From an uncultured virus (IMG/VR IMGVR_UViG_3300046171_000241) (taxonomy: Duplodnaviria > Heunggongvirae > Uroviricota > Caudoviricetes), in the IMG/VR virus record IMGVR_UViG_3300046171_000241: 54,949 nt of DNA, one strand, 5' to 3'. The notes below the pieces were generated by a model, which was not told where the DNA came from, ran no database searches, and saw only the letters and a program-made list of their open reading frames with translations. A program made the translations under genes and the position numbers. Positions 1 to 54,949 of the stretch are shown in pieces; position 1 is the stretch's first letter; each line of letters starts with the position of its first letter.

Positions 1-6
1 AAAAGA

Positions 7-255
7 TTAAATAGGGCGAACATAGGAACCTGGAGCTTTTGATGCTTTATGCAAAACATCATTCCATCCTGGATGGGATCTTTTAAGTTTATCCTTAAAG
101 TCTCCCACCTCCCCGTGACCGGGAAGGGTAGATGGATCGCTCCAGTCCCTTGTCCAGTCAGGGTTCTCTTTACACCATTCATTCCATTCATGAATACTCA
201 TCTTGACTTCTTTTTGTTCGCCAGACTCTCTATTAATAACGGGATATGTTGCCAT
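7..255 (-). CDS. cyanophage hypothetical protein
   Basis: 82-aa ORF co-oriented downstream of thyX. Confidence 0.7.
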   Translation of the reverse strand: MATYPVINRESGEQKEVKMSIHEWNEWCKENPDWTRDWSDPSTLPGHGEVGDFKDKLKRSHPGWNDVLHKASKAPGSYVRPI

Positions 256-274
256 AAATCACCTATTCGTATTT

Positions 275-922
275 TTATTTATTCCATTCCATTGCTTCCG
301 CAACGGCAGGGAATTGTTCGCAGAAGATTTCTTTAGCACCTAATGCAAGATCCATATGTTCCTTCTGTGTACCGTTTGCAGAACGCAAATCGATATAATG
401 GATCCATGACCGAACTGAGCCAGTCATGTAAATTTTTGTGGGACATGCCAAAGGAAGCACAAAACGAGCACACTCCTTTGCAATCGACGCATCAAGCATC
501 TCTTTGTAGAGATTCATTCCCTCTTCAAAGTGTTTTTGCATTTTGATTTGGAAGTCTTGTCGGGTAAACGCATCAATATCATCAATAGAATTTTGACGAT
601 TCTTGGTGTCTTGTCTGCGTAGTTCAGGTAGAGGGATCGTCTCCGCGAGTAAGGAAGAATCAGCATAGCGTTGTGAAAATTCTTGATATGTAAATGAACG
701 ATGTCGAAGCACTTGAGCTGCAATTCCTCTAGTAGTATTCAACTCCAGAGTCATATATGCTTGCTCAAAGATACTCCAGTGCTGATGCTTCACACAATAC
801 TTGAGTAGACCAGAGAACTTTTCATTCTCTTGGTTGTTGGGATTAGACACACGGGCACAGTATGCCATGTGCTTCTCTGCATCAGGAGTTGCGCTGATTA
901 GTTTTACGTTGTTCTCGTTCAT
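275..922 (-). CDS. thyX: flavin-dependent thymidylate synthase
   Basis: ThyX motif RHRSFTYQEFSQRY, plus HWSIFE and KECARFVLP. Confidence 0.95.
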   Translation of the reverse strand: MNENNVKLISATPDAEKHMAYCARVSNPNNQENEKFSGLLKYCVKHQHWSIFEQAYMTLELNTTRGIAAQVLRHRSFTYQEFSQRYADSSLLAETIPLPELRRQDTKNRQNSIDDIDAFTRQDFQIKMQKHFEEGMNLYKEMLDASIAKECARFVLPLACPTKIYMTGSVRSWIHYIDLRSANGTQKEHMDLALGAKEIFCEQFPAVAEAMEWNK

Positions 923-1073
923 CAAGTGTCTCGTTAATAATGTCTTTTAGTTCTTGTCTTTCTAAATCAGTAAAGACATTTCGTTTTGGTATCACCAGTG
1001 GTGGATATGATTTCTTTGATTTTGATTTACCACTACCAGGAAAACTCATCCCTTGTGTATCTATCTTATCCAT
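882..1073 (-). CDS. hypothetical protein
   Basis: ORF from MDKIDTQG that overlaps both neighbours in operon fashion. Confidence 0.55.
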   Translation of the reverse strand: MDKIDTQGMSFPGSGKSKSKKSYPPLVIPKRNVFTDLERQELKDIINETLDEREQRKTNQRNS

Positions 1074-1242
1074 CGTCGTCCTCAAAAACTTCGTCATAAT
1101 CTAATATGTAGTTGGAAGCAGGATCATCAAAATTTTCTTGCTTGGTCGTGTATACATCTACATCAGAGTATACCTCAGACTCTAGAGCATCAACCAGCAG
1201 TTTTAGATTCTTTACTATCAGTTTTAGTTTATCTCTTTCCAT
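1066..1242 (-). CDS. 58-aa acidic hypothetical protein (not in ORF track)
   Basis: Manual translation MERDKLKLIVKNLKLLVDALESEVYSDV...EVFEDDDG*. Confidence 0.65.
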   Translation of the reverse strand: MERDKLKLIVKNLKLLVDALESEVYSDVDVYTTKQENFDDPASNYILDYDEVFEDDDG

Positions 1243-1267
1243 AAAAAATGGGAGGTTTCCCTCCCAT
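1243..1267 (-). terminator. intrinsic terminator after DUF4278 gene
   Basis: ATGGGAG-GGAAAC-CTCCCAT hairpin followed by a T tract on the minus strand. Confidence 0.7.
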
Positions 1268-1294
1268 CATAACACTATTTAATCGGTTTGACAA

Positions 1295-1462
1295 TCACTT
1301 AGTGTAAGTGCGTCCACGATAGCAGAAAGTCCCGTGAGACTCTTTGCTTTCTACACAACGAGTAGAATACTCAACACCACGGTATGAGGTGTGAGAGATC
1401 TGTGCGTCATGAACAGCAGATGCTTTGTTGATCTGCTTCTTGATGATGTTAAGTGTGTTCAT
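1295..1462 (-). CDS. DUF4278-like small protein (55 aa)
   Basis: Two YRG motifs (SYRGVEY, CYRGRTY). AGGAG RBS at 1471-1475 supports the ATG at 1462 rather than 1642. Confidence 0.8.
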   Translation of the reverse strand: MNTLNIIKKQINKASAVHDAQISHTSYRGVEYSTRCVESKESHGTFCYRGRTYTK

Positions 1463-1499
1463 TGTAGGTACTCCTAAAGTAGTAGAGGGTTTTACTCCC

Positions 1500-1581
1500 C
1501 GTTCCTTCAGTCGTGTGCGTCCCCGAAGGGATGAACGATCCGTTCCGCGACCTACTTGCGTCCCACAGAGTGGGATGAACG
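1500..1581 (-). ncRNA. tandem glutamine riboswitch (glnA-type RNA motif), two aptamers
   Basis: Two units of CGTTCATCCC-loop-GGGACGCA...GGAACG at 1541-1581 and 1500-1537, each closed by a CGTTC/GAACG stem, in the 5' UTR of a DUF4278 gene. Confidence 0.8.
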
Positions 1582-1589
1582 ACAGGTCT

Positions 1590-1641
1590 ATTATAGACCT
1601 CATACCGTATTTAGTCAAGTAGTTTTGTATAATACGATACA
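1590..1641 (-). promoter_or_regulatory. sigma70-type promoter with upstream NtcA-like box
   Basis: TTGACT (1613-1618), 17-nt spacer, TATAAT (1590-1595); palindrome tGTA-N8-TACa at 1626-1641. Confidence 0.7.
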
Positions 1642-1653
1642 ATTTAATGTTTT

Positions 1654-1890
1654 CTAAACAAACATTCCTTCCCCTTTCATAAATTGAAGGGTTTCTTTCA
1701 TATCACCAATGTGCTTAAATCCAATATTAACTTGTGGGTATGTTGCATCTTTACCAAACTCTGCCTCAAATCCCCTTTGAGAAAAGTGATGATTCAGTTT
1801 ATACTCTAAAAATTCACCGCCTAATGATTTTAAGAGTTCTGCCATACGCTGACACTCTTGACTACCGTTGCTGTAAATTACTGCTGCCAT
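1654..1890 (-). CDS. glutaredoxin-like protein
   Basis: Grx-fold signature (EFG..ATYPQV...HIGD) with a single Cys (SQEC). Confidence 0.7.
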   Translation of the reverse strand: MAAVIYSNGSQECQRMAELLKSLGGEFLEYKLNHHFSQRGFEAEFGKDATYPQVNIGFKHIGDMKETLQFMKGEGMFV

Positions 1891-2039
1891 TAGTCTTTAT
1901 AGGTAATTGTGATTTTTCTTTTTTCTACACCTTTATGATCAACTAAAAGAGAATGCTGAACCTCTGCATCCAAAAGTTCAGAAATCTTTTCCACTAAGTT
2001 ATTTACTATATTCAGTTCCGTTACTTTTTTGCCCGTCAC
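1890..2039 (-). CDS. 49-aa hypothetical protein (not in ORF track)
   Basis: GTG start overlaps the upstream TGA and its TAA overlaps the downstream ATG. Confidence 0.5.
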   Translation of the reverse strand: MTGKKVTELNIVNNLVEKISELLDAEVQHSLLVDHKGVEKRKITITYKD

Positions 2040-2227
2040 TTTCTGCCTCCAATTTCGTCCCACATTTTCTGTACCATATCTATTGCTGGTGGTGTTTTAT
2101 ATGAAGGTGCTGGTTGTGATTGCCACTTATCAATTGCTTCTTGTGTAGGAATAGCAATTCGGAAAGGAATATCATCTTCTTCAAACTCCTTATTCATATC
2201 AATATATGTTTGAGGGGTAATCTTCAT
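2036..2227 (-). CDS. hypothetical protein
   Basis: ATGA-coupled ORF in a minus-strand run. Confidence 0.6.
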   Translation of the reverse strand: MKITPQTYIDMNKEFEEDDIPFRIAIPTQEAIDKWQSQPAPSYKTPPAIDMVQKMWDEIGGRK

Positions 2228-2538
2228 AGTGTCCTCTCCAATCGATTAGTTACTTGTTCTGGAAAATCTCTTGGTCTACTATCAGTAGCATTATCAGTCC
2301 TAGGAGAACCTTCATTTGCCTTCATAGTATGCTGATAGTTAGGGCGTGGATATCTGATACAGAATGGATCAGGCATCCAGTATGTTACCTGCCATTCTTG
2401 TTCGGGACATAGTTCAAGATGCTTCTCTACGGTATGAGAAAAACTGCCGAGTTGAATATAACCATCATGAGTGTTACATCTTCCGTTACCAGCATCAACC
2501 AGGAACATCATCTTATTACTCAATCTCGCTGCCTCCAA
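2224..2538 (-). CDS. hypothetical protein
   Basis: 104-aa ORF in a tight gene run; start uncertain. Confidence 0.6.
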   Translation of the reverse strand: MEAARLSNKMMFLVDAGNGRCNTHDGYIQLGSFSHTVEKHLELCPEQEWQVTYWMPDPFCIRYPRPNYQHTMKANEGSPRTDNATDSRPRDFPEQVTNRLERTL

Positions 2539-2834
2539 TCATCAGGTCTATCTTGTTTGAACCAATCTACAATCTCGTCTGCACTATCGAATCCCGTTTT
2601 ATGATTGGATGGATCGGGATCGCCTAGCCCCATCCTATTCATAAAATCATCTATACTTCCCTCTTGAATGTCCTGTGATGCCTGACGACGTGCTTTTTGC
2701 AACCAGTCTCTAGCAAGTGTATGTGCCTTGGCAAGTTTTTCTGCCCAGATCATGTCCTCCAAAGGAACTTGTTCTTTGTTCGCAATACATCTGCAAATAG
2801 ACTCAAGTCTGAGTCGGTAAGCGGTAGAAAGCAT
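2520..2834 (-). CDS. hypothetical protein
   Basis: 104-aa ORF ending in DDWRQRD, typical of marine cyanophage hypotheticals. Confidence 0.7.
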   Translation of the reverse strand: MLSTAYRLRLESICRCIANKEQVPLEDMIWAEKLAKAHTLARDWLQKARRQASQDIQEGSIDDFMNRMGLGDPDPSNHKTGFDSADEIVDWFKQDRPDDWRQRD

Positions 2835-2835
2835 A

Positions 2836-3033
2836 CTAGTTCGTTTTGAGTTTGTCTTTTAAATCAAGAACCTTATTAACCTCGTTCACCGCAGCAGACA
2901 TCCTAGCACCTAGGATATCCATGATATCTTCATAGATTACTTTATTATCCACGTAGTCATCGAAGTATGTGTCAATTGCTTCTTTGAGATACCTCTTGCG
3001 ATGCCACTCAGGTGAATAGGGTTTATAAGACAT
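2836..3033 (-). CDS. hypothetical protein
   Basis: 65-aa ORF adjacent to the next gene. Confidence 0.6.
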   Translation of the reverse strand: MSYKPYSPEWHRKRYLKEAIDTYFDDYVDNKVIYEDIMDILGARMSAAVNEVNKVLDLKDKLKTN

Positions 3034-3084
3034 ATTAAAGATAATTTTTCATACTGCAGATTATAGCAAAATGTGGTTGACAAG

Positions 3085-3270
3085 TCAACTGTTGTATTTA
3101 TCGACAAGTTTGTCAACTCTAGTTTTCTTACCAGAAAGTTTTTCAATCTCACACATTGAGGACTTCTGGTATTTCTTCAGTTTTTTATACTCTTTGACGA
3201 GTTTTTGAATGTCTTCATGAGGCATTTCAACTTCAACGTCAAAAAGTTCTTTTTCAAATCCCTTACTCAT
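3085..3270 (-). CDS. hypothetical protein
   Basis: ATGA-coupled ORF. Confidence 0.6.
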   Translation of the reverse strand: MSKGFEKELFDVEVEMPHEDIQKLVKEYKKLKKYQKSSMCEIEKLSGKKTRVDKLVDKYNS

Positions 3271-3602
3271 TTTTTCTTCTTTTGTTCTTTTGGTTTAACT
3301 CCCCAAAGTTTTGGATTCATTTGACCATATCCAAAATCAATTCTCTTTACAGAATCTTTTCCATACCGATCATAGTACATATCAAAAAGTTGAGATGTTT
3401 TCTTACACCTAGTAAGGTCAATACATTCTACACCGTCAACAACATACCAGATTAGTCTGGCATCGTTTGGTAGTGATTTATCATTTGCCGCTTCAAGAGT
3501 TGTTTTCTCTTGCAGAATTTGGCAACCATATGATGAAGGATCTTCCGGTTTAATTGGAAGACTACCCATCTCTTCCTCCTTGGTTTCTACAGTTACTGTC
3601 AT
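3267..3602 (-). CDS. hypothetical protein
   Basis: ATGA-coupled 111-aa ORF. Confidence 0.7.
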   Translation of the reverse strand: MTVTVETKEEEMGSLPIKPEDPSSYGCQILQEKTTLEAANDKSLPNDARLIWYVVDGVECIDLTRCKKTSQLFDMYYDRYGKDSVKRIDFGYGQMNPKLWGVKPKEQKKKK

Positions 3603-4240
3603 GAGCGATTACCCCAATCAATGTCAGGATATGCCTCAGAGACATTCGCCTTTGTTAACTTATATTTAGTTGCAAGCAGTTTATCTTTGACAAGACAAAG
3701 AAGTTCTGCTTCTTTTGGATGAAGACCTCTGAGAAGATTGATAAACATCATCTCTCTACGTGTCTTGGTAAGACTATCGTTACCACCTCTCACGAAGTTG
3801 TAAAGAGTAGTCCATTCTTTACGGAGGGATGTTTTATTTCTACCATCAAGATCTTGTCCCGTGGCAGACTGTCCTCCTTTCATTTCATTTGCAATGTTTT
3901 CAGAAAGTGATCCATCAAAAGCACTTTGTTCATTAGGATCTCCATAGGGAACTTCTCCCTCTGGAATCATGGAAACAACACTTTCATCAAAATTCCAAAT
4001 CAACACAGATTTGACAGAGTTATCCTCATACTTCTTTAGTACTTCTACTTTCTTAGCAGCACTTCTTTGGGCAGAAGCAAGTTCTAAAATTTCAAAAACA
4101 AAAGGATTTGTGGGAAGTTCAATTGAACTAGGTGCTGCCTTTTTTACAGTGGGTTTCTTTGCAGTTGCCTTTGGTTTTGCTGCTCTTGGTTTCCTAGTTG
4201 TTGTCGTCTTCTTCGTCGAATTCGTCATAGCCATTTTCAA
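3599..4240 (-). CDS. conserved T4-like phage hypothetical protein
   Basis: Lys/Ala-rich N-terminus followed by the motif RREMMFINLLRGLHPKEAE. Confidence 0.75.
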   Translation of the reverse strand: MKMAMTNSTKKTTTTRKPRAAKPKATAKKPTVKKAAPSSIELPTNPFVFEILELASAQRSAAKKVEVLKKYEDNSVKSVLIWNFDESVVSMIPEGEVPYGDPNEQSAFDGSLSENIANEMKGGQSATGQDLDGRNKTSLRKEWTTLYNFVRGGNDSLTKTRREMMFINLLRGLHPKEAELLCLVKDKLLATKYKLTKANVSEAYPDIDWGNRS

Positions 4241-4418
4241 ATCGTACTGCTAAAATTTCATCTGGTAATACATTTCCGTTTTCATCAAACATCTCTGGAT
4301 GTGTGTAAACGGGTTGGGTTTGATATACATGGTCTTTCGCTAACCATCCTACCACACCTCCTACAAAAAAGAACATAATAGAAACTAATGTTCCGATAGT
4401 GAGGGTTACTGCTAACAT
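4194..4418 (-). CDS. small membrane protein
   Basis: N-terminal transmembrane helix and acidic tail (HPEMFDENGN). Confidence 0.7.
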   Translation of the reverse strand: MLAVTLTIGTLVSIMFFFVGGVVGWLAKDHVYQTQPVYTHPEMFDENGNVLPDEILAVRFENGYDEFDEEDDNN

Positions 4419-4436
4419 CTTACTGTCCTCCAGAGA

Positions 4437-4664
4437 CTATTTCTTTCTGATGTCCAGATAGAAGTTCAGATGGAAAACAATCTCTCTTCGGAAGAGACCA
4501 ACCATATTACCGAACTTTATCTGAAAAGTTTTGGGCGGTTCTGGTTTTCCCCTCCTGTTGCGTAATAGCAACTCTACCCCACGATTAATATGGGGATCTG
4601 ATTTATTTAGATTGCTTTTTCCTTCTTCCTGGTCTTCGGTCATAACTGTACCTCTTTGCATCAT
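4437..4664 (-). CDS. hypothetical protein
   Basis: ORF fills the gap between neighbours; start uncertain. Confidence 0.5.
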   Translation of the reverse strand: MMQRGTVMTEDQEEGKSNLNKSDPHINRGVELLLRNRRGKPEPPKTFQIKFGNMVGLFRREIVFHLNFYLDIRKK

Positions 4665-4962
4665 CTAAAATACCTTGAAGGTATATTTTAATTTTTCTTG
4701 CTTGGGGTTTTGAAATATGTCCATACCCTTCGCGAAGTTGCTTGTGCATACTATCACTACCACCTTCAAGATATTGTTCTAATTCAGAACTCAAATCGAC
4801 AATTTCTTTTGAGGTAGAGCTTTCGATAAAAGTATCAACATCTTGCTTTTTGACTTTAGTTGCCTTCAAGTAATCATAGAATTTTAAATTCATTTGTCCC
4901 TCAAAGGCATTATCAATCGCATGTTCAATAAGATCATAGATGTCGATGAGGTTTTGTTCCAT
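4603..4962 (-). CDS. hypothetical protein
   Basis: Start MEQNL is coupled to the upstream TAA; motif QLREGYGHISKPQARKI. Confidence 0.7.
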   Translation of the reverse strand: MEQNLIDIYDLIEHAIDNAFEGQMNLKFYDYLKATKVKKQDVDTFIESSTSKEIVDLSSELEQYLEGGSDSMHKQLREGYGHISKPQARKIKIYLQGILDDAKRYSYDRRPGRRKKQSK

Positions 4963-5195
4963 TAGACTAGTTTTTGTTCTCTTAGATACTTTACAGTTTC
5001 CATACATCCACCAATAAGTTCATCATCTTTGACTACTCTGGGGAATGTAGAACCTTCCCCAAATTTATCATAGAACTCTTCGCGTGTGTAATCCCTGTTA
5101 AGTTTATATATCACATGCTTAATTTCAGCGAGTATTAATACTTGCTGAATTTTATCGCAATATGGACATCCGTCCTTTGAATAAACCGTAAACAT
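4962..5195 (-). CDS. glutaredoxin (NrdC-like)
   Basis: CPYC, TFPRV and IGGC motifs. Confidence 0.9.
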   Translation of the reverse strand: MFTVYSKDGCPYCDKIQQVLILAEIKHVIYKLNRDYTREEFYDKFGEGSTFPRVVKDDELIGGCMETVKYLREQKLV

Positions 5196-5839
5196 TACTG
5201 TTGAACCTCTTTCCAATCGTTTTCAAAAATTTCCATACCTTTATCGGTAAGAATGTGATCATACATCTGATCAAATACTTTGGGTGGCATCGTACAGATC
5301 TCAGCACCATTATACCATGACCTGATAGCACGTTGCACACTACGAATAGATGCAGATAGAACCTGAGTTGGCATCCTATGAATACGATACAACTCAGAGA
5401 TAGATCTGACAACCTCTAGACCTGCCACTGACTGGTCATCCAAGCGTCCTACAAAGGGAGAAACATATGTTGCCCCTGCCTTCGCTGCTAGGACCGCCTG
5501 AGCGGCACAGAAGATGAGTGTGACATTGACATTAATACCTTGCTCGGAGAGTCGCTTACAAACGATTAGACCCTCGCGTGTGCAGGGTACTTTGATTGTA
5601 GCAACATTACCAAACTTTTCATATAGACGAATACCTTCGTCATACATCTCAAGGTCAGATCCCATAACCTCCATGCTGATGTCTTGTACCCCAATGTCCT
5701 TGATCTTTTGATAGACATCTTCTGGGTTTTTACCACTCTTCATAATGAGGGTGGGATTAGTTGTGACACCATCAACCAATCCCGTTGAGAAATATTTTTC
5801 GATTACATCGGTGTCTGCTGTATCAAGAAAGATTTTCAT
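5195..5839 (-). CDS. talC: transaldolase (TalC/MipB family)
   Basis: MKIFLDTAD, GVTTNPTL, catalytic IKVP and YVSPFVGRLDD. Confidence 0.95.
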   Translation of the reverse strand: MKIFLDTADTDVIEKYFSTGLVDGVTTNPTLIMKSGKNPEDVYQKIKDIGVQDISMEVMGSDLEMYDEGIRLYEKFGNVATIKVPCTREGLIVCKRLSEQGINVNVTLIFCAAQAVLAAKAGATYVSPFVGRLDDQSVAGLEVVRSISELYRIHRMPTQVLSASIRSVQRAIRSWYNGAEICTMPPKVFDQMYDHILTDKGMEIFENDWKEVQQ

Positions 5840-5869
5840 TAATGGGCGAATTACTACGCCCATTATATA

Positions 5870-6088
5870 TCAGGAATCCTCGCCTTTGTAAAGACTCTCA
5901 AGTCTTTCTTTTGTCAAATCAACATACATGATTTCATCACCAGGGGCAGGTGCCTCTGGATGACGTGGTTTGGGTGGTTCATTCATCATCGTGTTGATGT
6001 TCATGATATTTGCCCACATCATCGCAAAGGCAGCACCCGCGATAACCGCAAAACAAGAGAAGTAAACAAAGACAAGCCAACCGTTCAC
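5870..6088 (-). CDS. small membrane protein
   Basis: Transmembrane helix plus RHPE motif; start overlaps the psbD stop. Confidence 0.65.
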
Positions 6089-7140
6089 AGTGCGTTACCT
6101 CTAGGAAGAACTTCTTCAGGGAACACAAAGTTTTCATGTGGTTGGTCAACTGGTGCTAACCAAGCACGAAGACCTTCATTCAAGAGAATATTCTTAGTGT
6201 AGAACGTCTCGAACTCAGGATCTTCTGCTGCTCTGATCTCCTGAGATACAAAGTCATAAGCGCGAAGGTTGAGAGCAAGACCAATAATACCGATGGAACT
6301 TGTCCACAGACCCATAACAGGAACAAAGAGCATAAAGAAATGCAACCACCTCTTATTACTAAATGCAATGCCAAAGATTTGAGACCAGAAACGGTTTGCT
6401 GTAACCATTGAATAAGTCTCTTCCTCTTGTGTGGAATCGAATGCTTTGAAAGTGTTTGCTTGATCACCATCTTCATACAGAGTGTTCTCTACAGTGACAC
6501 CGTGGATTGCTGACAGCAGTGCTCCTCCCAGGATACCTGCAACACCCATCATATGGAATGGGTTGAGCGTCCAGTTATGGAAGCCCTGTAGGAAGAGTAG
6601 GAACCTAAAGATCGCTGCAACACCAAACGACGGCGCAAAGAACCAACTGGACTGTCCGAGAGGATAGATGAGAAACACACTGACAAAAACAGCGATAGGC
6701 CCAGAGAACGCAATAGCATTGTACGGACGAATTCCAATTAACCTAGCCAACTCGAATTGACGAAGCATGAAACCAATGAGGGCAAATGCTCCGTGGAGCG
6801 CCACAAAAGCCCAGAGTCCCCCAAGTTGGCACCAGCGGACGAAATCGCCCTGAGCTTCAGGACCCCAAAGTAGAAGAAGAGAATGACCCATAGCGTCAGC
6901 AGGAGTTGACACTGCCGCTGTAAGGAAATTAGCACCCTCAAGGTAACTAGACGCCAACCCGTGGGTATACCATGACGTAACGAAAGTCGTGCCAGTAAGC
7001 CAGCCACCAATTGCAAGATAAGCAGTGGGAAAAAGAAGTAATCCAGACCAGCCCACAAAGACAAAGCGGTCGCGTTTAAGCCAGTCATCCAAGATGTCAA
7101 ACCATTCCCTCCTTGGTGGACTTAGTGTGCTTGTTACCAT
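6085..7140 (-). CDS. psbD: photosystem II D2 protein
   Basis: Full-length D2 sequence ([14 protein letters not shown]...[10 protein letters not shown]). Confidence 0.98.
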
Positions 7141-7250
7141 TTTTATTTACCTCCTTTAGGTAGAAAAGATTTGGCCAAGTATCGCGGACTAACTCCGCTA
7201 ACTTGTATGGAGTGTTAGAACTTATCATATCTTAACACAAAAATAGAAAT

Positions 7251-7283
7251 AAAAAAAGGGGACCGAAGTCCCCTCCTTTTTTT
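7251..7283 (-). terminator. intrinsic terminator after psbA
   Basis: GGGGAC-TTCG-GTCCCC followed by T7; there is also a T tract on the other strand. Confidence 0.85.
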
Positions 7284-7295
7284 GTACTAACTATA

Positions 7296-8376
7296 TCAAC
7301 CGATTGCAGGTGCTTGAAGTGCCACAGGAGTGGACTCAGCAGCAGCGAGGTCGAGGGGGAAGTTGTGAGCGTTGCGCTCAGTGCATTACTTCCATACCCA
7401 GACCAGCGCGGTTGAGAACGTCTGCCCAGGTGTTGAGCACACGACCCTGACCATCGATGATGGACTGGTTGAAGTTGAAACCGTTCAGGTTAAACGCCAT
7501 CGTGGAAACACCAAGTGCGGTGAACCAGATACCAATGACAGGCCATGCTGCCAGGAAGAAGTGAAGTGAACGGGAGTTGTTGAACGAGGCATATTGGAAG
7601 ATCAGACGACCAAAGTAACCGTGTGCAGCAACGATGTTGTAGGTCTCTTCTTCTTGACCGAACTTGTAACCATAGTTCTGGGACTCAGGTTTCAGGTCGG
7701 TCTCACGACCGAGCGAAGAGGTAACCAGTGAACCGTGCATTGCGGAGAACAGTGAACCACCGAAGACACCAGCGACTCCCAGCATATGGAAGGGGTGCAT
7801 CAGGATGTTGTGCTCTGCTTGGAAAACAAGCATGTAGTTGAATGTACCAGAGATGCCAAGTGGCATTGCGTCAGAGAAAGAACCTTGACCGAAAGGATAG
7901 ACCAGGAAGACTGCGGATGCTGCTGCAACAGGTGCAGAGTAAGCAACACAGATCCAGGGGCGCATACCCAAGCGATAAGAAAGTTCCCACTCACGTCCCA
8001 TATAGGCATAGATGCCGATAAGGAAGTGGAAAACTACGAGTTGGAAAGGACCACCATTGTACAGCCACTCGTCGAGCGATGCGGCTTCCCAGATGGGATA
8101 GAAGTGAAGACCAATTGCGTTGGAAGAGGGAACAACTGCACCAGAGATGATGTTGTTACCGTACATGAGTGAACCAGCGACGGGTTCACGGATGCCATCG
8201 ATGTCCACAGGTGGAGCAGCGACGAATGCTACGACGAAACAGATGGTTGCTGCCAACAGAGTTGGAATCATCAGTACGCCGAACCAACCGACATAGAGGC
8301 GGTTATTGGTAGAAGTTACCCACTCGCAGAAAGATTCCCACGAAGAGGTTTGTTGTCTTGAAAGTGTTGAAGCCAT
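7296..8376 (-). CDS. psbA: photosystem II D1 protein (apparent indels)
   Basis: D1 sequence. One extra base at ~7380 creates a TGA; the shifted frame continues [27 protein letters not shown] to 7296. Residues at ~7685-7715 are garbled. Confidence 0.95.
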
Positions 8377-8394
8377 TTGAAAAAGGGTTATGTA

Positions 8395-8496
8395 TAAGTG
8401 CGGGGAACACTAGATAAAATATTCCAACTCTACCCTCCAGAGTTGGTATGAAGGACTATTGTTTAGACACGCTGTTTAGTCCTGGTAAGGCGTGTG
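8395..8496 (-). ncRNA. structured psbA leader, PhotoRC-II-like RNA motif
   Basis: Hairpin CCAACTCT-GGAGGGT-AGAGTTGG preceded by TTCATA, plus AGGACTA/TAGTCCT pairing, in the psbA 5' UTR. Confidence 0.6.
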
Positions 8497-8536
8497 CAGG
8501 TAGTAAAGAAATGTTAAGTTCCTTACCGCGCTGATG

Positions 8537-8570
8537 TATTTATAATAATACGGTTTGCCGTCCCTGTCAA
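8537..8570 (-). promoter_or_regulatory. psbA dual promoter (sigma70-like plus T4 late TATAAATA)
   Basis: TTGACA-17 nt-TATTAT overlapping TATAAATA (8537-8544). Confidence 0.7.
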
Positions 8571-11344
8571 CCCCTTTTCGTCTTACCCATAAGAATTTTA
8601 AGTTTCCTTGCCTTTTCCTTTGCGTTGGTTGCCTTCTTGATATTCGCATCAATCACAGGGTCACCTGTAGGGGGCATAAACTCCGCACTATGTGGGTCTA
8701 ACTTATCATGCTTATACTTTTTACCATACTTCGGATGCATACCAGTTTCAGGATCCATTTCTGGAGGAGCTGTCTTTGGATACTCTGGAGCAACATCTAC
8801 AGGTTTTCTAAATGCAGAAATTGCTTTATCAAGTTTAGATTCTTTTGCCTTATACTTTTCATATAAAAGTTCCATCTGCTTATCAAATTCTGCAGACATC
8901 ATTTCATTAACCTTTCCTTGATTCTCTTTTCTCTTTTGTTCAGTTAAGTAAGTCCAATGATGTTCTGCTGCTCCAACCAATTCAAGAACTTGATTTTTTC
9001 TTTCCTGAGATGCTCTGATGTTTGCTTTACGATCCTTGGATGCCCAGATATTTGGTGCGGGTGGTTTGAATTGATTGGGAACATCTGGTGTCTTCATCAT
9101 GTTTCCACCAACAGTTTTGTTTTTGTTCCTCAACTTGGGTGATACTTTAACTTTTGTTGGAATCTCTTTAACCTGTACTGGTTTTTTGATATTACGAAGA
9201 ACTCTCTTCTGACTTTCCGTCAACAGTTTTCCTGATGGTTGATGAGAATTAAAAAGACCTTTTGTTCCTGGCGATCCTTTGTACTTAGCAAATGCATTAA
9301 GTGCCCTCTCAGCTGCGCTAGTACTTCCTGATTGTTGCGCCTTTGTTAATTGATTAAAAATACTCTTTGATGTAGGATCATTATGTACATTTTTCATTAA
9401 ATTACTCAGTGCATCATCAACAGCATTAGCTACCTTAGTAGGCAATGTAGGGTCTTTAGGTGTTGGAACTTTCGCAACCTTTGGTGCAAGTCTCTTTAGT
9501 GCATTAACCACTGGAACACCAAGAGATTTGATTGCTGCTCCACCCATTAATAGTTTAAATCCTACCACTGCACCAGCTGCCAAGAGAGCACCATAACCAA
9601 ATGCTTTCAACTTATTCAAAAGAATTCTTTGTTTCAGTTCACTATTCTCTTTCTTAAGTTGATTGATGAGATCACTAATTTCTTTCTCATCAAGTTCTTT
9701 TTCTTTCTTGATGGTAGGATCATTCAATTTAAAAGGATCCATATCCACAAGTTTTCCCGACTGCACATATCTACCAAGTCTCCCAGACATATCCAATTTT
9801 TGCTGAGATAAACGCATACATACATCCATCTGATCATCCCATTGGGCAAAGAGTCTATCAACTTGTCTTGATAATGGCATGTATTGTCCATAAAATACTG
9901 CATAACTATCCACGTTTATGGAACGCATTTGTGCTAATAAAGATTTTATTTGTGGAAATACTTCATCCCCAATTTCAGTCCAACGCGCATAAGCTTCATC
10001 AGATGCCTTTTCAATTTCGTTTATTTCACTGGCCATAGATGCCACTCTTGTCCAACTTACAGTTGTTCCAGCAAACATTTTCTCAAGTCGTGCTGGATCT
10101 TCTGCTGCACCTTTAACAAATCCACCAACAAAGTATTCACTTTTTTGCTTTGTTAACCAATTTAAAGTGTTTTTTGAATAATCTGTTACAGGAGCAACAC
10201 CTTGAGGAGATGTTTTCATCCCTCCATCATCTTCAGGTGGCATGGGTGGAGTTGATGGGAGATTGATTGTTACATCACCAGCATCAGTGTGTGCTGTTAT
10301 TGTTCCACCACCAGATGCTTGCTCCCTTAAAAGATTCCCATTTAAACGATATGATGCCATCTGATATCTATTACCAGATGGTTGTGGACCTCTATAAGGT
10401 CTCATATTTCCTGGAAGATTTTCTACACCAGGATCATTATAAGGAATGACTGGAGGTGAAGGAGGACGTGAATTTCTTATGCTTGGCCAATTTTGAGCCA
10501 TCTCATATCCAATATTTGTCTCTGCAGCTCTTCCTGCAGCATCAGTATCTCCAAACTGTGAGGTATTATTATCAAATAATCTTTCTCTCTGTTCTGGTGT
10601 TAGACTATCAATAATATTTTTAATCATCTTTCCACCCTCAATACCCATCCATATAACAATTCCAATTCCAACAGCAGCACCACCACGATCCATCGCTAAC
10701 GCATGATCATCAGTGGGATTAAATCCTCTTTGAGTTCCTGGATCCCAATAATCAGGTCCTTGCCTCGTCGTTGGTTTAGGAGTACTGATCATTGATCCAA
10801 GATATCTACCATATGAATCGGCAGGATTCGATGGAGGACCAGGATAAAATGCCCGATAGTCTGATCTTGATTGTTCTTTAAACCAAACTGCTTGCTCTAA
10901 AGATAGTTGCCCATAACTTGTATATCCAGTTTCACCATCCCAGTCAGACATTTCACCAACAATTCTACCAAGATTCACCATCTTTCTATCAGATTGTCGA
11001 ACATAACCAATCTGAGTATAGTTTGCCCAGGCATACCACATAGACATCATGGGTCCTAAAATATAAGAAGTGTCTCCAATCGGTTCTTCTAATAAGATTG
11101 TTCCATCATCAAGAAACAATCCAGTCGTATCATTACCAGCATATCCTTCTGCTCCACCTCCATCTTGTTCAAGGTCTGCTGCTCTCGGTAATAATTGTAC
11201 AGGGTCTGGTGTCTCAAATTCTCCAGGTACATCAGTATACAATCCACCAGCATTATTGGTAGGAATCTCCGATAGAAGTTCCAACTTCTCATCAAGAGTC
11301 TTATCTTTAATCTGCTTTAGTGCCCTAGTATATCGGTTTGCCAT
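8567..11344 (-). CDS. 925-aa modular hypothetical protein, putative virion-internal protein
   Basis: Long ORF with two hydrophobic segments, coiled coils and repeated S(Y/H)xxxGxLLxE linkers. Confidence 0.75.
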   Translation of the reverse strand: MANRYTRALKQIKDKTLDEKLELLSEIPTNNAGGLYTDVPGEFETPDPVQLLPRAADLEQDGGGAEGYAGNDTTGLFLDDGTILLEEPIGDTSYILGPMMSMWYAWANYTQIGYVRQSDRKMVNLGRIVGEMSDWDGETGYTSYGQLSLEQAVWFKEQSRSDYRAFYPGPPSNPADSYGRYLGSMISTPKPTTRQGPDYWDPGTQRGFNPTDDHALAMDRGGAAVGIGIVIWMGIEGGKMIKNIIDSLTPEQRERLFDNNTSQFGDTDAAGRAAETNIGYEMAQNWPSIRNSRPPSPPVIPYNDPGVENLPGNMRPYRGPQPSGNRYQMASYRLNGNLLREQASGGGTITAHTDAGDVTINLPSTPPMPPEDDGGMKTSPQGVAPVTDYSKNTLNWLTKQKSEYFVGGFVKGAAEDPARLEKMFAGTTVSWTRVASMASEINEIEKASDEAYARWTEIGDEVFPQIKSLLAQMRSINVDSYAVFYGQYMPLSRQVDRLFAQWDDQMDVCMRLSQQKLDMSGRLGRYVQSGKLVDMDPFKLNDPTIKKEKELDEKEISDLINQLKKENSELKQRILLNKLKAFGYGALLAAGAVVGFKLLMGGAAIKSLGVPVVNALKRLAPKVAKVPTPKDPTLPTKVANAVDDALSNLMKNVHNDPTSKSIFNQLTKAQQSGSTSAAERALNAFAKYKGSPGTKGLFNSHQPSGKLLTESQKRVLRNIKKPVQVKEIPTKVKVSPKLRNKNKTVGGNMMKTPDVPNQFKPPAPNIWASKDRKANIRASQERKNQVLELVGAAEHHWTYLTEQKRKENQGKVNEMMSAEFDKQMELLYEKYKAKESKLDKAISAFRKPVDVAPEYPKTAPPEMDPETGMHPKYGKKYKHDKLDPHSAEFMPPTGDPVIDANIKKATNAKEKARKLKILMGKTKRG

Positions 11345-11353
11345 CTATCAGAC

Positions 11354-11884
11354 TTAATATGTAATATTTATTTGTTGAGTTGCATCAGGATATTCTACAC
11401 ATCCTTCAGGCCATCCAACGATAGTAATTCTATTGTGAGTTGCTGTATCATTTACAACTTCTATTCCGTGAGGAACTTTAGGATTAATCCAAACAAATCT
11501 ATTTGGTTTTGGTTCAATTTTGTCTACGTCACAATCTTGGAATAAAAGATGTCCACCCCAAGAAGAATCCCATGTAGGATGAATATAATATATGAATCCA
11601 CCAAAGTCAATATGATATCCAGTTCCAGATGATTCCCTATCAATATTGGGAGGTAATGTATTAATGAAAGACCAGGAATCTAAATTGACATTCCAATGCT
11701 CTTGATAAAAATCAAAGGAATTAAGTTTTTCCTTGACCCACCCAATAGTTGTCTTATATGGTTCGTGTATATTTTCAACGAACTCTGTTGTATTCAAGTA
11801 GTCATCTAAATTTCCTTGTATCCAATTCCATTTATCATCAGATAAAAAGTCGTCTATGACTATGGCAGCAGTCCGTGTAGACAT
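11354..11884 (-). CDS. 2OG-Fe(II) oxygenase
   Basis: HxD (YHID), YIHPTWDSSWGGHL, PKPNR, distal His (PHG) and RIT. Confidence 0.85.
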   Translation of the reverse strand: MSTRTAAIVIDDFLSDDKWNWIQGNLDDYLNTTEFVENIHEPYKTTIGWVKEKLNSFDFYQEHWNVNLDSWSFINTLPPNIDRESSGTGYHIDFGGFIYYIHPTWDSSWGGHLLFQDCDVDKIEPKPNRFVWINPKVPHGIEVVNDTATHNRITIVGWPEGCVEYPDATQQINITY

Positions 11885-11922
11885 GGTATTGAGTTTTTAG
11901 TTATTTATTTTAAGAAAGAACT

Positions 11923-11986
11923 GTATCCTCTTGTACCAAGTTATATTTCAGTAATACATTCAAAAAAATCTACCTCTAAATAAATA
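11923..11986. promoter_or_regulatory. divergent control region: NtcA-like box and late-promoter-like ATAAATA
   Basis: GTA-TCCTCTTG-TAC at 11923-11936; ATAAATA at 11980-11986 ahead of the plus-strand operon. Confidence 0.45.
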
Positions 11987-12006
11987 TACACCCAACGTGA
12001 TTAGTA

Positions 12007-12501
12007 ATGAGAAGACTCCTTCCATTAGTAATGTTTTTGATGACCGCTTCTGCAGCAAATGCGGGCGGATTAGTTCATAAAATGTCATCGAGTGTCCAAC
12101 TTACTGTAGATTCTGCGCGAACCACTGCGACTAGACTGGGTTCCCAATACAGTATATCCGGATCGAACGTAAATACTACAGACGGAACCACAGCAGGAAC
12201 TATTTCTGCAGGAACTTTGTCCAGTGGCATCTATGCTCCTGGTACGATCTCTGCAACTCAAGCAACTGGAGGGGAAGCATTCTCCTTTAGTTCTTCTTAC
12301 ATCCAAGGCGATGCTGTTCCAACTTCAGCTGCTTCTGTAGGTGCTGTTGGTAACTTCTCCAGTCAGACTTCTTATGCGGCTGGTGTAGCAGGAGACCTGG
12401 CAGGTACTATCGCAACTGACGGTGGTATCGCGATCACGGCTGGCGGAGCTGGTAGCACTGCTGTCGGCCAATTCGTTAGTGAAATTACGGTAATCGACTA
12501 A
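12007..12501 (+). CDS. secreted Ser/Thr/Gly-rich protein
   Basis: Signal peptide ending in ANA; beta-rich composition. Confidence 0.8.
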   Translation: MRRLLPLVMFLMTASAANAGGLVHKMSSSVQLTVDSARTTATRLGSQYSISGSNVNTTDGTTAGTISAGTLSSGIYAPGTISATQATGGEAFSFSSSYIQGDAVPTSAASVGAVGNFSSQTSYAAGVAGDLAGTIATDGGIAITAGGAGSTAVGQFVSEITVID

Positions 12502-12971
12502 TGACTAGACTACAAGAAGCAATCGGTCTCGGATTGGTTCTTGGAGTTATTCACGGACTGGTTCAATCTGCTGGAGCAGTCCCGGTGGTCCCGAACTTTA
12601 CACAAGGCTCGATGACCAGCCACACTGAAACGACTTCAAAACAGACTGAGACAATCAACTCTATAGACTATGCAACAGGATGGCAATATTCAGTTTCGGG
12701 GACAAACGTGAACAACAACGGAGCATCATTGCTTCCCCCAACAGTAACGAACAGCGTGAATGTGACTCCTCTAGGAGGAATCGAAGGACAAGTAACAAGT
12801 TCAGCAACTGGACTAGACTTCTCCAACTCGAACTTCACAATAGCAAATCCAGGAGAAGCATTCCAGTTCACTCAGACCTACATGGGTCCAGGAATGACAA
12901 ACCAAACCGTGATCCAAAGAACAACAGAGGTTACATCAGTAACCGATACAACAAGTGTCTTTACCCAATAA
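12501..12971 (+). CDS. secreted Thr-rich protein
   Basis: TAATG coupling to the previous gene; signal peptide then AVPVVPNFTQGSMTS. Confidence 0.8.
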   Translation: MTRLQEAIGLGLVLGVIHGLVQSAGAVPVVPNFTQGSMTSHTETTSKQTETINSIDYATGWQYSVSGTNVNNNGASLLPPTVTNSVNVTPLGGIEGQVTSSATGLDFSNSNFTIANPGEAFQFTQTYMGPGMTNQTVIQRTTEVTSVTDTTSVFTQ

Positions 12972-13981
12972 AAGCGTTATGCCTGTCTGTCCTGAGTGTG
13001 GTTGTAAGTGCCCCGACTGCGATTGCAGCGGATGTTGGGGGTGTGAGTGCAACCGCAAACCCGATAGCAAATAGTTCCGGATCGGTCACCAACCAGGCCA
13101 TCCAGGTTTTACAAGGTCCTTATATCACCAACACATATGGTGGAGGTATCAGTTGTCAAGGTCCAACTGCTAACTTCACTCCGTATATTACTCACGCTAG
13201 AAGTGATAAGGATCCATTTGAAACTCACTACATGGAACCTCAATATGATAACAGAGACTTTGAAGGTCGAATGGTAGAAGTTACCAAGAATGTCAAGAAC
13301 TGGCCTTGGGAACCGCACTATGATGATAGAACTTATACGAATGCAGAGGGTGAAACTGTAAGAGCATATGAAGATGGTCAGGATATGACTATCACAGTAA
13401 TGGAAATGCAAGGAGATGGTGTTCCTGATAATCCAGGAAATCAACTCTGGCAAAAACCAGTAAGAACTGGTATGACAAGAAACTACAGCACCAGTATTGG
13501 TCTGTCCGCAACACTGTCTCTGCCTCTTGATGGTGGATTGCAGGAGAGATGTAAAGCAGCAGCAGAAACTCAAATTGCTTTACAAGGTCAAATGCTTGCC
13601 AACAAGAGATTAGATTTTGAACTTGCGAGACTTAAGAATTGTGGAGAATTGATGAAATCTGGAATTAGTTTTCACCCTAGGAGTCCTTATAGAAAAATAT
13701 GTGCTGACGTGGTGGTTCAAAATGTAAATGCTGTCAAGCAACACGCACATACAATTCCACCTATTTCTTCAACGGTCTCACCGACCTCAACGTCTTCACA
13801 GCCTGGTTCCTCTGCCGCTGTTCAGCAATCCTCTCAGAGGACGATTGTACCGGGATCTTCTTACCCCGTAAGGCAGCAACCTTCTTCATTACCTTCTTCA
13901 CAGTCGGTTTCACAACCTTTAACAAAAGGTCAGCAAGAGGCTTTGCGAGCAGTGCAGAACTCGTCGCTACCACAGCAATAG
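12968..13981 (+). CDS. secreted hypothetical protein (probable non-ATG start)
   Basis: Signal-peptide-like KALCLSVLSVVVSAPTAIAA follows an in-frame ATA at 12968; Cys-containing C-terminal domain. Confidence 0.7.
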   Translation: MKALCLSVLSVVVSAPTAIAADVGGVSATANPIANSSGSVTNQAIQVLQGPYITNTYGGGISCQGPTANFTPYITHARSDKDPFETHYMEPQYDNRDFEGRMVEVTKNVKNWPWEPHYDDRTYTNAEGETVRAYEDGQDMTITVMEMQGDGVPDNPGNQLWQKPVRTGMTRNYSTSIGLSATLSLPLDGGLQERCKAAAETQIALQGQMLANKRLDFELARLKNCGELMKSGISFHPRSPYRKICADVVVQNVNAVKQHAHTIPPISSTVSPTSTSSQPGSSAAVQQSSQRTIVPGSSYPVRQQPSSLPSSQSVSQPLTKGQQEALRAVQNSSLPQQ

Positions 13982-14558
13982 TTGCAGTTGTAGTTACCAT
14001 GCCTGCTGATGGTATGTTCTGAACAATCTGGTCGGGAATAGAAAGTGTCTCAAATACTGGGAGACATTCTTTCCCGACTGTTTCGTATGCAACGATCTTT
14101 CTATTACCTTCTACAATCTTTCCAACAGGATCCTTTAACTGCTGTGCCCTTGTAGGACACTCAGGTTTTTCTGGAGTTGTCTGCTTTGGAACCCCTGGTG
14201 TTTCTGTCTCTGGTGCCTCTGGTTTTGGTGGTGCTTTATATGCAGGTGGTTTTGGTGGTTCTTGCTCTAGTTTTATTTTATTTCTGTCATAATCAATAGC
14301 AGTATAGTATGGTGTCCCTGCATCACACAGGGTCATGATACCCTTATCATCTTCATTCTTTAGATTTACATTTTCACTATTGTCTTTGTGTGCCTGAACG
14401 CAGCCAGGAATATTGACAATAGGAGTCCCCACCTCCATGCTGACTGGAGGTGAGGCAGGTAGTGCTATAGGTGGATCTGATGACATCCACTTTGGAACAT
14501 CATAGATTACAACATCACGTATTCTAATATTATTAAATCGAATATCAGGAATTGGCAT
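13761..14558 (-). CDS. cyanophage hypothetical protein (Pro-rich, membrane anchor)
   Basis: 265 aa with Cys pairs, a hydrophobic segment and a basic tail; overlaps the convergent gene. Confidence 0.75.
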   Translation of the reverse strand: MPIPDIRFNNIRIRDVVIYDVPKWMSSDPPIALPASPPVSMEVGTPIVNIPGCVQAHKDNSENVNLKNEDDKGIMTLCDAGTPYYTAIDYDRNKIKLEQEPPKPPAYKAPPKPEAPETETPGVPKQTTPEKPECPTRAQQLKDPVGKIVEGNRKIVAYETVGKECLPVFETLSIPDQIVQNIPSAGMVTTTATIAVVATSSALLAKPLADLLLKVVKPTVKKVMKKVAALRGKKIPVQSSSERIAEQRQRNQAVKTLRSVRPLKK

Positions 14559-14761
14559 CAGTCACTAAAATACTTTTCAATAACTTCCAAACGTTCTTCT
14601 TCCTTAGCAATCGCATCAATTTGATCCTGGATTGCACCAAGTACATCTGGATGCTCACCAATACCTACAGGATTCTTGAGATAGATCTCAATGTTCATCT
14701 TTGCTTTTTTAATGTTCCCAATGGCAAGTGCCTTGAGAGCTTCTAACATTTCTCTTCTCAT
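14558..14761 (-). CDS. hypothetical protein
   Basis: NPVGIGEHPD motif common in marine phages. Confidence 0.75.
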   Translation of the reverse strand: MRREMLEALKALAIGNIKKAKMNIEIYLKNPVGIGEHPDVLGAIQDQIDAIAKEEERLEVIEKYFSD

Positions 14762-14872
14762 AAAATCAATGCTCCGATAATAAGTCCTTTACCAAATGCA
14801 ATCCATGACATTTGATATCCATTCAGTCCAAACTTTCTTTTAATTGGTTTAAATACTTTCTTACGATGCCAC

Positions 14873-15331
14873 TCAAACAAGCGTACCATGTGCCCTCCTA
14901 ATTTCCCTTAATGCTTCAAGGTTCATATCTTTGGTGCCTCCATCATAGGCATGAGCATAACCTTCAGTGATCATCATTTCATTCAATGATAGTTCTGAGT
15001 CTCCAATATATAACCAACCAAGAAGGCGACCATACTTACCCACACCACCAACAAGTTCAGTTCTAACTGAGAGTTCGTCGTCACCAGCAATAGCACCTTC
15101 TAGTTTATCTTTCATCCAGTTAGTAGCATCCAGTCCAAGTGCCTTTTCCTCTAAGTTCTTGGTCCTCTTTTCTGGAGTATCTACACCAGCAACTCTAACT
15201 CTTTCTTTCTTGTAAAGATCAAACCCAAGATCGATGGTGACATCAATTGTGTCTCCGTCAAGAACTCTGTTAATCTCAACTACGCGGAAGTTGTAACACG
15301 ACTTCCTGCTGGGTGGAACCATTGCTCCCAT
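14873..15331 (-). CDS. SNase/thermonuclease-like endonuclease
   Basis: DGDTID, RVRVAGVDTPE, GKYGRLLG and LNEMMITEGYA. Confidence 0.9.
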   Translation of the reverse strand: MGAMVPPSRKSCYNFRVVEINRVLDGDTIDVTIDLGFDLYKKERVRVAGVDTPEKRTKNLEEKALGLDATNWMKDKLEGAIAGDDELSVRTELVGGVGKYGRLLGWLYIGDSELSLNEMMITEGYAHAYDGGTKDMNLEALREIRRAHGTLV

Positions 15332-15593
15332 GATCGATCTCCTTTGATTCTACTGATACTGCTATGCCTATGATAAATGTTGCTGCTGCAATTACTGCAC
15401 CAGCGCCAGCAACCCAACGTTCCAATACGCGAATACGATCACGAAGTTTTTCTAGTTCTTCGTTCGTATCATCAACACGTTTATGAACCATTTCGATGCG
15501 ACGAATAGAATTCTCTAGAGTGCTGTCCATTACAGCAATCTTTGTATCCTGCTCTGCATCTTTGTTTGTAAGGTCACTCATCTTCCAATTCAT
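15276..15593 (-). CDS. coiled-coil membrane protein
   Basis: Coiled coil followed by a transmembrane helix. Confidence 0.6.
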   Translation of the reverse strand: MNWKMSDLTNKDAEQDTKIAVMDSTLENSIRRIEMVHKRVDDTNEELEKLRDRIRVLERWVAGAGAVIAAATFIIGIAVSVESKEIDHGSNGSTQQEVVLQLPRS

Positions 15594-15717
15594 CGAAAGC
15601 CATACGCATTATATAGACAATGTAATATGTCACACCAGCAAGGAGTATTATCAAACACCAGACAATACTCCAAGTTACATCGTTTACATCAGCGAGGGGG
15701 CGAAGGAACAGTTCCAT
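15574..15717 (-). CDS. 47-aa membrane microprotein (not in ORF track)
   Basis: MELFLRPLADVNDVTWSIVWCLIILLAGVTYYIVYIMRMAFDELEDE*, TAATG-coupled. Confidence 0.55.
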   Translation of the reverse strand: MELFLRPLADVNDVTWSIVWCLIILLAGVTYYIVYIMRMAFDELEDE

Positions 15718-15890
15718 TAGTGGTTCCTCCCGAATGGTTCCCAATGTTCCCATCCGTACTTATGTACTAGATGCATACCAATGATAGGAACAAACACTAG
15801 TAAAAAACTTAACCCACCTATTCCAAGTGGATTATTAAGTGTAGTGGCGGCAAAGTGTGCTGCCTTGTGTGCTAAGCTGGATAATCCCAT
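15717..15890 (-). CDS. ~57-aa membrane microprotein (not in ORF track)
   Basis: ...LSFLLVFVPIIGMHLVHKYGWEHWEPFGRNH*; start uncertain. Confidence 0.55.
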   Translation of the reverse strand: MGLSSLAHKAAHFAATTLNNPLGIGGLSFLLVFVPIIGMHLVHKYGWEHWEPFGRNH

Positions 15891-17215
15891 TTTGTTATGA
15901 AATCGGTTTTATGCATTGGACCCCACAAACCTTCATGATAAAGATACGGTGCTGTTCTAATAGGACACTTATCACCAACACATAACAGATCATCAACAAT
16001 TCGCCAGGACTCTAAGACTTCCTCAGAGTGAACAAAGTGCGACTGATCGGCATTAAGTGCATCAAAAAGAAGTTTTTCATAACCATCTACACCCAACCAG
16101 TCAGGATAACGATGAGTAAGTGTTGCAAGTTCAACCTCCTCACTCATACCAGGAGACTTAACATCAATCTGAATATCAAGGTGAGCATGTGGTTGAAGAC
16201 GCATCACGATACGTCCTGGAGTTTCACCTTCAAATAATCCAACAGGTGGGGCTTTAAGTTTAATAATAACCTCCACACATTGATATGGCATTTTCTTACC
16301 ACTCATGAAGTAAAAAGGAACTCCCTTCCAACGCCAGTTATCAATATAGATATCACCAGCAACGAAGGTAGGAGTGTGACTGTTAGAATCAACACCCTCT
16401 TCAGATTTGTAGGATTCATATTGACCAAAAATAGTTTTGTGTCCCAATCTAGTTGCAGAAAGAACTTTAGTCTTCTCTCTACGGATTTCTCTTGCATCCA
16501 TTCTACATGGTGCTTCCATAGCAATTAATGACAGAACCTGAAGCATATGGTTCTGAAGCATATCTCTAACTACACCAGCACCCTCATAGTATTGCGAACG
16601 ACCATCACAACCAATGGTTTCGGTCGCAAAGATTTGAACTTCTTCTATGTACTCCCGATTCCAAAGTGGTTCCAGAAGAACATTGCCAAACCGTGTAGCA
16701 AGAATGTTGTTAACAGTATCTTTGCCAAGATAATGGTCGATGCGATAAACTTGTTTTTCGCGTAGATATCTCCCCACCACAGACTGTAAATGATTAGCAG
16801 ATTTAAGATCGTACCCAAAGGGTTTTTCGATAACCACTCTGGAGTGATCTGGGTCGTCGAGGAATCCTGCTTCTTTGAGATTGATGATAGCATTCTCATA
16901 GCGTTCTGGCGGTACGGATAGGAAGTAAGTTGTGTCTGCACTCTCATCATGAAGATGATCCAGACTTTCTGGATTGTCAAGATCACAAGAAACAAAGTCC
17001 AACCAATGACAGAACTCTTCGGGATAATCCCCAAGAGTTTGCAGCCAAGACTCTTTAGTATGCTCTCTGCGAGAAGCACCAACAATCAAGATATTATGTG
17101 GGAGAAGTTCTTTCTTCCACAACTCATAGAGTGCTGGGATAAGTTTTCTCTTACATAGATCTCCAGTCGCACCGAAGATAACTATGCGTCTAGTGAGCGG
17201 TTCCGTTTCCATCAT
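15872..17215 (-). CDS. zwf: glucose-6-phosphate 1-dehydrogenase
   Basis: IVIFGATGDL, EKPFG and YRIDHYLGK motifs; start set at MMETEPL. Confidence 0.96.
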   Translation of the reverse strand: MMETEPLTRRIVIFGATGDLCKRKLIPALYELWKKELLPHNILIVGASRREHTKESWLQTLGDYPEEFCHWLDFVSCDLDNPESLDHLHDESADTTYFLSVPPERYENAIINLKEAGFLDDPDHSRVVIEKPFGYDLKSANHLQSVVGRYLREKQVYRIDHYLGKDTVNNILATRFGNVLLEPLWNREYIEEVQIFATETIGCDGRSQYYEGAGVVRDMLQNHMLQVLSLIAMEAPCRMDAREIRREKTKVLSATRLGHKTIFGQYESYKSEEGVDSNSHTPTFVAGDIYIDNWRWKGVPFYFMSGKKMPYQCVEVIIKLKAPPVGLFEGETPGRIVMRLQPHAHLDIQIDVKSPGMSEEVELATLTHRYPDWLGVDGYEKLLFDALNADQSHFVHSEEVLESWRIVDDLLCVGDKCPIRTAPYLYHEGLWGPMHKTDFITKWDYPA

Positions 17216-17321
17216 ACTTGTCTGTCTCGTAGTAGTTATTTTCACCTTTTCGTAACCCGAAATATACTGTGGATAATACAAAGGGTATGGTCGCCCATAG
17301 TAAGACATCGGCAAAAATCAT
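17190..17321 (-). CDS. ndhP: NDH-1 small subunit NdhP homolog (43 aa, not in ORF track)
   Basis: MIFADVLLWATIPFVLSTVYFGLRKGENNYYETDKYDGNGTAH*: a single transmembrane helix and a C-terminal YxGNG(S/T)AH typical of NdhP. Confidence 0.75.
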   Translation of the reverse strand: MIFADVLLWATIPFVLSTVYFGLRKGENNYYETDKYDGNGTAH

Positions 17322-17788
17322 TTGAAAAATACCTTGAATCCAAAAGATGTTCTACCATCCTCAAATTCTTTTACACTGGCAAGGTGTTCAGCATAAATTT
17401 TAAAATCATTACCATATTCGACACCTAATGATGCCAGTGGTCCGTCAAACCTATCGTTACTATCAATGTGAGAACTGTTAACGCTGAGCCCAGAGTAAAG
17501 AGTAGCATTACCGATTGGGGCGAGAAATTTGACACCAGCATGATTGATACCTGGATGGTCGTTACATTGCATTGGTGATGACAGATGTTCGGCAAATAAC
17601 CTAAAGTTTCTATGAACATCATACTCAATGCCTAAAGAACCCATAGGTTCCTCAAAGTCAATCTGTTTATCATTGTCCCATGGATCTGCGTTAATTGAAA
17701 CATAGGTTCTAATTGATTCTGGTGTCATCCAACCAGCAATCGCAGTGAGGGCAGTAGCCACTGCGGTATATTCAGCAATACAAATCAT
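17318..17788 (-). CDS. putative outer-membrane beta-barrel protein
   Basis: Amphipathic beta strands, an internal duplication and an aromatic C-terminus. Confidence 0.6.
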   Translation of the reverse strand: MICIAEYTAVATALTAIAGWMTPESIRTYVSINADPWDNDKQIDFEEPMGSLGIEYDVHRNFRLFAEHLSSPMQCNDHPGINHAGVKFLAPIGNATLYSGLSVNSSHIDSNDRFDGPLASLGVEYGNDFKIYAEHLASVKEFEDGRTSFGFKVFFK

Positions 17789-18822
17789 CTTACGTTGTGT
17801 CCTCCAAACATGTAACGCATACCGTTTAGGATTTTGTTTCCGAATTCCCCCAGTCTGCGAGAATTAAAGCGTTCAAATAGTGCGGCAGAGATAACAGGTG
17901 TGGGTACACCAAGATCCACAGCAGCGTGAAGAGTCCAACGACCTTCACCAGAGTCTGATACTCCCCCATCGAACTTGCTAAGTTTTGGATCATGCCGTAA
18001 TACATCAGCGGTAAGATCGAGTAACCAACTACCAACCACACTACCACGACGCCAAAGCTCAGCCACTTCAACAGTGTCAATATCATACTGATAATCTGCC
18101 GGATTTTCCATCGGAGCCACCTCAGCATCACCCTCCTTGATGTAATGGGAACCAAGATTGCCATGATGCAGGATGTTAAACCCCTCGGCATACGCTTGCA
18201 TGATCCCATATTCTACACCGTTATGAACCATCTTGACAAAGTGTCCTGCGCCTGGTCCACCGCAATGCAACCAACCGTACTCAGCAGATGTTGCGTTTGT
18301 GTAAGGGTCTGTGCGGGCTGCAGCGGTAATGCCAGGTGCAAGTGCGCGGAAAATGGGGGCACAGACAGATACTGCGCCACTTGCACCACCAACCATAAGA
18401 CAGTATCCACGCTCCAAACCATAAACTCCACCACTAGTACCGCAGTCAAGATATTGGATGCCCATCTTAACCAACCTTTCTGCTCTCCTGCGAGAATCCT
18501 TAAAGTTGCTATTGCCATGGTCAATAACAATATCCCCGTCGCCAAGTAATGGTAGTAACTCATTGAGTGTGTCCTCTACTAATTCTGCGGGAATAACAAG
18601 TTGAAAGATGCCAGGTGCTTTACCAACCTGACCTTCCTGTTGATGAACTACTTGAACAAGGCTTTCCAGATTAGTGGCAACTCCACTAACATAACCTGCT
18701 TCATACGCTTCTTGAGCTTTTGCATAGTTCCTCCTGTAACCCCATACTTCGATACCTTGTTTCATCATACGGCGAGACATACCCTCACCCATACGACCAA
18801 GACCAATCATTCCTACTTTCAT
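17785..18822 (-). CDS. gnd: 6-phosphogluconate dehydrogenase (short form)
   Basis: GMIGLGRMG, GHFVKMVHNGVEYG and DSGEGRWT. Confidence 0.96.
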   Translation of the reverse strand: MKVGMIGLGRMGEGMSRRMMKQGIEVWGYRRNYAKAQEAYEAGYVSGVATNLESLVQVVHQQEGQVGKAPGIFQLVIPAELVEDTLNELLPLLGDGDIVIDHGNSNFKDSRRRAERLVKMGIQYLDCGTSGGVYGLERGYCLMVGGASGAVSVCAPIFRALAPGITAAARTDPYTNATSAEYGWLHCGGPGAGHFVKMVHNGVEYGIMQAYAEGFNILHHGNLGSHYIKEGDAEVAPMENPADYQYDIDTVEVAELWRRGSVVGSWLLDLTADVLRHDPKLSKFDGGVSDSGEGRWTLHAAVDLGVPTPVISAALFERFNSRRLGEFGNKILNGMRYMFGGHNVR

Positions 18823-19258
18823 TTTGACCCCTGAATTGCTAAAAGAGTTTCATAAGGAATCCAAGCAGGTTCCTCGTCTCTAAATTGAACTTGAACTTCG
18901 GTAATTACTTCTTCGAGGTCTTTCCTATAGGATTGCCTTGTATTTTTTACATATGATAGTGGATTGTTCATCATCATCTCCAGGATCGTGCGCTTTGCAT
19001 TCTTCTTCTCATCTCATCGGATAGAGAAGCATACTCGTTAAACATTTTATCACCAGCAATATAACAATGCTGTCTCTTCTCTAGTGCTTCAATGATTAGC
19101 ACATAATCTTGTTTGGTAAAGTCGGGAACGTACTTGCTCATGAATTTTTTTGATTTATTCCTAATTGTTTTAAGTAATCAATCCACCATTGCGGATCTTT
19201 TTTTGTTTTCCAGTGAGGAACTGGGAGATCTTTTTCTGAGTAATACTCATAAATTGCA

Positions 19259-19492
19259 CTATCTATAATCTGTGCGATCTCCATATTCTTCTTCCTCTTC
19301 GTCAACGTCTGCATATGCGTCTGCCACATAAGGTCCGTGTGGTTTTTTAGATTCGGATCTGACATACTTCTGTTCTTCGTTGACTGCAACAATCCACAGA
19401 CTGAGTTTCATTATAACCCATATTATTGCTATTGGCGATAAACATGCAATTAAAACAAGCGGTTTCATTAACCTCTGTACCTCCCTGGCCAT
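19259..19492 (-). CDS. small membrane protein
   Basis: Transmembrane helix and acidic tail; start uncertain. Confidence 0.55.
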   Translation of the reverse strand: MAREVQRLMKPLVLIACLSPIAIIWVIMKLSLWIVAVNEEQKYVRSESKKPHGPYVADAYADVDEEEEEYGDRTDYR

Positions 19493-19547
19493 GTTAACTG
19501 CATTCCAGCAATAAGCAATGAAATGAATGCAAATACAAACAAAGTGG

Positions 19548-20060
19548 TCATTTGATTATCTCCATTGCCTTTTGCAGTTCTCTTGAATGCTCTAGTTCGT
19601 CATTCAAGATTTCCAGAATCTTGTCGTCAGGACCATTAGAGGCAAGATACTTTGCATAAGTTTCTGCTGCATGAATTTCTACCTCGTAGGAGAGATGGTA
19701 AGCAGACCTAGGAGCCACCCAGTAATAAACCACGTTGACCCAATAGTAGACAAGTACAAGGTGTCTGGCGAAAGCGCGATCCACCCAATAAGCAGAACCG
19801 CCCCTAGATTCCATATACTCCAGATGTTCTGTTTCGTTAAGAGTTTGAGCAAAATGTTCCTCCATCAGATAGATGTGTTCTGGACCTCGTAGACCCATAG
19901 ACTCTCTCAAATGCAATACACTTAAGAATGCAAAATAAGGTGCCCGCGCAATCTCCTCAAGCACCCAGAATCTTTGATAGTCTCGACCTCTATAAAGAAA
20001 ATCGATGATTGCAACTGTAATATCTAAGACTAAAGTATTAAAAGTGTTCATTGTCTTCAT
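19548..20060 (-). CDS. ptox: plastoquinol terminal oxidase
   Basis: RFWVLEEIARAPYF and diiron motifs NETEHL, EIHAAETY and DELEH. Confidence 0.93.
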   Translation of the reverse strand: MKTMNTFNTLVLDITVAIIDFLYRGRDYQRFWVLEEIARAPYFAFLSVLHLRESMGLRGPEHIYLMEEHFAQTLNETEHLEYMESRGGSAYWVDRAFARHLVLVYYWVNVVYYWVAPRSAYHLSYEVEIHAAETYAKYLASNGPDDKILEILNDELEHSRELQKAMEIIK

Positions 20061-20162
20061 CAGGTTCGTAGAGTGGACAAGGTTCTTCAAATAAATGACC
20101 CATCCTAAGTTGATGAATCCTTTCTCTTAAATCCTTGTAGAACTCTCTTTTCTCATCTTCCG

Positions 20163-20486
20163 TCATTCGACGTGTACGGTTCCGATCATTCCTGCCCCTT
20201 TATGAGGAGCACACCAATAAGTATAGTCACCAGGATCGTTAAAGACAAGATCAAATTCTTCACCTGGTAACATTGCCAGGGATTCGTGACCTAAGTCTGG
20301 ACGATCTTCCACAATCACGTTGTGTGGTGGAAGCATGTTGTTGACAAAATGGACTGATTCGCCAGCACTAATTGTGACTTCAGCAGGATCAAATACTAGA
20401 TTTCCTCCAGACCCCATCTGAACATCAACTGCCCATGCAGGAGCAGCGAGAAATAATGTAGCGAGAAATGCGAAAATAAACTTCAT
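20163..20486 (-). CDS. petE: plastocyanin
   Basis: Signal peptide, PHNV and YWCAPHKGAGM copper ligands. Confidence 0.95.
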   Translation of the reverse strand: MKFIFAFLATLFLAAPAWAVDVQMGSGGNLVFDPAEVTISAGESVHFVNNMLPPHNVIVEDRPDLGHESLAMLPGEEFDLVFNDPGDYTYWCAPHKGAGMIGTVHVE

Positions 20487-20508
20487 AAAGTTTACGCAAC
20501 TACACTAT

Positions 20509-20708
20509 CTATGTCTTCCTTATTGAAGTGTAACGGGAATTTGTTTTGAGTTCCTGACTAACCATTTCCCCAAATTCTATTACACATTTACCCCATTCTG
20601 CTCTAGCATCTGAGGCTCCTAATGCTTTTTTCGCCACAAAGTGTGCCACTCCCTCCAAAGGTTAGCACACTCATCAGACTTTTTTTGTAAGTGCGGTTCC
20701 CGATACAT
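20509..20708 (-). CDS. 66-aa hypothetical protein read through a -1 shift (recoding or error)
   Basis: MYREPHLQKKSDECANLWREWHTLWRK, then A-AAA-AAG; the -1 frame continues ALGASDARAEWGKC...IRKT*. Confidence 0.5.
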
Positions 20709-20751
20709 GGGAATCCTGGGGGTTGGTGCCCGTGACTACAATCTATTTAGA

Positions 20752-21330
20752 TCAACAATCACTAATTGCAGAGTTTACTAATGACCCTGCTGAAGACCCA
20801 ATGTTATTTCCTAACAATGAAACCCATCCTGCTGCCAACCAACCAATATATGGGATATTCATTACTGCAGGGACAGCAACACCAGCTGCAAGAGCACTAC
20901 CTGCCATTGCACCTTGAGACCGTGCTCCAGCGTCCGCCGCGATACACTCTGCGCTTAGGGCACTCTTTCCCTCTCCGTCCAGCGTTGCGGCACCTCCGAT
21001 GTTTCTCACACCTTCCGCAGTGTATTGATCACGTCTCCATTCTCTTCTCATCTCAGTTCCGCCACCAAATAATCCTTTCTTGTCCTTATCAAGACTCAGT
21101 GATCTCTGTGACTCAAGAATAGCAGGATCGTTTGCTTTATATTCAATTGTATATCCGTCCTTACCTGCTTCTATTTTATAAGAAGAATATGGAGTGCCGC
21201 GTGGAATGTTAATGGTAGGAACCTGAATCCTATCAGGTTCTCTTCTAACCAAATGTCCCAGCACACCGATATGTGCAATCGCTACTATGCTGCCAAGACT
21301 AATGGCAGTCCACTTGAGGTAAGGTTTCAT
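20752..21330 (-). CDS. membrane hypothetical protein with glycine-zipper-like C-terminus
   Basis: N-terminal transmembrane helix; C-terminal Gly/Ala-rich hydrophobic helices (IPYIGWLAAGW). Confidence 0.75.
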   Translation of the reverse strand: MKPYLKWTAISLGSIVAIAHIGVLGHLVRREPDRIQVPTINIPRGTPYSSYKIEAGKDGYTIEYKANDPAILESQRSLSLDKDKKGLFGGGTEMRREWRRDQYTAEGVRNIGGAATLDGEGKSALSAECIAADAGARSQGAMAGSALAAGVAVPAVMNIPYIGWLAAGWVSLLGNNIGSSAGSLVNSAISDC

Positions 21331-21331
21331 A

Positions 21332-21784
21332 TCACATCTTGTATGGTGGTTGATCTGAATCGGTTACAATTTTGATTGGTCCTTGCTCGACTCTGATTGT
21401 TTGAGCAGGAGCGGTCTCCTTTGCAGCAGCAATCAGTCTTTCAAGATCTGCCTTGGTGATTCCACCAGCACCACCAGCAGCGGCAGCACCATTACCATTC
21501 ATCTTCATTGTTCCATCACCAGATTTCTTTGCCGTCTGGACCCCGAACGTAGCTAAAACTCCGGTAAACACCGAGGCTATGAAAGTTGGATCGATCTTCT
21601 GCTGTGGCAAACCAGGAATGGTCACATAGTTAAGAGTAAGAATACCACCAGACCAAACTAGAATACCTAGTCTTACCAATGTACTAAGAACCATCAACTG
21701 CTCATCAGCATCCTCAACTTTATCTTTGAGTTTAGCGATGGGACCTTTCTTTTTAGGTTCTTCCTTCTTAACTTCTTCGGACAT
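21332..21784 (-). CDS. two-TM membrane protein
   Basis: Motif KIDPTFIASVFTGVLATFGVQ. Confidence 0.75.
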   Translation of the reverse strand: MSEEVKKEEPKKKGPIAKLKDKVEDADEQLMVLSTLVRLGILVWSGGILTLNYVTIPGLPQQKIDPTFIASVFTGVLATFGVQTAKKSGDGTMKMNGNGAAAAGGAGGITKADLERLIAAAKETAPAQTIRVEQGPIKIVTDSDQPPYKM

Positions 21785-21810
21785 GAGTCACCAGCAAAAG
21801 GCAACTCTAT

Positions 21811-22032
21811 TTATGGTTCTAGTTGTTCTACAGAGATTGTTGTTTGTTTAATTGAGTTAAATTTTCTACAGAGATCATCACTCGACTGATGTTCCCATTT
21901 GTGATACGCATCCTTGAGAGACTGAACGTAATCGTTTCCATCGTTGCAACATCTCATCTCTTCAGCAACTATGGATTTGATTAACACATCTCTTGTTAAA
22001 TGTGTCATATGTAAATACTTGTTGTCCAACAA
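21811..22032 (-). CDS. hypothetical protein
   Basis: ORF with its own promoter; likely start MTHLTRD. Confidence 0.55.
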   Translation of the reverse strand: MLDNKYLHMTHLTRDVLIKSIVAEEMRCCNDGNDYVQSLKDAYHKWEHQSSDDLCRKFNSIKQTTISVEQLEP

Positions 22033-22118
22033 CAGACTGCTACATTATAAGATTGTAGAGTAATTGTCAAGCAGTCTGTCTTGGGTGTTCCTTTCCCGAC
22101 TTATGACTGGGATGTTAA

Positions 22119-22796
22119 TTATTTAGTAATGTAACCATTTTCAATCAACCATTCGCGAGTCATAGGTGTGGGATCATAGTCCGACCACATAGTACCTGCA
22201 GCACAAGACTGAAGTGCTTTCATAGTCATACCTTCAGTCTTACCTGCCCAGGTTGCTTCCTTTTCCCAAGGAATTGCTTCTGGTTGGAATGCATATGCTC
22301 TCCGTGCCATCTCTTGCCACATCTCAGGAACATCATCCTCATTATGAATGATAGCAATCAGATTGTTTTCAATAGTTCCTGCCATACAATCTTGGGCAGC
22401 GTGCCATCCTTCGTGGCGCATCACACTCATCAATACATGAGGACGCTTCATGAATGTTTTGTTCAGGAAGAAATTATTTCCTACAGTATGGTACACACCA
22501 CGATGCCCAACAGGGAAATATTTTTCATCTGCTAGAAACACGTTAACTCCGACCTGACTAAGGGCGACAAGCATAGAGTTGAACTCGTTAGCAACAGAAT
22601 AAAAATCGTCAGTATTGGGATACTGACTAGAAACATCCAGAAGACTAAAGACTTGTTTGACTCCATCGGTACACTCTCTGAGTAACATGCACCCCATAGA
22701 ATGATTGGTATAGTAATCATCCGTATCAATTGGGTCAGCAAGAACTGGAGCAGCAATTGATGCTGCTGCCAGCAAACTCATAATAATTTTTTTCAT
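22119..22796 (-). CDS. secreted putative zinc metallopeptidase
   Basis: Signal peptide MKKII...VLA; HExxH (RHEGWHAAQD) with a downstream Glu (EKEA). Confidence 0.7.
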   Translation of the reverse strand: MKKIIMSLLAAASIAAPVLADPIDTDDYYTNHSMGCMLLRECTDGVKQVFSLLDVSSQYPNTDDFYSVANEFNSMLVALSQVGVNVFLADEKYFPVGHRGVYHTVGNNFFLNKTFMKRPHVLMSVMRHEGWHAAQDCMAGTIENNLIAIIHNEDDVPEMWQEMARRAYAFQPEAIPWEKEATWAGKTEGMTMKALQSCAAGTMWSDYDPTPMTREWLIENGYITK

Positions 22797-22797
22797 A

Positions 22798-23055
22798 TCA
22801 GAAAGAAGGAATAGCAGGACCAGTTTTAGTGGGGAGAGCAACGGCACCACCAGTAGCACCAGGAAGTTCAGGCAGAGCAGCATCCATCATCCCTGGAAGT
22901 GCTCCTGCAATCGCCTCTGTTGCTGCTTTGGCAACGTTTTCCTTCACTTGTTCAATGATAGCATCTCGGCGTAAATAAACAACCGTTCCTCCACCGATGA
23001 TACCCGCAGTTCCCACAAATGATAGAACTGCTAATACATTAATTACTTTTTGCAT
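22798..23055 (-). CDS. membrane-anchored hypothetical protein
   Basis: N-terminal transmembrane helix. Confidence 0.7.
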   Translation of the reverse strand: MQKVINVLAVLSFVGTAGIIGGGTVVYLRRDAIIEQVKENVAKAATEAIAGALPGMMDAALPELPGATGGAVALPTKTGPAIPSF

Positions 23056-23326
23056 AATATGCCTCGTAGTATTTTACAATCCCTGCAGTGTGCATGTTGC
23101 CTTGAGAGACCCATTCTTGAGCACACTCGTAGATTGATTGATTTGAATATTTAGGAAGTCCTCCTTCCAACTGATGACCAAATTTTGCTATCAGAACATT
23201 AAGGCACTGATTCCTTACTTTCATTCTTGCGTCATCATAACGCCAATCATCGATGGACATTTTCTGAACCGCCTTGGAAGTTTTCAGATCCACCAATGGG
23301 ATCAAGTTGAGTAGTGGTCTTACCAC
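23039..23326 (-). CDS. hypothetical protein
   Basis: YSNQSIYECAQEWVSQGN motif; probable start at MSIDDW. Confidence 0.6.
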   Translation of the reverse strand: MVRPLLNLIPLVDLKTSKAVQKMSIDDWRYDDARMKVRNQCLNVLIAKFGHQLEGGLPKYSNQSIYECAQEWVSQGNMHTAGIVKYYEAYYAKSN

Positions 23327-23705
23327 TCTTTGTTGCTAGATCATACATCACTTGATGAATGTTCTCTGGTTCTTTCGTCCAGTATTGGCGATTTTCTTCT
23401 TCCTGTTGCTTGATCTCTGTTTCCTTTTCCATATAATCTTGACCCTTCTCAGAAACTGGTGCAGGACCAAACCATTCATCATCTTTCAGATATGCAGGTG
23501 CAGGAATACCAGTATATCCAGTATATCTGTTTTCTGGGGGAATGTCACCATAAGGACTGATACCGTGACTGAAATGACTTGGACCACACTCACGAAGAGG
23601 TGCTTCCAATTCATCGATGGTTTGTTCAGTATTTTTTTCCCAAGTACCAGATGCCTCAGGCGAAAAGAAAATTTGATTTAGAGTTTCTTTAATTTTATTA
23701 ATCAT
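23247..23705 (-). CDS. hypothetical protein
   Basis: ATGA-coupled 152-aa ORF. Confidence 0.6.
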   Translation of the reverse strand: MINKIKETLNQIFFSPEASGTWEKNTEQTIDELEAPLRECGPSHFSHGISPYGDIPPENRYTGYTGIPAPAYLKDDEWFGPAPVSEKGQDYMEKETEIKQQEEENRQYWTKEPENIHQVMYDLATKSGKTTTQLDPIGGSENFQGGSENVHR

Positions 23706-24274
23706 ACTAGTACCAGTTTCTTAGTGAAATCGTATGCATAAAGTTCTCTGTTCCCTTTGATACCCCATCCTAACCAATAGTAAGCAGGAACCATGTATTG
23801 TCGGACAGTTTTACCACTGCCTTCAAATTCTGGAAGGACTTTCTGGAAGTGAATTTCATTAATCATATAACGAGTCTGACCCTCAAGAGAACTAGGATCA
23901 CAGTTGAACTTCTCACAGAACAAACCTAACCCCAGATAACGGTTCTCAGTGGTCCACTGAATGAGTCCGTACCCACCCCGATGGCAATCAGAGTAAGGAA
24001 CTCTAGCCCCTCCCTCGCAAATGTTGGAATGGAACTTACTTTCCTGTTTAATATTTCCCAGTATTGTTGCCAGGGCATTTCTATCCGTGATTCTAGTTTT
24101 CTCTTGAAGTTCAGAAAGAACAAACTGTTCTTCTGGTGTGCAATCAATACACTTCCAAGTAGGAACATAAGGTTCTACTGGAATACTGACAACTTCTTTT
24201 TGCTCTACTGCCTTGGTGGCACAAGAAGCAGTAAGAAGTGCCAGAGATGTGTAAGCAGCGATCCGTCTGAACAT
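23702..24274 (-). CDS. phage tail-lysozyme-like cell wall hydrolase
   Basis: ILGNIKQES and GYGLIQWT motifs; lipoprotein-like N-terminus (LLTASC). Confidence 0.75.
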   Translation of the reverse strand: MFRRIAAYTSLALLTASCATKAVEQKEVVSIPVEPYVPTWKCIDCTPEEQFVLSELQEKTRITDRNALATILGNIKQESKFHSNICEGGARVPYSDCHRGGYGLIQWTTENRYLGLGLFCEKFNCDPSSLEGQTRYMINEIHFQKVLPEFEGSGKTVRQYMVPAYYWLGWGIKGNRELYAYDFTKKLVLV

Positions 24275-24303
24275 TAAAAAGGGGGTTGCATAGTACCCCC
24301 GAA

Positions 24304-24331
24304 TTATAGATTATTCGGTTTTATGTGTCAA
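24304..24331 (-). promoter_or_regulatory. sigma70-type promoter
   Basis: TTGACA-17 nt-TATAAT. Confidence 0.65.
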
Positions 24332-24473
24332 GCAGATGGAGACGGTGCATAGACTGGTTGCATCAGTCCACCATCTGGTCCGTTACTGTCATCATCATCA
24401 ACACCTCCATCAGTCAATAGGGCTGCGAATACAAACCCTCCTAGCATGGATGCTGCTATGAGTAACATATCGT

Positions 24474-24584
24474 TCACCAGATTCCGGGGATTACTTGTCC
24501 AGTTGCGAGATAAGATCCCACAGCGGCAACGAAACCGATCATTGCTGCACGTCCATTCAGTTTTTCTGCGCCTTCATTAAACAT
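24474..24584 (-). CDS. hli: high-light inducible protein (36 aa, not in ORF track)
   Basis: MFNEGAEKLNGRAAMIGFVAAVGSYLATGQVIPGIW*: AExxNGRxAMIGF motif. Confidence 0.92.
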   Translation of the reverse strand: MFNEGAEKLNGRAAMIGFVAAVGSYLATGQVIPGIW

Positions 24585-24761
24585 TGTTTTTTTCCTTTAG
24601 TGTTTTGTTTGTTATGATTATTTTTTCACCATCATGAGTGAATTGCAATTCATCGTCTGGATGCCATAGTAACTCTTCATACATGTCATCTAACTTTTGA
24701 ATATCTTTCCAAAGAGCATCTGGATCAGGCATATCAAGTCGTTCGGTTTACCTCGTATATA

Positions 24762-24983
24762 TCACCGTGAAAGTTCAAGAAAGAACTTGGTGTTATCACC
24801 AGGGGTGTTTTCGTAGATAGAACTGTTGCCATATGTCTTGTGGTCTTTGTATCCAACCATACGGCCCTTCGTATTTTGAAGTGCTGACATGAATACAACA
24901 AAGAAGAATACTCCTGGAGCGCCAATCAAAAGGGCACCGCCGATCACATAATAAGTAAGAATTTCAAGAAGGGAGTTTTCCAT
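24762..24983 (-). CDS. small membrane protein
   Basis: Transmembrane helix plus ALQNTKGRMVGY. Confidence 0.65.
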   Translation of the reverse strand: MENSLLEILTYYVIGGALLIGAPGVFFFVVFMSALQNTKGRMVGYKDHKTYGNSSIYENTPGDNTKFFLELSR

Positions 24984-25068
24984 CAGTAGGTTTCAGAAAG
25001 TTGTTGTACAGAATAGGACAGAAGCACGAAAAATGCAACTGAAGTAACGGTGAAAATTGCTTCAGTCA

Positions 25069-25272
25069 TCAGAAGATGCCGAAGAAGAAGTTACCAGTGA
25101 AGGCATAGGAGATGAAACCAGAAACGATTCCCATCATTGCCCAGCGTCCATTATAGGTCTCTGCGTATTGTTGTGGCGATTCAAGACCCTTACGGTTGTA
25201 GGATTCTACTACCATTTGGGGTTCTTTGGCGAACAGATTCTGTTGACCAAATTCGTTCGTCGTTACAGTCAT
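25069..25272 (-). CDS. hli: high-light inducible protein
   Basis: QNLFAKEP and AETYNGRWAMMG. Confidence 0.92.
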   Translation of the reverse strand: MTVTTNEFGQQNLFAKEPQMVVESYNRKGLESPQQYAETYNGRWAMMGIVSGFISYAFTGNFFFGIF

Positions 25273-25298
25273 TTACTTAATGTTGTAAATCTTTACAT

Positions 25299-25351
25299 AT
25301 TATATAGTAAAAAAGCAACCCTGTCAAGAGTTGCTCTGTAGTAATCTATAC
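25299..25351 (-). promoter_or_regulatory. hli promoter overlapping a terminator, with NtcA-like box
   Basis: TTGACA (25322-25327)-17 nt-TATAAT, with the -35 inside hairpin AGCAACTCT/AGGGTTGCT plus T tract; GTA-N8-TAC at 25338-25351. Confidence 0.65.
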
Positions 25352-25543
25352 TTAGTAGTCATCTCCGTCTACGATATCCTGACATTTCTCAAGATTCTCC
25401 TTACAAAATTCCCTCACATAACCATGGACATCTTCATCCATACGATGATGATAGTCGTTGTGCATCACACCGACAAGAATAAGAAATCCCACGATCAAGA
25501 TATTGAAGTGGGTGACAGAAGAAAGTATAATCCTTTTGAACAT
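25352..25543 (-). CDS. small membrane protein
   Basis: MFKRII... with a transmembrane helix and His-rich/Cys C-terminus. Confidence 0.6.
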   Translation of the reverse strand: MFKRIILSSVTHFNILIVGFLILVGVMHNDYHHRMDEDVHGYVREFCKENLEKCQDIVDGDDY

Positions 25544-25544
25544 T

Positions 25545-25567
25545 AAAAAGGGGTGCCGTCGCACCCC
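25545..25567 (-). terminator. intrinsic terminator
   Basis: GGGGTGC-GACG-GCACCCC followed by TTTTT. Confidence 0.75.
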
Positions 25568-25604
25568 ATCATAACACCTAGATGTTTATATGTCTACTCT
25601 ACAA

Positions 25605-25970
25605 TCAGAAGTTGTACTTCAATCCCAACTTACCACCAACACCGAAATCATCGTCGTCGTCAGCAGTCAAGAAGGAAACCTCGCCATATGCGCTAAGAGC
25701 ATCCGAGACGGGGATACCCAGACCTGCTTTACCAGAGAACTGAGTTTCGGTGTCAACGCCGTCAACAGCGACTACGGCAGGGCCAGCCTGGACGTAGTAT
25801 GAAGCAGCACCAACTTCTCCCTCGTAGCCAACGTGGATGTCAGTCGTAGTTGAAGTGTAGTCATCTCCAACCCAACCGGCATTTGCTTCTACGTTAACGT
25901 AGGGACCTGCAAGGGCAGCGCCAGCAGAAGCGAACAGAGCAGCGGAGGCTGCGAATACAGATTTAAACAT
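25605..25970 (-). CDS. small outer-membrane beta-barrel-like protein
   Basis: Signal peptide (ALA), beta strands and C-terminal KLGLKYNF; GC-richer, host-like codons. Confidence 0.8.
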   Translation of the reverse strand: MFKSVFAASAALFASAGAALAGPYVNVEANAGWVGDDYTSTTTDIHVGYEGEVGAASYYVQAGPAVVAVDGVDTETQFSGKAGLGIPVSDALSAYGEVSFLTADDDDDFGVGGKLGLKYNF

Positions 25971-26084
25971 TTTTTTTACCTTTAGTTACTTGCGGAATGG
26001 ATACCCGCAGATGGATAGGGACTCGACTGTCCCGTTTAAGTATTACCTTTCGTTACTTTAATTACTGAAAGACAAAAGGTTAAG

Positions 26085-26118
26085 TATTTATACTAACAGA
26101 GTCTTAAGAAACTGTCAA
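26085..26118 (-). promoter_or_regulatory. dual sigma70 / T4 late promoter
   Basis: TTGACA (26113-26118)-17 nt-TAGTAT overlapping TATAAATA (26085-26092). Confidence 0.65.
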
Positions 26119-26936
26119 GATGGTGGGTTTCCCGTCTCTTGTGCTGCTCTCTGAGCAGCAGAGTTCTCGGTTATCCGACCCAAGTAAGGATCATAATTCA
26201 TCCAGTCTCGGATGTCAACTGATGGTCCTTGCTGTTGCCAGTAGTTCCATAATGCAGTATGTGGTCCCTGATGAAAGACCCCAATGTGTTCTGCATGAAT
26301 AGTTGATCCCAATTTCAGATTATACAAGAACAAAGGAATAGTATATGTCTTACCAGTTTCTAGAATCGTATCTTCAGAGACTGCTCTGGGTTTTACGCCA
26401 TTATCCAGTTTCCACTTATCACCACGCATATGATTCTTTAAAACCTTTGCTGCGTGATGTCGTGTAATCAAATATACAGCAGCAGAGAAATCATTAATAA
26501 ACTTGTGATGCAGTTTTACATGAATATCACCAGTACATATAGTAGTTAACTGAAGGCAATCCCAGTCATATGGTGCCAGTCTAATAAATTCTTGCCAAGT
26601 AAAATTCCAAAATTTAACAGTACCAAAGTCTACATCATCCTCAAGGATCATGCAGTAATCATCATCAGTCTCCTCATAAAAAGTCTTAATTGCCTTTAGA
26701 TGAGACATACAACATCCCAATTCTGCCTGACTTACACTATCAGGAATTCTACCTTTCAAGTGATCAGAGGCATCATCTTCCCGTGCATCGTATCCAGAAA
26801 TACGGGTATGATTTTCAATCTGCCAATACTCAAACTGCTTTTCCATATACTCACGTCTATGAACGTCAGAGTCAAGGTTTAACCAGTAGATCTTAGGAAG
26901 ACCTTTTAGTTTAAATACTGCTTTGTTTTTATCCAT
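26115..26936 (-). CDS. glycosyltransferase family 25
   Basis: IYWLNL...RR, ELGCCMSH and ILEDD. Confidence 0.88.
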   Translation of the reverse strand: MDKNKAVFKLKGLPKIYWLNLDSDVHRREYMEKQFEYWQIENHTRISGYDAREDDASDHLKGRIPDSVSQAELGCCMSHLKAIKTFYEETDDDYCMILEDDVDFGTVKFWNFTWQEFIRLAPYDWDCLQLTTICTGDIHVKLHHKFINDFSAAVYLITRHHAAKVLKNHMRGDKWKLDNGVKPRAVSEDTILETGKTYTIPLFLYNLKLGSTIHAEHIGVFHQGPHTALWNYWQQQGPSVDIRDWMNYDPYLGRITENSAAQRAAQETGNPPS

Positions 26937-27888
26937 TGATAATCTGTTTCATGAAAGGTAGGTGGTATTTTTCTATGACGTTTTTCCAGTCAAACTGTTG
27001 AGAATATTCTAATATATCTTTTCTATTTTGCAAAGATACTTCTCGATTTTCGATAATCGCCTTTTCGATATACTCAGTATCGTTAATTCTCCACTCTGGA
27101 ATTACAGTAATATACTCCTTGCTCAAGTCAAGATTAGCTTTACCCCATTCAGTTACAACAACACCTAGTCCAGCAGATAGAGCTTCCATACAAACAAGTG
27201 GATGTGCTTCTCCATCAGATAGCAGAACTAAGTTACCATAATCAGTAAGTTCTTGATGAAGTTGCTTCTTTGACCACTCCCCAAGATAATTCTCTGAATC
27301 CTCATCAAATCTACCTTGAGAACTAGGATCAATATTACCAGCGAAATATAAAGAACTTATGCGCTGAAACAACCACTGACGTTTTCTATGATCAATCTTT
27401 GCAAGGTAGATACTTCTATCACCATGCTTTGGATCTAGCGTTTTCCTAAACGTGTCTAGATTGACTCCATTAGGGGTTAGGAAAAGATTCTCCTCTGGTA
27501 TTCCAGCAAGGTTCCTATACACGTCTAGAATGCCCTCAGACAGTCCAAAGACGTTTGGTTTGATAGATGCAAACTGATCAAATACTCTCTGCTTATATCC
27601 GCCATCTCGATGAAGTTGCTCAACATACCCAAAGTGACTTGTTACAGCACAGGGATACTGAATGTATGGGCACAGCACAACATAATCATCATACTGAATA
27701 TGCACAAAATCAGGTGAGAACTGATTCATATTAGCAATCATCTCATTGGGATTAACCGTGTTGATGATTTGAACTTCATGACCCAATTGCTTCAACGCCT
27801 GGGTCATATCCCAAATTAAAATCTCAACTGCACCCCAACCCACAGGAGGAATCTGCGTATACCCTGGTCCAATAATTGATATTCTCAT
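26929..27888 (-). CDS. glycosyltransferase (GT-B, GT4-like)
   Basis: IPPVGWGAVE, PNGV and EAHPLVCMEA. Confidence 0.85.
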   Translation of the reverse strand: MRISIIGPGYTQIPPVGWGAVEILIWDMTQALKQLGHEVQIINTVNPNEMIANMNQFSPDFVHIQYDDYVVLCPYIQYPCAVTSHFGYVEQLHRDGGYKQRVFDQFASIKPNVFGLSEGILDVYRNLAGIPEENLFLTPNGVNLDTFRKTLDPKHGDRSIYLAKIDHRKRQWLFQRISSLYFAGNIDPSSQGRFDEDSENYLGEWSKKQLHQELTDYGNLVLLSDGEAHPLVCMEALSAGLGVVVTEWGKANLDLSKEYITVIPEWRINDTEYIEKAIIENREVSLQNRKDILEYSQQFDWKNVIEKYHLPFMKQIING

Positions 27889-28874
27889 AGCAGGGCAAGA
27901 ATATTCTGTTCATAAGTTTTAACAAGTTTTTGCCAAGACCAATTTTTGACACCATACTCACGAATTTCATCTCTCATAGTAATAGAGATCTCACGATTCT
28001 CTGCAATCTTGTCTTGAACATAATTCAGATCATTCCAATTATCATCATCGATAACAGTAACAAAAGGTAGAGAACGGTCAAGTTCGTGTGCAGACCAATG
28101 AGAAACGACTACACCAAGTCCTGCCATAAATGCTTCCTTAATTACAAGCGGAGATCCATTCTCTCCATCTGACAGAAGAACTAGATTAGCATAGTCGGTG
28201 AGATGATTCATCTTATAATCATGCTCCCATTCTCCAAGATAGTTCTTGAAGTCTTTTTGGAATGGTGTGGTTGCAGTAAAGTGCCCAACAAAATCAATAC
28301 TATCAATAGGAGTATAAAAACATTGCCTCTTCCTCTGCTCAATCTTAGCAAGATAGATTGACCTATCAGGGATTACACATTCTTTATTAAAAGCAATCTC
28401 ATTATGATTCGCACCATTCTTACAAATACGAAGATGCGACTCATCAGCACCTGCTCTCACAAAAGCATCATAATCTTTTTGAGAGATACAGAAATTATAA
28501 TACTCGGTATTATCTCTCAGAAAGTCAAACACTGGACCATACCCATAGATCCTATGAATCTCAGGACGTTCAATGTATGCGTGATGACTGCTGATAGCAA
28601 TCTTTGCTTTTGGTTGAACCTCCTTAACTCTTTCAAGAATAGGATAGAACATATCATAGTGAAGATGAATGAAATCATATTCAATGCCATCTTCAGTCAG
28701 TTCACGAATGATCTGATCATGATCAGGAGTATTGATAATAGTCCCACTATGTCCCAGTTCTCCAAGTTCTTTTGCGTATTCCCATACCAAAAGTTCAACT
28801 GCTCCCCAACCATTAGGTGGAATGGGAAGAATACCAGGACCAATAAATGCGATTTTCATAGTTTTACCACTCAT
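27885..28874 (-). CDS. glycosyltransferase (GT-B, GT4-like), paralog of neighbour
   Basis: IPPNGWGAVE and LVLLSDGE...EAFMAGLGVVV. Confidence 0.85.
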   Translation of the reverse strand: MSGKTMKIAFIGPGILPIPPNGWGAVELLVWEYAKELGELGHSGTIINTPDHDQIIRELTEDGIEYDFIHLHYDMFYPILERVKEVQPKAKIAISSHHAYIERPEIHRIYGYGPVFDFLRDNTEYYNFCISQKDYDAFVRAGADESHLRICKNGANHNEIAFNKECVIPDRSIYLAKIEQRKRQCFYTPIDSIDFVGHFTATTPFQKDFKNYLGEWEHDYKMNHLTDYANLVLLSDGENGSPLVIKEAFMAGLGVVVSHWSAHELDRSLPFVTVIDDDNWNDLNYVQDKIAENREISITMRDEIREYGVKNWSWQKLVKTYEQNILALL

Positions 28875-29592
28875 TATTACCTAAGGACTTATTATCTTTT
28901 GCTAAATGAACAATCTTCTTAGGGAAATTGCAGTATTGCTCAAATAGTTCTGGGAAAGCAAAGGACGCATGTAAAGTATGAGTCTCATCAGTGTGCTCCA
29001 AGAACCATCTGTTCATATAGCTTTCCTCATAATATCTTGCCTGAACATCTCTGTCAACATCATCCTTTGTCCAAGCATCAATCTTACGCATCATATCAAA
29101 GATGTAGGGAACTCTACCTCCCCACAGACAACCTTGCCAGTATATACTCATATCAAGAATATCTTTCGTACAAGCGTTTGAGTTGGGGTTGATGTCGTAG
29201 CAACCAGGATATTTATCATGAGGTCCCATTCCCATAAAATGACAAGGATGATGTACTCCAATATATTTCTTAGAGTCATCAAAAAACTCATCGTACTTGA
29301 TTTCTTCAAAGACATTCATATCAGCGTCTACAGACACCAACCAATCACAACCATTCACCTTGTCTTCTAACTTCAACATTTCCTCAAAGGTCATGTTGAA
29401 TGTATCAGGAAATCCATAATCGGGAATTGGCATCAGATGTAGATTGTCTGGAGCATCTCCAATTTCTCCATCAGTAAATGCAAAATATTCTTTATCAATT
29501 CCAGGTAAGAATTTATCCTCTAAAGATTCATACCAGTTAGGAAGAAACTCAATGTACTTTTGAGTTCCCCAAAAAGTCAGTGCTACTTTCAT
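28864..29592 (-). CDS. glycosyltransferase family 6-like
   Basis: KY..FL, AFTD, DAD, HP, YWQGCLWGG and EESYMN. Confidence 0.8.
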   Translation of the reverse strand: MKVALTFWGTQKYIEFLPNWYESLEDKFLPGIDKEYFAFTDGEIGDAPDNLHLMPIPDYGFPDTFNMTFEEMLKLEDKVNGCDWLVSVDADMNVFEEIKYDEFFDDSKKYIGVHHPCHFMGMGPHDKYPGCYDINPNSNACTKDILDMSIYWQGCLWGGRVPYIFDMMRKIDAWTKDDVDRDVQARYYEESYMNRWFLEHTDETHTLHASFAFPELFEQYCNFPKKIVHLAKDNKSLGNNEW

Positions 29593-29614
29593 TAATAAAA
29601 TGTACAGTGTTATT

Positions 29615-30370
29615 TTAACCCAAAAATATTTGGGGTTCCCAAGCAAAAGAATGCTTTACCCTAGTTGTATCAATATTCAGATATGACCTTTCTGCCTTCT
29701 GATTTATTTTAAGGTTTAACGTTCCACGCATTGATACCTTATCTATTATATCATAGATTGAGATATTCTGTGCTCCCACTAAAAATGTTTCATGTCTCTT
29801 GAAAGAATCCTTCCTTAAGGTTTTTAAGATCAATCTAACAATATCATCAACGTGAACAATGTCAACCGTCGTTTTGAGATTTGCATATATTTCTACAACT
29901 TCATCTGTATCCAAAAGGGTTATGAGTTTGTCTACAAGTCCATTAACTCTTGTCTTATCTACAATACCTCCCCATACATTAGTAACTCTAAAGACTATTG
30001 TTTGACAGTTAAGATTTTCTAATATTTTCTCAACATCCAACTTTGATTTTCCATATAGAGAATGTGGTTTAGGAGAGAGACTAGTATTGTCTCGATGAAG
30101 ATCTCCAGCTGAAGATAAAAATATAATCTTACCGTTTGGATTTTTTCTTTGATAGAGTTCAAATAATTTTCTACTGTTATCTACATCATTAGTTTTTTCT
30201 TTTCCTCTAGTATTAGAAGACCAACCAAGATGAATTAGATAAGATTCATTATGAGATTGAAATACATCAGGGACATCATTCCTATAAGAAATCTTGGTGA
30301 CTTTTAAATCACCAAGAGACATAGACAGTCTACTACCAACCAGTCCGTTGGCTCCTGTAAGGTATATCAT
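29615..30370 (-). CDS. NAD-dependent epimerase/dehydratase
   Basis: TGANGLVG and YxxxK (YGKSK). Confidence 0.85.
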   Translation of the reverse strand: MIYLTGANGLVGSRLSMSLGDLKVTKISYRNDVPDVFQSHNESYLIHLGWSSNTRGKEKTNDVDNSRKLFELYQRKNPNGKIIFLSSAGDLHRDNTSLSPKPHSLYGKSKLDVEKILENLNCQTIVFRVTNVWGGIVDKTRVNGLVDKLITLLDTDEVVEIYANLKTTVDIVHVDDIVRLILKTLRKDSFKRHETFLVGAQNISIYDIIDKVSMRGTLNLKINQKAERSYLNIDTTRVKHSFAWEPQIFLG

Positions 30371-31185
30371 TCAATAATTGTCCAAGCATTAGGAATAAGA
30401 TCAGAAGTGTCTAAATGAGAATTATTTGGTCCAAACCAGATTTTAGGATTTGGAGAACATATTGTCTTATCTTCGTTGACAGATAACCAAGCACCCCACC
30501 AAGAAAAAGAAGAGTTGGCAATAATAAAATCATCACATTGCGACATCAAGTATAGATCATGATAGGGACTATTACCATTAGATACAATAAACCTATTGTC
30601 TTGGAATAATTCTTGTTCCATGCACCAATCAGCATCATCACTAAAGACTACAACTTGTCGATTTGAATCAAACTTACTCAGAGCCTTTTCATAATAGTCA
30701 AGTCCAAGATTAGTATGATTACCAGAATTAATCAGATAATCACCGCGTCTAATATGAAGAGCGATTGGATTCTCAAAACAGTCTTCAATAATTTCTTTGC
30801 ACTCATCAATAATGTTTTTCTGAAAAGTAAATTGAGTTCTTATTTCATCAGAACAATGTTCAAAGTATTTTTCTGTTTGAAAAAATCCATGAAGAGTGCA
30901 ATCAAGTTGTGTATTAGCATGAAGGATATTTTTATTAAAATGATATCCTTTTTCTGGGAGAATATTATCTGTACGAAGAATTCCGACATTATCTGGTTTA
31001 ATGTCAAAACAATCAAATAGTTCAACTCTCAGTTTATTGCCAAGACCATCAATAAAAATCTCATCATGATTAGGAATAGTAAATGTAACTCCAGCATAAC
31101 GAGCAACACCTAAGGTTGCTGCATACTGAAACATTTGATTTCCAAGTTGTCCCATTTTTCCGAGATAATTGAATCCTATAGTCAT
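30367..31185 (-). CDS. alpha-1,2-fucosyltransferase (GT11)
   Basis: GQLGNQMFQYA, HIRRGDY and IIANSSFSWWGAWL. Confidence 0.92.
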   Translation of the reverse strand: MTIGFNYLGKMGQLGNQMFQYAATLGVARYAGVTFTIPNHDEIFIDGLGNKLRVELFDCFDIKPDNVGILRTDNILPEKGYHFNKNILHANTQLDCTLHGFFQTEKYFEHCSDEIRTQFTFQKNIIDECKEIIEDCFENPIALHIRRGDYLINSGNHTNLGLDYYEKALSKFDSNRQVVVFSDDADWCMEQELFQDNRFIVSNGNSPYHDLYLMSQCDDFIIANSSFSWWGAWLSVNEDKTICSPNPKIWFGPNNSHLDTSDLIPNAWTIIE

Positions 31186-31430
31186 TTGCTTTCTACGTTA
31201 CCAAGTTGTCTTTGTATTGCAATAATATTCTTTTCAATTTTTTGAATTTTTTGTTCTTGTTGCTTTAACCAATCAAAGTAAAATGCTTGATCATCTATGT
31301 CTGAAGCGAGACCAGAATCTAGATTATATCTTTCTACTGCCCACTGTGGTGGACTTTTTGTTTTCCAGGGATATAACCAATCCTCTAGATCCATCACAAG
31401 ACTCCAAATGTAGATATGAATGTCTCTCAT
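31182..31430 (-). CDS. hypothetical protein
   Basis: Coupled 82-aa ORF. Confidence 0.6.
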   Translation of the reverse strand: MRDIHIYIWSLVMDLEDWLYPWKTKSPPQWAVERYNLDSGLASDIDDQAFYFDWLKQQEQKIQKIEKNIIAIQRQLGNVESK

Positions 31431-31431
31431 T

Positions 31432-32340
31432 CTAACTCAATTGTCCTGGTCTACGCCATTGCTGCCAGGTAGCATCATCAGTATAAGTAAGTCCTTCCTC
31501 ACAGTAATCACACAGATCAGCACCCTCTTTCCTAATTCTCTTTACAGTCTCAGAGTTTTCAAATTCATCCCAAGTGTTCTCTACAAGGTTACCTAAGACT
31601 TCATCAAGACCATAGTCTTGACAACACAGAGATAATGAACCATCAGGCAAGAGAACGTTTTGATATACTCTAGCGCAATTACCTCTGATATTTTCTTCAG
31701 GCGGAACCTTACCTTTCTTTTCTATCAAGATATTCATTGCTCTACTATTGACCTCACGTTCACCAACGTAGAAATGTCTCTTTAATTCATTAAGTTCGGG
31801 ATGAAGATTACCCAAGCAATGGAAATCAAGTCTATATTGCCCCCATCCATTTCCAGGATTTTGTATAATGAAGTTTAACATGTCATAGTATTCTTCACTA
31901 AGAGACTTAACTTTTTTTCCATCTTGCTCATACACCTTAACAGGAATCTCAACTCCAATCATTTCATCAAATGAACCAGAAGCAAGGTGGATATGCAGTT
32001 CCCTAAAGTTAATATCTTTAATTTTCATCCAATCACTTTTTTTCAACCCCATCAGGGTAGTATTTAAAAGGATGCTATAACCTTGCTCGTAAGCATACAG
32101 CAACATATCAGGAGTTTCTGGATTAAGAAATGGTTCTACATATCCAGTAAAATTTAATCCAACATGTTTTGGCAGTGTGCTGAGACATTTTTTAAATGTC
32201 TCTAAGGTCATCATAGTATCTTTATCGTCACCAATCCTCTCTTTGTATCTTTTGATTAGAGTAGATTGTGGACAATACTCACATACATTGGAACAACCAA
32301 TTTTAGGAGTAACCTCGATATTGTGCTTTAGTTGAATCAT
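31432..32340 (-). CDS. radical SAM/SPASM-domain protein
   Basis: CxxxCxxC (CSNVCEYC) and SPASM-like DGSLSLCCQD...LGNL...CDYC. Confidence 0.88.
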   Translation of the reverse strand: MIQLKHNIEVTPKIGCSNVCEYCPQSTLIKRYKERIGDDKDTMMTLETFKKCLSTLPKHVGLNFTGYVEPFLNPETPDMLLYAYEQGYSILLNTTLMGLKKSDWMKIKDINFRELHIHLASGSFDEMIGVEIPVKVYEQDGKKVKSLSEEYYDMLNFIIQNPGNGWGQYRLDFHCLGNLHPELNELKRHFYVGEREVNSRAMNILIEKKGKVPPEENIRGNCARVYQNVLLPDGSLSLCCQDYGLDEVLGNLVENTWDEFENSETVKRIRKEGADLCDYCEEGLTYTDDATWQQWRRPGQLS

Positions 32341-33200
32341 TCTACTCTCTCCAAGATAACTTCTTTCCCTGCACGATTATATTGCAAGTAATCTACATTG
32401 TTATAGATGGGATCTTCATCTATCTGATAGTTAGTCCAATCGCCAAAGTAAGGGCGATTTACATCGATGATTCCCGCTAGGGCATCGATGGATGATCCAA
32501 CGTCAAGAAACACAGCATCAGTGTAGTTCTTAAGTCTATGTATCAGACCAGACTTAACGTGACCCATACCCATCAAGAAGATTTTAGATGTAGTATTTTT
32601 AAGTTGCTCTCCAACCATTCTTTCGGTTTCATCAATATCATCACAAGCAAATTTCTGAGGAAGGGTTACATAATCCTCAAACTGCTCAAGACCAAGATAC
32701 TCTTGATACTGAGGTGCTTCAATAACATTCTGAATGATATTCAGTTTTGTATCAGCACCAATCAAACCAATTTTTCCAGAGAATGTTTCAAGCAACCACT
32801 TATTAGCAACTAAACCATATCCATATTCTGCTGGGTAATCAATCTTCCTAGAAATTACTTCAGAGAAGTTTTCCATATTCTCTGGGTAAATTTCACAAGT
32901 ATAGTAATCACACAATTGAGCACCTTTTACAAATGCTTCATGATTAATTTGATCATATGATTTACCCAGAGCTCTCTTACCAGGAGTAGCACTTCCAACA
33001 GACTGCTTCCTCAGGAAAAAATAATCACCATCACCAAACTTATAAAAAGTTTTACTCTCTCCCTTATCGACAAGATCTATCAAAAGAGATTTAAACTCTT
33101 CCAACTTTTCTTGAAACTCGGGATATGAGTTTTTGTTCCCAAAGCAGTGATGGGAGTCTAAGTTAATAGTTCCATCAATCTTGTATTGTTCAAGATACAC
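32337..33200 (-). CDS. hypothetical protein, possible GT-D-like glycosyltransferase
   Basis: KFGDGD and FLDVGSSID motifs resemble the GT-D fold (DUF1792). Confidence 0.6.
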   Translation of the reverse strand: MYLEQYKIDGTINLDSHHCFGNKNSYPEFQEKLEEFKSLLIDLVDKGESKTFYKFGDGDYFFLRKQSVGSATPGKRALGKSYDQINHEAFVKGAQLCDYYTCEIYPENMENFSEVISRKIDYPAEYGYGLVANKWLLETFSGKIGLIGADTKLNIIQNVIEAPQYQEYLGLEQFEDYVTLPQKFACDDIDETERMVGEQLKNTTSKIFLMGMGHVKSGLIHRLKNYTDAVFLDVGSSIDALAGIIDVNRPYFGDWTNYQIDEDPIYNNVDYLQYNRAGKEVILERVE

Positions 33201-33202
33201 TA

Positions 33203-34324
33203 TCAGTTCCCCTCAGTAAAATACTTTTTAACCCAGTAGATAACATAATCAATATCTTCTTCAGTCATTCCTGGATGACAAGGGAGACTAATTAGTTTCT
33301 TCCACTCTTTATTCGCTACAGGATAATCCCTTTGATTCATATCCTTAACAATATTATACAAGTGAAGTGGTTTAAAATGAACACTTGTATGAATTTTTTT
33401 ATCAGCGAGATAATCTATAAGACTATCACGATGTTCTTCAGGAACTCTAGCACAATAATACTGAACAGTCTCACTGTGTGCAGGTGGTTGAATAAACTCC
33501 GCTAGTTCTTCATTATATCTCTTCTGAATATGTCTCCTAAACTCCAAGTTCTTAGGTAACTTCTTCATTTGCTCCAAGCAGATTGCTGCCGAGAGATCAA
33601 TCATGTAACACTTATAACCCAGTACATCAACTTCATAGTCCCAGGAGTATCCAGGTTTCCCTGTTAGTCCATCATTTTTCTTGACTCTGGAATATGTACT
33701 AGTGATTCCCAACCAGGTCATAGGAACCAACTTATCGTACAAATCCTTATCGTTAGTAGTAATCATACCACCATCACCACAAGGCATAGTCTTCACTGCT
33801 TGGAAAGACCACACAGCAACATCACCCTTCATTCCAGCACCAGGAGTATAGCAACTGTGAGCACAGTCTTCAATGATGAGTCCATCATAAAACTCACGAA
33901 TTTCATCAATCGGGGCAGGAACACCTGCGTGATTAACGGCAATGATTGCTTTAGTGTTTGGTTTGAGATTCTTACGAACATCTTCTGGACAGATGTTGAG
34001 ATCGTGTGGTCTAACATCTACAATGGTAGAAGTGCAGTTATTCCACAAAGGAACTACAGCAGTAGTCATGAATGATATCGTCGGGTTAATAATATCACAG
34101 TCTTTAATCCCCAGTGCTTTGAGAACCAAGTCCTGTCCACTAGTGGCACTGTTGACTGCTACAGCATACTTAGCACCGACTAATTCAGCAAACTCTTTTT
34201 CAAACTGAGCAACCTTAGGACCTTTACCCCACCAACCACTCTCGATTGATTCTCTGATTGCATTTACTTCTTCTTCACCACCAACAGGACGAAGAACAGG
34301 TAGTGTAGTCTCTCTAATTTCCAT
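33203..34324 (-). CDS. DegT/DnrJ/EryC1/StrS aminotransferase
   Basis: IEDCAHS and the PLP lysine motif SFQAVKTMPCGDGG. Confidence 0.93.
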   Translation of the reverse strand: MEIRETTLPVLRPVGGEEEVNAIRESIESGWWGKGPKVAQFEKEFAELVGAKYAVAVNSATSGQDLVLKALGIKDCDIINPTISFMTTAVVPLWNNCTSTIVDVRPHDLNICPEDVRKNLKPNTKAIIAVNHAGVPAPIDEIREFYDGLIIEDCAHSCYTPGAGMKGDVAVWSFQAVKTMPCGDGGMITTNDKDLYDKLVPMTWLGITSTYSRVKKNDGLTGKPGYSWDYEVDVLGYKCYMIDLSAAICLEQMKKLPKNLEFRRHIQKRYNEELAEFIQPPAHSETVQYYCARVPEEHRDSLIDYLADKKIHTSVHFKPLHLYNIVKDMNQRDYPVANKEWKKLISLPCHPGMTEEDIDYVIYWVKKYFTEGN

Positions 34325-34336
34325 TTTAATCTCCTG

Positions 34337-35083
34337 TCAACAAATGTGGAAGTTTTTTAAGTCTTTGGTATCACCGTTTCTTTCCCAATCGTTACGGAGA
34401 ATACCTAACCAATCTAGGATTTCATATGAGATATTCTTTTCGTGAATGAACTCGTAAAGGTGTACCTCAGAAGAGATATGCTTGTCCGAAAGTTCATCCA
34501 ATCGATCCATGCTATAGGCAGCATAGTCTTTCATATCTTGAGTCTTCATAGAGAAGTAAGTGTCATTAAAGTTATCCTTTTCATTGCACCTGACTACTCC
34601 ATCAAGGTATACATGGCAGTTCTGAACTACAACGGCACCTTCAGACCTCTCTGTCCGCTCAAAGGAATAAGGACAAGACCAGAGCCTTCTACCAGTTACA
34701 TATGAAATATTTTCATATTGATCAAGGTCCAATTGCTTCAATGCTTCATCAAGCATTACCAATTCGCCACAACCCTTATTCCTCTGTCCAATATTTTTAT
34801 CACTTCCCAATGAAATAATTTCTAAACTAGAAAAGTATTCCCTTGCATCAGGATTTCTGATTTCTTTTGGATCATCTATTGTATTCTCTACGATAACCAT
34901 ATCAAAAGATTCAGGCATAACTCTCTCAAGTTGCTGAACCGTTTTAAAATATTCGTCTTCCCTATAGTTGCCTACATTTTCGGAGAGTTGAACTGGTCTG
35001 ATAGAACAAAAGACTAAAGCTAAATTTTTCATGCTAAATTTTTTTGCGCTATGAATAATATATTCAGTGTTATTATATATCAA
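34337..35083 (-). CDS. hypothetical protein in polysaccharide island
   Basis: NKGCGE and TGR motifs; a promoter at ~35072-35100 suggests the start at MKNLAL. Confidence 0.65.
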   Translation of the reverse strand: MIYNNTEYIIHSAKKFSMKNLALVFCSIRPVQLSENVGNYREDEYFKTVQQLERVMPESFDMVIVENTIDDPKEIRNPDAREYFSSLEIISLGSDKNIGQRNKGCGELVMLDEALKQLDLDQYENISYVTGRRLWSCPYSFERTERSEGAVVVQNCHVYLDGVVRCNEKDNFNDTYFSMKTQDMKDYAAYSMDRLDELSDKHISSEVHLYEFIHEKNISYEILDWLGILRNDWERNGDTKDLKNFHIC

Positions 35084-35096
35084 AATTTACAGAGTG

Positions 35097-35912
35097 TCAA
35101 GATTGAAGTTCTGACATAATCTCATACTGTCTATGGAGATGTGCTTCATTCACAAACACAGTGAACAAATCATCATTGTTTTTGTAGACATATGCCATGG
35201 CAGATTGTTCATTATTAATAAGATTATTTTCTAGCATCTTATTACACAGAACATCATCAATCAAATCGCAGAATTTAGAAAGAGATTCAGATCCACCTCC
35301 CCACAATCCAGCCATAACATAAGTTCTAGCATCCCACAAATCCTCTACATTAAATACATTCTTATTAACTAACTCTGGATAGAAGGAGGTCTGAACTTGA
35401 ATTAGTACGCTATCCTTAGTGTCCGCCAATACTTTCATCGCATCTTCTGAAGGATATGGATTGCTGACATCAACATCGTGAGACTCAAAGAATCTAGAAA
35501 GTCCAGCATCCATCCACATAAAGTATTCACTATCGAATGGATTATCCTCAATAACTCTCTTCACCCAAAGGAACTTGGAGTAGATGATTACGTTATAGAG
35601 ACTCAGTTTACATTCAACTCTATCAGGAGCACCAATTTTGTTTTTATAATTATCGTCATCCATAACCTCCTGAATTCTATCGTTCAAGTGATAGTATGGC
35701 ACTTCTTCAAGAGGTTCTGTAATGATTTTAGTTGGCAATCCTTTTCGGTTCTCTTCAACAAATCCCTTTAAAGATTCATCAACAAAGATAACCATAGGAG
35801 ATTTGACTTTCAGAGTTCCTTTAAACCATGTAAGATACTCATTAAAAGTTCTTCCATCTCCTTTCTTATCGCGATTGATATCATAAAGTGCAGTAACAAT
35901 AGTTGCAGTCAT
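35097..35912 (-). CDS. HtrL/YibB-family putative glycosyltransferase
   Basis: TIVTALYDI, NPFDSEYFMWMDAG and NNEQ. Confidence 0.75.
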   Translation of the reverse strand: MTATIVTALYDINRDKKGDGRTFNEYLTWFKGTLKVKSPMVIFVDESLKGFVEENRKGLPTKIITEPLEEVPYYHLNDRIQEVMDDDNYKNKIGAPDRVECKLSLYNVIIYSKFLWVKRVIEDNPFDSEYFMWMDAGLSRFFESHDVDVSNPYPSEDAMKVLADTKDSVLIQVQTSFYPELVNKNVFNVEDLWDARTYVMAGLWGGGSESLSKFCDLIDDVLCNKMLENNLINNEQSAMAYVYKNNDDLFTVFVNEAHLHRQYEIMSELQS

Positions 35913-35914
35913 AA

Positions 35915-36382
35915 TTAAACCTCTTTGTTTAGTTTTTCTATGTAATCAGAGCAAATTCCATAGCAATTAGTTGCTCTAAGAACATCCCATTCCAAATTAT
36001 TCCATTCTGGCATCACTATTATACTACGATTAGTATATTGTTTTCCAGGATAAGTCCAAATGTGTCGTTTACTTGTTAAGGTAAAGTCATCATTTTGATG
36101 CCAAAAATAATTATATCCACTTGTTTCATTTGAAAATGTATGCAGAGTTGTAATATCTTTACAATGAATCCAAAGATATTCTGCACGTCCCGCTAACCAC
36201 CACCATGTTACTGGGTATTGTGGTTCATCGTGACCCAACCACAAACGTTCTGTTTTTGGATCATACCGAACATCAATCTCTACATCATATCCATCTTCTA
36301 TACATTCTTGTATTTTTTTAGGATCGTTTTCAGTATCAGGATTTGGTCCATCAATATTTGCCCTATGTGCAATTAACTTCAT
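35915..36382 (-). CDS. GDPD/PLC-like phosphodiesterase domain protein
   Basis: IAHRAN, EN, DVEIDV, LGHD, WIHCK and GICSD. Confidence 0.8.
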   Translation of the reverse strand: MKLIAHRANIDGPNPDTENDPKKIQECIEDGYDVEIDVRYDPKTERLWLGHDEPQYPVTWWWLAGRAEYLWIHCKDITTLHTFSNETSGYNYFWHQNDDFTLTSKRHIWTYPGKQYTNRSIIVMPEWNNLEWDVLRATNCYGICSDYIEKLNKEV

Positions 36383-37761
36383 TAAACTTCGCCATCATAA
36401 TGCTCAAGGAAGTAGTTCAGATCTTCAGGAGTTCCAATACCCCACATACCTGCTTTGTCAATCTCTTTAATACGGATCTTCTTACCATCACCGATTGCTT
36501 CATTGAATACAGGGCAGACATAGTATTCGTTATTGACACGAATATCCTTCTCAATCATTTGCTCTGCATACTTAACATAGTCAGATCCTTTCTTCCAATA
36601 GTAGATACCCACTGTAGCGTGCTCGGAGATTGGTTTCTTCTCAGCAACCTCAGCAACATATCCATCCTCACCAAGTTTGGCATAAGACCACTTGGGATGA
36701 GTTGCTGGGAAGGTAACGATACCACCGTCAACTTCTCCATTCTGGAAGGCATATAGAGTCTCATTAGAATCCCACTCAACAAACTGGTCAGAGTTTGCCA
36801 TGATCAACGGTTCATCATTGTTGATATACTCTTTTGCAAGTAAGGTGGTGCAAGCCGCTCCTTCAGTGATTCCGTCCACCTGAACGATGTTACATCCAGG
36901 AGCAATAAGAGGAAGTAAGTAATTAAGATTATACTGCTCATAGTGCTCTTTCTGTACAATAAAGGTATAGTTTGCTTTGATGTTCAGATTCTCAGTGACC
37001 ACCTGGATCATTGGTTTACCTTTAACCTCAATCAGAGGTTTTGGGAAAGTATACCCTTGAGATGCAAATCGACTACCACGACCTGCCATAGGAATAAGTA
37101 CGTTCATAGTCTTGCTTTCCCATGCCACTTTTTTCTTACCACCATTTAGAATTTTTTTGATTCGATCAATCTTACTTTGATTAAGATCCTTGCGATCTTC
37201 TACAGGAACTAAATGTGCCTTACTATCTAAAGCACCTTGACGACCAATATGACTATCTTCGATGATCACAGTATCATTTGGGATAGCACCCAGTGCAGTC
37301 ATACACTTCCAATACATTGCTGGGAAAGGTTTATTGCGAACAACATCCTCATTAGAGACATACATATCCACAAACTCAAGCAGTCCCAGACGCAGAAGGA
37401 TAATTTTTACAGTGTTACGAATGCTATTAGAAGCAACTGCAATTTTGTATCCACGATCCACCAACTGCTGGAAATATCCCATCAGTTCATAGTCCTTTGC
37501 AACACACTCATTAAAAATTTTAAGCGTAATCTCTTGCTTATCTCTCCAGATCTTATCATACTGATCTACAGGAAGACCTTTATTCTGTGTGAGTAGTTCT
37601 AATTTAGACTTTGTAGGAAGACCGTCATAAACACTAACGTGCTCTTCTCGACTGATTGCATATTTTGGTCCGAGTGCTTGATTTAGAGCATCATAGTGAT
37701 AGTCTTTACTATCAATAAGAACTCCATCAAGATCAAAAATAACAAGTTTAGTCATCTGCAT
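36382..37761 (-). CDS. HAD phosphatase / nucleotidyltransferase fusion
   Basis: N-terminal FDLDGVL...KP...IEDS; C-terminal IPMAGRGSRF...PKPLI. Confidence 0.88.
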   Translation of the reverse strand: MQMTKLVIFDLDGVLIDSKDYHYDALNQALGPKYAISREEHVSVYDGLPTKSKLELLTQNKGLPVDQYDKIWRDKQEITLKIFNECVAKDYELMGYFQQLVDRGYKIAVASNSIRNTVKIILLRLGLLEFVDMYVSNEDVVRNKPFPAMYWKCMTALGAIPNDTVIIEDSHIGRQGALDSKAHLVPVEDRKDLNQSKIDRIKKILNGGKKKVAWESKTMNVLIPMAGRGSRFASQGYTFPKPLIEVKGKPMIQVVTENLNIKANYTFIVQKEHYEQYNLNYLLPLIAPGCNIVQVDGITEGAACTTLLAKEYINNDEPLIMANSDQFVEWDSNETLYAFQNGEVDGGIVTFPATHPKWSYAKLGEDGYVAEVAEKKPISEHATVGIYYWKKGSDYVKYAEQMIEKDIRVNNEYYVCPVFNEAIGDGKKIRIKEIDKAGMWGIGTPEDLNYFLEHYDGEV

Positions 37762-38429
37762 ATAGTGAATACTTCGTGTCCAAGTTCTAAATCGTCATTA
37801 TACTCTGAAATATAATTTATGGGAACATCTCTCTTTACTAACTCATGATTTATCTCATGGGTCATTTTACCACTTGCTAGTAATGTATCAACACACTCTT
37901 CAAATTCATCCAAATACTCCTCTGGAAAAATCCAATAGTTATCATCACAGTTTTGTGGAGGATGAATCGGAGTAGATGGGTGCTGTATGACAGCATTAAA
38001 CTTTTCTAAGTTAATATTTAAGTCACTAAATTTTTTCAAAATTTTGATATCAGGTCGAGTAAAAATAAACAAATCGTAGTCAACTTTACTCTCTCTAATC
38101 AAAGAAATTAAATTTTTATAATGATTCAATTGCACTACCCAAGTTGATGGGTGGTTGAAAAATTGAGAAGGAATATATGAGTATGCTTTGGGATTTAATG
38201 TTTTTACATACAGTTGATCCAATTGCTCATTTGCATTATACGTACTGAAATAGTAATCTATTTCAGCATCACCCAAATCATCATGTAACATCTCTTGATG
38301 ATTTTTTAAAATTTCTTCTGCAAAGGATATTGTCTCTTCACTCAAACCTTCAGAAAGAACTCTCTTATAAAGAAAAAATCCCTTATAACTAATTGCTACT
38401 TTCATAGTTCTACATTTCAATTTGATCAC
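37752..38429 (-). CDS. hypothetical protein (possible glycosyltransferase)
   Basis: YDLFIFTRPD motif; AT-rich; likely start MKVAISY. Confidence 0.6.
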   Translation of the reverse strand: MIKLKCRTMKVAISYKGFFLYKRVLSEGLSEETISFAEEILKNHQEMLHDDLGDAEIDYYFSTYNANEQLDQLYVKTLNPKAYSYIPSQFFNHPSTWVVQLNHYKNLISLIRESKVDYDLFIFTRPDIKILKKFSDLNINLEKFNAVIQHPSTPIHPPQNCDDNYWIFPEEYLDEFEECVDTLLASGKMTHEINHELVKRDVPINYISEYNDDLELGHEVFTICR

Positions 38430-39452
38430 GAATCCAGTTATACGTTTTACGAATACCTTCTTCTAAAGTTTGTTCATAATCCCATCCAAGTTTCTCACGA
38501 ATAAGATCATTATTAGAGTTTCGACCGCGAACTCCAAGAGGTCCATCAATATGAATCTTAGAAACTTCTTTACCAGCAACCTTGGCAGCAGTCTCTACCA
38601 ATTGATTGATAGTAACCATCTCCTCAGATCCAATGTTTACAGGACCCATAAAGTCAGAGTCCATCAGTCGTCGGGTTGCTTCAATACATTCATCGATATA
38701 CAAGAAGGATCTTGTTTGTTCTCCATCACCCCACACCTCAACAGCACCACCCTCTGTTGGGAGGTAAGCGACTTTGCGGCAGATTGCAGCTGGTGCTTTC
38801 TCTCGTCCACCTTCCCAGGTTCCTTCTGGTCCGAAGATATTGTGGTAGCGAGCAATCCTAACAGGAATGCCGTGATTCCTATTATAAGTGAGATACAACC
38901 GCTCGCTGAAGAGTTTTTCCCAACCGTATTCGGAGTCTGGTGCTGCGGGGTATGCGTCATTTTCTTTCAGTCCAGGATTATCTGTTTCTTCTTGAGCATA
39001 CTCTGGGTATGCACATGCAGAACTAGAATAGAAGATTTTGGGATATTTCTTACTTGCCTCTACCCATTTCTTCCTGCAACTCGAAGAACATGTAGATTAA
39101 TAGTCACAGAGTTTTGCATAATCTCTGCATCATTCTCACCACTAAAAACAAAACCAGCACCACCCATATCAGCAGCAAACTGATAAACCTCATCAAAAGG
39201 TTCTACCATTTTATATGGAATTTCATAATAATAATTGCCAAGGTATCCTTTGAACTTCATACACTGTCTAACTTGATCATAATTCGTCAAGTTAGTGACA
39301 ATGAACTCATTAGCTTCCGTCTCAGAAAACTCAGGGCGTTTTACATCAACCCCACGCACCCAATAACCCTCTGCGCGAAGACGTTTGACCATATGACTTC
39401 CAATGAAGCCTCCAGCACCTAGGACGAGTGCCGTTTTCTTATACTCGCTCAT
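38410..39452 (-). CDS. NAD-dependent epimerase, GDP-mannose 3,5-epimerase-like (frameshifted in this sequence)
   Basis: LGAGGFIG, FAADMGGAG, FYSSSAC, YGWEK and GGREKAPAAICRK across three frames; breaks near 39075 and 38900. Confidence 0.85.
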
Positions 39453-39488
39453 TTACCTAATCAATAATCATAGTATTTATTATACCCC

Positions 39489-40010
39489 TCAAAGGTATTT
39501 TTCGCAATCCTCAAATGATTTGCCTTCACCATCCCTCTCGGACAAGATAGGATGTGAGATACCCCAAGAGATATCTAGAGAGTTCCAAAGAAGAACTCTT
39601 TCGTGTTCTGGATACCAGTATTCTGTAGTCTTGTAGCAGATCTGTGCGTTCTCACTCAGAGTCAAAAATCCGTGAGCAAAACCAGGAGGAACCCAAAGTT
39701 GCAACTCTGGGCGATCCAGTTTCACACTATACCATTCACCGAAAGTTTCTGATGATTGACGAAGATCTACGATTGTATCCAATATAGATCCCCTAATACA
39801 TCGAACAAGTTTTCCTTGAGGATTTTTAATTTGATAGTGAAGTCCTCTTAAGACATTACGTGTTGATGAAGAGTGATTATCTTGAACAAAATCATATCCA
39901 AGACGGAAAGTTTTCTTATTATATGATTCAAGAAAATATCCTCTTTGATCAACATATTTCGGAGACTCAAAGAGTAGAGCATCCTTTACATTTAGTTCAA
40001 CGATTTTCAT
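39489..40010 (-). CDS. rfbC: dTDP-4-dehydrorhamnose 3,5-epimerase
   Basis: DQRGYF, QDNHS, LRGLHYQ and PPGFAHGF. Confidence 0.93.
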   Translation of the reverse strand: MKIVELNVKDALLFESPKYVDQRGYFLESYNKKTFRLGYDFVQDNHSSSTRNVLRGLHYQIKNPQGKLVRCIRGSILDTIVDLRQSSETFGEWYSVKLDRPELQLWVPPGFAHGFLTLSENAQICYKTTEYWYPEHERVLLWNSLDISWGISHPILSERDGEGKSFEDCEKYL

Positions 40011-40923
40011 ACCAATTAATTGTTTCTATAAGTGCTCGGTCAAAATCGAACCTTGACTTCCATCCTAGATGCTTTTTGATTTTTTGACAATCAATAGAAT
40101 ACCTAAAATCATGACCTGGACGATTCTTTACAAATTCAATATCTGAGTAATCCTTTTTCATATAAGAAATAATCTTACTTACTACTGCAAGATTATTCAG
40201 TTCAGTTCCACCACCAATATTATAGTTCTCTCCAATCTCACCTTTCTTCCATACTTCAATCAATGCTTCACAATGATCCTGAACATACAACCAATCTCTG
40301 ATTTCTTTACCCTCTCCATATACAGTGACCTTTTGTCCACGAAGTAGATTAGTAATTGCTTTAGGAATAAACTTTTCAGAACTCTGCCTAGGACCAAAGT
40401 TATTTGAACAGTTAGTTATCACAGCAGGAAGATTGTATGTATTTACATATGCTTTTACAAAGTGATCGCTAGATGCCTTTGATGCTGAGTAAGGGTTCTG
40501 TGGATCATATGGTGTGTTTTCTGTAAAAGATGAGTCATACTCACGAAGAGATCCATATACTTCATCTGTTGAGATATGCATAAACTTCTTTACACCACAT
40601 TCAAGAGATGAATTCATAAGATTGATTGTACCAATCACATTCGTTTCAACAAATGGGATACAATCCTTAATGGAATTATCAACATGACTTTCTGCTGCTA
40701 GATGAAAGACATACTCTGGTCGATGTTTGTCAAAGATCTCGTCAATAACATATCTATCAGCAATATCGACTGGATATAAAGTTACAAACTCAGGAACATT
40801 ATCTACATCCGACGCATCAGTCAGATAATCGATTACAATAATATCACTGTCATAAAGATCAATGAGATTATGTAGTAAATTACTACCTATAAATCCAGCG
40901 GCACCAGTGATAATTAAACTCAT
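39997..40923 (-). CDS. rfbB: dTDP-glucose 4,6-dehydratase
   Basis: TGAAGFIG, HLAAESHVD, STDEVYG, YSASK and RPGHDFRY. Confidence 0.93.
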   Translation of the reverse strand: MSLIITGAAGFIGSNLLHNLIDLYDSDIIVIDYLTDASDVDNVPEFVTLYPVDIADRYVIDEIFDKHRPEYVFHLAAESHVDNSIKDCIPFVETNVIGTINLMNSSLECGVKKFMHISTDEVYGSLREYDSSFTENTPYDPQNPYSASKASSDHFVKAYVNTYNLPAVITNCSNNFGPRQSSEKFIPKAITNLLRGQKVTVYGEGKEIRDWLYVQDHCEALIEVWKKGEIGENYNIGGGTELNNLAVVSKIISYMKKDYSDIEFVKNRPGHDFRYSIDCQKIKKHLGWKSRFDFDRALIETINWYENR

Positions 40924-41432
40924 TGCATATCCATAGGATAGTTCGGCATATACTTCTCTAAGAGTTTTGGTGAGTGTGGTTTTATCGGATTTTTAATCGG
41001 AGGTTCCTTTTTCTTTTGACTCTCCAATTCATAGACCCTATTACGAAGTTCTGTGGAAGAGTATTGATGACGGCGTTTGTGATAATGCAACTTAATTCCA
41101 TTATCGATACAATATTGTTTCCCAGTAAAATCTCTATCCAAATATTCTTCACTCAAAAATCTAATATTGATTGTTTGAGTTTTGATCATGTTTAAAAGAT
41201 CTGCCTCTGTTTCATAAACAAGAATCTCATCGACATACTTACATCCATGAACTTGAACGTATCTTTCGTAGACAGATTGTGTAGGTTTATTTTTAATTCC
41301 AGGTCTATCAATGGTAGGATCAACCTGAAGTCCTACGATCAAATAATCGCATAATTGTTTTTCCATTTTCAACATTGTAACATGCCCAGCATGAAACAAA
41401 TCAAATGAACTGCAATTAAATCCTATTATCAT
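40920..41432 (-). CDS. cytidylyltransferase (TagD/RfaE-like)
   Basis: FDLFHAGH and SSTELR; start at MIIGF follows a TTGACA-17-TATAAT promoter. Confidence 0.85.
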   Translation of the reverse strand: MIIGFNCSSFDLFHAGHVTMLKMEKQLCDYLIVGLQVDPTIDRPGIKNKPTQSVYERYVQVHGCKYVDEILVYETEADLLNMIKTQTINIRFLSEEYLDRDFTGKQYCIDNGIKLHYHKRRHQYSSTELRNRVYELESQKKKEPPIKNPIKPHSPKLLEKYMPNYPMDMQ

Positions 41433-41450
41433 ATCACTAGTTTTTTTCAG

Positions 41451-41487
41451 ATTATACAAAAAAAGACCCTTGGTGTCAAGGATCTTT
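41451..41487 (-). promoter_or_regulatory. terminator overlapping a sigma70 promoter at the head of the polysaccharide island
   Basis: AAAGATCCTTGACACCAAGGGTCTTTTTTTGTATAAT. Confidence 0.65.
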
Positions 41488-41497
41488 ATGTGGTCTT

Positions 41498-41592
41498 TGC
41501 AGGCTCGCCACTTACTTTTTACCTGAAGTAAGAAACAGGGCGGGAGTGTTACCTCCATCCGCACCACTTACTCTTAGGTAAAGTAAGAAACC
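41498..41592 (-). ncRNA. wcaG-like RNA motif
   Basis: Two TGGYG motifs (GTGGTGCGG, GTGGCGAGCC), each after a CTTACT/AGTAAG hairpin, upstream of polysaccharide genes. Confidence 0.7.
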
Positions 41593-41594
41593 TA

Positions 41595-41786
41595 TTAGTT
41601 CCAGAGTGCTTGAACTTTTGCTTCAAGTTCTATGAACCTTGCATCAACTTCTTGTTGTGCTGAATCGCTGGATTCTAACGCTGCAACCTTTGCTTCAAGT
41701 GCTTTGAGTCTTGCTTCGACTTCTACATCATACTTTGACATCGCTGCACCGCTTGCAGATCTTGCTGCCTTTCCTTGTGTTGACAT
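41595..41786 (-). CDS. small coiled-coil protein
   Basis: SASGAAMSKYDVEVEARLKALE. Confidence 0.7.
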   Translation of the reverse strand: MSTQGKAARSASGAAMSKYDVEVEARLKALEAKVAALESSDSAQQEVDARFIELEAKVQALWN

Positions 41787-41890
41787 TTTAATTAAATAAT
41801 AACTCTTGTATTATTTAGTTTTTAGAGGGTCTAATGACTCCACCAGTTCTGTTTAAGTCCATCCGTGACTTGGGGGTATCCCGACCAGGG

Positions 41891-42133
41891 CTAGTTTACA
41901 CGACTTACCGAGTCTTTAGTATAACAAGGTACACCTTCTGGATCTAACCATTTGGTGTACTCAAAGTCATCAATCGCAGTCAGAGTTGCATCTGATTATC
42001 AAGGAGGATACATGTCACTGTATCGCTTGGACCTAGTGATGTGCCTTCTGAATACGATAGTCTGGCATACCATGTTTCTAGTGTGCCAGACTCAACATAA
42101 CGATACGGGAAACGCTTCTAGAAGAACTTTCAC
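41891..42133 (-). CDS. hypothetical protein, multiply frameshifted
   Basis: Coherent peptide pieces in shifting frames (FPYRYVESGTLE, PDYRIQKA, DNQMQL, DDFEYTKWLDPEGVPCY). Confidence 0.5.
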
Positions 42134-42148
42134 GCTACCTCCACTGAT

Positions 42149-42347
42149 TCAAGATCGACAGCAGACTTGCTCCAACAGAATATCATAATCATCAAGGGCA
42201 TCGCCAGAGAAGACGACACCAGTGTTTTCATAATAACGACGGACCTTTTTGAGAAGTTTCGGATTCTTCACATCCAGGAAGAACTCTCCATTTACCGCAC
42301 CCCTAAGAGTTTGGATATCTTTCTTGAACTTAGTAGTCAGTGTCATT
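42149..42347 (-). CDS. hypothetical protein
   Basis: MTLTTKFKKD...FFLDVKNPKL; downstream of a promoter; 3' end possibly shifted. Confidence 0.6.
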
Positions 42348-42398
42348 GTTCGTTTGTTGACCTTAGTATTATAAGGGTTTGACAGGGTTTCTGTCAAG

Positions 42399-42471
42399 TG
42401 CTTCCTGTGAGGATCGAACTCACCTTAGGCAAATTATGAGTTTGCTGCATTCACCAGATTGCTAAGGAAGC
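42399..42471 (-). tRNA. tRNA with CAT anticodon (elongator Met or Ile2)
   Basis: Cloverleaf with GCAAA-CTCATAA-TTTGC and a GTTCGAT T-loop; G1:C72 pair, so not an initiator. Confidence 0.88.
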
Positions 42472-42474
42472 AAA

Positions 42475-42546
42475 TAGGACTGCTGGGAATTGAACCCAGT
42501 TTACCCCGTTATAAGCAGAGAGCATTAACCAATATGCGACAGTCCC
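42475..42546 (-). tRNA. tRNA-Ile (TAT)
   Basis: CTCTG-CTTATAA-CGGGG anticodon arm and a GTTCAAT T-loop. Confidence 0.82.
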
Positions 42547-42719
42547 TTAGGATCCTTCGTTGTTTGCTCTGTGTATATTCGTATGAGTTCATCATCCGCT
42601 GGAACCATCACTGCTCTTTCCCCTTTATCGTTCTCTACACCTATAGTCTCTCCACTCTCCACTCTCTCCATGAGAGTTTCCCAGTTCTCCTGCCAGTATT
42701 CCACAGAATAAAATTTCAT
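42525..42719 (-). CDS. hypothetical protein, weakly Phd/YefM-like
   Basis: Pattern N...LMERVESGETIGV...AVMVP; the 3' end overlaps the tRNA and may be shifted. Confidence 0.55.
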   Translation of the reverse strand: MKFYSVEYWQENWETLMERVESGETIGVENDKGERAVMVPADDELIRIYTEQTTKDPKGLSHIG

Positions 42720-42738
42720 CGTTGTAGTATGTATGTAA

Positions 42739-43215
42739 TTAGAAATAGTTAATTATGATATTTGCTCTATATTCTTGATCGGTACAAGTTGTGCTGCGAT
42801 GCAATTTAGACGGATCAAAAAAAAGTGCTCTATTTTCAATAGATTTTATTTTTGCCTGCCCCTTGATATCAGTCCTCCCGTTATTAGTATTCAAATAGTA
42901 AATCAAACCTTTGTGCTCATCAGAAAGATCTATGTGCCATTTATGTTTTTTTCTAAAAAAAGTTTTAGGATAAAGATTATACTTGACTCTAAAAATTTGT
43001 TTATGTTTTATTTTACTTAAAATGGGTGCAAGTATATTATAATCTCCATAAATCTTATTAGATTCTGAAACGAGGTGTGTAAAATATATTCCATCATTCA
43101 TATAATTATCAGATACTCCATTACTCAAATAAAACGGAAAGTTTCTATTATTGAGTGTATTTGAAATAATAGATTTAAAATCCCGATGACTCAAAAAGTT
43201 ATCAATAATTTTCAT
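42739..43215 (-). CDS. 2OG-Fe(II) oxygenase-like protein
   Basis: MKIIDNFL, WHID, IYYLNTNNG, ENR, H.STTCTD and R..I.INY; very AT-rich. Confidence 0.8.
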   Translation of the reverse strand: MKIIDNFLSHRDFKSIISNTLNNRNFPFYLSNGVSDNYMNDGIYFTHLVSESNKIYGDYNILAPILSKIKHKQIFRVKYNLYPKTFFRKKHKWHIDLSDEHKGLIYYLNTNNGRTDIKGQAKIKSIENRALFFDPSKLHRSTTCTDQEYRANIIINYF

Positions 43216-43230
43216 GACTTTTTTTGATAA

Positions 43231-43304
43231 TCGGGGTGACAGGATTTGAACCTACGGCCGCTCGCTCCCAAAGCGAGTGCTCTACCAAACTGAGCTACAC
43301 CCCG
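43231..43304 (-). tRNA. tRNA-Pro (TGG)
   Basis: CGGGGTGTAGCTCAG...CTCGC-TTTGGGA-GCGAG...GGTTCAAATCC. Confidence 0.93.
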
Positions 43305-43360
43305 TGGTGGTAGTTCCTATCGCCGCTAACCCTGAACTACCAAGGAGGTTACCGCAACTA

Positions 43361-43543
43361 TTAGACTCGACCTACTAATGATAGCACACCGTGCGAATAA
43401 AACGCAAGGAGGATACCGCCGAGGATAGCACTTATAATTGTAGCAGTTTTATTGTGTTTGTCAATTGCTTTGTCAATCATTTCCTGGCACTGCTTCTCAG
43501 TGATATAGTGCTCAGGTTTGATTTCATCCATCCTGTGAGACAT
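43361..43543 (-). CDS. small membrane protein
   Basis: CQEMIDKAIDKHN followed by a transmembrane helix. Confidence 0.65.
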   Translation of the reverse strand: MSHRMDEIKPEHYITEKQCQEMIDKAIDKHNKTATIISAILGGILLAFYSHGVLSLVGRV

Positions 43544-43756
43544 TTGGTAAATTACTCATCGGGTCCGGTTGCCCGCTTACTATAGCACAAGCTCTCTTGT
43601 AAAAGTAGTTGTCTGTTGTGCCGTTTTCCTCAAATTTCTCTTTGATGATTTGCCAATTTGCCAGTTCGTCTGGATGCATGATTGGTAGAAAGAATGCCTA
43701 CACACTATCTAGTGTATCAGCTTGTTACAAAAAGATTAAATATGTGGAAATTATAA

Positions 43757-43843
43757 CGGAAGAGGTGGGATTTGAACCCACGGAGGACTTGCACCCTCGC
43801 TGGTTTTCAAGACCAGTGCCATAAACCACTCGACCACTCTTCC
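43757..43843 (-). tRNA. tRNA-Ser (TGA)
   Basis: CTGGT-CTTGAAA-ACCAG with a long variable arm. Confidence 0.93.
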
Positions 43844-44092
43844 CTATTTGACTTCAAAGTCCAGTCTGCGAACCTTGCGTCTACGTCTCTCCTCTTGATA
43901 GAGAAGTTCTGTTCTAGAGAAATGACTATCAATCTTATTCTCTACGTTGTTGGATACCATTACAACTTTGTCTAAGTCAACGGCACCAACTTTGTTATCC
44001 ACAACTCTTACTTGATTGGGGCAACCGCAGAACTGAACTTTACTAGTGCTTGTCAGTTCTGTTGCACATTCTTTGCAGCGTACAGTAATCAT
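43844..44092 (-). CDS. small Cys-rich (zinc-ribbon-like) protein
   Basis: MITVRCKEC...CGCPN; start placed downstream of tRNA-Val. Confidence 0.7.
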   Translation of the reverse strand: MITVRCKECATELTSTSKVQFCGCPNQVRVVDNKVGAVDLDKVVMVSNNVENKIDSHFSRTELLYQEERRRRKVRRLDFEVK

Positions 44093-44117
44093 TGGACATG
44101 TTCCTCCTTGGTGGGAA

Positions 44118-44189
44118 TGCTTGATGACGGGATCGAACCGCCGACCTACTCCGTGTAAAGGAGTCACTCTACCGCTGAGTTAATCAAGC
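44118..44189 (-). tRNA. tRNA-Val (TAC)
   Basis: ACTCC-TTTACAC-GGAGT and a GTTCGAT T-loop. Confidence 0.92.
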
Positions 44190-44325
44190 AAGACACTACA
44201 CTTATCCGTATGCTATATGGGCATCACACCCAGTATACTGACAGTATGTAGTGGAGCAAGAGAGTAACCAACTCTCAATCACAGTGTGGTTAGCACCGTC
44301 GCGGGCGAGCTCATTCCCCGTCGAA
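44190..44325 (-). ncRNA. multi-stem inter-tRNA RNA, possibly manA motif
   Basis: Stems GAGAGT/ACTCTC, CACTACA/TGTAGTG and TGGGT/GCCCA; no ORF; lies between tRNA-Asn and tRNA-Val. Confidence 0.5.
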
Positions 44326-44398
44326 CTCCTCCACCTGGACTCGAACCAGGGACAGGGTGATTAACAGTCACCTGCTCTACCAGCTGAGCTATAGAGGA
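44326..44398 (-). tRNA. tRNA-Asn (GTT)
   Basis: GGTGA-CTGTTAA-TCACC and a GTTCGAG T-loop. Confidence 0.93.
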
Positions 44399-44572
44399 TT
44401 ATTTTTTTGTTCCCTCTTTAGTTTGAAATACAGTTTATAGTACCTATCACACATTTCTCTAAGGACATCTCTGTCTTCATCGAATCCAAGTTTCTTGGTA
44501 TGTGTGTGGGAACCTTCTAACTCTGATATGAGCAGAAGAATTTCAACTGGTTTCATGTTCCTAAATCAGGAA

Positions 44573-44644
44573 AGCGGAGTATCGGAATCGAACCGACGAC
44601 ATCTAACTTGGAAGGATAGCGTTCTACCGCTGAACTAACTCCGC
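44573..44644 (-). tRNA. tRNA-Gly (TCC)
   Basis: GCGGAGT acceptor stem; CTTCCAA loop; one mismatch in the anticodon stem. Confidence 0.88.
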
Positions 44645-44697
44645 ATAGGTGGGCCTTACATGGAAGAGGAGGTGGTGGTGGTCTCTCCAATGCCCAG

Positions 44698-44771
44698 CGA
44701 CTCAGATAGGATTTGAACCTACGACCGACTGCTTAGAAGGCAGTTGCTCTATCCTGCTGAGCTATTGAGTC
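44698..44771 (-). tRNA. tRNA-Arg (TCT)
   Basis: ACTGC-CTTCTAA-GCAGT and a GGTTCAAATCC T-arm. Confidence 0.93.
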
Positions 44772-45001
44772 ATAGGTAGGGGATTAACCCCTTTCAACGC
44801 CGTCGTTGTTTTCGACAAAATCATCATACTGCTTTTCTGTGATTTCGTCAAGTGATACAACTTCTAAATCTTCTTTAGGGATCGAACCATTCATCAAACT
44901 CTGCCATGATGGCCATCTGATCGTAGATTCGTTCTACACCTTTGTCATTGTACTCTTGGACTTTACCAATTGCCCATTCACGAACTTCGGATACAATTTC
45001 T

Positions 45002-45445
45002 TCAGTCTCCACCATAATAGTCTTTTCGGAAGTACCTGCTGAGGATGTTACCATTGTAGTATGCAGGTCCTCCTGTGTCAAGGGATTCGGTGAGGACTCC
45101 GTTGAGGAAGAGTTGTTTTGTTTCTTCGAAGTTTGTTTTGCCAGGTGTTTTATGTAATGACAGGATAGTTCTACTAAAATTTTGTCTACCCAACCGTTCA
45201 ATGTCTTCTTTAAGTTCCGGACAAGACCCATAATACTTTTTCCAATCAGATTCTTTTTTTACTCGGCGTTTCTTTCCTGGAGGTTTCCGATGACTCCAAA
45301 AATACTTTCGCCCAATGTATTGTCGTTGGTTTGTGAGATTGGTAATGTTATAAACAAAACCATAGTAGTCGTGAACATCGTCACTAGTAAAAGGTCTCTC
45401 CAAATAGATCCATGGATTTTCATAATCAATATCGATACTCATCAA
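45002..45445 (-). CDS. GIY-YIG-like nuclease domain protein
   Basis: GFVYNITN...RQYIGRK and SDWKKYYGS. Confidence 0.7.
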   Translation of the reverse strand: MMSIDIDYENPWIYLERPFTSDDVHDYYGFVYNITNLTNQRQYIGRKYFWSHRKPPGKKRRVKKESDWKKYYGSCPELKEDIERLGRQNFSRTILSLHKTPGKTNFEETKQLFLNGVLTESLDTGGPAYYNGNILSRYFRKDYYGGD

Positions 45446-45620
45446 TAATGTTTAACACCTTGTCGAGATATTTATGTGCCATATCTCGATCCCCTGCCAT
45501 ATGGTATCAGGTTCATCGTATACATCATTTTTTAATTTGAGTACACGATTTTTTAACTCTTCTTTCTTCAGTTCATTCTTAGGCATAGGGGAAACTCATG
45601 TCCCCCTATTTAAGCACAAT

Positions 45621-46814
45621 TCAAAGTTGGAATCCACTGAATGTGTCCTTTTTCACATCTTGCTTGATTCCACCAACAACATAAGACTCAACTTCAGTCT
45701 CCTGTGGTGCTACCTGAAGACCCTTAGAAGAGATCCAGTGCTGTGTCCAAGGCAATGGGTTTGCTGATGCTGCAATATCATATACAGGGACGCAGACCGA
45801 ATGCCTTTAAGACGACGATTAGCAATCCACTCAACATATTGTTGAAGGAGTTTATCATTGAGACCAATCATTGATCCATCTTGGAACAGATAATCTGCCC
45901 AACGTTTCTCTTCATTAACAGCTTTATCAAACTGTTTGTAAGTCCACTCCTCTTCTTCCTTCATGATCTGTGCCATTTCAGGATCATCACCCTTCTTCCA
46001 CTTGTTCAGAATGTTCTGGGTGATTGCCAAGTGTTGGTTCTCGTCTCTTGCAATGAGGGAGATAATTTTTGCTGAACCTTCCATAAGTTTGAGTTCACCG
46101 AAGGCGAAACTACAAGCAAAAGAAACATAAAAACGAATACCTTCTAGTATGTTGACATTTGCAACTGCTCTATAAAGTTTACGTTTAAGTTCATACTTAC
46201 CTTCCAGTGCATATGGAACTTGCTCTAATGCATGTTGCCAATCGTTTGAGTTATCATAATGATGAGCACTTTGAATAAAGTCATCATATGCTCCTGTAAC
46301 ACTTGCAGCACGTTCTAGAATACGTGGATCGGTGACAATCTTATCAAAGACCTCTGAAGGGTCTGAGTAGACGTTCTTGATGATATACGTATAGGAACGA
46401 CTATGGATCATCTCCATGAATCCCCATACTTCCATACATGCTTCCTAGTTCAGGTAAGGAACAGTAAGGAATGAATGCCATACCAGGACCACGACCCTGA
46501 ATAGAGTCAAGCATAATTTGATACTTCAAGTTAGAAGTATAGATATGCTTTTGTTCTGGACGGAGCAATTGATAGTCACCACGATCCTTCTGTAAGGAAA
46601 CCTCCTCAGGTCTCCAGAAGTATCCCAATTGTTGTGTGGTAAGTTTATCAAAGATAGGATACTTATATGAATCATACCTCTGGACACCCAAAGGTTTACC
46701 AAAGAACATTGGTTGTTTTTTGGTATCAACTTGTTCTGTGTTAAAGACAGTCATGCCCTTAACTTCTGTTTTCACGTTTTCCACTGATGATACCTTAAAC
46801 TGCACAGGATTCAC
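45621..46814 (-). CDS. nrdB: ribonucleotide reductase class Ia beta subunit (frameshifted in this sequence)
   Basis: FWRPEE, EMIHSRSY, LEGIRFYVSF, RDENQH and C-terminal APQETEVESY; breaks at ~46445 and ~45795. Confidence 0.93.
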
Positions 46815-49094
46815 ACTCTCCCTCCTCGGCGTGTTCTAGATCGGTTAACAAACTATCCAAATTTGGTTTCTCTTCTTCAACCTCATCACTCTTACTATCA
46901 TGAGTATTTTGATAGTAAGAAGTCTTCCAACCGTACTTATATGTAGTTAAGAAATCTTGCGCCATTACGGACACAGGAACTTCATTATCAGGATAGTTCT
47001 CTGGATTATAACTCCAGTTACCAGAAATTGCTTGGTCAAAGAATTTCTGCATCACAGGCAACAACATTAATGTAACCACGATTAGACTCATATCCCACAG
47101 AAGAGTATAGTTATTCTTCAGTGTTCCATATTGAGGAACAATCTGCTTAAGAGGTCCCTTCTTGGATTTTTTAATGGACAAGTAGTCTCTAGGTGGTTCG
47201 ATTCCATTGGTTGCATTTGACACAACGGAACTGCTTTCCGATGGCAATTGTGCGGACAATGTTGAGTGCCTGAGACCCGAAACTCGTTGATAGATGACCT
47301 AAGACCCTCCCAATCATGCACTAACTCCTGACTACAAATTTCATCGACATCCGTTCTTATATGTATCAATTGGCAAGAATTCCATCAGCATAATTTGTAC
47401 GACCAAAGTTTTCACACCATCCTTTCTCCTTTAGCAAGTTCGATTAGATGCTTTAAGAAGATAATATTGGAATGATTCAGAGAGCCATGACAGCATCCCA
47501 TGCCTCCGTGAGTCGATAGCTATACCCAAGTTTGCAAGGTATGTGCCTAGACCAAATAAATCCATACCCAAGTGATCTACGTGCCCTTTGTAGCGCGTTC
47601 TGCTGCCGATACAGGATACTCTTGATAATCAATCAACTTCCTCAAGACACGAACAGAGATGCACAAAGATTCTCCTCATTCATCGAACGAATTCTTTCCT
47701 ACATTAACAGCAGACAGAATACACAACGCAATCTCACCAATATCATCATCAATATGATTAATAGGATCTGTTGGCAAAGTAATCTCTTGACAGAGGTTAC
47801 TCATATTTACTTTATCCTTGAATGAGGAGTGAGTATTACAGTGATCGATGTTCATAAGATACAATCGACCAGTCTCTGCTCTTTCTTTCAGGATATCTAA
47901 GATAAGTTTTTGTGCCCCAATAGTTTTTCTTGGAACAGACTCATCTCGTTCAAGACTAACATATAAGTCATCGAACCTATCAGTACCAAAGGAATCATAC
48001 AGACCTGGTACATCATGCGGTGAGAACAAGCTAATCTCTCCATTCGCAATGAAACGTTCGTAGAAAAGTTTTGAAATTTGGATTGAGTAGTCAAGTTTGC
48101 GTACCCGATTGTCTTCTGTACCTTTGTTGTTTTTGAGAACAATGATGTCCTCTATTTCTTGGTGCCAGATAGGAAAGTGAACTGTAGCAGAACCACCTCT
48201 GATGCCGTTTTGAGTGCAGCATCGTACAGTTGATTCAAACTTTTTAAGGAAGGGGACCACGCCTGTGTGTTGTACCTCTCCACCTCTGATTTTAGCGTTG
48301 ATGCCACGGATTCGACCTGCGTTGATGCCGATTCCTGCGCGTTGTGCAACATATTTACCAATAGCCATGTCACTGCTAAAGATAGAATCGAGGGTGTCAT
48401 CAACATCAACGAGAACACAACTCGCAAACTGACGCAGTGGGGTTCTGACCCCTGCCATGATTGGCGTTGGGATGTTGAGTCTGTGTTTGAGATTGCGTCA
48501 TAATACCTTTTGACATAAGACATTCTAGTGTCTTTTGGATACTCTGCAAAAATTGTCAGAGCAATCATGATATACATGAACTGTGGAGTTTCATAAACTC
48601 CACCATTACTTCTATCTTGTACTAGGTATTTATCCACAACCTGTCCTTAGACCAGCATAAGTGAACATAAAATCACGGTCATGATCGATAAATCCATTTG
48701 CCTTATCAATTTCTTCTTTAGAATATTTGATAAAGATGCCCTTATCATAAACATCAGAATTAGTACAACTCATAATATGAGTTTCTAATGCAGGCATCTG
48801 GCGCATTTTTCCATACAAACTCTTTCGTACAGAAAAAAGTAGAAGTCTAGCAGCAACGAATTGGTAATTGGGATGGTCCAAATCAATCAAGTCGCTTGCA
48901 GACTTAATCAAAATCTCCTGGATTTCTCCAGTAGTAATTCCATCATAAAATTGGATACCAGATTTCATCTCAACCTGACTCGCAGAGACCCCTGCAAGAC
49001 CAGTACATGCCTCCTCAACCATAAGATGCATCTTATCCAGGTCTAAAGACTCAATACGTCCATCTCTCTTTTTAACTTTGGTGCCGTTGCTCAT
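46795..49094 (-). CDS. nrdA: ribonucleotide reductase class Ia alpha subunit (multiple frameshifts)
   Basis: ATP cone, ETPQ, ASCV, SNLCQEI, KTSYY and C-terminal CESC across several fragments. Confidence 0.93.
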
Positions 49095-50059
49095 ATTTTT
49101 TTCCAAGTGTTAAACTTAAGTTTTGCTTCTAAACCAGAATATGTATTTGATTCTATCACAGACTGCACGTCCAGTCCAGACATCACCATATCATTTATAT
49201 CTTTGTCATCTATGCTGTTTGGCCAGATGACTACGGAGTCGCCACTATCGATAGTGTTTCCAATTCGCCGGACGATTTCAATGTTCCTGGGTTCGTTATC
49301 ATATATCCAAACAGGATTGCTGATCCCCCAACGATCAACATTAGCATCAGCTCCACACATAGCAATCGAGTTGCGAATGAACGTGCTGTCAAAAGGTCCT
49401 TCTGTGATATAGACTGGAGCATCCTTTCTGATGTTATCAAGTCCGTAGATTTTTGGTGCGTCATCGTTAAGCATTACCGTGATGTATTTAACCTTACTCG
49501 GACCTAGAGATCTCCCCTGCAATCCAATTAAGTTCTTTTCATAATAAAGAGGAATAATAATTCTTTCTTCATCATATTTTGTATCTTCAAAAGTTTGTTT
49601 GAGTGTATTTACAAATTTCTTAAACCCTTCAGCATAATAAAATTGTGTTGAATCAAGTTTTCTTGCAGTTAGATATCCATCTGAACTAGGATTCTCTGAT
49701 GCCTTAGGCAATCGTATCTTTGTTTTAAACTTAGGAACCTCAAAGTGAAACTTAGGTTCTTCTACTACAGTTGCCCTACCAGTAGTTCCTTGTTTAAATC
49801 TCTCAAACACATATTGTTTATGAATTACAGGATCTAAATGTTTTATGAAACTACTGAAGGTCATAGATGACCCACAGTTGTGACATTTAAAGTTAACATC
49901 TGCCTTCATTGCATAGAGATACCCTCTCATCTTTGACTTATTCTTCTTAGAATCTCCGCAGATAGGACAACGAAAGTTGTACAGGTCTGACTTTACTCTT
50001 TTAAACTTCTGCAGTTTTGGAGATATAAGATTGATAAATTTTGAATCAATATGATTCAT
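49091..50059 (-). CDS. DNA primase (T4 gp61-like)
   Basis: RCPICGDS...CHNC zinc finger; TOPRIM EGPFDS and DNEPRN; KDIND. Confidence 0.93.
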   Translation of the reverse strand: MNHIDSKFINLISPKLQKFKRVKSDLYNFRCPICGDSKKNKSKMRGYLYAMKADVNFKCHNCGSSMTFSSFIKHLDPVIHKQYVFERFKQGTTGRATVVEEPKFHFEVPKFKTKIRLPKASENPSSDGYLTARKLDSTQFYYAEGFKKFVNTLKQTFEDTKYDEERIIIPLYYEKNLIGLQGRSLGPSKVKYITVMLNDDAPKIYGLDNIRKDAPVYITEGPFDSTFIRNSIAMCGADANVDRWGISNPVWIYDNEPRNIEIVRRIGNTIDSGDSVVIWPNSIDDKDINDMVMSGLDVQSVIESNTYSGLEAKLKFNTWKKI

Positions 50060-50447
50060 TCACAGAGGCTACTACTGGTGACAGTATAGCACTCTCTGTA
50101 GAAGAAATCAATGGTCTCAGGGTTTTGAGCGATTGTGGATTTGTTATAACAAGAATTGCTGCTAGTGCTCCCATACCAATCCAGAGTTTTTTCTCTAGTA
50201 ATGATAATCGTTTAGTAACACTGTCATGATCGCTGTCCATTTTATCACGGAGTTTGTCGATTTTATCAAACAATACTTCGTCAATCTCTTCTTGTTTAGA
50301 AATTCTCTGTTCATGGACCGCTAACATGCGCGACACATTATTATTTACCTCTGCAATTTTTTCTATTGCAGAGTCCAACCTTGAGACTAAAGTCTCAAAG
50401 TTTTCCAATCTTGTTTCTAGAACAGCAACCTTAACTTCTTCTTCCAT
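50046..50447 (-). CDS. coiled-coil protein with C-terminal TM helix
   Basis: Heptad repeats, MLAVHEQR and a transmembrane segment. Confidence 0.75.
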   Translation of the reverse strand: MEEEVKVAVLETRLENFETLVSRLDSAIEKIAEVNNNVSRMLAVHEQRISKQEEIDEVLFDKIDKLRDKMDSDHDSVTKRLSLLEKKLWIGMGALAAILVITNPQSLKTLRPLISSTESAILSPVVASVNESY

Positions 50448-50448
50448 A

Positions 50449-50619
50449 TTAAGGTTTCCAAGTTTTTCTTACGCCTTTCATATAGATGTATTTTTTCTTC
50501 TTCTTTAATCTTACTGGAGGATCATCACCTGCTTCAACAGTACCAGCAATTTTTCCCCCACCAACATTATTGGTAGGAGCAGACATTAATTGTTCTTGAA
50601 ACTGTTGAAAGGTTTTCAT
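50449..50619 (-). CDS. small protein with T4 internal-protein-like N-terminus
   Basis: MKTFQQFQE resembles the T4 capsid-targeting sequence; TAATG-coupled start. Confidence 0.6.
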   Translation of the reverse strand: MKTFQQFQEQLMSAPTNNVGGGKIAGTVEAGDDPPVRLKKKKKYIYMKGVRKTWKP

Positions 50620-50999
50620 TATTCCTTGTATATTGTTTGCAATTTTTCCAAACAATTCATATCAATTTGAACATCATGCATAAATGTTTTTGGTTGTTCT
50701 GGAAGTCTTCCAAGAAACAGTACAAAAGTTTTCATGGAAGACCACAAATCCTTTTCAATTTTAAAAAACAACATTGGAGTTGTTGCTTCGCCAAAGATAT
50801 TATAAAGAATAATGAAATGATTTAGAAGAAGATGAGTCTTTAATTGACCAGTATTCTTATACCGTTTCAATAATCTTTTAATATATTTAAAATGATTTAG
50901 ATCTTTATCAAAATCATCTTTTGTTACTGCTTGAGGGTTTTCATAATTTTGAATGGCAAAAAGAAGAAAATTATCCTCGTTCAATTCATTGAAATGCAT
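50619..50999 (-). CDS. conserved T4-like hypothetical protein
   Basis: FKYIKRLL and LLLNHFIILYNIFG. Confidence 0.75.
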   Translation of the reverse strand: MHFNELNEDNFLLFAIQNYENPQAVTKDDFDKDLNHFKYIKRLLKRYKNTGQLKTHLLLNHFIILYNIFGEATTPMLFFKIEKDLWSSMKTFVLFLGRLPEQPKTFMHDVQIDMNCLEKLQTIYKE

Positions 51000-51006
51000 A
51001 CACTAA

Positions 51007-51519
51007 TCAAGCAGGTGGATACAGAGGTACGTTACCAGTAGAGATTCCAGACATTGCAACTAGAATTTCTTTCTTAACTCTCTGAGTGCCGTTCATGTCA
51101 TTGTAAGTAGTGACACCAACCCAACCCACACCAGTTTCAAATGCAGTAGTGGCAGCTTGCTGAGATTCGAGTTTAGAAACACCATAAACGCGAGCATCAG
51201 TTCCAGTCTGAGTCTCACTGTAGTGAGAATCAAGAACAGTATACTTAGGAAGTTGACTGACGGTGAAGTCAGATCCAGAAATAGCAGCACCACTTAAACC
51301 TACGGTAGAACCGATGGTACATGAAGTTGCGCTTGCAATTGACTTAATTACAGCATCGCCAAAGTACGTTCCAGACTTTGTAAATCTGATTACATCACCA
51401 ACCTGAGCTGAACCAGCTGCTCCGAAGGCCGTTCCACTACCGGTTATAACACCAGTGGAGTAGTTAAGACCTACGGTGCCAGCTGAGGTTATATTGTCTT
51501 TATTGCCCCAAAGTGCCAT
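51007..51519 (-). CDS. putative virion structural protein
   Basis: MALWG...GWVGVTTY...RVKKEILVAMS; late promoter TATAAATA at 51553-51560. Confidence 0.7.
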   Translation of the reverse strand: MALWGNKDNITSAGTVGLNYSTGVITGSGTAFGAAGSAQVGDVIRFTKSGTYFGDAVIKSIASATSCTIGSTVGLSGAAISGSDFTVSQLPKYTVLDSHYSETQTGTDARVYGVSKLESQQAATTAFETGVGWVGVTTYNDMNGTQRVKKEILVAMSGISTGNVPLYPPA

Positions 51520-51578
51520 GTCTCGTTCTCTATAAAATGTTTTGCTAATTAATATTTATAAAAGGGATAGATTGCAGA

Positions 51579-51782
51579 TCAACCCTCTTCACGGGCAACC
51601 ATTGCCTTAGTAACAACCTCTAAAAGTTGATCATCCATATCGGTCTTGGTCAGCTTAACCGCTTTACCCAAGATAACAAGACAGATCTCAACCAACTTCT
51701 CACCGAGTTCCTCATTTTCCGGAATCTTGGCGACGGCATCTTGAATTACCTTTGCTGCTAATGGGAGTAAGAATGAAAGCAT
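51579..51782 (-). CDS. hypothetical protein
   Basis: 67-aa ORF with LTKTDMDDQLL. Confidence 0.7.
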   Translation of the reverse strand: MLSFLLPLAAKVIQDAVAKIPENEELGEKLVEICLVILGKAVKLTKTDMDDQLLEVVTKAMVAREEG

Positions 51783-51810
51783 GATGAACCTCGTTTGTAT
51801 ATTCTATATA

Positions 51811-52621
51811 TCAATCTTTGTTAGAAACATACCTTCCTAACTTCTTATCATAACGTTTTACTTCACCAGGACGTAAACGATCTCTTGCATCTTCAGCACG
51901 TTTATAAAACTTACCAAACTTCATTCTCTTATCTTGCTCTTTATGCTTCTTCTTTTCATCAGCATATTTTTTCATTTGCTTGGAGTCAGCATAATCAATT
52001 CTTTCATTTATATCACTCCTAGTGTATCCTTCATTCATCTTCTTGGTCTTCTTCTTCATCGTAGTTTATGAACTTTCTATAGACCTGCTGCCTTCTGAAG
52101 TCTTACCCATTTCTCTTGCTCTTTGTTCCATAGCAACTGCTGCCTGGATCTTGTGAGCATGAGATCTTGATGAATTGCGAATCTTAGAAACAGATGCTTT
52201 AGCAGTAGGCAACATCTTTAAACCCTAGACCATGAATAGTTCCCTTGGGATTTTCATCCGTATAAAGGTCAGAATGCTTTTTAGAGTTTGCAGGTTGTCC
52301 TTTCTTCCTGGGAATACGAGGATTTGATTCCTCGTTTACATCACCTTTCCTATCTCCCTTATGGAGATTCTTGAATAGATGTTTGTGAAGAGGTTTTGCT
52401 TTCTTAAGAATCTTATCTCTCTGAGAAAAGTCTGCTGCTTCTTTTGCAACTTTCTTTTCAGGAAGTTTCTTGTGCTTGGTTGATGCAAAGTCTTTCACAT
52501 CACTCTTCTTCATATCAGCAGCTGCCTTTGCAGTCTCTGGAGTAGTAGGTGCCATCTCACCTTTTTGGATGGCACGAACTATTCCAAAGAACCGTTGCTG
52601 CTTTTTAGATACCGCAGGCAT
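51811..52621 (-). CDS. modular basic protein with DUF3008-like N-terminus (frameshifted)
   Basis: MPAVSKKQQRFFG...FASTKHK; frames rejoin through KASVSKIRNSSRSHAHKIQAAVAMEQRA into ORF 51811-52059. Confidence 0.65.
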
Positions 52622-54496
52622 CAGTCACCTCTGTAATTAGAACCAGGGCGAGGACCAGTAGCATCAGTCATCTTCTGAGCATCAGTTCTGGTGTCCTTGG
52701 GGGCATTCTTCGCCATTTGTTTGATCTGAGCAGCACGTTGCTTCTGACGATCACCAGGTTGATATGGTTTTCTCTTTGCGTTTGCCTCGCGAGAGATTCT
52801 CATCTGGTCATCAATACTCAGTTCCTTTCCTTCACCCATCGCTTTGGTGGGTTCTTCAGACTTTTTTGCGCTTTTCAGTCCTTGCATTCTCTTGGTAGCA
52901 ATCATCTTATCAATCATTGCTTTCTTTTTTTGAAGAGCAACCTCTTGAGGAGACATTGATGCATCCTCTTTCATTTCTGCTGCTTTCTTCTTAAGTGCTG
53001 CTTTACGGAAAGCAAGATCGGTGCGACTTCCACTGTCCATCTTACCTTGGGACTTGGGTTTGGTCTTACCACCTACATCAGGTTGCATACCAGGGTTTGC
53101 TGCCTTGACTCTGCGACCATGGGTGTATTCAGCACCACTCATTTTGGAGTCGCCAGAAACCATCTTGCCACCAGAGGAGCGTGAGTCAGCATACTGCTTA
53201 TCGGTTTGACCGTGCTTGCCCTTGTAACCTTCCATTTCAACTTCTTCCATTTTGGCACCAGACTTATGTCTGGTTGTGCCTGCAGAATCAACATATGATT
53301 CTTTCTCCTTTCTAGGAGATACATAACCAACACCAGGAACTACACCAGTCTTTCCTGCTGCACGGGCAGCATTTCTGTCCGCTGCTCTCTGTGCTGCTCT
53401 CTTACGATTTCTATCATAAGAACTCATCGCTTCATCAACTTCAACTTCCTCTTTCTTGTACTGAGGATGGTCATCCATCTTCATACCACGCTTTTTCTCA
53501 AGACGTGCCTTACGCTCCGCAGTTCCCTTTTCAGGATCTACATCACGGACACCTTCCTTCATGTGGTCAGCAGCCTTGTAGTTCTTGTCGCCTGCTTTGT
53601 ACTTCTGGTATGCAGGAGTATTACCTGCCTTATCAGCATTAGTGACAGTCAAACGCTTATCAGTAGGTGCTGGTTTCTTGGTGCCGCCATAGACTGCCTC
53701 ACCAATAACCTCTTCACTCATACGATCAACAACCTTTTTGTGCCATCTTTCTGATGCCACGCTTTGCTGAAGTCTTTGCTCTTTGTGCTACAGGTGCTGC
53801 TGCTGCCTTTGCTTCTCTTGCTTTGTTATATGCTTTGACAGCAACCTTACCAAGGAAACCTTTTGCTTTCTTCTTAAGTTTATCTCTGGTTCTTTCAGCT
53901 TTAGGTCCTTCGGTGTCATGACCTACAGTCACCGTTGCTTCATTAAGAGCTTGCTCAAGTGCAGATTCTACATCATCTTCAGAGTATCCTTCCTCAATCA
54001 GTTCATCATATACTTCTTCTACAACACCCTCAAACTCATCAACTTCGATCTCCTCAAGGAGAGTTCCACCCATTTCCTCAACTGCTTCACCCATTGTAGG
54101 GTTGATTTTAACCTTGTTATTTACTTTCTTTTCTTTAATTGGTTTTGACTCAATGTCAGTCATAACCTCTGAAAGAGAATCTCTCCAATCAGATTTTGCA
54201 AATGACTCTTTTTTGATTGCCTTACCAATCGCCTTACGACGCTTCTTCAGATACTTGTCAGAAGAATCTACATCACCATCGTTATCAATATCTGCGTCTT
54301 CTTGTCCTACGGGATCAAGTTTCTTCTCTTCAAAATGAGGATTCTTCATTTGAGGACCCTTGGCAAGTTCTTTACGCGCCTTCTCATTGTTTGCCTGACG
54401 CTTCTTCATGTCAGGTTCAAGGTAGGTATCGTCTTTTTTCTCAGCGATCTGATTTAGATAAATTTTGGAAAGATCGTTCAGATTTGTTTCTGACAT
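52621..54496 (-). CDS. large charged modular protein (one frameshift at ~53737)
   Basis: ORFs 53726-54496 and 52621-53760 join if one A is removed from a homopolymer (AQKVVDRMSEE); DxDxDGD motif. Confidence 0.65.
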
Positions 54497-54508
54497 GGTA
54501 ATACTATC

Positions 54509-54949
54509 TTACTTTTTAGCCTTAAACTTATTTATGAAGTTCTTAATATCAGAAGTTCCAGTCATTCTCATCACATATTTACGATGGGCATCAGTTCCAA
54601 CAAGTCTCTGATCCGAATCAACACCTGATGGACCTGGGTAATTTACAACTGCTTCCATTACATCCTTGATCCAAGATTTAAACATGTAATCTTCTTTAGT
54701 CACACAAATCAAATGATTAGTTCCGCGACGAACAATTTTACCAATCAAACCAGTATGAAGACTCTCTACAATATCACCAAGATTAAAAATGTTTCCTGAA
54801 ACGTAATTATCTCTCAAACCTTTAGGATCACACTTAGGAGCGATCTGCCACATCTCTTTAACTTCTTTCTTCTTCTTAATCTTCATACCACCACGAACTG
54901 CATCAAACAGTGCCTGGGTATCACCATCGTCTAGTTCCTTTGGAGTACC
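54509..54949 (-). CDS. C-terminal part of a conserved cyanophage protein (5' end outside window)
   Basis: Frame is open to the window edge; LRDNY..G.IF..GD and IVRRGTNHLICVT SH3-like module. Confidence 0.65.
   Translation of the reverse strand, partial: GTPKELDDGDTQALFDAVRGGMKIKKKKEVKEMWQIAPKCDPKGLRDNYVSGNIFNLGDIVESLHTGLIGKIVRRGTNHLICVTKEDYMFKSWIKDVMEAVVNYPGPSGVDSDQRLVGTDAHRKYVMRMTGTSDIKNFINKFKAKK

What the first reader, a model, noticed from the sequence alone, without database searches (positions are those of the whole stretch)
43305..43357. tRNA-like minihelix ending in ACCA directly upstream of tRNA-Pro
On the minus strand, GGTAGTTC-17 nt-GAACTACC is followed by ACCA and then immediately by base 1 of tRNA-Pro. 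RNase P cleavage of tRNA-Pro would release an acceptor-stem mimic with a CCA 3' end. None of the eight true tRNAs encodes CCA. The 5' part contains ACCTCCTT, which matches the anti-Shine-Dalgarno end of 16S rRNA. Inference: a processed small RNA such as a tRNA mimic, a decoy for anticodon nucleases or synthetases, or a translation modulator.
Basis: partly seen in the sequence, partly recalled or inferred. Interest (0 to 1): 0.7.

Follow-up and report, generated by a model that had tools for sequence, protein, structure and literature searches.

The report
Cyanophage promoter-locked pseudoknot RNA
The hairpin is one half of a small knotted RNA that many marine cyanobacterial viruses place at the very start of an early transcript, often just before a tRNA; it is not a tRNA mimic, matches no catalogued RNA family, and its job is still open.

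Summary
The stem and ACCA are there, but they are part of something larger. Window 43357-43308 (minus strand) is a 50-nt H-type pseudoknot: the 17-nt 'loop' pairs with the 5' flank. Both stems covary across 86 and 100 distinct variants. I found 385 distinct contexts and 203 distinct cores in marine phage and metagenome contigs, including P-SSM2, S-SM2, Bellamy, S-SKS1 and ACG-2014f. CCA is not conserved (11 of 223) and the anti-SD match lies inside the knot (13 of 133), so the tRNA-mimic reading fails. An invariant CCUU loop probably forms base triples with the invariant GAA strand (inferred). A third helix (P0) pairs the predicted +1 nucleotide of a sigma70-type promoter with the first core base, even across loops of up to about 240 nt that hold other RNAs such as manA. 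The cargo downstream is arbitrary: tRNA-Arg/Pro 250, ORFs 74, a new promoter 21 of 385. Best reading (0.45): a stable early small RNA acting in trans, released here by RNase P. Rivals: cis 5'-end protector, ribozyme, riboswitch. No Rfam match; no description found in ten literature searches.

The parts
43437..43464 (-). sigma70-type promoter (-35 at 43464-43459, 16-nt spacer, extended -10 at 43442-43437), inside the upstream ORF
   Evidence: 11 of 12 consensus match with TG; same promoter in all 15 sequences of this subtype, window included. Activity not tested.
43425..43429 (-). 5' arm of helix P0; 43429 is the predicted first (or near-first) transcribed base, G
   Evidence: 7 nt after the -10 box; pairs with 43361-43357 in the minimum-energy fold of the leader in 15 of 15 subtype sequences, with C-G/U-A exchange. 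In the window the isolated 5-bp helix scores +1.7 kcal/mol and the nested MFE of the whole 125 nt does not form it, so it rests on the comparison.
43357..43361 (-). 3' arm of P0, ending at core base 1 (U here, C in nearly all relatives); overlaps the stop codon of the upstream ORF
43308..43357 (-). 50-nt conserved core (H-type pseudoknot)
   Evidence: model R1 scores 74.9 bits, the only strong hit in the window
43346..43354 (-). P1 5' arm (core 4-12), pairs with 43332-43324; position 6:32 is a G.G/A.G mismatch or C-G
   Evidence: 6 pairs with changes on both sides
43342..43345 (-). loop 1, invariant CCUU; proposed third strand in the major groove of P2
   Evidence: invariant in alignments A2 and A3, although several search patterns fixed it; it was free. 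U16 is T in 133 of 133 while base 50 is free. Triples inferred, not shown.
43334..43341 (-).
   Evidence: outer pairs covary, inner three pairs do not vary apart from C-G to U-G
43324..43332 (-).
43317..43323 (-). loop 3 (core 35-41), nearly invariant
   Evidence: left free in scan 52: C36, A38, A40, G41 in 120 of 120 structured hits, G35 119, G37 118
43309..43316 (-). P2 3' arm; its first three bases GAA are the proposed purine strand of the triples
   Evidence: 0 of 47 stretches with A43 or A44 changed form both stems
43305..43308 (-). unpaired base 50 and 3-nt spacer (ACCA here; not conserved)
43231..43304 (-). tRNA-Pro(UGG); its RNase P site would form the 3' end of the upstream RNA
   Evidence: processing inferred
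43361..43543 (-). 60-aa ORF of unknown function; holds the promoter and most of the P0 loop
   Evidence: no Pfam hit at E 0.1; annotated hypothetical in Bellamy

Best explanation
A phage small RNA gene. Host RNA polymerase starts at an early sigma70-type promoter; the first bases pair with the bases just before the core (helix P0), so the 5'-triphosphate end is tucked against the core. The core folds as an H-type pseudoknot whose CCUU loop lies in the major groove of P2 as C.G-C and U.A-U triples, and whose loop 3 packs on P1. Where a tRNA follows, host RNase P cuts 3 nt downstream and frees an RNA protected at both ends (about 125 nt in this window, mostly 60-80 nt in relatives). The RNA most likely acts in trans early in infection by binding a host or phage protein, or a small ligand, through its invariant junction bases, as a decoy or inhibitor. 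SHOWN by comparison: conservation, P1, P2, P0, promoter geometry, cargo independence. INFERRED: triples, start site, RNase P release, accumulation, trans action, any target.
For: One copy in each of 8 of 8 positive genomes, at changing places: before tRNA-Arg 176, tRNA-Pro 72, other tRNA 2, an ORF 74 (57 different N-termini), a fresh promoter 21, other 25, cut off 15, of 385 contexts (classes by simple rules, contexts not independent). S-SKS1 has it with the next promoter directly behind. Promoter of at least 10/12 within 90 nt in 298 of 377, 8.2 in shuffles. Stem of at least 5 bp from the start site to base 1 in 300 of 346, 134 of 1730 with the arm shuffled; the partner of base 1 lies 6 nt (272) or 7 nt (21) after the -10 box in 293 of 303 when 2-12 was allowed. 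Insertions go into the P0 loop (manA in L318), not in front of it. Element-tRNA spacer matches tRNA-tRNA spacers (2-5 nt in 45 of 47 junctions). Contigs of 4 of 4 RNA libraries from four studies cover the element.
Against: No terminator of its own was seen, and it is always the 5' end of a longer transcript, as a cis element would be. No data show a discrete RNA: all runs offered were contigs, which give no ends, strand or level, and may hold DNA. Absent from 12 of 12 other cyanomyophage genomes tested, so it is dispensable or replaced there. No partner gene is a constant neighbour; manA does not co-occur (3 of 8 against 4 of 12). One contig has two copies (L149, L150). The triples rest on invariance, not on compensatory change. 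One of five covariation measures on A3 was not above shuffles (138 of 500).
Confidence: 0.45

Rival explanations
1. Cis-acting 5'-end module: the fold hides the 5'-triphosphate and blocks RNase J/E entry, or modifies the elongating polymerase (put-like antitermination), so that one strong early phage transcript is kept or read through.
For: Always at +1 and in the sense of its cargo. Cyanobacteria have RNase E and the 5'-3' nuclease RNase J, and RNase E rises during P-SSP7 infection (PMC10989914, passages).
Against: One copy per genome with arbitrary cargo, and 21 of 385 copies with a new promoter right behind. A 5' hairpin alone should protect an end (recalled). A leader that RNase P cuts off does little for the mature tRNA.
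Confidence: 0.2
2. A new small ribozyme: the invariant bases around the P0/P1 junction (U2, G3, C4, G34-A38) form an active site that cuts the RNA there or acts on its own 5'-triphosphate (removal, capping or joining).
For: The predicted +1 base is held next to the invariant cluster in 293 of 303 contexts. C36 never varies while G35 and G37 occasionally do (P-SSM2 has U37), as expected of a catalytic base. Phage tRNAs are flanked by self-cleaving theta ribozymes elsewhere (PMC10879173, passages).
Against: No match to any Rfam ribozyme. Only one base lies between P2 5' and P1 3', so the P3/L3 module of HDV-like ribozymes is missing. No activity data.
Confidence: 0.15
3. A riboswitch aptamer (triple-helix pseudoknot of SAM-II-like build) that controls translation of the next ORF or RNase P access to the tRNA leader.
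For: Invariant loops around a probable triplex; 5' position; AGGA at the start of the P2 3' strand; P2 ends four bases before tRNA +1. manA and wcaG of cyanophages were proposed as riboswitch candidates with varied cargo (PMC2864571, passages).
Against: No terminator or alternative stem was seen; start codons lie 15-34 nt after P2 in 65 of 74 ORF contexts, too far for AGGA to be their SD site; cargo shares no pathway; copies without cargo persist.
Confidence: 0.1
4. tRNA acceptor-stem mimic, possibly with CCA added after release by the host enzyme.
For: P2 plus one unpaired base plus three spacer bases has the layout of a tRNA 3' end in this array; these tRNAs need host CCA addition.
Against: CCA at chance level, base 50 and the outer pairs free; no T arm; many copies have no tRNA behind them.
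Confidence: 0.05
5. gp32 translational operator, as in T4 gene 32.
For: Several copies lie 25-33 nt before a gp32 start with an A/C-rich linker; T4 gp32 nucleates on a leader pseudoknot (PMC3014915 and PMC535899, passages).
Against: 0 of 79 gp32 leaders carry it (1 of 80 loci not parsed) and model R1 finds none; a 99%-identical gp32 has manA in that slot instead (L466); most copies are far from gp32.
Confidence: 0.03

Closest known systems
manA (RF01745) and wcaG (RF01761) RNAs of cyanophages (Weinberg et al. 2010, PMC2864571)
   Same: Orphan structured RNAs of marine T4-like cyanophages, in 5' regions of varied genes and in tRNA clusters; manA shares slots with this element and can sit inside its P0 loop.
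   Different: No sequence or structure match; 50-52-nt pseudoknot core against 98-192-nt models; distributions differ.
T4 RNA C and RNA D (species 1 and 2)
   Same: Small RNAs from a T4-like tRNA region (PMC3014915, passage); thought to be processed out with the tRNAs (recalled).
   Different: Recalled as 120-140 nt, tRNA-like and CCA-ended; this RNA is a pseudoknot without conserved CCA and often stands without tRNA. No sequence comparison was made.
Type III antitoxin RNAs ToxI/CptI (PMC4627078)
   Same: 36-45-nt H-type pseudoknots with triplex contacts that bind a protein in trans; a model for how this RNA could work as a decoy.
   Different: They are tandem repeats upstream of their toxin gene and are cut by it; this is a single unit with its own 5' helix and no constant neighbour.
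Theta (minimal HDV-like) ribozymes (PMC10879173)
   Same: Small pseudoknotted RNAs abutting phage tRNAs.
   Different: They lie 3' of the tRNA, are nested double pseudoknots and come from gut phages; this lies 5' and has a single H-type knot.
T4/T2/RB69 gene 32 operator pseudoknot (PMC3014915, PMC535899)
   Same: H-type pseudoknot in a T4-like phage leader; a few copies sit before gp32.
   Different: About 28 nt in T4; tied to gene 32; here 0 of 79 gp32 leaders carry the element.
SAM-II-type riboswitch fold; MALAT1 3' end (both recalled)
   Same: H-type knot with major-groove triples; 3' end made by RNase P at a downstream tRNA-like unit.
   Different: No Rfam match, no expression platform; the analogy is architectural only and comes from no call.

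Membership tests
tRNA-like acceptor mimic (minihelix, viral TLS) | conserved NCCA 3' end | tested here: not met
   11 of 223 end in CCA; 8 of 149 against 5.5 expected
tRNA-like acceptor mimic (minihelix, viral TLS) | conserved discriminator and first pairs (synthetase identity) | tested here: not met
   base 50 A91/T20/C11/G11; outer P2 pairs covary
tRNA-like acceptor mimic (minihelix, viral TLS) | CCA addition or aminoacylation of the released RNA | not testable with these tools
   needs 3' RACE and charging assays
Any Rfam 15 family | score at or near gathering threshold | tested here: not met
   none over the element; best overlap YrlA 19.1 bits against 69, E 1.6; none over the long class at E 0.5 in 20 loci
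Bacterial Y RNA (YrlA) | Ro60/TROVE gene in the same genome, tRNA-like D/T arms | tested here: not met
   TROVE 0 of 20 phage genomes, control rang in 2 of 14; host genomes not tested
HDV-like / theta ribozyme | nested double pseudoknot with P3/L3; position 3' of tRNA | tested here: not met
   one base between P2 5' and P1 3' arms; lies 5' of the tRNA
HDV-like / theta ribozyme | self-cleavage needing a catalytic C | not testable with these tools
   C36 invariant but no assay
Type III toxin-antitoxin antitoxin | tandem repeats upstream of a toxin ORF | tested here: not met
   single unit; 57 different ORF starts or tRNAs downstream; one copy per genome
Type III toxin-antitoxin antitoxin | binds and inhibits a ToxN/CptN/TenpN nuclease | not tested
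   no cyanobacterial genome handle was available; needs a host survey and an assay
T4 gene 32 operator | constant position upstream of gp32 | tested here: not met
   0 of 79 leaders
Riboswitch | expression platform and coherent downstream pathway | tested here: not met
   cargo arbitrary, start codons mostly 15-34 nt away; no terminator found in window 41400-45500 near the element
Riboswitch | ligand-dependent folding | not testable with these tools
   needs in-line probing
H-type pseudoknot (fold class) | two crossing stems, each with compensatory changes | tested here: met
   99.0% of cells paired against 88.6% shuffled and at most 50.6% slid, 11 of 17 pairs with two-sided change; 12 of 18 on the second set
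H-type pseudoknot (fold class) | loop 1 major-groove triples | tested here: inconclusive
   matching invariance and loop length grows with P2 length, but no compensated triple exists among 47 deviant hits

The most novel reading that the evidence does not exclude
A new class of natural ribozyme (or 5'-end-binding RNA) in cyanophages: helix P0 docks the transcript's own 5'-triphosphate G beside an invariant pocket of a triple-helical pseudoknot, which cleaves there or caps, trims or joins that end, and so sets the fate of early phage transcripts and of passenger RNAs carried in its loop.
Probability: 0.15. Interest if true: 0.93.

Novelty: categorically new. Interest (0 to 1): 0.74.

Why it matters
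It is a compact, strongly conserved RNA family in abundant ocean viruses, present in model phages (P-SSM2, S-SM2) and absent from Rfam 15. Its layout is unusual: the transcription start base is paired onto the core whatever lies between, including whole other RNAs. At 60-80 nt with cultured phage-host pairs, it can be tested at once for catalysis, ligand binding and protein partners. It also gives a handle on the old question of what the non-tRNA RNAs of T4-like tRNA clusters do. 'Categorically new' refers to the family and layout; orphan cyanophage RNAs as a category are known, and candidate lists whose alignments I could not read may already hold it unnamed.

Tried and rejected
Rfam at gathering and E-value level: nothing over the element. 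Single-sequence folding: not significant and blind to the knot. Own-genome search: no genome held. GTDB pattern scan: 1 match in 185,579 genomes, on a MAG contig with phage-type neighbours (tRNA-Pro, wcaG); the pattern covered only the 50-nt class with GG at 17-18, so absence from hosts is not shown for the 52-nt class, and no cyanobacterial genome could be reached for a model search. gp32 operator: rejected. Two-piece RNA with manA: rejected. Y RNA: rejected. UGGU binding a tRNA's ACCA in T-box fashion: rejected, these bases covary with their P2 partners. Compensated triple variants: none among 35 + 12 hits, all noise. Weak R1 hits in S-PM2, S-CAM9, S-IOM18 (E 0.1-0.7) lack the motif on inspection. 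RNA ends: only contigs on offer; higher summed depth over the element in run X7 (221-416 against 48 upstream) mixes many phages and is no evidence of level. That the P0 partner is G in 303 of 303 follows from the search rule and is not evidence. Earlier findings: three look-ups empty, one returned coliphage tRNA clusters only. A gene-content comparison of positive and negative genomes was not run.

Full report
1. Observation. The window is a T4-like cyanophage segment, 94% identical over 192 nt here to Bellamy and S-SM2. None of the eight tRNAs encodes CCA. Folded alone, the 53-nt span is ordinary (z 0.00) and the hairpin modest (z -2.20). Rfam has nothing over it.

2. It is a conserved family. 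blastn with the 66-nt spacer hit 60 phage records, 55 of them Synechococcus phages: Bellamy, S-SM2, S-SCSM2R, ACG-2014f (most of the 55), RB11-B, S-H68, S-B05, S-B43, SynMITS9220M01; the other 5 are E 6 noise. A longer variant added P-SSM2, P-SSM5, S-SKS1 and three AG-345 viruses. After keeping hits with at least 5 of 6 P1 pairs and removing duplicates there are 385 contexts and 203 cores. Model R2 finds one copy in each of 8 genomes known to carry it and none in 12 others (S-PM2d, S-SCSM1, S-CAM9, S-IOM18, S-RIM32, Syn9, P-SSM4, S-SSM7, P-HM2, S-SM1, S-RSM4, P-TIM68; not a random sample). One GTDB genome matched, on a contig that looks like a mis-binned phage; that scan covered only the short class.

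3. Structure. Numbering the core 1-50 from 43357: P1 pairs 7-12 with 26-31 plus 4-34 and 5-33; P2 pairs 17-24 with 42-49; they cross, giving an H-type pseudoknot with loop 1 = 13-16, one A between the stems and loop 3 = 35-41. On all 86 cores then known, 99.0% of cells pair (shuffled 88.6%, slid registers at most 50.6%) and 11 of 17 pairs change on both sides. On a second set of 100 (17 short, 83 long, picked from the 203), 12 of 18 pairs change on both sides, score 0.531 against 0.184; the count of such pairs alone was reached by 138 of 500 shuffles. Relatedness can inflate these figures, but P1 shows up to six pair types at one position. Position 6:32 is G.G, A.G or C-G. The long class has a 9-bp P2 and one more base in loop 1: 108 cores have 5 bases and 5 outer pairs, 46 have 7 bases and 6 pairs, 34 have 7 and 7, 15 are otherwise.

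4. Probable triples (inference). CCUU in loop 1 runs parallel to GAA in the P2 3' strand, and exactly the three P2 pairs facing C14, U15 and U16 stay fixed while the next pair takes four forms. U16 is T in 133 of 133 cores while base 50 opposite it is free, so U16 is not kept for pairing with 50. Two scans that demanded a change at A43 or A44 returned 35 and 12 stretches, none forming both stems. In most pseudoknots loop 1 lies in the major groove of stem 2 (PMC4627078, passage). No compensated triple was found, so this is not proven. With loop 3 left free, C36, A38, A40 and G41 held in 120 of 120 structured hits (1 of 121 set aside), G35 in 119, G37 in 118.

5. Helix P0 and the promoter. A promoter of at least 10/12 lies within 90 nt in 298 of 377 contexts (shuffled 8.2). 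In 297 of 304 promoter-bearing short leaders base 1 is paired in the fold. Allowing long range, 300 of 346 contexts with 250 nt of upstream sequence have a stem of at least 5 bp from just after a -10 box to base 1 (control 134 of 1730); 46 failed this strict rule, many through a bulge or a weak -35. With offsets 2-12 allowed, the partner of base 1 is 6 nt (272) or 7 nt (21) after the -10 box in 293 of 303, the usual start position (recalled), with 33 different arm pairs. The P0 loop runs from 4 nt to about 240 nt and can enclose manA (L318), other uncatalogued folded sequences, or coding DNA. In the window's subtype the promoter (43464-43437) lies inside the upstream ORF and P0 closes over about 63 nt in 15 of 15 sequences with C-G/U-A exchange. 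In the window itself this helix is weak on its own.

6. What follows it. tRNA-Arg(UCU) 176, tRNA-Pro(UGG) 72, other tRNA 2, an ORF within 45 nt 74 (57 N-termini, among them gp32, Phd-like proteins and PSSM2_175), a new promoter 21, other 25, cut off 15. In the short class the spacer to tRNA +1 is 3 nt in 177 of 223, like the 2-5 nt between neighbouring tRNAs in 45 of 47 junctions. The element moves between the Arg and Pro slots; one contig has both; the window keeps the Arg-slot promoter without the core.

7. CCA: 11 of 223, 8 of 149 against 5.5 expected. ACCTCCTT: 13 of 133. Both are incidental. The idea of a processed small RNA stands.

8. Expression. Contigs of RNA libraries X4, X7, X10 and X12 (four studies) cover the element; one X10 contig runs 43260-43471 without a difference. 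Contigs show no ends or strand and may include DNA, so this is presence only.

9. Mechanism. Shown by comparison: three helices, promoter geometry, cargo independence. Inferred: start at the paired G, RNase P release (RNase P, E, J and Z are present in cyanobacteria; PMC10989914, passages), a stable product, action in trans. I put 0.45 on a trans-acting binder or decoy, since one copy per genome at any strong early promoter is enough and cargo-less copies persist; 0.2 on a cis 5'-end module; 0.15 on a ribozyme, since the start base is held beside the invariant cluster; 0.1 on a riboswitch; 0.05 on a tRNA mimic; 0.03 on a gp32 operator (0 of 79 leaders).

10. Literature. Ten searches listed no paper describing it; one search looked for a 12-base core string and found 0. 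Seen: PMC2864571 passages and a string search of 8 supplements (0 hits; gapped alignments could hide it); PMC10690425 passages, section 2.6 and string searches of its tables, while its alignment archives and figure PDFs were unreadable; PMC5737381 supplement unreadable and main text not read; passages of PMC9964418, PMC3014915, PMC535899, PMC2518516, PMC10989914, PMC4627078, PMC10879173 and bioRxiv 10.64898/2026.10.21.760802 (the preprint's supplements not seen). The unread files may hold the motif as an unnamed candidate, and most subscription papers are outside the library. Comparisons with SAM-II, MALAT1, put RNA and T4 RNA C/D details are recalled.

11. Verdict. A real, apparently uncatalogued structured RNA family of marine cyanomyophages with a well-supported three-helix layout and an open function. 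Interest 0.74.

Noticed in passing
window 44191-44325 (-), between tRNA-Asn and tRNA-Val: 135-nt multi-hairpin spacer, conserved in 17 distinct variants among fetched loci with stem changes; no Rfam hit. A second candidate RNA flanked by tRNAs.
   Followed up: partly
window 44645-44696 (-), between tRNA-Arg and tRNA-Gly: 52-nt hairpin with a C/A-repeat loop, 24 distinct variants in fetched loci; no Rfam hit.
   Followed up: partly
window 41790-41910 (-): Conserved folded stretch upstream of a 63-aa ORF and the wcaG RNA; similar pieces in L001, L002, L040, L186, L331, L785; no Rfam hit.
   Followed up: partly
window 44772-44851 (-): Promoter and hairpin before tRNA-Arg, the slot where many relatives carry the pseudoknot; here the core is missing.
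   Followed up: yes
L738, L776, L761, L703, L780, L668, L687 (upstream of the core): An uncatalogued 100-170-nt folded motif recurs upstream of the core, inside the P0 loop where the start site was reached; no Rfam hit at E 0.5 in the five of these that were scanned. Further recurring motifs follow the core in L668, L683, L688, L748 and L322/L669.
   Followed up: no
L004/L005 about 2330-2500: P0 closes over about 170 nt that lie within an annotated ORF.
   Followed up: no
window 41497-41595, 8411-8506, 1496-1583 (-): Known Rfam motifs wcaG, PhotoRC-II and glutamine riboswitch.
   Followed up: no
window 42475-42546 (-): tRNA-Ile with the rare UAU anticodon, overlapping the end of a Phd-like ORF 42525-42719 (Pfam below cut-off).
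   Followed up: no
window 44875-49106 (-): Ribonucleotide reductase genes and neighbours appear in several frames and pieces, which suggests indel errors in this assembly.
   Followed up: no
L286, L300, L597, L615, L642: The core precedes a conserved leader that resembles the psbA 5' region; Rfam gave no hit on L286, L300.
   Followed up: no
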